Part shown: piece by piece, positions 1 to 64,000 of the stretch
Layout: each line of letters begins with the position of its first letter
Position numbering within the stretch: position 1 is the stretch's first letter
NCBI GenBank assembly: GCA_050084985.1
Contig: JBITNC010000001.1
Span: 164,238,001-164,302,000 of the forward strand
Length of the DNA stretch: 64,000 bases
Direction of reading: 5' to 3'
DNA from: Nageia nagi
Taxonomy: Eukaryota > Plantae > Pinophyta
The notes under the pieces: model-generated
Databases searched by the model: none
What the model was told of the DNA's origin: nothing
What the model saw: only the letters and a program-made list of their open reading frames with translations
Made by a program: the position numbers and the translations under genes

Positions 1-1057
1 TGTAATAAAGATCAGAGCAGAATAGATCCTCAAATAAGTGGCATCAAGAGACACCATAAGTATGATGTATGGGACAACCACCTATTAGAGGGATTCGATA
101 GGGATGTCAACCCCCAATTCCTATATTTATAACTTGCAAGGAAATAGAAAGGAGTGAAAGCGGACTCATGGAAATAATATAATATTTGTTGTATTGAAGA
201 TACTTTAAAATATGAACAATAGTAAATGGTATTGCATTTAATATAACACATGGTATTGCATTGTAATATCAACTTTATCTTGACATATGTAATATTATTT
301 TTTAATATTTTAGAAAAATATAAAATATGATTTATTAAATAAATAATAAATAAATCTTGAAATATCATTAATGCAACATGCATTCTTGTAAAAGAGTAGT
401 CATGATATAAACATATGCAATGTTGTCATCATATACCAAACATTCAAAGATACAATGGTCTTAATTCATTAAAAAGTACAAATTTTACAAATAAAGACAT
501 GAAGATTTTACAAAGCTAATGTCTTGAAGATAGTACTTTACATGTCGTTGGCATTTTGATTTTCATGGATTTAGCAAAAGTTATCTTCTACAAACTTGAT
601 CATGATCATCATTACCAAGCATATTTGTGAAATAATAGCATTTTCAAATAAGCATTCGATGAAATAATTATTTTACCCTTTTAATTTAAAATAACATGTA
701 AATGAAGGGCATGGACATCATGAAATTCATAAAACTAGTTTTTCAAAAAGAAAAGTCATGAAGATAATATAATTTTAAACTCAAAAAAATGTCAAAATAA
801 AGATTTGCATGCATCATTTTACCAAAATTGAAGTCAGGCATATACCTAGGGTTTAGAATCAAAATTGTTAAAAAGTAAGTTTGACATGTCATTTTCACCT
901 TTTGTCTTCTTGTGCTTACTTGGAGCTCTCTATCTATATTCCTCTTTCCTACCTATTTGCTAATGAAGATCACCTTTAACAATTCCTTATTGTTCCATTT
1001 GTGAAGTGGGTCACTGTAGCTATCATTTGACCATCATTCTACATTTTTATTGATGAC

Positions 1058-3900
1058 ATGATAGATTGGCGAGTTGTAGAGAGGCCATTGGCTAGGAGAC
1101 ACAATCATGTGGTCAAGTATATTCAGAGATTTCTAGTTGAGCACATGGTAAGTCCTCTATTTTCAATTTTTACTTATTTCCTCTTTTTATTTTCGCTTTC
1201 ATTATTGTGAGAAACCTAGGGCACATCATACTTCTACAAAATAACACCAAATGGGGGAAATACTTTTTTTAAAAAATTTTGTAATTTAATTTGATTCTAG
1301 TTTTTGATTTATTTTAAGGAGCATGAAGGTTTTTGTGTCATTTTATTCATGTTCATGCGAGATAAAAATTGGAAAGGGGGTTTTGTTATTTTATAATCAA
1401 TTTTTAGATTCAATTTTCTATACTTTTATTTGTATGAGGGATAGGTACATGGGATTTTAGGCAACTATATTGATGATTTGCCCAAGCCTTGCTTATTTGT
1501 AGTCGAATTTGAAAGGGAAATGGTTTAGTTTAGAATCGTTTTACTTTTGTAATCTGTATAATGTTCGTTAAGTATTTGATTTTATGCATTGCATGAGTTT
1601 TAATTAAATTTGTTATCTTATATTTCTTGCAGGACCAAAAACATTTAATATAAGGCATTAAAGAGAGCCTAAGGTTGGATTAGGTCCAATCGTGATAATG
1701 AGTTGCTAGAGATGGTAGGGATTTATGACTTGGCTATTGCAAGTCATTTACAAATCGATTTCCCCTTATTGATGATATTAGTGGAGTGTTGGGATCTAAA
1801 TGCTGATACATTCCACCTTTCGATTGATGAGATGAAAGTTACTCTGTTGGACATTTACATGATTTGGCATTTGCCAATATGAGGGAGACTTGTATCACAT
1901 GCCTCCATTGATAGATAGCATGAGAGGGAGGGATTATCAACATCATTAACAAGAAATGAGGACCATGATTGAGACCATTAGGCTGCATATTTACATTCAA
2001 ATTTTTAGTATGATTTGGGATTCAAGAACCTCTAATTTCTTGTGGCATATTACATTACAACATTCTTGTGTCCAAATAAGAACAAATCTATTTTTTGCCT
2101 TAGACTTGTGTGGATTGTCAAAGATATTTGTGCCAAGGGTATAGTATATGCTTGGGGACCTTGTATTTTTGCTCAATTATATTGGGATTTGCATTACATT
2201 ATTACTATGGCTAAGTCTAATGTGACGATGGCCCATGCAACACCACTACAGGTTTGGGCATATGAACATATTACTATGTTTAGGCATGCTAGTTTGGCGA
2301 GACAACAAAGTGGTCTTATTGATCCTATTATGTATTGTTGGGTTTCTATTATGGGTTACTTTTGAGAATCATGTGACATTGAGGCATAGAGGAGGGAGAT
2401 AAATGACCTCCAGGTTGATGACATTGAGCGGGTAGCCTATCGAGACTACATGGTGGATGAGAACACATGTTGGTGTGTATAATGCATTATTATAAAGGTT
2501 TTGTAATAATCTTCTATGTAAGTTCACTAATACTTAAGGGTATCATTTGATACCTTAAGTATTTAAGTGAATATGATAATGTTACTTTTCTTACACTCCA
2601 TGTCATGAGCATGCCCCTTAGATAAAAGGATGTGCATGTCATGCTTTTGTACATTGGATAAAAAGGTGATCCAAAAAGGGATTTTGGCCTATAAATAGAA
2701 GGCTCCCTCTTTGTGATTACACACCAATTGTGGAGTAAAGTTATGCAATAGGATAATGGTTAGGAGAAAAGAGTAGGAGGATTATAAGAGTTCATATTTG
2801 TTAAGAAGAGAGATCTAGTTAGTAGATGTACTCCTAGTTGGAGGAACCACTTACATTTTGTGTTATCTTTGTGAGATTGCTTTGTGTGATAGTTAGATGT
2901 GAATTGCGAGCTTTCATGTGATCTTGGTAGTTTAGGATTGTTCATGTTATATTTCAATTCTCTCAACACATACCATATTGTCTAGGTGAGGCATCATTAT
3001 TTCCTATAGACACTACATAATGAGGTAGAGCCCTATTATCCAAGATGAGTGCTATGATAGTTTGGTTTAACACATGATATTCTTACAAGAGTTAGTTATT
3101 ATCTTTGATAGATGCATGAGGCAAATCCACCTTAAGGTGCACTAATGATGCTCGTGTGGAGGAGCACATGGGAGGAGCCAATAGAGGTAGATAGACCAAT
3201 TATTGTTTCTTTTGCCCTTGATGCTATTTCGAGGTATGAGGCATGGTTGATAGGTATTAGGCCTATGCCATTTGGCATTCCCACCACATACAACAAGGAA
3301 AACATAAAGGTATCTATCGAGGAGTCATTCGATGAGGATGATGAGGATCTAAAGATGCTGGGTGAGGAGCCACTGCCTTATACGCCCTAAGCTTTAAGGA
3401 CCCAAGTGGCTGGGATATACTTGCTAACAGAGGCCATCCCACTAGTTCCTTTAGGTATAGTTTTTTATGTTTAGTTTATTTATTAATGTATTAATATTGA
3501 TTTTATTTATATTTACATAGGATACAATAACTAGGATAGTTGTGTTGGAGGAGGAGATTTCCACACTTTAGCCTTTGAAGGTTGAAGTTGACAAGTTGAG
3601 ACCCATGGAGGCCAATGTAGTTAGCTTAAGGAGCATTGTTAGTGAGTTACAAGCTACACTAGCTACAAGGGATGCTCAAAGTTTTATCCTTGAGTAGGAT
3701 AATAAGAGGATGATGGAGCAGTTGTCTATGCCACCTCCAAATGAGTCTTGGGATTTTATGTTCATGCAGATGGAGATGAACCAACACCTACACCAATAGA
3801 TTGAAAATCTTAAGGAGAAATATGAGAAGGCCAAGGCACTCTTGGTAGCCCATGGGATCATGAGTAGTGGCATATCAGGTTCCTTGGGGATGTATATAGA
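1058..3900 (+). pseudogene. Plant mobile domain (PMD, MAIN-like) accessory gene remnant of the Gypsy element
   Basis: PMD motifs LVECWDLNADTFHLSIDEMKVTLLDIYMIWHLPI (~1780-1880) and YAWGPCIFAQLYWDLH...LQVWAYEHI (2042-2365). A coiled-coil-like tail is at ~3540-3860. There are many stops, and a nested LTR interrupts the gene. Confidence 0.75.
2491..2968 (+). mobile_element. Solo LTR nested in the PMD remnant, related to the Copia LTR at 50403
   Basis: It shares CTATAAATAG and AGATCTAGTT...GATGTACTCC...GGAGGAACCACTTA...GTGTTATCTT blocks with the 50403-50891 LTR and ends in ...CAACA. No TSD was resolved. Confidence 0.65.
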
Positions 3901-3988
3901 TAGCAAGGATCGTAAGAACCGTAGGATAGATAGTGGGAGTGGTAGTAGAGGGAGCCACTCATGAGGCTTTGTATGGACATATTTTCAT

Positions 3989-3992
<4 letters not shown>

Positions 3993-4036
<44 letters not shown>
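3993..4036. repeat. (AT)22 microsatellite
   Basis: Perfect AT dinucleotide run. Confidence 0.95.
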
Positions 4037-4040
<4 letters not shown>

Positions 4041-5105
4041 CAAACTTTTTGTGTATGAAAAATTATTATTGTTTATGTATGGATGTGTTTATTTATTTAA
4101 ATTTATTAATTAATTTCTTAACAAAAATATACAAAAAATTGCATATTAACAAATCATTAAAAAAATTATAATTTTTACAAAAAAATCTACATAGCCAAGT
4201 TTTTCCAAATTAACAAACCCAAAACATTACAACAAATGCCTAAAATGATTCATTACAACTGACAGAAATACATTGCATTTTTATTTTCTTTTCTATCCTA
4301 GAAAATGCACAATGTGGATGTTGTACGAACAGTTTTATGATGTCCATGCATTAAAAATTTATGATTTTTTAGAAGCAATGTATAGAAAAATTGAATGACA
4401 TTTACCTAGTAACACAACGAAGCATGTATACACAAAAATTCAAAAAATTAAAAATATAAAAATACACTATAATACATGGTGCATCTAAAGTCTATGAATT
4501 TAACCAATGACATGATGTACCAAGGTGGATTGTGGAACCCACTTACAGTTTGCTGATGCAGGCACAAATTGGGATAAATTTTGTTGATAAACACACGATG
4601 CTAGCGACATGCGAATAATTTATTATGATGTTTGCGCTCCTCGTTTTTTGATTTTTGGTGTTATTATTTATTAGTGAAGCTCTTTGAAGCCTCAAGGTTT
4701 ACTATTTAATATGTTTTATCCTGCATCTATTAGTGAAATAATACTAAAAATAATTTGGGGTACTTACCATTCCAATGCATCCCCTAAGCTGTTGGTTCAT
4801 TTGAGGCAAAGGATTTGTGAAGATTTCAAGCTTTCTATTATTAGGATGCACAAGATCAACATCACTCTCTTCCTATATTGGAGTATCATCTATCCAAATA
4901 GATTTTTTATTAATGAAGTCTTGTATAGTATTTCTTAAATTCCTATAATTTTTTATTAGGTCTCCTGACATTATATGATAATTACAAAATTCTTCAAATC
5001 TATTATTTTCAAGAACACCATTTAGAAAATGATGCTAAAATATTAGTGGTAATTTAATGAGATCTTTATATAGAAAGACATTTAAGATATTATCAACACT
5101 TTCAT

Positions 5106-5738
5106 TTAATTTGGTATCTTTCTTTTAGGTTGTAAATACATCTTACTTGCACTTATTGTTGCTACTACTTGCATTGGAGATGGATACATTTTTACCTTTA
5201 GATTGTTGCCTTTTTGGAGCTCTTTATAATTTTGCAAGATGCAAGGCTCTTTTTTAAGAAAATTGTCAATTATCTTTCCCAAAGAGATATCATCGTAATA
5301 CAATACTTCTAATTTAAACACAAGTAACAAAGAATTTGCAAAAGTATCTTTTAAATCTTGTTCAGTAGCAGTAACTTTATTTGTAACCTTTTTCCTCATT
5401 TTCACAAAATTAGTCAAAGATTTTCTTTGCACTTGCTTAAGTTTGCATAAATCCCTAAATTCAGTTTTATCTTGAATATTGTATTTGAAATTAGCAATGA
5501 ATTATAAAACAAGATCCTCATATTTATCAATGCTCTTTTCAGGAAGGGAGAAATACCATTTCAAGGCATCATCTTTCAAGCTGCTTGAAAATAATTTAGC
5601 AAGCATATCATAATCATGGAAAAATTCAATAACTTCATGAAATTTTCTAACATGCATTTTTGGATCTTGAAAACCACTAAATTTTATGAACATGATGCTC
5701 TTTTTACTACTATAAACTCTAGAAAAAAATTCTATCAC
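5106..5738 (-). pseudogene. Gypsy retrotransposon gag (Retrotrans_gag) remnant
   Basis: Translation FSGFQDPKMHVRKF...MLAKLFSSSLKDDALKWYFSLPEKSIDKYEDLV, then LxNFVK..., interrupted by stops. Confidence 0.8.
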
Positions 5739-7540
5739 TCAAAGGATGTTTCAGATAAAGTAAGAAATCATCATCATCATTATAAAATGCGTGTTCTATT
5801 TTTGCAAGTTTTTCATGTAATTGAGTGTTATACTTAGGTGAAGGCATTGGAGCGATTTGTGTAATAGAAGATTGGACAATGGGTTGTTGAGGCAATACTA
5901 CTGGTTGTGAAGCATAATGTGGATTGGTAGGTTCACTAGTGTTAGGGGGCGATAGAGGGGGTTATGGTGGAAGAATGTTGTTTTACAGGGAAGGTGAAGG
6001 TATAGGTTGTGGAATAGGTATTTGAGTTGCTTTCTTCAATTTGACTTCTTTTAGCTTTAATAAGGGACCAATTTTATTGGTTCTTTTTTCCTTTATATTA
6101 TCTAGCAAGTCAAATATGAAATCTAATTGTTGGTCATCAATGACATTTTCAAAGGTATTTAACTCTTGTGCCTCTATTAGAATATCAATTTTAATTTCAT
6201 ACTCCTCTTTTGTCCAATTAGGTTTCTTTTTAAAAGCTTTATTAATTAAAGCATTAATTTGATCATGCACATTTTCAGGTTTATCGAAATTAGTCATAAT
6301 ACCCTTACCGTTGTCATGATAGATGTAGTTATTGAGCTTACCTATTTCATGTTGTTCAGGAATATCTACCTGAGGCATCAAAGTATCATTGTTATGTACA
6401 TGATTATCCTTAGCTGGCACTATTTTAGGAACGCCAAAAGATTCTATTTCGATGGCATCAACGGTGTACGAATAACTAGGTACAAAATCAATGCTTTACC
6501 TTTTATTGATAAATACCCTATGTTTTGATGAACTTACATTTTCATATTGAAATAAAGATTTCAACAAAAGTAGAGTATTGGGCTATGACTCTAATAGCTC
6601 ATGCTATCAAAATATTCATAATAGCCTCAACATTGTTAGTAACAAAATATTCCATTCTATCATTTTGGGCCATCAATTCTTTAATAGATCTAACATTTGT
6701 AGGAATGACATCAAGATCATCATTTTCAATTCATTTTTAGACGTATCAGCAAAGCTTGCTTGATTTACACTTTCAAAATCACCATTAGCAAAGTCCATAT
6801 TAAACTTGTTAAGGGTTTGGCCAATGATGTTCATGCAACAACTAGAGTTTACATATTCAATTTCTTGTTCATTGGTTGCTATACAATCATGTGGATTGGG
6901 TTCACAAAATTCAAGAGGTATATCAGGGTTAATCCCAGTACTCCTAATTTCATCAAAATGAACCTTCCCTCTAGAAAACTTAGGTCACTCCTCAATGAAA
7001 AATATCTTTGGGATATAGGCATAACAAACCTTAAGTTTTATCATTTTGGTGGGTAACTACTTTAACAACATACAGTAAGGGAAGAAAGAGTAGTGCAAAG
7101 GGATTCATGACTCTCCAATGAAAGATGTCCTAGGGGGAAAGCCTAGGTGTGTAGGATCCATGTCGGGTTCACCATAAATGTAGAGAGTAAATTGTGTAAA
7201 CAATAAGTATAAACACAAAATAATTCTACAAAGATGACACTTATTCAAATACACAGATAAATAAATGAAAAATGTGCACCTGATTATGATGTGAAAATCC
7301 TCAAGGTATGGCAAGGGAACATGGAGGACTAGATCGGATCAGAGATGAACTTGACGATGATAACATGAATCATGTAAATCAACTATCATTGTCTCTTCTA
7401 TTTCTAGCTTTGTATCACAAATGCGCACACCATTGATGTGCAAGTTCTACAATGTTGTCATTGTAAGACTTGCAAAATTAGATTGCGCACATAAATATAA
7501 CATGTAATATAGCTCATATCATAACATATCCTCGAATAGG

Positions 7541-7672
7541 TGGCATCAAGAGACATTGTAAGTATGATGTATGGGAAAACCACCTATCAGAGAGATTTGA
7601 TAGAGATGGCATCAAGAGACATTGTAAGTATGATGTATGGGAAAACCACTTATTAGAGAAATTCGATAGAGA
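7541..7672. repeat. 66-bp tandem duplication inside the Gypsy LTR
   Basis: TGGCATCAAGAGACATTGTAAGTATGATGTATGGGAAAACCAC...GATAGAGA occurs twice here but only once in the copy at 39-105. Confidence 0.85.
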
Positions 7673-9450
7673 TGTGAACCCCCAACTCCAATATTTATAA
7701 CCTACAAAGAAATAGAAAGTAGTGAAAGGTAACTCATAGCAATAATATAATCTTTCTTGTATTCAAATATACTTTAAAATATGAACCATGATAAATGATA
7801 TTGTATTTAATACAACACATGGCATTGCATTGTAACACTAATTTTATCTTGACATATGTAATATTTCTTTTAATACTTTAGAGAAATCTAAAATATGATT
7901 TATTAAATAAATAATAAATCAATTTTAGCTATCTACATCAAGTTTGGGGAACTAGCTTGAGACACTTTGGTTGGGCCCCTTTTAAGAGGGTTTTGGTCGA
8001 ATATGCTTTCAATATCCATTCAAACCAAAATAATTATCCCTTATTTCATCATCTTGGTTGAATTTGATGCATATCCCTTGTTGGATATTATAATAGTCCA
8101 CATTATTGAATAGAATCTATCATATGATATCAATATCTCCTATCTTAAAGAGACACCTTCTTTTAACTTTGAAATTCCCAATGCAACTTGCAAGTAAAGG
8201 CATTAGCTAGTGTTGGCACTTACATGCCACTTCTCTCCTACAGTCCAAAAGTCTACTTTTAGATGAGCTAATACTTCTACTAGAGATATTAACAAAACGA
8301 TTAGGAAGGAAATATACTTAACTTATTTGAAGAGAACTTGGATTACACTAAAAAGATTGCTTTCAAAAAAGCTCTTACATTATATCTAGGTTTACATGAA
8401 ATTGGAGAATGGTGCTATTGTCATCCTCGATTACATCAAACTACACATATCACATGGTCTCAAATCCCCTCTTGGTTAGATAATGGTTTGCTCACACTCA
8501 CTCCATATCAAGATAAACCATCATATCACTAAAGACCAATGTATATGCAAATAATGCAACATGGAACTAGAGACTGAAGAGAATTTCATATTCATCTATC
8601 CCATTTACTATGAAATTCGAGGTTGATATCATTGCCTATTTAGAAATACCCCTACCTCAAAATCATGGATGAATTACAAAGATAAAAAATGCATCACACT
8701 TGAAAACAAAGAAGCCACCAACCTTAGATAGAAAGTAATCGCTAGTAGATCCCACAACTTAATGAGTTCCAAACTTATCACATCTTTTTTTCAACTATAG
8801 GAAGCTACAAGTTGAAAGCGTAATATGATCCTTAAAGACTCTAGAAGGACTAATCGTTGACACTTTATAACTAAACCCACTAAGGTTAGTCCCTCTGGCT
8901 ACAACATGCTGAGCTTATTCCTAACCATGAATGCTTGGGAAGCCCCTTTACTCCCAATATGCAATATTCTCGGTTTCAATCAAACTTATTAGATTTGACA
9001 CTTTGAAACCCCTCTCTTCTTTTCCCTCGTCTACTTCTCTTTATTACACATCATAGTCTTATTAAGTGTTCTTTTGCTCTTCTTATATATTTTTTGTAGA
9101 GTCCCATTAACCATTATTTTTGTCATCCATGGACATTAATATCAAATATAAAATTTCTCTCACTTTATATCATGATAAAAACTCTTTAATTCTATAAATT
9201 CACAATAAATACTCGTAAAATTATATTACAAATACAAAACTGATGATAAACAATTAATAAAGATGACATATGTTTCATATTTAAATATAATTATTGATTA
9301 AATTTATATGTAAAAGAACTAAATGCATTTCTTTTATATTATACACATCTAATCAACCTAACATTATAGACAAATACAATAATTTATTCAACAAAATAAT
9401 TACACCAATTTAAAAAAAATACTTCTACAAATACTTGTTGCCCGTCCACA

Positions 9451-9459
9451 AAACCCTAG
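9451..9459 (+). promoter_or_regulatory. Telo-box (AAACCCTA) about 45 bp upstream of the RPB10 ATG
   Basis: AAAACCCTAG lies just 5' of the start codon. Telo-boxes are typical of plant housekeeping and gene-expression-machinery genes. Confidence 0.55.
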
Positions 9460-9502
9460 CGATCTTCTATAGCTAAACTCTGCGGTCCTTCAGCGAGAAA
9501 AA

Positions 9503-14643
<5,141 letters not shown>

Positions 14644-16899
14644 TCATGAAGCCCCTATTGGTTTATTATGGAGGAAGTTTTGCTAATGCATTTTGGACTG
14701 GTTATGATTCATGCATGTAATTTAATACTCTGATATAAATAGCATGAGTTTTACTCACCAGTTGTGATCTTGAGATCCTTAAATCTATTGTGCTATTCTA
14801 AACTACGCTTCATAGTGATAGTTGGGAATCATTGTGGTTATAGTAAACTAGCGGGTTGTACAACACCAATACATCTGAATGCTCAAGGAAATGTATTAGT
14901 TTTGTAATCATACATATTTGAATACTAACATGTTTGTTTTGACGGTATAGTACTTTTGCTGTCAGTATAGCTTTCTTTTGTTTTCCCAGCTCGTGTCAAG
15001 TTTGGATCATTTTTGTGACAGTATCTAGCCTTTTTATATGCTACAAAACTATTACTATATTATTAATGGTTGTCCTTTGTTTTTCCAGCTCTTGTCTAGT
15101 TTGGACCATCTTTGTGACAGTATCAAATTTTTATATGCTACAAGGCTATGTAATATGTATTATCCACGGCTATTTTTAGTAGAAATTTTTTTTATAAGCT
15201 ACAAAGCTATGATTTTGCTATTTATATATTATAGATGGCTGTTTCGTGCTCAGGAAAACTTGCTGTGTACTTTGTAAAATGGCATACATTCAAGTCAAAA
15301 AATGTAGTGAACTTGAAATTACATTGAACACCATGGGCAACATGGACATGGAATGGACAAATAAGAATTGTAGTTTCTTAATGGATGGCTATTAACAGTT
15401 TTTCAATTATAATTTCATCACCTCTTAAAATCTGTTAAATCAATTCTCTACTATTTGGTAGATACTTTCACAAGCCTTCTATGAAATACAAACATTGTAA
15501 AAAGTTATTAGTTATATAATTGAATATTTGCTTCACATGTATTTCTTGCAATTTCTTAACTGCAAAGAGTTGTATGATAAAATATATGAAATAGTGGATT
15601 CTCTGATATTTTTTAGCACTCGTTTGTCAAAAAATCTTTTGTTTGTAGTATAAGCTAAGGTTTGCCAACACTCTATTCAACCAAATGAATTGTATGTTTG
15701 AATGGAAAGTCTGTTAAATGATATTCAGGTGAAATTTCTTCAGGGTAAATTCAATTTTCAGGTAACAGTGCAAAATGTCTAGATCTATCATTTTAAAGTT
15801 TATTGCATGAGTATATTTTTGCTGCATGATTTTGTGAAATAGTAGTGTAAGAACTCTCCTGCTTTCTTTCCTTCTTTGTTTGTTCTATTAATTTATCAAT
15901 GCTGGTACAATAACCAACTTATTGGCGGACACTGATATTTACAATGATGGTATTTATGTTTTAATATCTGTGCTTGCATTCATCTCTACTTTGAAGGGAT
16001 AATCATCAATTGAAATTTGTTTATGTTTTTATACCATGTTGTGAATGAGTTTGTTTTCTCAATCATGAATTTTGTTTTCATTGTTCTGTAGTCCAAACAC
16101 CATTCAAGTGGAGCACATATATGTAATACATCTTTTATAACTAACCAATCTCAGGCATGAGGTGATGATGTAAAGCTCTTCCACTCATGTGAGGCAAAAC
16201 AACATCAAGCTACTAAGTGCAAAATTCAACCGGCTGACACTATTTGCATTAATTCACAACTGATTTATCTGACATTCTGTTTATGGATTTGACATCCCAC
16301 TTTACAATGAACCTCCCAAAACTTTTTAAAGTCCTATATTTATCCATTGTAGGATTGCAAACAATCTTATCAGACATATCAACATCGGAAGTGATCCATA
16401 AATTAGAGTTTTTTTAGGGTTTCATCACTTCTAGAATTTTATTCTCTCACTACATAGAACATATTTGCTGATAAATATTACATCACAGTTAAAACACACA
16501 TTATTTGACATTCCTTTACTTTATATATTGAGTTGTATCACTAACATACAAGGGAGATTTTGATCATGATTGAAGTTTGTCCTGGACCCTTGAAACATCT
16601 AGAACAAGTATGAATCTTTTTCCAAATATTTATTTTCTAAATTCCTTATTTAAAAAAATTGACGTACTTTTGGAGCTAGCCTTCCTGACCTTGGGACTTA
16701 CATTATCATTTATTAATATACTCTATCAAAGTAATCTATGTATCTATGAACTAGATAATCTTTGTTAGGATCAGGTATGGCTAGGATAAGAGCTAAAGTG
16801 AATAGCTCCTTGACTCTACCAAAATCCTCCTTGCATTGAGTTATCAAAGGAAAATGATTTTTGTTCCTTTAAAAAGAAGTGATGGGATGAGCAATCTAA

Positions 16900-17790
16900 A
16901 GGATTTTAAATTTTTCAATAATAACATACCAATTTTATGAGGTTGTGAACTTCCAAGACATTAGTGCGTATTAGCCAATCCATGATTGCCCTAATCTATG
17001 AAATGTCAATAAAGACACTCTCATAAAAGTATGTGTCCCAAATACTATATCTTTCTCTACAAGAAACAATACTTTAAGAACTTATCAAACAACTCATGTT
17101 ATTGAAGATACTACAACACCAACTTCAAGTACTTTTCGCTTTTTCCCATTCTTTGATAAAATGAAGATGTCATCCAAGGATACCAATAGGAAAGTGTCGA
17201 AGTACCTTTTGAACACATCATTCTTTTATATGAATATTGCATAGGTTTATGATAGCCCGAAAGTAACCACTATAAACTTGTAATGATTATAATATATTTT
17301 TAAAGTTTAATCATGAATATCTACTTGCTTAATCCTCAATTGGTAATATCATAATCTCAAATCAATCTTAGATAATTTTTAGCACATTTCATTTGGCCAA
17401 AGAGGTCATTAATTTATGATAACGGATAAGAGTTTGTCACCACTATCTTATTTGGCTAATAGTGATCTATACACAACCTCATGGATCCTCCTTTGTTCTT
17501 GATCTATTAGAGGGGCTCCCATAGAGATATAGTTAGATATATAAAGCCCTTATGAAGAAATTCTTATAACTAGACCTTTAATCTTAATCAACTTCAGAAT
17601 GGTAATCTTATAAGAGGCTTGCCAGGCAAGCACAATCCTAAGTATAATCTCAATGAAGATCTTCAACTCTTTACAAGGTGAAAGTTTAGGTGATTCCTCA
17701 ATATATACATGCTCAAAATCATGGAGGATGAAAGACTAGGGTAGGTCACTCATCCTTGTCCTCTAAGGGGTCTTCATTGATTGTGATGAT
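16900..17790 (-). mobile_element. Decayed Ty3/gypsy reverse transcriptase fragment
   Basis: The minus strand gives NDVFKRYFDTFLLVSLDDIFI (YxDD site) and YYQLRIK, with many stops. Confidence 0.65.
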
Positions 17791-18519
17791 GTATGTCTAA
17801 TAATTCTAATAATAGTTGACAAATGATTCCATTATGATTTAATGATATAACAATCATTTAATGATACATTGATGGTAATTATGAATTATTAATCAAAGAC
17901 CAGTCTCATATCATTTTTTTCTTTCTTTAGTTTTTTTTTTATTTTTATTATTTATGTTGATGGGATCACTAGGCTAATGGTAATAGACAATTGGGCTCCA
18001 TTTCTTTATCTAGGCACAAAATATAACTTTTACCAATTTTGGCCAATTTATGGTGTTTATTTTAAGGAAAATTTGAAGAATCCTTCAATTTTCTTTTTAG
18101 GAAAATATGGGGTCTCTTTAAATTCACTAATATTAGGCAAATTCTTTTTTAAATTCACAAATATGCCGCGAATTTGTATACTTCTTACAGATCCCATCCC
18201 AACTTTCCTTGACTGGTTTTACACACTTTCCAGAATTGCCCGTGTTTTGATTTCTCTTGCTTTGGATCGCCCGCACTTTAGATTCTCTCACTATGGATCA
18301 CCCACAGTCTGATTCCAGAGAATTTGTGCACATTAGGATCTTACTGAGTCAATTTAGCTGTTATTCCACACCTTTGATCTCTCTAGATAAGACATGAAAC
18401 CACAATTCGCAGATTTATAGATTTGTGTTTGTTTTCTCTTTAAAACAGCAACACATAAAATGAATTTACAGTTTAATTAGCTCCCTCTTCATGAATTACA
18501 TATTATAGAAGAAACTTAA

Positions 18520-21500
18520 TTATAGGAAATAATCTGAAATTGGTAACTGCGTTGTGATTTCAGTAAAATTCCTATTCAATCTACGCAATTCCTGCACGTG
18601 AGGTTCATCATCTTCCACTGGAATTATTTTTGCAAACTGTCCTTCACCAAAGTAGTCAACCACTCTGTTGGCAGCTTCTAGTCCAGTCACATATGCTTTT
18701 TCCTACAACAATTTACAAGTATGTTGTTAGGTGAAGGGTACATCTCACATATAGCATAATAATAATAGTAGTAGTAGTAGTAGAGGCTACGTTACAAGAG
18801 GAAATGCAGTTCTACCTGAGACCAAGAACCATGTCGAGTAATAATCCAATCACCAGCCATAAATAAATTTGGAATGCTTGTACTTCCCCGCATCATATAT
18901 TGATAGGAACCTGAAATACAAGGTTGCCAATTGATAGCCAAAATGTTTAGTCCTTCAATTTAAAAGTCTATATTGCTTTATATAGGCCAAACCACAAAAT
19001 ATTCATAGTTATAGGGTGCAACCTATATTCCTTCAATGACAATGGGCCATTTATGATGACCCATTGATGATATATGCTAGAATATCAGCATTCATATAAC
19101 TTACGATACTCTAGATTATCATTCTGGTCTCAAGTCTGCTAATCTGATTCTATGGCAGGAATAACAGTAATCCCAACAATCATATATATACAGTTCCTTA
19201 CCAAAAATGATTTGATCTATTAGTTCTTGTGTTTTCCATCTTCCAATCATCTTGAGTTTGTAACAGGTATTAATATATGGTATTTATGAACAGATGAACT
19301 TTGCCAGCTCTTCTATTCCTGTATTTAGCATTGGATAGCCTAATCACAATCCAAATGTGAGGTCTCCAATCCTCAACCATGGACCAAACGTAGAATGACG
19401 GTTTCCATGATGAATGATCAACCTTGAACTAAATCTCTCCAATGTGCTTAAGTTCAAACATATCACTTTCTACATACATTATATCTTTACGTTAACATGT
19501 TCACCATTGAGTTCCCAGACGATAGATTTATTCAAGGTGCTGAAGATTATATCTTTACAAGTTGGTGTCATGCTTGTAGTGGATGAAACTGTGAGATCAA
19601 TAATATAAACATGCTTGTAGTTTCAGCTTCAGTTCTGCAAGTTTACTCTTCAACCCACTCAAAATTGTGGTTTGCAAAACCTCTACAGATTCATGGCAAT
19701 TCTACAAAGTTGTTTCATGGCATCTCTCTTGGTTGACACCATCTCAGCTTTGACATCACACATTTAAGTTCAGTAGAAGTGGAATTGCAGCTGTGAACAA
19801 ATTAAAAAAAAAAGCCTATCTAGTGAACAAATTAAAAAAAAAAAAAACTATCTATCTAAACATTTTAGTTGCTCTCCATGTGGATTTGAAACTCCAACAG
19901 TTTGCTTCAATAGGGATCTAAGTCTACAAGTTAATGTGCATGGTAGTTGCATTCTAATCTAGACAGTTTACAGATTCTACAAGAGGATTGATAAGGCTTT
20001 TCTCATAAGGAGTTGAAACTCCCAAAAATTTCCAGTAATTTGAATGGAAAGCATACAAGTGCATCCTCCTCTGAGAATAGGAAAATGGATGTGGCCGAAT
20101 GATGTAGATTTCATTTGCTTTTCAAAGTAATCTCATGCTATCAAGTGTAGCAGCTTCTTGTAGATCATCTTGCTACAAGATTATTCCAAATTGAATATGA
20201 AGGTTGGTGAACCAGGCAAATAATCTGCTCTTGCTCGGCTAGGTTCTAGTAATTTTTGCTAAAGAAGTATTTGGCCTGACCAAGATCAATCTTGCCCTAA
20301 AAGCCATTGATATTTCTTTTAAGTTCTGAGTAAGAGCCAATTATTGACAGAAATGTTCAACAGGGGAGTCAGTGGTCTATTGGCAAGGTAACTTAATATT
20401 ATGGCATACAAGGATGTTTTGAAAGCAGCAGCAAACAGTGTATTTCAGGTCACTAGCATACAACGTTCATGTGAGGTGGCTTGACAGATGAACTACTGTT
20501 CTAAGAAACTCATGAAGGCATGCTGATGTAGCTATCAAGAGCTCCTGGACCTGCTACTGTGCTAGATGGCCTGAAAGAGGATATATCTCACATGTAATCA
20601 GAAGTTTTTTTGGCGACTTAACGATCATCTCTACCTTTTGGAAAGTCTCTACTAGTCTACTTTCATGATAGATCAATATAGCGATCCTTCATTGCTTAGG
20701 GAAATCTCTTTCTTTCATGTTACATGAATTTGACATGGATATTTCTGATGATGCAGAAATTGATGTTCTGGCAGATTGTCTGAAAAGATGAGTTTCCATT
20801 TAACATTTCCTGCAATGCATGCCTTTGGAAAAAACAATCTACAAGTGGTATGTGGATAACTAAGAATTTTGGGGTTGGAAAGTTGAAACCCCTTGGGCAA
20901 AGGGTATATTTCCATTTTTCTAGGAAAGTCAGAAGCAACTCAAGGCGTATACCACAATGATGGTGGTGTGCTTGCTTATGCTTGGCCATCGGAAAAGAAA
21001 CTTAATCCAAAAGGTTCCTTTAACACTAAATACCCCTTATGGATTGCCCTTAAACTTTCATGCTACAAGGAAGAAAATAGTACATTGGTTTTTGGGTGGC
21101 TTGTGGAGCATTCAAGAGTCATTCTTATACTCTGCTATAAATACCATGTATGCATTTATACTGAAATTTCAAGGTAACTCCTTTCTGAAATTTGCCTCAC
21201 GTAAAACTGTTTCTTTTATAAATTTATTACTATTCACCTCACTCTTTAGAGATTGTCCATTCTACAATAAAGAAATGGAAAACTATGTTGTAGCTCTCAA
21301 TGAAGGTTCCAATCATGGAATGAAAACTCATGAGTAATTGCGATTAATCTCCGAGTTGAATGTAAAGTAGAATCGCCTGAAAATTGCAAAAAATTGCATA
21401 TTTTGGAATATTCGATTTTTGCCAACTAATCACTTAGGCAGTTAATCGCCGAAGCGCACGTCTTGACCCGATTGTTTGAGATTCGATGCAAAATCTGAAA

Positions 21501-24500
21501 TACGATCAAGACTGGTATTTAACTTAAGTTTTTCTTGGTCTTGGGAAGAATTTTCTTCTCCGAACAAAGTAGAATCCCATCAACAAAATGATTTTCTTCA
21601 ACTCGTGGAACGCCAAACCCGTCTCCTTTGATGAATTGAGGGTCATTTTGATGAGATGTAAGTTAGCTTCTATGACTTCCTCCATGCTGCCTAACTGAGT
21701 CTGCATCGCTTTCAAATTTTGAGCATACCCCCTTTAATTCTTCGTTTTTTTCACTGTAGGAGTCTCAGCCTTCACTAGCGACTTCACCTTCTCCTTCTTG
21801 GGTAGAATCCCCATAATTCTTCATGGTGCTGCTGGTGGCTAGGCCAATTTGAGTGCCTGTTATCTTCCTTTTGGACCAACGATGAGTTGAGTCCCTGACC
21901 AACTCCTTTCCTTTAGAGGACAAATCCTTAAGAGTGGCGGGTTCCCTTCTTGTTGCTCCCAGAGGCAGAGGCGATCTCCCCTTTCAACATGTCAGAAAAT
22001 GAGGGATCCATCTCTTCCTCCACAGGCTCCTCTTCTTTGTCAAGCTCCTTTATCTTCACTAGAAGCATTTGAGTCAAGGTTCGAAGACGCTTTCTTAAAC
22101 GGCTGTGTTGAGGGTGAAGGAGCCTTTGATTCAAACTCCGACTGACTTGAAGATGAATCTGAGAGACTTCCCCGAAGTAACATTTGCTTCAGCCACCGCA
22201 TGCTTAGCTTCCATATACTGAAACAACAGTGAGGAGTCTTGCATGGTTGGGCGTTGCGAGCTTTCCTTTCTGAACTGAAAGTATTGATGTTTCCACTAAT
22301 TTGAACAAAAACAGAGGAATGCTCATGATTTGGTTACCTTGAAAATGGTTGACAAGAGCCACGTGAAAGCTCTAATGTTTTATAGCAGAGTGGTGCACCC
22401 CCTGGCGATCTTCCTTCATGCATAATATGCAAAGCGCTCACATGCATTGGTGCAACAAGGTGTCGCAAGGGGGCCTGCTATTCCCTTGCTCGGGAGTCTA
22501 ATGGTGGTAGCCCCCAACTGAAATTTTTAGTCATACAATTGTACAATTGGACCATATGACAGTAACAATAAACACAGTTACCAATAGACACAATTATTAA
22601 TAGATGTGGATATTAATAGATTCTATCTTTAGATAGGCCATTCTAAGATATATCACTGTTCTTTAAAAGGGAATGAACCTTGCTGTTGTAGTGTGTAAAA
22701 GTGTAAGAGTTCATTCAAAATAATACAAGAATCGAAGCTGCCATTCCCCTGTGATTTTTCCCTACACACAACAGGGTTTCAAAGTAGAATCCCTCATGTT
22801 ATTTCTGTTTATTATTTCTGCTATTGTTTTCAGCTTGCTTGCTTGATATTTTCAAACAATAGGTCTACGTAAAAGATCAGCACTAGAGTTACAATATGGA
22901 GAGATTCTTATGTTGAATTCCACAAATGTGATCCTAAGGGGAGTAAATTAAGTAAGAGTCAAGAGGTTGAAAGTTGAAACCCCAAAAGAGCTTGATCAAG
23001 GACCTAGATACAAGAGGTAGACATGTAAAGAAAGAGCCAGAGAATCTTAAGGTGACTTGATTCATAAGCCATGATCCATAAGCTTTGTTACCAAATACTA
23101 TAAGCAAAGAAGAATCACATACGAAAGAGAGAGTGGGGGGAGGGAGAAGATTGTTAAACTGTATATGTTTTATACTCATTTATATTATGTATGTACAAAC
23201 ATTATGATGATGTACAAAGAAGCTTTTTGAAGAGAAGAAAGATATACATGAAAGCTTCTTAGTGAAGAAAGATTCTAGATGATCTACATAAAGACATATA
23301 CAAATCATATATAGATAACTCATAACATACAACTAAATACAATAATTAATAAATTATAATCTGTCCATGTAACTACGATTATCCTAATAGACATTTGATT
23401 GATTCTCACCATTGGTTTATCTCTTCCGTTAAAGGGTTGATCTTGTCTTTTCTGAATTTTTTTTTATAATCCTGGCTCAATTCACTTTGTTGTCTTCAAA
23501 ACAAAAAAAACTCCTTATCCCAATAGCTTTATAATCCACATTTTATCAACTAAAAGAATACGTCAATCATCATAATTATTTGTTATTCAAAGAAACTTTC
23601 CCTTCATTATATTGCATTTATTGTAGACCACGGTATTTCCAGTATCCTAAAAAAACCACAATAAGAACTATCATATGAAATATTTGTTCCAAACAAAGTT
23701 CACAGTTTAGTGCAACAAGTGAACTGTTTGCCATTTACTAGGTGTTCAGAAATGACAAAAATGCTAAACTCTTATGTCCCACATTTGAAATATAGAAAAG
23801 TGTACACGCCTGAATATGATTGAGCATATAAAAATTTCTTACCTGGGGAGAAGTGAGTCACGGATTTAGGAAAGCGAACAACTGCTTGATCTACCACATT
23901 AGCCTCTCCAAATTCTTTGATGCATTTTGTTAGGTAATCCTTGACCTTTTGCACAATCTCTTCATCTTGAAGTGGCAAAAATTGATTTGCATGATACTGC
24001 AATGTAAATAGAGAATACAGAACCGCTTAAATAGAAACTAACCAAATATAGTAGTGTTAAAAAGAGCTATGGTAGAGTTCAGAAAGAGCTTATTCTCATC
24101 ATATTAACATGAAAATAATTTGATCAGAACTGGAATGCCCGACTCTATAGATACTTACAAAGTCAGCTTCTACAACGGTTCCAGGTTCATCTTTATACTC
24201 ATCATGCAAAGCATTCAAATCAAAGAAAGTCCAGCCAGTTGAATTGTCAAAACCAAAGCAAGCATTGCTTGGCCTTGGAATATTCACCTGTATTTGGGTA
24301 GAAATCAATTAGCTATATTTCTTACATTGAGAGGGGGATCAAGATCAGAATTAAGGTTGAGTTTGCCAAGCAAAATTGAGTTTTGGTGGCATGAACTCAC
24401 CTTTCTGTCAAACCACAACCTTACGGCAAGCACATCAATTGCCCCCAAGTTTAAGACATTCAGAAATTCATCCCGTGTTTGCAACAATGGACTACATGAT

Positions 24501-27500
24501 TTGAATAATCTTATCAGGCACAGAGGACATAGAGTCCAAACTACAACAGTTCCTGTACTAGAACACTCAACGATAGCAGAGGAGTATTCTATCAATTGAA
24601 CTACAAAGAAACTTAAATTTCTAGAACTATCATACAGATCGATTCTATTTGACACACTTCTATGAAATAAGGCCTTGTATGGCTCCCGAACAATAAGATC
24701 AAACGGGTCATTGGAATTTTTAAAAAGCCCTGCTTGCCAGTTTATTAAGTGTATTTAAATGCAAAAAAGGAATGATTTCATGGACCTTTCTCTCTGCAGA
24801 AAATAAAAGCATAAGGAATGCACACAGACATTAGAGTTTTCTTCAAAAAACCCTATCAATAATCAGTAAAATGAAACTATCCACTGGAAACTACAAACCA
24901 AATCAATCACTTCAAAACAGACCTGTTGAAAATTATTCGTTGTAGAGCAGAAATGCCAACTGCTAATATGACTGCATCAGCTGGAATTAATTCATCTCCA
25001 CATGCAACTGCTGATATTGTTCCGGTATTGTTGTCCAGCACAAAATCAGTCACCCTTTTATTTGCAAGAAATTGACAGCCTTGGGTTTTCATGTACTCAA
25101 TCCAAGGTTTAAATATTTTCTCCCCAACAGTTCCACGACACCAGACCACATCAAAATCTTGCTGACAAGTGTATCATTCTCAACAGTTCAGAAAATCAAG
25201 AAAAAATAAACATAAGCATTGTCAGGAATACATGGTTCCATTCAAAATGAACCTCTATGAAAACTTGGATATGAAAATTTCAGCAATTGTGAGAACTAAT
25301 TAAAACAGTTAAAGAAAGGCAACAATAATTATATATTAACCGTTTAAAAAGAGTTCGAAAACTCAAAAAAATTCACTTGATTCAGTTCTTTATACAGTAT
25401 TCCATGTGTAATTTTCTATAACAGAGGAGACTCAAATGAGAAGGAACATTGTACCTGGTGGGCAAGGATGAAATAATACAGCATTCCCAATGTAGCTGCA
25501 CCACTACATTGTTCTCCTGGAGCAAACAATCCAACTAAAAGCATTGGATTGAAAGCATCCTCATAAACTCTTTTTGAGCAGCCAAACTGTTTGAATAGTT
25601 CCCTTGCTGTCACTGGCAGAATGAATATTTTGAATAAAGTTCTTCTCATATAAAGAGAAAATTTGGACTTTCATTTATTACTCATTGTTTCCAACAGTAA
25701 GGGATCAAACTGAAGAATGATGCCATACAAATTATGCCATAGGTACTCACGGTTGTCATACTTTTTCCATGCGTTGTCGGTGTTGTCAAAGTCAATCACT
25801 GAGATACAAAAGAATAGTCTCATCGGTTAAATAATTTTAGCATTTGGCAATGTTGAAATGAAGGCATATATTATAGATGGCAAAAAAAATGAGAATTATA
25901 ATAATATTGCAAAAAAATAAACATGATAGACTTAAGTTGCATTATCATATCTCACCTGCATACATAAGTGGCAGTGAGGTCAGACGGTCAGCCAATGGCA
26001 GCAGATTGAACTGTATTTTACAAAGAGCAGTCAGGGACAGATATGCTTTCTAAGTTTCTAGTAATCTAGGATGGAAAATAAACTTGAATAAAAAAGTGAC
26101 CTGCGTATAAACAAAGGTGCCCAAAGGACTTGGTAATCGAGGAAGGTCTTGAAATATTGGGGATTCAACCTGCAACAGTCCGAAGTGCAGTCAGACAACA
26201 AAACTTTTCAGGACACCTCAGACTTCTTAAAGCCCATTTTGCATATTTACTGCAGAAGTATGGCAGTCAGCAAGTTAGTCCAAGTTCTTAATTTAACTAC
26301 TCCAAAATAAAACGTCTCCAATTAAAGATCCAAAAATCACACCTCTAGTCCCTTTGGGGAATATTGAGAAGAGCGTGTCCAATTTGTAAAAGGCTGAATA
26401 CCAAGCTCGTCAGTGAGAGAAAATATATTACGGTACGGATACCAGAAGCCTGCAGAAAATATTTCTGTAACCAACTTATGCTCATATTTATCAACAAAAA
26501 TCTGAATCATTATATATATAAATGCATTACAAGAAAAGCTATAATTTGACTCAAATAATGATGCAGATATATAAAGATTGCTCCTTGGCCTTGATTATGG
26601 AAATGAAATTTGAAAGAACGATACTATAACTTCAAATTAGAAGATAAAGATTCCTTTAGTTGCTAATATCGCATTGAGAATTAGAAAATGAATAAACACT
26701 TCTGAAGGCTATATTACATAGAATGGAGGGAACATTCACATTAAAAAAGAATGAGGATATTGATCTCTCTAGGAGGTCACACTATGTTTTGACAGAGTGG
26801 ATTACTGATGTGATTCGGAAAAAAATGAAACAGGAAATGTTTTAGCAGATGTAAGTTATTGCCTTCAGGTTGAACATTTAGAGTGCACAGAAATTTTTTT
26901 GTGTAAGCTTAAGTTCATATAGGTTATCCTCGTATGAAATGAGAAAAATCTCTCCAAGAACAACCACTCATGGCTTGTAAAGTTGTGGGCTTCAATTCTG
27001 CAGTTCTTTAGCAGACCTACAGTGTCCACAAGATTTTTTGTAGATCATGCAACCTTAGCATTGTTAGTGGCCTTGTGGAATAGAAAGTGAAGAAGAGGGT
27101 ATTTTTCTTCTAGTTTTATGGATCACCAGGAAAAATATTTTCCTCGAGAACAAATACCAAAAGATGTCAAATAGAGAATCTTGCCTAAAATCAAGAACAT
27201 CACATGCCCGTTGCAACTTTGGAATTATGAGTATATGGTGGGTGATTATGTGTAGCTCATTTACTTATGTGCCATAAGAAAAGAATAATAGCTCCAAAAG
27301 GTGAGAAGAACCAATGAGGAATTGTTACCCTTCAGAATAATGCAACAATTGGTGTGTTGATGAAGCACCCATCATAATGCTTGATAGAAGAACTGCCAAG
27401 ATCAGAAATGTTCTATTGGTGCCTTGATTGAAAACAGAACCTTATCTCTGTCTCTGATATTGGAAAGAGTAACATGAGTGTGCTCTCCAAAAAGTAAATG

Positions 27501-30500
27501 CATTTTGCCAAGAACATCAAAGTGAGCTTGCAGTTTTTGTTAAACTTCATATAAAGCTCCAGAAGTTGTTAAGCTACTAAGAGTGGAAAACGTAAATCAA
27601 CAACATTGAATTTAGTATGAAGATTTACATCTGGTCTTTGAAAAATCAAAAAGCACTAGATATATCTCATCCATCTTCTCATGTGTAAGCATCATATGGA
27701 ACACTTCAAGAACAATGCTAATAGAGCCCATATCTATTAGAGTTAATGTATTCTGATATATGCAAGTCCAATGAATACATAACCACATAAAGTGGCAAAG
27801 TACTTGTTACTTTGATTGATGACTATTCCAAAAAGGTGTGGATATATCTTATAAAGAAGTCGTCTCAAGCACTTGCTACTATCAAGGAGTTTGAGGCTAT
27901 TGTACAAAATAAATTATGAAAAAAGGATCAAAACTAATGGAGGTGAGTATTCCATGGATGGTATTAGATAATAGCAACATTAGACATTATTTTATATCAA
28001 TAACATTATGCTAATAATTATGTATCTTTATATAAGGTAGCTATGAATTATCACATTTTATCATATGTATGAGACTATAAAACATACAAATTTCTTCATC
28101 CCCTCCCTCCCTCTCCCCCTCCTTGTTGATTCTTTATAGTATCAAAGTTTATTTATTGTTCTTATCTAAATCTACATTAAGTGTTTTATCTAATTGGGAT
28201 CTCACTTTTTATTTCTGTAGGAAGTTAAGCTAGATTTAGCGTAGGCCTTGTGTTTATTAACACTTAAGCATTTATTAATACTAAATCTACATGCTTAACT
28301 CTTATTGGTGTATAGTGCATACATAGATCGTTATATATTGGTGATTAACCAACAATTGAGATTATAAAATGTTGTTGTGTAATCCAACAGTTATGGTTAA
28401 GCCACATGGTTTGCTAGGAGTTCTTGTGCCCATTTAAAGGTCATTCCTAGCCAACATTGTAAATTTGTAATCATCTTGTGGATAACTTTGAACGCCCATT
28501 ATTATTTCAATATCCTTTAGGGCATAACCATTTGCCCCAATTTCTTGTCTCTTTAATATCTTCTTTGTGTGGAATGGTCAAGTTGTTCAAATCTTTGACA
28601 ATATTGCATAATTCTTCATGGTACCAGAGCTATTAGGATATTCCATTGACGATAGATTGAAGAGTTAGGTTTTCCTAAAAGAATTTGGAAGTGATTTCAT
28701 AATTTTCAAACTTTGGAATATTAGATTCAAAATCCATTTGGTGGAGTTGAAGAAAAAGGTGTTGAGAAACTATAGTCCAAATTTCAATTCATTCCAACAT
28801 GTAGATTGCAAGATATTACAAATAATATATTTTTGATAAATTTCAAAAATCAGGAGACCGGTGACAAATTTTATGAAATTGTTTGGTGGAGTTGAAGAAG
28901 AGGATTTGGCGATCTTATGGTCCAAATTTAAGCTCATTTAGACAATCAGATTGATAAATATCGTCAAAAGAAGTTTTTCAAGAAACTACAAAAATCAAGA
29001 AATTCATGACGAAGTTTGCAAAATTATTTGCAATTTTGGAATCCTTATTGGAGAAGTATTGGAAGAAATGAAGGACCTTCAAAAGGAGATAGATGCTTTG
29101 AATGGTAGATCTTCCAAGGGTGATTCTTCTAGTGGTGTTGTGATAGCAAGGACCTCTCATGAGGAGGTAAAATTTTGTTGTTTAGAACTTTTTCATCTAA
29201 TGAGGATTGGTGCATTGAATAAGGTGCTCCTCACCATATGACCATGAACAAGAGTTCATTTATGACTATGAGCATGGCAAGAATGGTGGTATGGTTGTCA
29301 AAACAACCAATTATGAGGATCTTTTCATTGTTGGAACTAGAGATGTGAAGCACAAAGATGGGTAGATGCAAAATGTCTTCTATGTACCAAGATTTGACAT
29401 CAATTTGCTATTTCATGTACCAATTGATTCAAGGAAGAAAGAAAGAGGAATTCTCCAAGGATAGAGTCTACATCAAGGATGTAAGGGACAACTTCAAACT
29501 CATTGCTATTGGAGTTGTTGATGAGGAATTGAAGCTATTCATTATTGTTCTCTATGTGGATGACTTGATTCTCACAAGAAATTCCCCCACGTATATCAAA
29601 GATATAAGACTAGGTTGAAAAATACTTCTAAGATGATAGGCCTTGGTTTGTTGAACTACTTTTTGGGCCTACGGGTATGGCAAATGAAGGATGGTATTTT
29701 TCGTTCACAACCTACATTTGCCTTATATCTTTTGAAGAAATTCAAGATGGAGGATTGTGATGTGGCTAAGACAAGTATGGCTTCTAGAGCGAAGCTTTCT
29801 AGGTCTACTCCAGATGATCCGACAATTGGTGCCTCTTTGTACCATGCACTAGAGGGTAGTTTGTTAAATTTAATCCATAATAGTCTGAACATTGCTTTTG
29901 CAGTTGGATATGTGACTAGGTACACGGCAGAACCACATCGAAGTCATTGGATAGAGACAAACAATGTTTTGAGGTACATCAAAGGGTCATTGGAAATGAG
30001 CATCATATATGAAAGAGAGGTAGCACACCCAAGTTGGTTAGGTACTTTGATTCCAATTATGGATATGATCAAGATGATAGAAGGTCTACCTAAGGGCACC
30101 TTTTTACTTTTGATGATGATCAAGTTGCATGGATAAGAAAGAAGAAAGGTGTATTGTCCGAGTCTTCTATAGAGGCTGAGTATTGGGCTTGTTCAATAGT
30201 TGGGCAACATTTTCAATGGTTGTGCCATATACTTGAGGAGCTTGGCTTTGAATATAAGGTACCTTATTGGACGTGAGTGGATAACTAGAGTAGCATTCAC
30301 ATGACCAGGAATCTAATTCTTCATTGATGGTCCAAGCCCATTGAGATTGACATGCATTGGATCCGTAAGCAAGTATAGAACGATGAGATTGATGTGCAGT
30401 ATATTTTGAAAAGGGATCAATTGGTGGACATCTTCACCAAACCATTACTTGAGGATGCTTTTCTTTTCTTGAGACAAATGATGGGATACATAAGGCTCCA

Positions 30501-33286
30501 AGGGAAGCTGCCATCAATGGATGATAACACCTTCACCTCTCTATTAGATATTGGTCCCCTAATTTTAACTTAAAGAAGGTTGTTGGATATTAAGCTAGAC
30601 TTAGTGTAAGCCTCGTGTTTATTAACACTTAAGCATTTATGAATACTAACGCCACATGTTTAACTTCTATTGGACATATGTGTGTTTACATAGATCATTC
30701 TATTGGTAATTAACCCATGGTTGAGATTCTATCCATGAAAGTTTAGGAGAATATTCCCATTGTGAAAGCACCTTTGGTTCAAATTCCGTTGTCCTCTGAT
30801 GACATGAACATCTTGCAACCATGACACTGCTCTAGACAACTCCTTGTTGACCTAGGAGCACCCTGCAAATATCCAACAACCAGACCTTCAAGTTTCTACA
30901 CCATACAAGCCAAAACTTTAACGTAGTCATTCTTTTCATATCAAAACACCTCCATACCACATTTGGAGGGCTTTAAGAAACCATTAATGAGGCCCAGACT
31001 GATCACAAATTTAAAATAGTAGATTGCTAAACATGCGCAGAACCTTTCTAGTCCACAAAATTGATGTTTGATGGAAAAAAGTGGTCCATTATGCATCAGC
31101 AAGCATATAAATTGACTCATAAAGCACATCATTGTACATGAGACAATAAGAATAATATGTGCTTGATGCAATCTTCCGCCAAAATAATTAGACGACCTCA
31201 GGTCACTATAATGTCTAAAGAACTTTTCTAGCTGAAAACAACGCATCAATTCATGCCCTCTGCTGACCATTTTTAAGGTTTGCTGTGTGCAGTTTTCGAC
31301 ACTTGAAAAATTGAAGTTTTTATTTTTTTAAATCCCAAAGCATATATATTTAGTGTAGACTGTTTCAGATTATATCTATTTGAGACCAATTTCTAGAAAG
31401 TTCAAGTTGAAGCAAATCTAAATTTTGGAATCCAAATAAACTATGCTTTTATCTACAGAGAGACGTTGTAGCCCTTCAGGTGGAAGACCCTTCTCAAGTG
31501 GAGGACCCTGCTAGCGATGGTGGTGCCAATACAGGCTAGGACCTCTTGTTGTATGATTCACAAGATCTGCAGAGATGGTGGGGCGACCCCTTGGACCGAG
31601 ATCCACAACCTTTTGCCACTATAGCTGCAGCAGCATAATTTTAATTGTGGATTAATCCGTTTTGCTATTTCAGCTATATAACCCTTGGGCCTTTGCATGG
31701 ACTTGGATGTGTTTTTCTATCCATCAGCTTATTTTTTGTGATTTAGTGTATGTGTTTTGTTTGTGATTAAACAAAGTTACCGGACTTTTTCGTAAAAAAT
31801 GGTGGTGGGGTTTGAAATTAAGATTGCTTAAATAAACTCTGTTGCAGTACTTGTAAGGAAAGCGATTAGAGAATGTTTTTATTCATGCGATCTGCAATGA
31901 CTTGATTTTGGCTAAGAGTATCCTAAACCTGAGATTATTGCTCACATGAAATTCTGTTCTCACCTTCTGTACAAGTTGGGAATGCCATATGGATTTGATA
32001 ATATCAAAATTCCATATGTGCTCTTTTGAGATTTATTTTTGCTGTTGTCATGTTCAAAAGCAAAGACATATTTATTAATTAGTGTCGGATATTGGTAAAG
32101 GAGAAAAACCTAGATTCTAAAGATGTTAGTTTCGCTTTCAGATTTCTACTTTCAGTTATATTGGCCAATTGCAGATTAAGACAGTAGAAGCTAAATTATA
32201 GCTGAACATCAAGTACCAAGAGGGACTGTGTCCTTTTTAGTGAAGTAAAGATTGTTGTTACCATGAATTCCAACCTCAACAGAGCGGCCTGATGAAGTCT
32301 TCCAACCAGCAACTAGACCCCCAGGTTGCTTACTAGCTTCAATAAGTGTCACATCAAATCCCTACAGTCAAAAAAGGCAATAGTCATAGCACTAGGTTTC
32401 CAAAGAATATATGATTACCAAGACTTCGCTTAAGAATCTCCAATGTTATTGGTTGTTTAAGAATGTAATGCAGAACCATTGCATTGCGAGTATCTTGCAA
32501 TTGCCCACTAAGAAAAGAACATAAACCAATGTTTACGTGTAATAACTGCACATCTTTTATGCCTCTTTAATGTGTTTGAAAATCCAATGGCTTCATTAAG
32601 TTCTGAAACGTTAAGTCCTGATGGGTAATTGCAAGACACTTGCTGCCCTGCTAAAGCCTAATACCCAGTTTGTAAATCTATGTAATCATGCAGAACAAGA
32701 ATTTTGTGGCCTTCTCTAGCTATTCGAGTAAAATGACCATTCATCTACATGGGTTTTAGGCAATGTGTTATGGACTTGTTTCTGATGTTTCTTCGTAATT
32801 TTGTCTGATTCACTAATCATAACAAAATATAATTGCTAAATCAATTTACAGAATTTGGAAGTTTATTCAAATGCCTACTATTTCTTTTTTCTTTCCTCAA
32901 ACATGAACATAATATAGAAGGCGTGTAACAGAGATAATGATGAAGTAATTAAGCAAGTTCAAGTGGACCTGTTTGGATAAATGGTGTGCACAACCAAGGC
33001 CAGCCCACCCAGCTCCCACTACCACAACCTTCTTTTTGCCACCATCACTTCCCTCTTCTTTTTCTTCTAGTTTTGGGTTTGCCTGGCATCTCACCAACCT
33101 CCTATACCTGATGATCGTTAGCCTGTTGCAGGCATTAGTTTTGAGTTTGTGTTTGAATTCCAATGCAGGGAAGTTGCTGATACGGATTCGGTGCATGTTA
33201 ACTGATGTGAATTCCATATCCTGATGAAGACGACGATGATATGGGCCAGTGGGTGTGGCAGGGATGACATCTGCCAACATGGCCAT
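18520..33286 (-). CDS. FAD-dependent oxidoreductase, amine-oxidase / carotenoid desaturase (ZDS/CrtU-like) superfamily, probable plastid transit peptide; 13 exons, 581 aa
   Basis: Minus-strand exons: 32969-33286, 32262-32361, 26343-26449, 26101-26169, 25956-26010, 25751-25798, 25455-25612, 24923-25161, 24401-24491, 24159-24287, 23843-23996, 18816-18910, 18520-18702. All introns are GT-AG and the joined 1746 nt are open. Motifs: Rossmann VVVVGAGWAGLGCAHHL, EAS...PGGLVAGW, EVGIHGFWYPY, and C-terminal NLFMAGDW...SQEKAYVTGLEAAN. The N-terminal extension ends in RRLVRCQA. Confidence 0.93.
20540..21010 (-). mobile_element. Decayed LINE ORF1 (DUF4283/zinc-knuckle) fragment in oxidoreductase intron 11
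   Basis: Translation gives MEIYPLPKGF and a degenerate knuckle ITCEIYPLSGHLAQ. It is heavily mutated. Confidence 0.45.
27100..27950 (+). mobile_element. Decayed Ty1/copia gag-protease-integrase fragment
   Basis: Translation gives NLISVS, LIDDYSKKVWIYLIKK and TNGGEY integrase motifs with frameshifts. Confidence 0.65.
28216..30730 (+). mobile_element. Internally deleted Ty1/copia element in oxidoreductase intron 2
   Basis: 5' LTR at 28216-28618 (TG...CA) and PBS TGGTACCAGAGC at 28619-28630. RT VLYVDDLIL and YFLGLRVWQ plus RNase H remnants run to ~30480. A truncated 3' LTR from 30581 matches 28216-28365. Confidence 0.85.
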
Positions 33287-36003
33287 GGTCGGACTACAAG
33301 GGAGAGAACAACAAGGCTATAAAGCAGGTGCCACCTCATCTCTTTTTACATGGCCCATATTCGTCTAGTGCCTTGAGACCGTTGTACACCTCGGATAAAG
33401 TTGAATGAACACGATCCTTACCAGAAAGTGGATAAAAGAACGGGCAAAAATATGAGGATTGCACCAAAGAGGATGAATATTCCGGCAAATTCAATGAGGA
33501 AGGGGCAACCATGTGACCATGGATTCAGGAATGGCCATTAAGGGAGTTGGTGATTTTGAGATTTAATTTTTTTTATAAAAACAAATGATGAATAGAAACA
33601 TAGACATGATTAAATATAAATTTTGAGTAAATTTGATAGAAAAATATAAATGATGGATATCTTAGTGGTGGGGTAATAGTCTGGTTTTAGTGAGGTCTTA
33701 GGTTTCAATGGTTGGAGTAAGGATGAAGGTCCTTGTAAAATCTTGTAATGTAAGCAATATTAATACAAAAAAAAAAAAGTTTGTGATATATTAAAGGTAC
33801 AAAACTCCTTAGAAGATAATGATCTTTAGAAAAAAGTGTTTATAAGCATATTTTGAAATATATTAAGAGAAGCAAAGATACACGTCATTAGTTATTCTTA
33901 GAAGTTGGAAATAACATTTTTTTTTTTTTAATTATAAGTTTATTTTTTGGTGAGTTCATTTGATCCAAAAGGATCATATATATGTAAAATAAGTATCTTG
34001 GAGTGAATGAGGATTATGAGTGGAGTCTTCATGCTCTCATGTTTGAAGCATTGACTATAGCTCTTGTGGAGTTGCTTACAATTGGAATTTGTCAAATTCA
34101 AAGGGCATAAGTTTTCTAACAGATCTTCAAATGGCATAAATGATACATCGTTGGATAGCTCTTGAAAAAAGCTTTCCAACCATAGGTTACATGATCATAT
34201 ATGGATACAATTCAACCATTTTATGAGCTCTACACTAAATTATAACATGTTGGGATTGTAATTACGTAACTATAATTGTAGCAACATATCATTACATTGT
34301 TAATTATGAATATAGAATGTTGTAACCAAAACAACAATTAAAATGGTTGTAGAAGATTGAAATATGCTTACTGGAGTGACCATAGCACCCTATAGAAGAT
34401 TGTGCATAGATGGAGGTGAACGTAGAAGGGGGAATTATGGTTATAAAGTGGTTTTAGCTAGAAGATGATTGTAGAAGGCTAGATTGTAGCTATTACAATG
34501 ACTATAGAAGATTGTTGTTATTGTTATAGTGATCGTAAAAGATTTTTGCTATTGTTACAGTGATTGTCGAAGGTTGTTGTCACAACCATAGAAGGTTAAT
34601 TGTACTTGTTATAGTGACTGCAAAAGGTTATTAAGATTGTAGTAGTTATTGTAACTTTAATTACTATAGTAACTATAGAAGAATGAAAGACAATATTTGA
34701 AAAGTCTTTTAAAAATTGAAATTTAGCTATAAAATATGAAAAGTTAGTCTTTGAGCGAGATATGAAGCCTAAAAGTCACATTGGCAGGGGATAAGATAAG
34801 GCAATAGTTTTAACTACCCATAAGGACCTAATTAAAGGAACTTGTTGTTGGTGAGGATTTGCAGTTGGAGAGTTAGTTAACCATGTATTCTATGAACTCA
34901 TTATTTTGTATTAAGGACTTGATCTCCTTGCATTATGAAAACTATTTACCATATGTTATTGCACTACGATGAGTTTTGATTCATTATGTAATTTGGAAAA
35001 AATCATAATGTTTATAAGGTATTAGGTGAATGCTTAGACTCTTATGGTCCCTTTGATTATGGCCTTATGATAATCCGGCCAAAATTATTATATAAATAAC
35101 ATTAATTTGGCAAAGTGATTTATATAGCACATAGTGTATTTCTTAAGGATTTTAGGGAAGAACATTTTTATTTCAAATGCTGCCAATGTAATATTATAGG
35201 GATAATTATTTGTAGCACCATTGGAATGTTATTATTTAACATGAACACCAGCCTAATATTTGAGGTGTTAAATTTATCAAAGTATGTTTTATTGCTTAAA
35301 GCATTTTAAACTTAGCTTTGTCAAAGAAGACATGTTGTGAACATGTGCCATGGAAATTAGAGGTATATTCGTAGCAATACAAAATAATGCTATATTTTGT
35401 TAAGACCCCCATTGGCTCGATATCCATTGACCAAGATAAATATTGATTGGTTTCCATGAGAAACATTCAAAAATTTATTTTGATGACTCCATTACGTACA
35501 TGTTGGGTGTTAATTTGGACAAAAGAAGGAATGTTTAATTTGATAATTCATGGGGAAATGTTTCTAAATAATGTTTGCACTGCCAAATTTAAATAAAATA
35601 ATGAAAAATCCAAGCGAGAGTAGGTAGGAAAGAAGAGGTGGTAACATTTGAGTTTCATTTTCCTCTAATGTGAGTTAATGTAGATTAGAATAGTAAGGAA
35701 AACTCACCATGTTCGAGGGCTTGAAGGGCATAATGTAGAAATTTTTAAGTAGAAATGATGAAAAAAATTAAAGATGCTAAGTTTGAGGGTGTTGGTGGCA
35801 CGTTTAAGAGATATTAGGAATCCTTCTAATGCCATACATGTTTTTCATGCAAAAAGAGCTTAAAGAATACAACTTGCATGATATTTGGGGTATTCACTAT
35901 GAAGTAATGCGTAGGAAAGGAAGAGGGATTTAGTTGCAGGGAAATAATAATTGGAAATTATCTAAATAGTTCTATTTCTCACCCTTCTCTTTCTCACATT
36001 ACA

Positions 36004-39000
36004 TGTAGAATTTGAATACAAGTTTCAAAAGTAAGATATTGAGAAGTATTCAACTTTCATTGTTTTGAAAAATGAAATCATTACATATATAGGTTTTGGA
36101 CAAATTTAAAAATAGATTATGCTAAACATAAACTCAAGTTCCTTGATCACACCTTATTACAAATAAATCCATAAAGCAAAATAGAAGTTCTAACTATACC
36201 CTATCATGCTAAACAACAATTGGACGAAACTAGCACCCAAAATAGAAACATCTAATCTAAACTAGAAACTAGCACCCGAAATAGAAACATCTAATCTAAA
36301 CTAGAAGACAAAAAAATAACATCCTGCATATGCTAAAAATATCCCATCAGGCTCTTTTTGTAGGTGCATTGTGCTTGGTAGTGGGGCACATTACACTTGG
36401 AGTAAGGCACATTATGTTTGGAATGAAGCTGTGAAGCGCACTACGCTTGGGGTGAGGCGCAACACATCTAGGATGAGGTGCAGTATATCTAGGGTGAGGC
36501 GCATTACGCATGGGTGAGGTGCACTACACTTGGGAATAAAATGCTAAAAACATAATAATCTCATATTTGGACCTTGAACTGCAAGCTAAGTTTCCTACAT
36601 TCTCCCCCTTGATGCTTTATCCAGGATGTTGCAATAGTTTGGCTTGATGATGTTCTTCTCCACCATATCCCAAATGAAGTGGTACTTCATGTCGAAATGC
36701 TTAGATTTGCTATGGTGGATTGAATTATGTGCTAATTGGATGGTTCTCTAATTATCACAAAACAAAATAGTAGGACATTAAGTTCCTCCAAAACTTTCCA
36801 CAATTATAATACTTGAGCACTAACACTTGTGATCGTAATATACTTTGCCTTTGTATATGAAAGAGAAATAATGATTTGCTTTTTGAACTCCATGAAATGA
36901 GTCTTGAACTAAGGCTAAAACATTGCTTGGATGTGTATTTTCTATCATCCAAGTTACTCCCCCAATCATATTCACTATCTTCAAAGTTCTATCTCATCAT
37001 TCTTGTAGTAGTGTATGCCAAAATCTGATGTTCCTTTGATATAATTCATAATCCTCTTAGTTGCTTTCATGTGCTCTTTAGTAGGATCACTCATGTACCT
37101 TGACACAAGTGAGAAAGCATGGCCAATATCAAGCCTATTACTAGTGAGAAACATCAAGCCCCCAACTAAGCTTCTGTATGCATTCACTTCAATTTTTGAT
37201 GTCCCATCATCCCTACATAATAGATTTCCATGAACTATAGGTGTTGGTATTGGTTTGCATTCATCCATACCATACTTCTTCAACATGTCATGAACATATT
37301 TTGATTAACAAATGAAGATCTTATCATTAGCTTGAGTTACCTCCATGCTAAGGAAGTAGTGCATCAGACCTAAATCCTTCATCTCAAATTATTACATCAT
37401 AGAGGCATTGAAATCATCATTCAATTATGCACAACTATCCATATAGATCAGATCATCCACATACAAACATACAAGTAAGACATCTTGATCTTTCTTCATT
37501 ATGTAGAGAGTGAGCTCACTTTTGTTTCTTGTGAAATCATATTGATGGAAGTAACCATCAATCCTTGCATACTAAGCTCTGAGAGATTGCTTGAGACCAT
37601 ACAAAGCCTTCTTTAACTTTTACATAAGATATTCACTCCCTTTCAACTCAAAGACTTGAGATTGTTGCGCATAGACCTCTTCATACAAGTAGCTATTAAG
37701 GAATGCACTTTTGACATCCATACGATTCACTTGCCAACCTTTATGTGCAGCCAATGAAAGTACCAATATGATTTTCTCTTGCCCTTCTATAGAGGAAAAT
37801 GTTCCTTCATAGTCTATGCCATATCATTGGGTTAATCCCTTAGCCACAAGCCTTGCCTTGCATATTTCAATGCTCCCATCCACATTGTATTTGGTCTTAT
37901 AGACCCATTTGCACCCAACATGCATCTTGACTTTGGGAATCTCCACAAGCTCTCAAGTATCATACTTGTTGATGGAAGTAATATTTTCCTCCATAACCTT
38001 CAACCACAAATCATTAGTGCAAGCTTGATCACAATTAGATGGTTCAATTTCTACACTAGTCAATAATGCATAGTTAACTACATCACCTTTGGGCTCATTA
38101 TCATCCTCATCACCATACATATTCAAAATTTCAAACCTTTTTATAACTTGATCATGTTCACTTTCTTGGCTCCTTATGAATCTCCTTGACAAATTCTGAT
38201 CCAACATTTGATTGGATGGGTGTGCTTGAAGTGTTCTTTTACCTTTGTTTGCTTCTTCTACCTTTGGAGGACTTAGAATGGAAGAGCTTTCTTTGTTGAT
38301 CTAATTGATAGACTACTCTTTAGAGGAGTTATCTCCAATGGATCCATCATCAACAATGAGTTCTTGATGAGCCCACTCTCCCCCTTCATAAAAAATTACA
38401 TCTCCAGATGCAACAACCTTAAATGTTTTTAGATTATACAATCTATATGCATTGGTTTTCTCATAATATCCAAGAAAAATACATGCTTGAATCTTAGGAT
38501 ATAACTTTCGCCTATTCTCATTAGGAATGTGAACATACGCAAGAAAACTAAAAACTCTAAAATGCTTAATGTTAGGGTTTTTCTCATACTATGCCTCATA
38601 AGGTGTGATGTCATCCAAGCTTAAAGTTGGAATCCTATTCAAGATGTATACCATTGTCCTCATTGCATTAGCCCAATATATATTACTTAAATTTTTGCTT
38701 TGTAACATGCTCCTTGCCATCTCCACTATGGCCTTATTCTCCCTCTTCGCTACACCATTTTGTTATGGACTATAGGAAGTTGCGAGTTGCCTCGTTATTC
38801 CATAATATTTGCAAAACTTGAGGAATTCATTGGAGCAAAACTCTCCTCCTCTATTAGTTCTTAAACACTTCACAACACATTCACTTTTCTTTTCCACAGA
38901 GTTTTAAAATCTTTAAAACATTTAAAATTCTGATCCTTGGAATTTAGCAAATAAATCCAACACATCCTTGTTAAATCATCTATGAAAGTAAGGAAGTAGG

Positions 39001-39905
39001 AATTCTTACCAATACTTTGTGTTTGCATAGGGCCAAAAATATTAGAATGCACCAATTGGAGGAGATAAGAAGTTCTCCAATCTTGGCCTCTTGAAAACTT
39101 TATTCATAAGTACTTTCCTAAAGCACACCCTTCACAAACAATCTTCTCTTCTTCAATCTTGGGTAGCCCATGGACCATTTGTTGAGATGTTAACAATCTC
39201 AAACTTGGGTAGCTTAGGTGGCCATATCTCACATGCCAAAGATAATTCTTGTTCTTCATGCTTACATTTACTAGTTGGGTACAATATCCTTTGAATTTGA
39301 GTGGAAATAATCTATTCTTGATCATTAAGACTGTAGTGAACAACTTATGATCATTGTTATTATCATAGATTAAACACTTTTGATCTTCAAATACAAGCTT
39401 ATAGTTCCTCTCCATAATTTATCCCACACATAACAAATTATGTTTGAGATTAGGAGTGTAGTAGATGTTATTTACCTTCTGGGTTCTCACTTTGGTGTTG
39501 ACCTCCATAGTTCCCATGCCTTCTACGATCAATGTATTATCATCTCCAAGCTTTATCTTGGACTTGAAAGAGTTTTCCATGGAAGAAAACAACTCTTATT
39601 TTCTAATAATGTGATTAGAGGCACTAATATCCAAGATCCAAGTTTCATTAAGATTCTAATTAATCTTCCCATAAGATAAAAATAAATTTGAGGTTCCATC
39701 TTCCTCTCCATAATGGGCTACACTTTCTCCTTCTTGGGAACCTTTTCTCTACACTCCCTCTCATAGTGCCCAAATTTGTTACAATAGTAACATTATTTGT
39801 TTTACTTTTCTCCCCCTCCATTTGAGCCACCTCTACCTCTTCCTTGGGAAACTCCTCTCCTTCCTCTTCCTCTTAAAGATCATTGGCCTCTCCCAATATT
39901 CAACC
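36004..39905 (-). mobile_element. 5'-truncated decayed Ty1/copia element with its 3' LTR
   Basis: LTR at 36004-36598 (TGTAG...CTACA) with the PPT complement TTCTCCCCCTT at ~36600. RNase H, RT (CLYVDDLIY), integrase (VHSNIFGPM, FIDDLTR), pre-integrase (WHVRYGHL...CEGCALGK) and gag-knuckle remnants appear in ORFs 36755-39415. Confidence 0.9.
36226..36535. repeat. Tandem repeats inside the Copia LTR: 2 x 39 bp, then about 8 degenerate 21-bp units
   Basis: GAAACTAGCACCCAAAATAGAAACATCTAATCTAAACTA occurs twice, followed by a GTGAGGCGCACTACGCTTGGG-like minisatellite at ~36362-36535. Confidence 0.8.
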
Positions 39906-39909
39906 TAAC

Positions 39910-40240
39910 GAAGGCCAATATTATGAGTGCCCCAATTTGGGTGACACTTCGAAACCTCCCTTTTGAATTTTGGCATTAGAAAGTTTTTGAAGGAGTTACT
40001 GGATCTTCAACAAGTTTATTACAGTTGATAATGTTATAAAATCCCAGACTCGACTTACATAGGCAAGATTCTATATGATGGTAGAATTTGAGCTAAGATT
40101 GCCAAAGATCATAAATATAGAATTAGATTTAGGGGAATGGAAACTTCAAAAGCTTCAATTTGAAAGAAACAACTACATTTATTCAATTTGTAATCAGATT
40201 GGTCATAACAATCATTCATGTCTTGTACAAAATGTATAGC
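39910..40240 (+). mobile_element. LINE ORF1 fragment (DUF4283 + zf-CCHC_4)
   Basis: Translation APIWVTLRNLPFEFWH...ARF...LPKIINIELDLGEWKLQKLQFE...SICNQIGHNNHSC. Confidence 0.8.
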
Positions 40241-41399
40241 ATCCAAAAATATAGAATCAGAATGGTTTGAATGGATATGGCAAAATAAACAAGGATGTGA
40301 TTAACATTGATAATGCACCTATCTCTGATTCAATTTTTGGATCCCTAGATTATGTAACTATAGTTTATGGAAGGATCATCGATGCATCTGATGTGATTTT
40401 GTTAACTATATACAAAATGTAGAAAATAATGATCACACAAAAGGTGTCTTGGAAATACATACACAAAATGATGGTTGGAAATAGGTAAATCCTTAAAAGA
40501 GAAAATAATATATTTATTCAAAATACCATTTTATTTTGATGAAAATCAAAGCCTTGGAGGTAACCATAGAATCACAAGAAGTATCTCAAAAAAGCTTGAT
40601 GTTGCACAAAGGCATGTTGGACGATCGAGTGAAGGAGATATCAAAGAAAAAGAAACTACCAAAGAAGTTGCAAATGAAAAACACTCAACAATAGATGATT
40701 TTGGGAGAGGGTTTCTCCTAAAGCAAAGAAAAAAATAAGGTTTTTGTAGAAGATATTTGATTTCAATGTTATGATTGTGGTAGTTGAATTACTCTTGATT
40801 GAGAAGCTCTCCATTAGTTTATGTATAAAATTGGGTCCAATTGTTGTGGACACCATGTAGGTTATTGTATTTACATCTTGTACTATATAAAATAAATAGT
40901 GGAAAGATGCTACTAACACTGTTATAGATTTTTTGTTATAGGTTTTGGGTACCTATATAAAAAACCCCTTTTAATTTACCAAGTGGCCTTTTTTTTGGTC
41001 TTGATAAAAAAAAGATCATATCATTATTACACACTACAATATTATAGTTGATGAATATTTATTTAATACTTTTTTTCCATCTTGGAAATATGCATGATTT
41101 CTTAGTACTTATGTCACATTTCACATGACATTTCGATATAAATTCTTTGAGAATATGAATCAAGATTCACCAACATCATATATTTTGTAAATAGATCCAA
41201 TATTTCACCATCATTAGCAGACTCAAACTCAAAATTCTTAGATTCCCAAATTTTATTCTTAGATATATATGTTACTTTCTTAAGTTATGGAGAGTCTTAC
41301 TATCTCTTATTCAAATTAGGCAATAAAGGCAATCCATCCATAAGTTTCATGGGTTGAAATAAGGATATCCTTTGACAACAAGGTTATGATGACTTGAAA

Positions 41400-42045
41400 G
41401 GAAGATGACAAATTGTTAAAATTGAAGGGACATATTAAAAATCCAAAAAAATTATGTACCTCACTCAATAAAGTACAATGTACTTAAGCCATCTTTAGAA
41501 TATATGTTTGGGCATCTCAACTACGATAACATTTGTATGTTGAAGAAAAATTGTATTACAAGTTTATCCATGTTTGTAATGGAATTTGGAATAATATGAG
41601 GCTCTCATTCTTGATAGACATCATAAGAAACCCTTTCCATAATCAATTTAGAAAGAAATTAGAAAATTAAAACTCATATAGCTTGGTAAATGGTAATATA
41701 TATAATATAGCTTTCATTTATGAATATATATACCAGGATGACTTGGACATACTTTTTGAAGCATAAGTTGGATACATAAATTTGTGATATTTTTTAATAT
41801 TTATGGATTTAGAATTAAGCATAATCCCACATTGACACTCTTTGTATTGATAATGGAGGATCATATAGTTTAAATAAATTTAAAGCATAACTTCATCGAT
41901 ATGGGATAAACCATCATATGATAATTTTGTATAATAGAAAGTATAATTGTGTATAAAAAAGGATGAGTAGAACTATCATGAATATAGTCCAAGCAATATT
42001 ATTTTACAAAAATATGAAGATAATATTTTGGTCTAATACAATTTT
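41400..42045 (+). mobile_element. Decayed Ty1/copia integrase fragment
   Basis: Translation gives RMTWTYFLKHK, IDNGGSY and RMSRTIMNIVQAILFYKNMKIIFW. Confidence 0.6.
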
Positions 42046-42380
42046 ATCTATCAAATTTTGCTTTCAAAGGTGATTTTAAATCACCCTGATAGGCCTTATA
42101 ATATGGTTTTCCACTTTTTTTCTATGAGGACATCATAAAAAGTTCAAATAATTAATGGCATCTATAAACCCTCATAACAAACCACCATCATAGATGTAAA
42201 ATTACTTTTAAAAATCACTCAAATAGGGCATTTTAGGGCGATTTAAAATTATCATAAAATACCTTTTTAAGGGGGTTTAGAACTACCCTAAAAGTCTATT
42301 TTAAGGGGTTTTAAAACTACCTTAAAATAACCTTAAAGAATATTTTAAAAAATAAAATCATGTTGGTTTTGGGTGGATGG

Positions 42381-42554
42381 TTTATTTTTAGTGCTTCATA
42401 AGTTGGTAATTATTATATCTTACCAAATACATTCTTAATCTTACTTGTTTTCTTTTCATGATGTTATAAAACATCATGAGAAGAATAAATAATAAGATTA
42501 AGAATGTGTTTGATAAGATATAACATTATCAACCTATAGAATATTAAAACTAAA
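42381..42554. repeat. ~175-bp fold-back inverted repeat
   Basis: The left arm TATATCTTACCAAATACATTCTTAATCTTA...TCATGATGTT pairs with the right arm AACATCATGA...TAAGATTAAGAATGTGTTTGATAAGATATA. Confidence 0.85.
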
Positions 42555-42599
42555 TATGAAAAAAACATGTTTTGGAAATGATCACAAGGAAATGCATTA

Positions 42600-45500
42600 A
42601 ACATGTATGGTTTGGAGGCCCTCAAGTGTTTTTAAAAAATACAATTGATTAGTTTTAGACTAGATTCAATAACCTTTACCAGTATTCTTCTTCTATGTGC
42701 AACTTTTGTATCTTTAAAATGGGGCATGGATAAATAACTATATGCAGGTTTCTTTCGCATGTAATTGTGATAACAAGCCTAATAGAAATGTATTCAAAAC
42801 CTGGGACCATTAAGAATGTAAGTATGGAGTTGTTTACTTATTGCTTGTAGAATTCATAACAATTTAGAGTTAGTAAAATAATTTTTAGAGATAAAACCCC
42901 TAAATTTTGTACCTTATGTGTTTTTCTCAAACATTTATACTATGTCTAGTAGGTGGAATAAAATTGAAAACTTATGAAAAATAGAGGCATCCGAAAACTA
43001 CCTAGATGTAGTTGGATTAAGCAAAATTAAATCTATCGCTAAAGGATTTCAATAATCAAATATGGATAATAATTTTTAATATTTAAATATATAAAAATGG
43101 TCTAATTCCACCCAAAAAATTCTTGGTATTTTAATCCATAGATAGTGCAAAATCTACATAAACCTATAAAGAAATTACTACATAGTATTTGGGTATAGAT
43201 AGCCGATACAAACTTAGGCACATGATAATAGAATGATTCTAAATAAAATGACTACAAAAAATTATAAAGGAATGATAAAATTATAAATGAGATTTTCTCT
43301 ACTCTAAAATTGTACAAGATTCCTAAAAAATAGTTCAATACCATAGCTTTGTAGTATTAAAAAATAAGGCTTTCACAAATACCCCATAAATATATGTAGG
43401 AAGTTAAATTCACTTGATAATATTATGTCAACAATCAACAATATTGTCTTTAATAACAATATTTTTTGAAAAAATAAAATGAAACATGGTTTCGTTTTTA
43501 CCTATAAGTATGCACCATACTCGAGGTTCTTCACAACTCTAGTAATGGGTCTAGTGGAGTGTTTAACAACCCAAATGCAATTTCCAACTTCTTGCTATCC
43601 TAAAAGAGACTCAATTATTTATTGTCAAGCTCCATATCATGCAACACTAGTAAATAATTTCAATAATCAAATCTAAACAATGTTTTTTAGTAGTTAGAGA
43701 TACAAAACATGGTCTTATTCCATCCAAAATATTTTTTAGTATTTTTATGCATGTATTGTGCAAAATTTGTATCAACGTGTAAATAAATTTCTACATAGAA
43801 TTTCAGCCTAAAGGGTAAACATATACATAATATAATGGAATGAATTCAAATAAAATGAATGCATAAAATGATAAAGGATAGAGTAAAAGTTTCTCTTCTC
43901 TCTTCTCTCTTCATACTAAAGTACTGGTTACTTGTAATTCCTTCTCTAATATTTATTTTTCATTGAGTATTATTTCATCTTTTCTATTAAGTAATTCCTT
44001 CAAGTATTTCTTCTTTCATCTTTTCTATTATTGCACCTCATTATCCAGCTCTAAACTCTACAAATGTACAAGATTCCTAAAAAATAGTTCAATACCATGA
44101 CTTTGTAGTATTAAAAAATAAGACTTTCAATAATAAACAATATTGTTTATTTGTAAAAATATTTAATAATAACACTTAAAAAAATGAAATCAAATATGGT
44201 TTATTTTTACCTGAAAGCATGCACCATATCATTGGGAAATAATCTTTAGATCTTATAGTATTTTGCATCAACAATAATATCCATAAGAACATTCTCCATA
44301 TTTGAAATGATGGAATTAGTTTGCATCCCTCGCAATAATTTCCCTTGCAATAATCTTGGAGATAAACTTGGTTGCAATATGAAAATCATCACATATTTGA
44401 AGGTTATTCACAACTCTAATAATTATTCCAAGGAGTCTTTACCAACCCAAATGTAATTACAAACTTTTTGCAATGTTGGTAGAGAAGCAATCATTTATTG
44501 TTAGCATGCACATCTTGCAACACAAATACTGTATTTGGAATATACCTCATTGCCTTCATCTCACTTAATAATTTCTCTAATTTTCCATAAACATCCTATG
44601 TTTACAGGTATGATATGTCTCCTACAAGAAAAGAATGTACCTTTTATCAACCTCAAATTTGGAAAATAATTTTTAATAGTTACATATACAAAAGATGGTT
44701 TAATTCCACCCAAACATTTCTTGGTATTTTTATCCATGGATAGTGCAAATCTGCATCAACCTATAAAGAAATTACTACATAAAATTTAGGCTTAGATGAC
44801 CGATGCAAAAATAGGCACAAAATAATAGAATGATTCTAAACAAAATGACTACACAAAATGATAAAGGCAAGAGCAAAGTAAAATTAAGAGTTTCTCCACT
44901 CTACAATTGTATAATATTTTTGAAAAATAGTTCAATACCATGACTTTATAGTATTAAAAAATAAGGCTTTCACAAATACCCCATCAATATATGTAGGTAG
45001 TTAAGTTCACTTAAAAATATGATATTAGTAATTAATAAGATTGTATATTTGTACATATATTTAATAACAGTACTTTTTGAAAAAATGAAACGAAACATGG
45101 TTTCCTTTTACCTATAAGTATGCACCATACTCAAAGGTCCTTCACAACTTTAATAATGGTTCCAGTGGAGTCTTTAACAACCCAAATACAATTACCAATT
45201 TTTTGTTATATTGGTAGAGAATTAATTCTTTATCGTTAGCCTCTACATCATGCAACACAAGTAAAGAACTCCAATAATAAATTTAAATAATAATTTTTAA
45301 TAAGTTATATATATAAAACATGATCTAATTCCACACAAAAACATTCTTGGTATTTTCATCCATTTACTATGCAAAATTTGGATCAACATATAAAGAAATT
45401 ACTACATATAATTTGCATTGAGATGGTTGATACAAACATAGGCATAATATAATATAATGAATCCAAATAAAATGACTGCATTGAATGATAAAGAATAGAG

Positions 45501-46045
45501 AAAGAGTTTCTTTGCTCTCTTCATACCAAAGTACTAGTTACTTGTAATCCCTTATTATTTAAGATTTATTGTTCATTGAGTATTTTCTATTTTTTTCAAG
45601 TATTTCTTCTTCCATTTGCTATTATTGCACCTCCTTCTGTAGCTCTACACTCTACAATTGTACAATATTCCTAAAAAATAGTTCAATACCATGACTTCAT
45701 ACTATTAAAAAATAAGGCTTTCAAAAATACCCCATCAATATAAGTAGGTAGTTACATTCACTTAACAATATAAAGGTCAACAATCAACAACATTGTTTAT
45801 TTTTACATATAATTAATAACAACAATTTTTGAAGAAAGATGAAATGAAATATGATTTATTTCTACTTTAAAGCATGCATCATGTCATTGTGAAAGAATAT
45901 TTAGATCTTATAATACTTTGCATCAACAATAATCTCTATAAGAAAATTCTACATATTTGAAATGATGAAATCAATTTGCATCCCTCACAACAATATCCCT
46001 TGTAATAATATTGGAAATAAAACTTGGTTACATTATGATAGTCAT
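42600..46045 (-). pseudogene. Tandem array of PPR E/DYW C-terminal fragments with duplicated 3' flanks
   Basis: DYW-end translation [48 protein letters not shown] at ~44270-44420, with related copies at ~43520-43660, ~45130-45270 and ~45925-46045. The flank block TAATTCCAC.CAAA...TTCTTGGTATTTT repeats at ~43100, 43715, 44700 and 45325, giving a ~1.6-kb higher-order period. Confidence 0.8.
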
Positions 46046-48011
46046 TGTTATAATCAAAATAATAATTTATTAGGGTTATTTAATAAACAAATAATAATAA
46101 AAGAATAGAAACATGAAAGATAAGAATGATCCCAAATGACCTAATTGACCTTTACCTATCAAAATTGGATTAACAAAAATATACAAACCTATGTTTTACT
46201 TGTTATAATGATTAGAGGTGAAATTTGATTCAAATATGATTGATGAAATACCTATATGCAAAATGGAGCCATTGAACCATCCTCAACAATGATATCACTA
46301 GGGATCCAACAACATCACCCAAATATCTTTCGAGAATGCCTCACAGTTTTCTTCATTATAATTGACACTCCTACTATGCTCAAAATATTGCATAGAATTA
46401 GATTAGAAATATCACATAATTACATAAATTAGAGTATAACAAAATCATAATATGATAGGTGGCATCAAGAGAAACTAGTCAAAAGGACCAAATTATGTTA
46501 CCACCTATCAAGGATTCTAGATCATGTCATGATTTCCCATGGAAAACCCTTCAACCTTTATAAATAGTAGGCCTAGTAACAAGGATCCTCCTTGGGATTA
46601 TGGTGTACATAGTCCAACAATCCTTCTTGGGCTTATCTTTGGACTGACTTGTTATCATAAAACATAAAGGTATATGAGTGTACATAATGAAAAGAGCATT
46701 AAATTGAATTTTTTTTAGGTGTTAACTAATACCCCACTTTGAATATGATTTGATACTTTTGGAACAAAATAAAATCAAAATATAAATTTAAAATATAACA
46801 CTATTAAGAAATAAAATACTCCCTAAAAAATATCTTCACGATGACAACTTTGGATGCCCCAATTTTCATCAATATTATGCCCCCTCTTTGACTTAGTTGT
46901 GACATGATGAACTACTCAACATAGAAGCAACCCAAGATAAAGATAAATGAATATATAATCCACTAAAATAAGAAATATTTTTCATAATATATCTCAAATA
47001 TAGATATTAAATATCATATCACATGCATGTCATGAAAGAACAAGATACCAAACCTATGCTTGGTGCTTACCCACCAAGCGTGTATGAAGAGATTGCCTCC
47101 AATTAAGAAGCACTTTATGCCTCAACTTAATGATGAGGGATTCCCAATCACCATCAATTATAAAGACTTAGAGTATAGCATAATGTTTATCATGACCCTC
47201 ATAATACACCAATTTGCTATAAATTATGATCCTTTCCAAAATTTTCATCATCAAGTGTCATAATATGCAAGTGGTGAGTAATGGAATGCTCATCATTACT
47301 CCCCATAAAATATCAATTTACCAAATACTATGATCCTTTATGAAATACTCATTAATACTCCCCACAAAGTTTCTATTTTATGGGTAACAAAATGCTCATA
47401 ATCACCCCTATCATTAATAGCAATATACTTAATTTATGGGTAACTAATAGGAAATGGGATTATCATCATAGCACATATCAATCTTTTTGACAAGGGATAT
47501 TATTAGTGTGCGAATATTGATTGAAATATACTTATTTATTCATCAACAAAGAACATGATCCCTATTTTAGAGGCTTTGTTAATTGAAAGCTAAAAATTTA
47601 CTATAACCTAAGCAGTGCCACCCAGGTTTCCTTAACAAAGTATAGAAACTGTAAACCCTAAAGGTCTATCTTTGAAAAAATTTCTAAAAATCTATCTTAT
47701 CTTCATCATATATGTATTTTTTCATAAAATTTTATGATCATTTTAGTAAATTTGGAGCCAAATTGCCCCAATTACCATTTTTCTAAAAATTGAATGCATC
47801 TCATCAATCAACTTCTCATTTTTATTTAAAAAATCTAAAAATGGGTAAGACTCCTTGGGCTTATCTCTAGACTGACTTGTTATCATAAAACACAAAATGT
47901 ATATGAATGTGCATAATGAAAAGAGAATTAAATAACTTAAATAAATAAATTACTTAAAATACCTAAAAGGTGTATTTTAATTAAATTAAAATTCCTTTTT
48001 AGGTGTTAAAG
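46046..48011. mobile_element. Deleted LTR-retrotransposon derivative inserted in the DYW domain
   Basis: 5-bp TSD GTCAT (46041-45 / 48012-16); the insert starts TGTTATAA. Bases 47850-48010 repeat ~46625-46725. Removing the insert restores NL*VYDDYHNVTK (NLRVCxDCH motif). Confidence 0.7.
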
Positions 48012-49200
48012 GTCATCATATACTCAAAGATTCTTTACAACTTTATAATTATTCCAAGGGAATCTTTAACAACTTGAATGTAATTTCCAACTTTTTCCTA
48101 TCCTGACAGAGAAGTAATTCTTTATCGTCAGCCTCCACATCCCATAACATAGGTATTGTATTTGGAATATACCCCATTTCCTTAATTTGACTTGATAGTT
48201 TCTCCAATTTTCTATAGATATCTTGTATTTGTGGGTGTGGTTAGTCTCCTATAAGAAAAGTATGTACCCTTTTGTTAAATTCCATCCAAATACATCCAGG
48301 TGTCTTCTTCATTCTTTTATCTTTCATTAATGTCATTAATCTTTGAACATTATTCCAACAAAAAAAGTATCATTTCCATAAATTCCCTCATTCCTACATT
48401 CTTATATGATATTCAAGTACCGATAATATACATCCACACATTTGATTTAGGTTTTATGGGCATATTGAAAATGAAGTTCAAAGCTTTCTCAAGATAGCCT
48501 ACATGGCCAAGAAGGTTAACAATAGATAATTATTCTTCTTAGAAATAATGCAATAAAATATTTTGTTATCAAGGTTGGTTCCCAAGTGCTTCATCATATC
48601 AAATAGTTTAATGGAATCCTTATTGTAGTCATGAATTACATATCCCCTAATCATTATAGTCCATGAAATTATGTCTAAATCATGCATCTTGTAAAAAAAC
48701 TTTTGATCCTTGTTTATTATTCCACTTTTTTCATACATTTTATCATGATGTTCATAACCACAAAATTAAATGAAAAGCCATTTTCAACTACTTTTTTATG
48801 GATATTTATACCTTCTTTGAGAGATACTATGGTGGCACATGCTAGAATAATGTTGGTAAAGGTTTCAAAGTTTGTCCTTACACCTAACAATTGCATTTTC
48901 TTAAAAGTATCTAGATCCTTTCCAAAAAAACCCATTTTTTGCATATCCTGGGATCATTGCAGTACATGAGATTGCATCTAGATGAGGTATTTTATCAAAT
49001 AATTAATGGGCCCTTTCAATGTATTCATTTTATGCATATACTATGATCATTGCAGTCCATGACACTTTGTTTGATTCATGCATCTTGTCAAACAATTTGT
49101 GTACCTTCTTTATGCTTCTATAACCATAACATTTTCTAGGTATCATAACCAAACTTTGAATAAGTCTATTTTGTATAAATTTGTTATTAGATAGGCCAAA
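48012..49200 (-). pseudogene. PLS-DYW class pentatricopeptide repeat pseudogene (continues at 45925-46045)
   Basis: PPR motifs ISWTIMIRGYVIHDYNKDSIKLFDMMK and TFTNIILACATIVSLKEGINIHKKVVENGF. E/E+ region PGCIWMEFNKRVHTFLIGD*PHPQ...MGYIPNT. Contains stops and deletions. Confidence 0.88.
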
Positions 49201-49229
49201 TTTCAATTTGATGCGATTGATAAGTGAAT

Positions 49230-49790
49230 GAACTTTCCATATAGAAGAGCATTATGGGTAATATTATGATTCCACCAAGCAAGACCAAGAGAGAAAAAGG
49301 CTTTCAAATACTATACCAATGCACTCTCTACATAGCCTTCAATTTCATGGTGGTTCATGAGGAAATATTCAAGGCCACCAAGGGAAAAAAGTTATTATAT
49401 ATTATAGACTTGAGGATACTGCAAGGCCTTCAGTGGTTGAAACTTATCAAAACATTATGTTCTAGAACAAAGAGTTCCCAAAGTATCAAACTCAAAACCA
49501 TGGGATCTAGATCCCCTTTAGATTTCAAGAAGTGGAAAATGGCTCTATCCAACAAAGACAAAACCCTAGGCATGCCCTTGGAATTCAATTGATAATAAAA
49601 CCTTTAAACCCCTCCATGTTGGATCCTTAATTTCTTCAACTCCAATATGGGGAAATCCTTCTTATAAATAATGTTTTATAGTTTCAAAATTTTTTGAAGG
49701 AGATCCAAAGTTATTTTCAATGTATTTTATGAAAAATCCACCATTTGAATCTATGCATTATGACTTTGTGGAGCAGGATGCCAACCAAAT
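49230..49790 (+). pseudogene. GRAS-domain transcription factor fragment (LHRI end, VHIID, LHRII, PFYRE start)
   Basis: Translation FQILYQCTLYIAFNF...LYIIDL...LQWLKLIKTLCSR...LGMPLEFN...GEILLINNVL...VEQDAN, with stops and frameshifts. Both ends are truncated. Confidence 0.85.
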
Positions 49791-50189
49791 GATTCTTAGA
49801 GTTGTTGCATTATTATTCTTCCATGATTAATATATGATTTTGATTATAGAGAGTGAATGTAATGTGAAAGAGGATGTATTTCATGAAATGAAGAAAGCGA
49901 GGAATCATGAAAATGGTGGAGGTAGAAGTTTACACGGTTAAGAAGGTCAACAATGCATGTATAATGATTCATCCTATATATAATGTAATACAAGTCACTC
50001 ATTTTATTACAATATTTACAATCCTAATCCATTAGACCTACACGGTTGAATGCAAGCATAACACATATAAATGTTATGTTGTTAAGGTTGGTTCTAATTG
50101 CTTCATTAGATAAAATATTTTAAGGGTACCCTTATTGTATCCATGAATTACATATACTTAAATCATTGCATTACATGAAATGTATTTGC

Positions 50190-50402
50190 ATCATGATCTT
50201 CTACAATTTGCATACATGGCTAGTAGAGCACTCACAACCACAACATTTGATGAAAAATTATGTTCAACTACTCTTTAATGGATGTCCATACCTTCTTGTA
50301 GAGCTCCCATAGTGGAATATGTTAGAAGAATATTGAAAAAGGTTGCAGAGCTTGACTTTATACTTGAGACATGCATTTGCAATCATGGCTATCAGAGGAC
50401 TC
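50190..50402 (-). pseudogene. PPR fragment, left flank of the Copia insertion
   Basis: Translation ATFFNILLTYSTMGALQEGMDIH*RVVEHNFSSNVVVVSALLAMYANC. Confidence 0.75.
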
Positions 50403-51073
50403 TGTTAGAATTTGTAATGAAATATTGTGAATATCTAAACTCCTTGTAAATTCAATTAATCACTTAAAGGATATTTAGATACCTTAAGAGATTAATTGAA
50501 TTCTTTATTATGTAAACTTTGACCTTACCATGTGGTTAGTTGGTAGGTTAAAGTTAGGTAATATATTTATTGTAACCCTAACCTTACCCTTGGGTTAAAG
50601 GGAGGTTAAGGAGGTGCTCTCATGATATAAATAGAGGGCCTCTCCTCTTGTAATATCACTTAGATTTTGAGTAAGATTACTCTACTAGTTTGTGTAGGAG
50701 AGAAAGGAATTGTAGTAAGAGGGTGCATAGTTTGAGAATTGAGATCTAGTTGTGGATGTACTCCCAAGGAGGGAGGAACCACTTATATTGGTGTTATCTT
50801 GTGTGAATGGTGTTATTAGCTTATAGATGTTGAATGATTAAGTTTCCTATAGTCTTGGACCTTGAGGATTAGTGTAGATCTAATTCCATCAATTGGTATT
50901 AGAGCTTGGTGTGGAAGCTTCTTCAACATTCTTTGAAACTTCTTCAATTTGGAGGTCTCCATTTCTCATCTTCTTACATTGTTGAGGATATTGTTGCAAA
51001 TCACTCCTTCCTTGTTGAATGTCTACTTTATCCGTCTCTCCATCACCCCTCATACAACACAGTGCAAATAAGA

Positions 51074-51527
51074 ATGCATGAGAAGGGGAAGGGCAAGAGG
51101 AAGGGGAAGGTGGAAATGAGGAGGATCGAGAATCCGATAAGCTGGTAGATCACATTCTCCAAATGCAAAGCGGGACTCTTCAAAAAGGCGGTAGAGCTCT
51201 CTTCTCTATGATGTCGACCTTGCCCTCATCATTTCCTCCCCATCCAGAAAACTCTACCACTCTCCCACTCCCAACCAAATGCTACCTCTGCCACCACCGC
51301 TCCACAACTGAATGCAACCTTTACCAGCTTTCTTTGAGTTTATGCCATCGTGGAAGAATTGTAAGTGCCCTGATGAGAGGCTATCTATGGCTTCATTATT
51401 AGACATCGTAGACTTGCCCCTCTTTGATTCTTGCAGACGTTGTTGTTGCATGGCCACTTATAAAACCTCCACCTTCACGTGTAGTGGGAACTTCTCTTTC
51501 CTCGCCACTCACCTCAGAGTCCCTTAA
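51074..51527 (+). pseudogene. MADS-box ORF inside the Copia leader (disrupted in this copy)
   Basis: Translation MHEKGKGKRKGKVEMRRIENPISW*ITFSKCKAGLFKKAVELS/LLYDVDLALIISSPSRKLYH is a complete MADS domain. It has one stop (51146-48) and a 2-bp loss in a CT run (~51200). The same frame continues through one TGA (51309-11) to TAA at 51525-27. Confidence 0.92.
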
Positions 51528-53208
51528 AATGGACCTCTCAACCCTTCGCACACATCACAGCCCTGCACCTCTGAACACGTTTTTTTTACTCATCATTTTT
51601 TTTTCTTTGAGTATGTTCTTTTAACTCTAAAGTGCATTAAAAAATGGGGGGAGGTGTTTCATTTATTTTGGTAGAAGATCATTAATGGCATTGAGTTTTC
51701 TTGTTGGATGAGAGACAATGCATTAATTTTTGAGTTGGAAATATTTTGTATTCTTTGCAAAGTCTCTCTAATGCTTTAATTTTTTTGGTAAGAAGCATTA
51801 ATTATTTGAAGTCAAACCTTGTTGGGTAGAAGTTTTTTTTTCCAAAAAGGAGGCTAATTTAATTTTGTTGAGCATGATAGTCAATCCTCATAAAGTTTTG
51901 ATAGGTACACACCTTACCTCTTGCAAGATGTGGTTGTCCAAAAATTAAAGTCTCTTTTCTCCATAAGTTTTATGAGCATGATATTTTTCTTACCTAAAAG
52001 AGGAAATTTTTTGGAGCTACATGATCAAGTATTTCTAAAATTTTCTTTCTTTAAGTTCAAATTAAATACTTATAGTGCCTTTTTTTTAAAGTAAGAAGGG
52101 GGAGAATTTAGTGCCTTTTTTGAAGTCATTAAATGTCAAGTTTGTTAATGCTTAACTTATGCATTTTTTAATTCTCTAAATGCTTAAACTAATGCTAAAG
52201 TAGGACTTAAGCGTTGTCTATGAATTCATGATTTATGCCAAGTATAAATGGACTTATTCATTAAATGTTAAGTTATGAATAAACCCTAGGCATTCTTTGC
52301 TAAGTGATTTATGACATTTCTTTTTACTAGTCATGAGTAGGACTTAGAACATTTAAAAATGAATTCATGCTAAGTATAGAACTTATGCAATTTTTTTTTA
52401 AAATTAATGAATGGATTAATGCTAAGTAGGACTTAGCCATTTTAAATTCATTAAAGTGTTGAATGAATTTATGAACTTGAGCAAGTATGCAAAATGTAAA
52501 AATGTCCTTTAGGGGTTAGTACAAAACCCATTGGACTCTTATATTTCAAGTTCTTGTGGATGATGTATTTTTAATACTTTACTTTATATTTTTGCATAAT
52601 TGCTCTATACTTGCAAAATGCAAAATATTGAAAGTAACCCCTAAAATGAACACATCCGCACGTACTTTTCCACAACATGACTTGTTTGGGGAGCCACAAG
52701 GGGAGGATAGGGCAGACTAGAGCCTTTTTAGTCCGAAGAACCAAGTGGTGGTAAATCCATCTTAATTGCCCCTAAGACCTCTGTTGGATTGGACATAACT
52801 CTATTAGGTGGATAGGCATGTGTGTAGTGATACCACATGTCCGCACATCCATTCAGGGATTATCCTGATAACCTAGGAGGAAAACTTGAAAACCTTAAAC
52901 AAGATAATTAAAATGGTCGGTCCAACATACGTCGGATCCTTGGAAAATAGTTGGTACTTCTCCTTGAGAGAGTATATTACTGAACAAGGTGAACTGGTTG
53001 AGGACTGGTAGTACTTGGGCTCCACTTTGCGGGCATCTAGGTGAAGGCCTAATTCTATTCAAGAAAACAACCTCAACTTTATCCTTCTACGGATCTTGGT
53101 TATAAGTTTGCACATGTGGGACATGTTTACTTATCAATGTTTAATTTGTATAGATGGTAAATTGTAGAAATTTATTCATTCTTCTTGCTTATTTACTTTT
53201 GTGTAGCA

Positions 53209-56200
53209 ATGGTTGAAACCTTCATACCCAAGCATATACTCGACGGTTCCAACTTTGGCATATGGGAACCTCGTATGAAAGCTAAGTTACAAGTAAGGAA
53301 GCTATGGCAGATAGTTAATGAAGACTTGGTTGCTCCTACAGATGAGAAGGCTCTTGAAATCTACAACTCAAAGAATGAGTTAGCAACTTTAATGATTTAT
53401 CATGCAGTTTCAGATGATGTACTTCTCATGATCTCTTCTTCAACATCAACAAAGGAAGCTTGGGATAGGCTGAAGAAAATTTACCTTGGGTCAAAATTTT
53501 CAAGGAGGTTCACTATTTTACAAAAGGTGTTGCAATATCGTTAAGGTGAAGATGAAAGTGCTTCTATTTACTTGACCAAAATCATTGACCTCAGGACACA
53601 ACTGGTTGGCTGTGGGTGCAACTGGATCAATGATGAGTTCATGGTCTTCATCATTCTTCAAAGCCTTTCTACAAAGTTTAGTAACTTTGTCACGGTTATG
53701 GAAACTAGGCTCGATGATGAAGAAGATGTCATCTCTCTTGATAACCTTTCTAGACTCCTTCTGAAGCATGAGGAAACTTTGAATAAGAAAATGTTGAAAT
53801 TTTCCCCAAAGGACAAAAGCATTGCTCTAGGAGCAACCAAAACTCCTTTCAAGAAGAAGTTCAAACATTATAAATCCAAAGATAACAAATCCTCATCTAC
53901 CTTCAGGAAGCATGAGAAAAAGGGCAACAATAATGACAACTTTAAGCAAAGGAATGACAAAGCTGGATCAAGCAATCCAAAACCTAAGGAAAAGTTTGAT
54001 GGAAATTGTAACTTTTGTGGCATCTTTGGTCACAAATAGTATGATTATTATAAAAATAAATTTGCTGAAAAAGGCAAGGGAAATGCAAATGTGAAAAATT
54101 TCATAATAAAAAGAAGACCAAGCATGCTGCTACTATTGCCTACTACTTAGTGACTCAAGCTATTTCAAATGATTGGATTGTTGATTCAGGATGCACTAAT
54201 CACATGTGTTATGAAAAGGATAAGTTTGAAAACTTTCATAAGTACAAGAAGGATGCAGTTGTGATAGGTGATAATTCAGTCCTTGATGTTCAAGGAATAG
54301 GGAGTGTGAAGATTCATGGAAAGGTTCTTGATAATGTCTTTTATGTGCCTAAACTAAGGATGAATCTTATCTTCGTAATTCAGATTATAAGGAAAGGATA
54401 CTCATTTGAGTTTACCTCACACTCCTGGTGTGTTAAGAAAGGACTTGCCACCTTGATGAAAGGATCAGTAAAGGATGACCTTTATATTGTGGATCAAGTT
54501 CCTTCAAAGATGTGTCTTGCTACAAATGTTTGTTCAAAGGGTAATCTTTGGCATCAACGATTAGGGCACCTTAACCACAAGAGTATTCAAGATATGAAAA
54601 ATCAAGAACTTGTGGAAGGTTTACCTAATATTTCACCCACAATTGGTCTCTGTGAAAGGTGCATTCTAGGAAAGATGAATAGGCAAAATTTTGAAAAAGA
54701 TAAGGCAACTTGGGCTACTCGTCCTCTTCAACTTGTGCATTCAGATTTGATGGCTCCATTTCAGACTAAGTCTCTAGGGGGAGCTTCTTATGTTCTAACC
54801 TTCATTGATGACTTCAGCAAGATGACATTTGGTTATCTACTTGAGCACAAGGATCAAACTTTTGATAGGTTTAAATACTTCAAGGCTCTTGTTGAAAATC
54901 AAACTGATTTTAAGATCAAGATGCTGAGATTTGATAATGGGGGTGAGTATAATAGCAATGAGTTTAACAACTATTGTGTTAAACATGGGATCAAGCAACA
55001 ATTCACAATCCCTTACACCCCTCAACAAAATGGAGTTGGTGAAAGGAAGAATCGAACCATTATGGAAATGGCAAGGTGCATGTTGGGTAACCTTCCTAGT
55101 TTCTTATGGGGTGAAGCTATTCACACTGCTATTCACACCCTAAATAGGTGTCCTACTAAAGCAGTTGAAGGTAAAACTCCATATGAAGCATGGACAGGAA
55201 AGAAACCTAACATCTCACACTTTAGGGTCTTCAGTTGTGATGCATTTGCCTTTATTACCTCAGAGAAAAGAAATAAGTTGGATAAAAGATTAGAAAAATG
55301 CATCTTTGTGGGATATGATAATCAGTATAAAGGTTATAGGCTCTACTCCTCATCCCATAAAATAGTCTTTGTTTCTAGGGATGTCAAGTTCAATGAACTT
55401 CCTGAGGATATGACTTCTCATGCTGAGGTGTCTAATTCAGATGATTCTTCGCCTACACCTAACTGGTTGGAAGATAATGTAGGGAAGTCACCATAAGAGC
55501 AAAATTCTTCAGCTCAGAGAATTACAAGGAATATGACCTTGAATAAATCTTTATTTGCCAAAATTGATAATACGAATGATCCATCAACCTTCAAAGAAGC
55601 TTCCAAGCAAGAGTGTTGGATGGAAGCTATGAAAGTTGAGTATGAGGCACCCATGAAAAATGAAACTTGGGATTTGGTTCATTATCCCAATGAGAAAAAT
55701 ATGATTGGAAATAAATGGATATACAAGGTCAAGTACAATTCTGATGGAGAAATTGAAAAATACAAAGCAAGGTTAGTGGCCAAAGGATTCACTCAAAAAT
55801 ATGGTATTGATTATGAGAAAACCTTTGCTCCTATGGCCAAGATGCCTACTGTCAGGATAATCCTTGCTCTTTCTATAGCTCAAGGATGGAAATTTTTTCA
55901 ACTTGATGTCAAGAGTGCATTTCTCAATGGTGACTTGGATGTAGAAATCTACATGAATCAACCAGAAGGATTTATTCCAGAAGGTAAAGAGTCTTTTGTG
56001 TGCAAGCTAAAGAAGTATTTGTATGGACTTAAGCAAGCACCTAGAGCATGGTACAAGAAAATTTCAGGATTCTTTGCAGATATTGGTTTTTCCAAGTGCT
56101 TCGCTGACTTAGATCTCTATGTACTCAATCAAGGAAAAGACGTGGTCTTAATTCTCCTTTATGTGGATGATCTTCTCATAACTGGAAATAATATTGAAAT

Positions 56201-57130
56201 CATCCAAGAGTGCATATCCAAACTGAAGGCAACATTTGAAATGACTGATCTAGGTCTATTGCATTACTATCTTAGGATGCAAGTATACCAACACAAAGAT
56301 TGTACTTATCTTAGTCAATCTAAGTATATATCAGACATCTTGCAAAAGTTTGGAATGGAGGAGTATAGATATGTTGTAATACGTATTTCTCCTGGAATCG
56401 TTGTATCTCTGAGCTTAGATTCTCAGTTGGCTGATGCTACAACTTATAGGTAATTGATCGGTAGTCTTCTGTATCTGACTATCTGTCGACCTGATATTGC
56501 CTTTGCAGTGAATCTAATGGCACGATTCATGCAAAAACCATATGTTGAGCACCTCAATGCTGTTAAGCAAATCTTGACATGAGGTATGTGGCAGGGATAA
56601 AGGATCTTGCTCTTAAGTATTCCAAAGTGCCCTCGATTATTCTCTTCAGGTTCTTAGATTCTGATTATGGGGGAGATAGAGATGATAGAAAATCAACCTC
56701 TGCATATGTGTTCAGCATTGGTTCAAGTGCTATCTCTTGGGCTTCCAAGAAGCAACCTACTATGACTCTTTCTACCACCGAAGCCAAATATCGAGCCATT
56801 TCTGTTGCTGCCTAAGAAGCTATTTGGCTATGGTATCTTCTGAACAAAATTGGGTATGAGCAAAATGGCCCATCTGTTATTTCTTCAGATAATCAATCGG
56901 CTATCTCTTTGGCTAAGAATCCTATGTTCCATCAGAGAACCAAACATGTGGAAATCCAAGCCCATTTTATCAGGGAGAAGGTTCTAGATGACATCATACA
57001 CTTGGAGTATTGTCCATCTACTGTAAACTTTGCTAATTTATTCACCAAGCCCCTTCCTGAAGCTCAGTTCAGCAAGCTTAGGGATTCTCTCGGGTTGGTG
57101 AAGTTGCCCTCAAGGGGGAGTGAAGTTTGA
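53209..57130 (+). pseudogene. Copia gag-pol polyprotein (GAG-PR-INT-RT-RH), disrupted
   Basis: Motifs LDGSNFGIWEPRMKAKL, knuckle CNFCGIFGHK, protease WIVDSGCTNHM, WHQRLGHLN/CERCILGK, integrase VHSDL/DNGGEY/ERKNRT, RT YVDDLL, RNase H DSDYGGD/DNQSAI/HQRTKH. Stops at ~53542, 54037, 55494, 56451 and 56813, plus frameshifts. Confidence 0.95.
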
Positions 57131-57202
57131 ACTTTTGTTAGTGATGACAACTTCACCTCTAAGAGGCCTTTTTTTTATTGTTATATAGTGTTGATTATGA
57201 TA

Positions 57203-57295
57203 TACCTCTGTGGTAAGTTCGCTCTGTGTGAGGAACTTCTTGTACATTTTATACCTCTGTGGTAAGTTTGCTCTGCGTGAGAAACTTGTTGTACA
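57203..57295. repeat. ~49-bp tandem duplication in the Copia 3' non-coding region
   Basis: TACCTCTGTGGTAAGTTYGCTCTGYGTGAGRAACTTSTTGTACA occurs twice. Confidence 0.85.
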
Positions 57296-58370
57296 ATTTT
57301 TTGAGCATATAATTGATCAATAAGTTTCATTGTTCAAGTATTCATATGAGAAGATCTAGTATGTGTCTTTAGGCATTGTACAGTCATCTATATGTTATGC
57401 TCTATTAATAATCAACACATGTCTATATACAACAGGTGACTATGAGTGATGGCTTGGCATCTCCGTGATGACTTATAGTGCACCATTGATTAGTTATTTA
57501 TAATATGGCATTATTTGATTCTCTTATTAATAAAATGAATATATGTTGCATCTAACTAATTTTGTTCATGAGTTGCTTGTAGCATGCAGGATCTTCTTCA
57601 GAAATGTAGGTTACTCACCTTGTGTAAGCAAGCTCATGGAGACTCACATGTCAGCTTAAAGTTGATCGACTACTATGTACAGTGAAACTAGTTGTGGTTA
57701 ATGATTGTATTGTAAACCATTTTGTCAAATGGTAATGTAGTGAGTCTCAAACTAGTTCTCAAAAAGATTCTCAAATATGTAAATGTTCTCATCTCCGCTT
57801 GTATCTCTATGGAGGAGAACTCTCTCTTACTCTCTCTCTTCTCTCTTCTACGCTCTATCCCAATATTGCATTAAGGGGGAGTGTTAGAATTTGTAATGAA
57901 ATATTGTGAATATCTAAACTCCTTGTAAATTCAATTAATCACTTAAAGGATATTTAGATACCTTAAGGGATTAATTGAATTCTTTATTATGTAAACTTTG
58001 ACCTCACCATGTGATTAGTTGGTAGGTTAAAGTTAGGTAATATATTTATTGTAACCCTAACCTTAACCTTGGGTTAAAGGGAGTTTAGGGAGGTGCTCTC
58101 ATGCTATAAATAGAGGGCCTCTCCTCTTGTAATATCACTTAGATTTTGAGTAAGATTACTCTACTAGTTTGTGTAGGAGAGAAAGGAATTGTAGTAAGAG
58201 GGTGCATAGTTTGAGAATTGAGATCTAGTTGTGGATGTACTCCCAAGGAGGGAGGAACCACTTATATTGGTGTTATCTTGTGTGAATGGTGTTATTAGCT
58301 TGTAGATGTTGAATGATTAAGTTTCCTATAGTCTTGGACCTTGAGAATTAGTGTAGATCTAATTCCTTCA

Positions 58371-58590
58371 AACTCACAACCATAAGATTTGATGAAAACC
58401 CATTTTCAACTACTCTTTAATGGATATTCATACCCTCTTGTAGGGCTTCCATGGTGTCACATATTGGAATAATATCAGTAAAGGTTGTAAAGTTTGACTT
58501 TAGACCTGCATCTTCTTAAAAGTATCTAGAGCCTTCAAAAAACCTATTTTGTGCATATCTTATGATCATTGCAATCTATAAAATTATATC
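58371..58590 (-). pseudogene. PPR fragment, right flank of the Copia insertion
   Basis: Translation MEALQEGMNIH*RVVENGFSSNLMVVS, which joins across the TSD to PLIAM on the left flank. Confidence 0.75.
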
Positions 58591-58599
58591 TATCTGTAT

Positions 58600-58895
58600 C
58601 ATTAAAACTAGGTTGCACAAATTCTTCCTACCCATAAGAATTCCCTTCCTATCATTTTTTTCCATTTTTTGAAAACTTTTTGAGGGTGTATTTTTTGGAG
58701 GACATTTTCAAATGATATTTTTAAGAGTTTTTGGAGGTTATTTTTAAACCACCTTCTTAGGGATTTTAAAGGGTGATTTTAAACCATCACAAAAAACCAC
58801 CATTTTAAGGATTTTTTAAAGGCAAATTTTAGCCATCCTAAAAAACCATTATGAATTAGCTTTCGTTTAAGCTCAAATTTCTTATTGTGATAGTG
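58600..58895. mobile_element. CACTA-like terminus with palindromic subterminal repeats
   Basis: Repeated GGTGATTTTAAACCA(T/C)C-like motifs end in ...TAGTG at 58891-58895. The same motif cluster occurs at 42065-42335. Confidence 0.5.
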
Positions 58896-60586
58896 TACAT
58901 TCTATTTGTTTATGTCAAACACCCCTTATTTTCCAAGTAAGATTTGGATGTATTTTCAAGTGAAGTCATAAACTTTGGTAAATTAACAACTTGATGACCT
59001 ATTGAACATGGTAACCTTGATGGATAAAATATTTATGTGGTGATCCCATTATAGTAAAGAAAATAGATCTTGGAAACATCCTATATATCCATACATATTT
59101 TTGGAGATATAAGAAGAGTTTTGTATGGGTATGCCCTTTTTTCATCCTTAATGTTGTTGGAATAATTTGTACTTAATTAATTTTAGATATTTTTCACATA
59201 TTTTTTCAAAATGGGGACAAAATTAGTTAGTACTAAGACTTAGTCAATTTTTGAGCATTTTCTATAATGTTCATTTTTTATGAAGATTCGATAGTTTTTG
59301 ATATATGAGCTTTGTTGAAATAGCAATGAAATCATTACAGTATTACACTTAGCCATTTTCTCATGTTTTATAGAACATTTGATTTTGGAGGAGATCCAAT
59401 AGAGAAAAGAAGACCAATTTCTATTAGAACAATGAGAAAATCATATAAGGTATTTTCTACAATTCTAGCCCTATTGAAGGTTATTCAATCATGTACCAAA
59501 GAAGTTTCCAATCAAATCAATCACCTTATATGTTCTAGTTTTGAAGATCTAAGTTTCAACCATCCAAGTCTAAGCATGGGTGTAGAAGTATGCCAAAATA
59601 ATTCATTTTACTTAGTATTTGATTTTGATGAGTTCATTTGAATGCAAGTACTAGTAAATAGTGTTGGAATCCCAATGAAATACATTTTCATCCTAAGAAG
59701 ATTATTTTTAATTCTAGATTTGAGTTTCAAGTTTCAGACAAACTAAAAAGTGTTAGTGCATATAGAGGATTGTTTCAGATATTTGTAAATGAGAATATGA
59801 GTTGTAAATATGATTAGAAATCAAATATGATATATTCTAAATATCTCAACAGTTAGTTATAAATATTTTATCTATTAGAGTTTGTTAGAAGATATTTTAT
59901 AGAGGGAAAACTATAAGTATCTTCTCTATTATAATAGAAGGATTCAAATATATTTGATATTACCTCTATTTTGTACTTGTATCAATGATAGTAGGATATA
60001 ATTTGCTTCTTGATCTCTTGACTATGATCTACTTATCATTGTTCTTAAATTATTATGTTATATTCTTATTTGCACTTCATGGAATGTGAGAGGTTAGTAG
60101 TAGTTAATCCGTATTTGCAAAATGCTTATAAGTTATTATTACTTGGAGTGCTGTGCATTATTTGGTGGTTGCAAAATCAAACTATTTGACCAGTTTAGAT
60201 TATGATATAATGAATGCATGTGCTGGTTTGGATATTTGATTTTGATTATTTACACTCACTAACCTAGAATCTTAGATTTGCTTTAGTTTTGCAAGTTTGA
60301 TTTATACAATCTTTGCTTTTGTAATTCCTATTCCAATCCCAATAGGAATCAACCTTATTTGGAGACAGATTTCTAGCAATAGAAATCACATCATTAAAAT
60401 TATAGCTATGAATTTGATATATGGGCACTTGTACAAATTACAATATCTTATTCAATACATCCTTTTGATGAACAAACTAGATGATATCTCATCTTAAAAG
60501 GTGATTTTATCATTGAAGTGGTGATCACCAACTTTCATGGTCACCAAACTGATGGAAGATTAATCCTCCTACACCTAAGATCACCT

Positions 60587-61077
60587 TGGAGAAATCTTCT
60601 ACTTCTAAGTAACATCTCAATAACATACATGTAAAGAGAGAGGGAAAAGGATATATAATGATTCCTATCTATCAATAGAGTAATCCACTTTAAGCTTGAT
60701 TCTATTACTTCTCAAGACTTACAAGACTCTCTTACAACACTAGGATTGTATCCTCCTATCCTTATTCACACTAAGAGCATTACAATGCTTAAAACTAGAG
60801 TGATGAATGCTTGAGGAGAGCCCTTAATTTATAGGAAAAATTTCCACTTTTTCTCACCCTTTTACCCAAGGGGAATGACATCATCTAAAGGATAAGAATA
60901 GTCATATGTGGGACAAGTTTCAATATTTAATTCACTAAATACTTGAAAGGTATTTAGAAATAGTTTTAAGTATCTAGTGAATTAAATATTGAATTACATA
61001 AGGAGAATAAATATCATTCTTTAGATACCTTTCTAAAGAATAATTTATATAATAGTGCATTGTTAATTCCAAAACAA
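60587..61077 (-). mobile_element. Probable solo LTR (Copia-like), approximate ends
   Basis: Minus-strand CCTATAAATT TATA context and a U3 hairpin at 60919-60993 resembling those of the LTRs at 2491 and 50403. Confidence 0.45.
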
Positions 61078-61971
61078 TCTCATGCTTTCCTATCATGACA
61101 TTCACTAGGGTATCATGATCACGTCAATTTAAGTAGTAAATATCCATAGGAAATATTGATACAAATATAACTAATCATGATGTAGTGTCATATCAAATAT
61201 ATCATATGTAACTAAATATAAATCTAGAAGTGGTAAGAACAAGTTCCCACCAAAAAGATTGTTAACTTCAAATATAATAGATATGGGCTATTGGGTTGAC
61301 TTTCTACCTAAGTAGGGAATTCAAATATTCCTTTTTAAATGGGTATGGTTATTAAAATAATAAATTAAATGTAGTTTTTTCATTTATGATTTATGAATAT
61401 ATATACATTTTATATTTTATCTCCTCCATAATAGCCATGGATTTCCAATGGATAAACCATCATTGGTTGATTATTTGTGATGGCTATATAAGATAAGAGA
61501 TGAAGATGACTCAGGATATAATACTCAATTCTTGAAATTTAGGTTATGCATTCTTTCAATAAGATAAAAGTATATATTCTCTTTATTTTTTCAACTTCCC
61601 CCTTTCTTTAGTTGAGGCATTGTTGTATTTTTATCCCACAAAGTGGAGATTATTTCCTTTGATCATGGGAGATAGTAATATTTTGATATCCAAATTGGTT
61701 TGTTATGCTCTTGAAACTATTTCCTAGAGCTCTATCATTCCATTGGGTGATTTTAAATCACACATTCCTAATTTGAATACATTTATGTATTGGATTTTTG
61801 TGACCTTCCTTGTATTGATATCATTTCCTACAACTCAAAAATGATTCCTTATTGGTAATGGGTTTCTAAGTTGAGATTATTTTCTTCTATGGAAATGCCA
61901 CCAATGATTCTTTTCTTATTTAAATTTCCCTTATTAATGTATAATATTTTTTATTCCTTACCTAATGAATA

Positions 61972-62676
61972 TGTTAACACCTAAATTTGAATTTTAATTT
62001 AATTAAAATACCCTTTTAGGTACTTAAATTATTTATTTAATTTCTCCTTTCCATGTGCACTCTCATCTACCTTTATGTTTTATGGTAACAAGTTGGCTTA
62101 ACATCATAATAAGCTTAAGGAGGAGCCTTAGCACTAGACTTGTTGCCTATAAAGGTGGAGGGGTTGTGCATGATCAAAGATATGATATAATTTTGAATCC
62201 TTGATAGTGGCAATATACTTATGTCATTCTTGATTGGTGTTTCTTAACACCACCTATTATTTTTGGATTTTTTTTTATGATTTGAGCTTTGTATTCTTAC
62301 GATCCTTCATCCCTTCATGAGTGCAATTACATGCATCAAATGTGGGATGATGACATCGAGCAAAAGGGAGAGGCATTCTAGAATAATAATTGGGAAACAT
62401 TGTTGGGTTCCTAAAACTAATGCTAGGTTAAGATCAAATTTATGGCTCTGTATTTTAGAGAAGCTCATCGTTGATCCTTCTTCGATTGGATTTTATCTCC
62501 ATTCATGGTCATAGTTAAAGTATAGGTTTTTATCTCTTGTAAATCCAATTTTGATAGGTCAAGGTCAATTAGGCTATTATCATCTTTCATGTCATCATTT
62601 TTTTGTTATTTCATAGTTAATTGGTGAATTTAATATTCTATAAATAACCTTAATCATTATTATTTTGGTTATAATA
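61972..62676 (-). mobile_element. LTR of the same family as 46046-46730, inverted
   Basis: It is the reverse complement of the 46046 LTR, for example CCAATTTTGATAGGTCAAGGTCAATTAGG. Ends are TGTTAACACC...TTATAATA. No matching TSD. Confidence 0.65.
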
Positions 62677-64000
62677 ATTAGTGAACCTAACTTCTTTTGT
62701 AATGACCTACGTGATGACACCATTTGACCTCGAGCACTATCAAGGATGTAAATGAAATCATGTTTGAACCATTTCTATGTGATGATAGATTTTAAGTGGA
62801 AATATATATATATTTTGGTATCAAGTTGATGCTAGCTTTGAAATTTTATGACACAGGTAACAAGTTATTGCAAGATGAAAGGAGCAATCGAATACCCAAG
62901 GAACCAAATGTGAATTGGTGATGGAAATGGAAGGGTAAGAGTGAGGAAATGATTAGCATTGATTCACTAATAAATCATAATGTGTAGACCCAAAATAATG
63001 CATATTATTATTTATAGAGGTTAATTAATGCACTATTGGTCTACTTTTTCTTATTATCGCATATATCTAATATATGGTAATAACGAATAAGAGAAATACA
63101 CTTATCCTTATTTAGGTCACATATTCATTATGTTAAGAGAAAAATACACAAAAGACAAGCATACATTCATTAAATTACATGCCATTGGTGTCCTTTATTA
63201 GGAACGTTAATGATGGCTTAAAATAAGCAATATAAGAGATGTAATAAAGAATGTAGTGATGAGCGAACATAATAATCATCAAATAAAAAATATAAGATAT
63301 AACTTATGAATAATATTTGAACATAAAAAAGTGATGTATCATGTGCTAGAATCTCTCTAGGATCCTCCTCATATTCATTTGCTCGTGAAACTTAAGGTCA
63401 TCAATTGATTCCTTTATATAGGATATAAGTTTACATGACTTTGATCTTTCTAACCCCTTGTATGCCATGAGGGTCCACTAGACATATTACATAGCTTTAT
63501 TATGAATTAGGGTATTATTTAACCCCTTTTTATATAATACATCATTGAGGATCTAAAATGAATTATTTAATGAATAATAATTCATTTTTAGGCATCTACA
63601 TTTGCTCCTGTTTGGAGGTGTGATTGAAGCAATGAAATTACATGTCCAAAGAAGAAGTGTAGAAGAAATTTTTTTGAGAAATTTGAATTCTTTGCTGCAC
63701 TATCCCTTGTTGTTGATGATGATGAGGGTCTCTTGCTTCCCCCTTTTGACTTGAATTCCCTAAGAAATTTCATTGAATGGTGCAACCAATAAAAAACTAT
63801 GATGGAAAGTCTTTCTCTAGGAATGATATTGTGTAAATGTAGTTGGATGATTCCATATCCAATGTTGGAGATGGAAGATGTGTATTTGCCCCTTGTACTA
63901 CTCCAACCATGAATCTGGCCACTTCATCATTGCTGATACTTAAAAACCATTCATACTTATGTCCATGCCTTGAAATAGAGAAGATCTTCTTTAACTAAAA

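Follow-up and report, generated by a model that had tools for sequence, protein, structure and literature searches.

A MADS box is a conspicuous thing to meet inside a retrotransposon. In a stretch of 64,000 nucleotides of the Nageia nagi genome, which was analyzed as a whole and is here called the window, such a box lies in the leader of a Ty1/Copia element, between the primer binding site and gag. Is it a gene that the family of this element carries as its own, or a piece of a host gene that has come to lie in the element? A first-pass annotation of the locus proposed the former, i.e., that the active family may have transposed with an intact MADS accessory gene. We addressed this question by defining the borders and coding state of the element, the identity of the box and its lesions, the presence of the box in related elements and in public reads, and the composition of the leader in which it lies.

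The element itself is well defined. LTRs, target-site duplication (TSD), primer site, and Pfam domains delimit a Ty1/Copia LTR retrotransposon at 50403–58370 of the window (Table 1). It displays TG...CA LTRs with a 5-bp TSD, a primer binding site and a polypurine tract, and a gag-pol region in which the Pfam domains follow one another in the Copia order: Retrotran_gag_2, Pol_BBD, gag_pre-integrs, rve, SH3_retrovirus, and RVT_2. There are 10 mismatches between the two LTRs over 489 nt (97.96% identity). An LTR divergence of ~0.021 puts the age at between ~0.8 and several million years under commonly used substitution rates, according to which of them is assumed. The copy is dead, since its internal region, in which the gag ATG is at 53209, is split into at least five stop-free pieces. 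When the window was searched for further copies of the LTR, leader, or gag-pol, none was found beyond the element itself. Between pol and the 3′ LTR, there is a tandem repeat of a 49-nt unit (two copies with 90% identity, 57201–57298). The sequences flanking the element on either side (50230–50366 and 58372–58508) are 80% alike, which indicates that the Copia element sits between two copies of a ~170-nt unit, and the left flank (50200–50399) is high-copy in public reads.

Table 1. Features of the Copia element and of its leader (window coordinates)
Feature	Position	Strand	Basis or remark
Left target-site duplication, GACTC	50398..50402	.	Read from the sequence; partner AACTC at 58371-58375, 4/5 match
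5′ LTR, 489 nt, TG...CA	50403..50891	+	97.96% identity with 57882-58370
Conserved first part of the leader, ends in GAGG	50892..50994	+	Homology to L003 over 50893-50973 and to L008 over 50941-51000
Primer binding site TGGTATTAGAGC, tRNA-iMet type, one transition	50894..50905	+	Same motif in L003 and L008
GC- and CpG-richer island with the MADS box, specific to this copy or to a rare sub-lineage	50995..51600	+	Composition, relatives, depth
(GAAGGG)5.5 microsatellite, encodes KGKGKRKGK	51082..51115	+	Tandem Repeats Finder
MADS-box (SRF-TF) homology	51104..51260	+	Pfam PF00319, two collinear pieces; PDB matches
Post-box sequence	51261..51527	+	TGA at 51309-51311; 71-codon ORF at 51312-51527; no known-protein match
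AT-rich leader stretch, rest of the variable zone	51601..52100	+	Little or no homology to relatives (blastn); depth 82-850
Family-conserved distal leader	52101..53208	+	77-90% identity with L001-L003, 68-81% with L006-L009
gag-pol, Copia order, at least five stop-free pieces	53209..57130	+	Pfam
Polypurine tract AAGGGGGAG	57873..57881	+	Directly 5′ of the 3′ LTR
3′ LTR, 489 nt	57882..58370	+	Pair of 50403-50891

The box is a genuine MADS box, and it is broken. Because a stop interrupts its frame, its pieces were run separately through Pfam. A 20-aa piece (51149–51208) matches profile positions 10–29 of SRF-TF with an E value of 8.8e-8 and 31.9 bits, to be read against a curated cut-off of 26 bits, and the piece at 51195–51308 matches positions 27–47, collinear with the first (E 0.0068, 16.3 bits). 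Chance likeness to MADS is ruled out by the Pfam score. The PDB matches to the 20-aa piece are to MADS proteins only (SRF, MEF2, MCM1, and SEP3), and they do not separate type I from type II MADS. Together with the LTRs and the primer site, the Pfam and PDB matches thus confirm what the first-pass annotation had described, namely a MADS box between the primer binding site and gag of a Copia element with matched LTRs and a TSD. The box is in sense orientation relative to the element and has an upstream ATG. Its frame is interrupted by a TAG at 51146–51148 and by a frame change within a CT run at 51196–51207, and a further stop, the TGA at 51309–51311, is found downstream of the box. Translations place the stop, the slip in the CT run, and the later TGA where the annotation had located them. 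The basic KGKGKRK stretch that it had reported upstream of the box is present as well, but it is encoded by a (GAAGGG)5.5 microsatellite.

Beyond the box, there is little that resembles a gene. The I region and K-box that follow the box in MIKC-type MADS genes are not seen here: the stop-free stretches of 51082–51621, on both strands, contain neither a K-box nor any other Pfam domain, and the sequence after KLYH (51260) matches nothing in protein families or among database proteins. Protein searches with short queries returned no candidate homologue for the 71-aa ORF that follows the box or for an 80-aa ORF that ends at its start, a 38-aa piece of the box, likewise a short query, had 0 matches against 1.84 billion representatives, and the ESM Atlas gave no usable lead for the box piece or the post-box piece. 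None of these searches yielded a donor gene, but with pieces this short, and with the length limits in force, such blanks carry little weight. Within the island around the box, the stretch that stays open longest, 106 codons, is in a non-MADS frame. The single ORF of about 150 codons that the annotation obtained by reverting the lesions is therefore no evidence of coding; it is a product of arithmetic.

If the box were an accessory gene of the family, it would be expected at the same position in other members. We scanned metagenome contigs with the integrase ORF and obtained 55 related loci. L001–L003 belong to the same family as the window element, with LTRs that are 92 to 95% identical (the LTRs of L003 fall in this range), a distal leader that is 90% identical, and an internal region that is 82% identical, and L006–L009 are more distant relatives with 76 to 81% identity. 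No MADS sequence was found in the 55 related loci, either by blastn or by tblastn, with translations read through with X at breaks; the box is missing from the sisters L001–L003 and from the relatives L006–L009, and the same position in other members is not occupied by it. For L003 and L008, the alignments define where the difference lies. Homology with the window extends from the LTR across the primer site as far as ~50973–51000 and stops there, and in a sensitive blastn comparison, it restarts at 52103 for L003 and at ~52005 for L008. The corresponding interval measures 1.5 kb in L003 and 2.1 kb in L008, and these two sequences are unrelated to the window or to each other.

Public reads give a second view of the family. 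We placed Logan contigs of four public runs on 50200–56199 of the window, skipping 51075–51119 as a repeat; the word depths that result are not to be equated with copy numbers. In the DNA runs X1, X2, and X9 (organisms A, B, and D), summed word depths reach 1e4 to 1.4e6 over the LTR, the leader from ~52400 (52400–53200), and gag-pol. At 51000–51399, word depth is 11 to 27, 2 to 13, and 0 to 4 in these runs, respectively, and over the whole island at 50995–51600, it is 0 to 53. In the three DNA runs, the MADS stretch is thus three to five orders of magnitude below the LTR and gag-pol. Organism D has the most family sequence, yet it has essentially nothing at 51200–51599. Each of the 20 runs with part of the leader contains at most 0.47 of the leader words, a share that corresponds to the high-copy part, which makes up ~0.40 of the leader. 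The depth falls where the homology to the sisters ends, which is consistent with the bulk of the family being without the MADS stretch. A depth of ~10 in runs of apparently low coverage could nonetheless equal tens of copies, as of a small sub-lineage transposing with the box. A separate feature concerns the lysine-rich end of gag at 53600–54199, which in the probable RNA run X8 is 20 to 100 times deeper than the rest of gag-pol; this is likely due either to matches of low complexity or to some transcript, sub-genomic or otherwise.

An active family with an intact MADS accessory gene is therefore not what we found, since the sisters and relatives are without the box, depth shows a gap over it, and unrelated inserts occupy its place. 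The annotation had itself named a MADS segment confined to this one copy as the result that would tell against its proposal, and in spirit, this is the situation, save for a possible rare sub-lineage that moves the box.

We then considered the leader as a whole. It is 2315 nt long in the window, 2774 nt in L003, and 3450 nt in L008. The island at 50995–51600 has a GC content of 0.47 and a CpG observed/expected ratio of 0.45, compared with ratios of 0 to 0.18 in the body of the element and 0.25 in the whole window. It is compositionally foreign and less decayed than the element that hosts it. It is also patchy, with 51400–51600 occurring in up to 10 distinct contigs of run X1 at a summed depth greater than that of the box, and it has the look of a mosaic. 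No terminal inverted repeats, TSD, or poly(A) were found around it, which makes a nested classical transposon or a tailed retrocopy unlikely.

Two sets of splice-like signals frame the AT-rich leader. A donor-like GAG|GTAAA lies ~115 nt past the primer site in L003 (5497) and L008 (~3920), two diverged relatives, and an acceptor-like TTGTGTAG at 53199–53206, 2 to 4 bases before the gag ATG, is common to the window, L008, and L006. With signals of this kind at its two ends, the leader looks like an intron, and the sequences suggest that a leader intron of 2 to 3 kb, with a variable first part, may be conserved in this lineage. It is precisely at the GAGG of the donor-like site that the homology of the window to its relatives breaks off, and the island thus appears to have replaced the start of the putative intron. 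GC-rich islands are present elsewhere in the AT-rich leaders of relatives, at 6036–6262 in L003 and at ~4311–5200 in L008. These have no Pfam match and hence cannot be called gene fragments. The one in the sister L003 is a block of ~81% GC made of repeats like GGCCCGCGGCCACCTAGGGCTCGCGCGGCCAG.

The reads also contain a second version of the box. Organisms A and B, the latter also in its probable RNA run X8, have a contig over 51120–51244 that is ~94% like the window, with 7 letter differences and 2 gaps in this interval. At the three differing places that were listed (51192, 51208, and 51209), the T, A, and T of the window are C, G, and C in the contig, and to that extent, the annotation's reading of the lesions as C-to-T-type decay finds support. 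Through one of the differences, the contig has a Cys codon, the usual state in MADS boxes, in place of a TAT codon of the window. Organism A has the variant only, and organism B has both the variant and the window form at similar depth. In run X8, the depth of the variant is 48 and that of the window form ~9, and there is almost nothing at 51400–51599. The depth of the box in this run is about that of gag-pol, in contrast to the DNA runs, in which the box is thousands of times lower. A box as deep as gag-pol suggests that X8 is really RNA and that the variant is transcribed. On the simplest reading of the two sequences, the variant would represent the donor gene of the host, or else a close paralogue of it, with the window copy having taken its transitions later, and it could also be a sister element.

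Taken together, these findings lead us to the view that the box is probably a fragment of a host MADS gene that was captured by a single Copia element or a rare sub-lineage, in whose non-coding leader it is carried as passive cargo. Homology to a host gene is found inside the borders of the element and is missing from its sisters, as expected of a captured fragment. It is the identity of the domain and the composition of the island that point to a host gene as the putative source. The captured piece would comprise the DNA-binding box of ~57 codons and some flank, within a mosaic island of ~0.6 to 1 kb. It would have found a permissive site in a leader that is 2.3 to 3.5 kb long, AT-rich, and intron-like, the first 1 to 2 kb of which, past the primer-site region, is hypervariable and seems to tolerate foreign inserts; relatives hold different, unrelated GC-rich islands in the same zone. 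The MADS piece would stand outside the gene set of the family, broken, and in a copy whose gag-pol is dead. Candidate routes of capture are 1) template switching by the reverse transcriptase onto a co-packaged host RNA and 2) filler DNA during break repair, and the breakpoint at the donor-like GAGG is a hint of an event at the RNA level. Once captured, the fragment would have decayed with the element, presumably by C-to-T transitions in methylated DNA, and any present effect would be an indirect one, by cross-talk with the donor gene at the level of small RNAs or methylation.

Other histories have to be weighed against this one. The island might have entered this copy only after integration, either as break-repair filler or as a small nested non-autonomous element, and so would never have been mobilized by Copia. 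Its absence from relatives and its very low depth fit such a late entry, as do its mosaic look, with parts that differ in depth and in contig counts, and a CpG ratio above that of the element body, which is what a late arrival should have. We nevertheless regard this as unlikely, given that no TIR, TSD, or poly(A) flanks the island, that the island stands in place of family sequence instead of being a mere addition, and that the two versions of the box diverge by ~6%, more than the 2% between the LTRs. The same excess means that the box may predate the insertion, and it can accordingly be enlisted for a different history, in which the window copy is the decayed descendant of a rare sub-lineage that transposed together with an intact MADS ORF, a functioning accessory gene. 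A less decayed version of the box does exist in two organisms and is deeper than the window form in the probable RNA run, and the sense orientation of the box and its upstream ATG are in keeping with a working gene. Yet neither the relatives fetched nor the bulk of the family have the box, which also goes undetected in organism D, the run with the highest family depth. Moreover, the post-box sequence is unlike any protein, 51400–51600 differs from the box in copy number, the MADS frame is no more open than other frames of the island, and the second version may be nothing other than the host donor gene. An accessory gene of this kind is, in our judgment, quite improbable.

A further idea is that the MADS frame is joined to Gag by splicing from a GTAAGT at 51361 to the AG at 53205–53206, which would yield a MADS-Gag fusion protein. 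The geometry is right, in that an exon up to 51360 would stop one base into a codon and the CA and gag ATG past the AG would continue in frame, and the acceptor-like TTGTGTAG is kept in L008 and L006. However, two stops and the slip lie upstream of the donor, the donor itself is in copy-specific sequence, and a GTAAGT within ~1 kb is not rare by chance. For the probable RNA run X8, the 51360–53207 joint is not among the joints listed, and some of its contigs fall within the supposed intron. We consider the fusion extremely improbable. That a small, lineage-restricted sub-family now mobilizes an intact MADS ORF in its leader exon, translated alone or spliced in frame to Gag, with the variant as the active copy and not the host donor gene, strikes us as very unlikely; if it were true, the element would bear a transcription factor or a dominant-negative MADS partner.

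Capture of a host-gene fragment thus remains our preferred explanation, and it makes the locus a new instance of a known phenomenon, an LTR retrotransposon with a scrap of a host gene. Gene-fragment capture by LTR elements has been surveyed in rice, sorghum, and gymnosperm genomes (PMC13317346; PMC13477047), and its mechanisms have been reviewed (PMC13317346). Gymnosperm genomes contain ~400,000 captured coding fragments each, Copia examples included, and small-RNA or methylation cross-talk of captured exons with the donor gene has been discussed (PMC13477047). As in such transduplication, the window element has a short piece of a host gene in its internal region that is missing in sisters, foreign in composition, and decayed; the difference is that the piece is a MADS box and that it is placed right where a long intron-like leader begins. 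Maize Bs1 is a Copia-like LTR retrotransposon with captured host-gene pieces between its LTRs, in sense orientation. It is non-autonomous and expressed, its captured pieces come from three enzyme genes, and it has been proposed to contain a reading frame that is chimeric with gag. The window element, by contrast, keeps a full, although dead, gag-pol, and its fragment is broken. SIRE/Maximus elements of the Copia group have an env-like extra ORF after pol that is conserved across the lineage, whereas the extra sequence described here lies before gag and is missing from relatives. Retroviruses transduce cellular transcription-factor genes as gag fusions, and the likeness, a piece of a host transcription-factor gene near the gag of a reverse-transcribing element, may be taken as an analogy only, the frame in the window being broken. 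Pack-MULEs and other DNA transposons also carry pseudogene-like fragments of regulatory genes with possible small-RNA cross-talk (PMC13317346; PMC13477047), but they belong to another class of element, capture at the DNA level, and have terminal inverted repeats.

The locus carries a lesson for annotation, which is that a conspicuous domain in a transposon does not amount to an accessory gene unless sister copies share it. It also draws attention to a Copia lineage with a long, intron-like leader, the first part of which may be a tolerant landing zone for foreign DNA. A fragment of a regulatory gene that resides in a methylated element could, in turn, contribute to cross-talk with its donor gene by way of small RNAs or methylation.

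The MADS box is not the only scrap of a transcription-factor gene near this Copia element. Some 800 nt before the 5′ LTR, at 49254–49589 on the plus strand, there is a decayed fragment of a GRAS domain (Pfam PF03514, E 4.8e-14, profile positions 75–179 of 374), and a weak PPR scrap is found at 49033–49206 on the minus strand.
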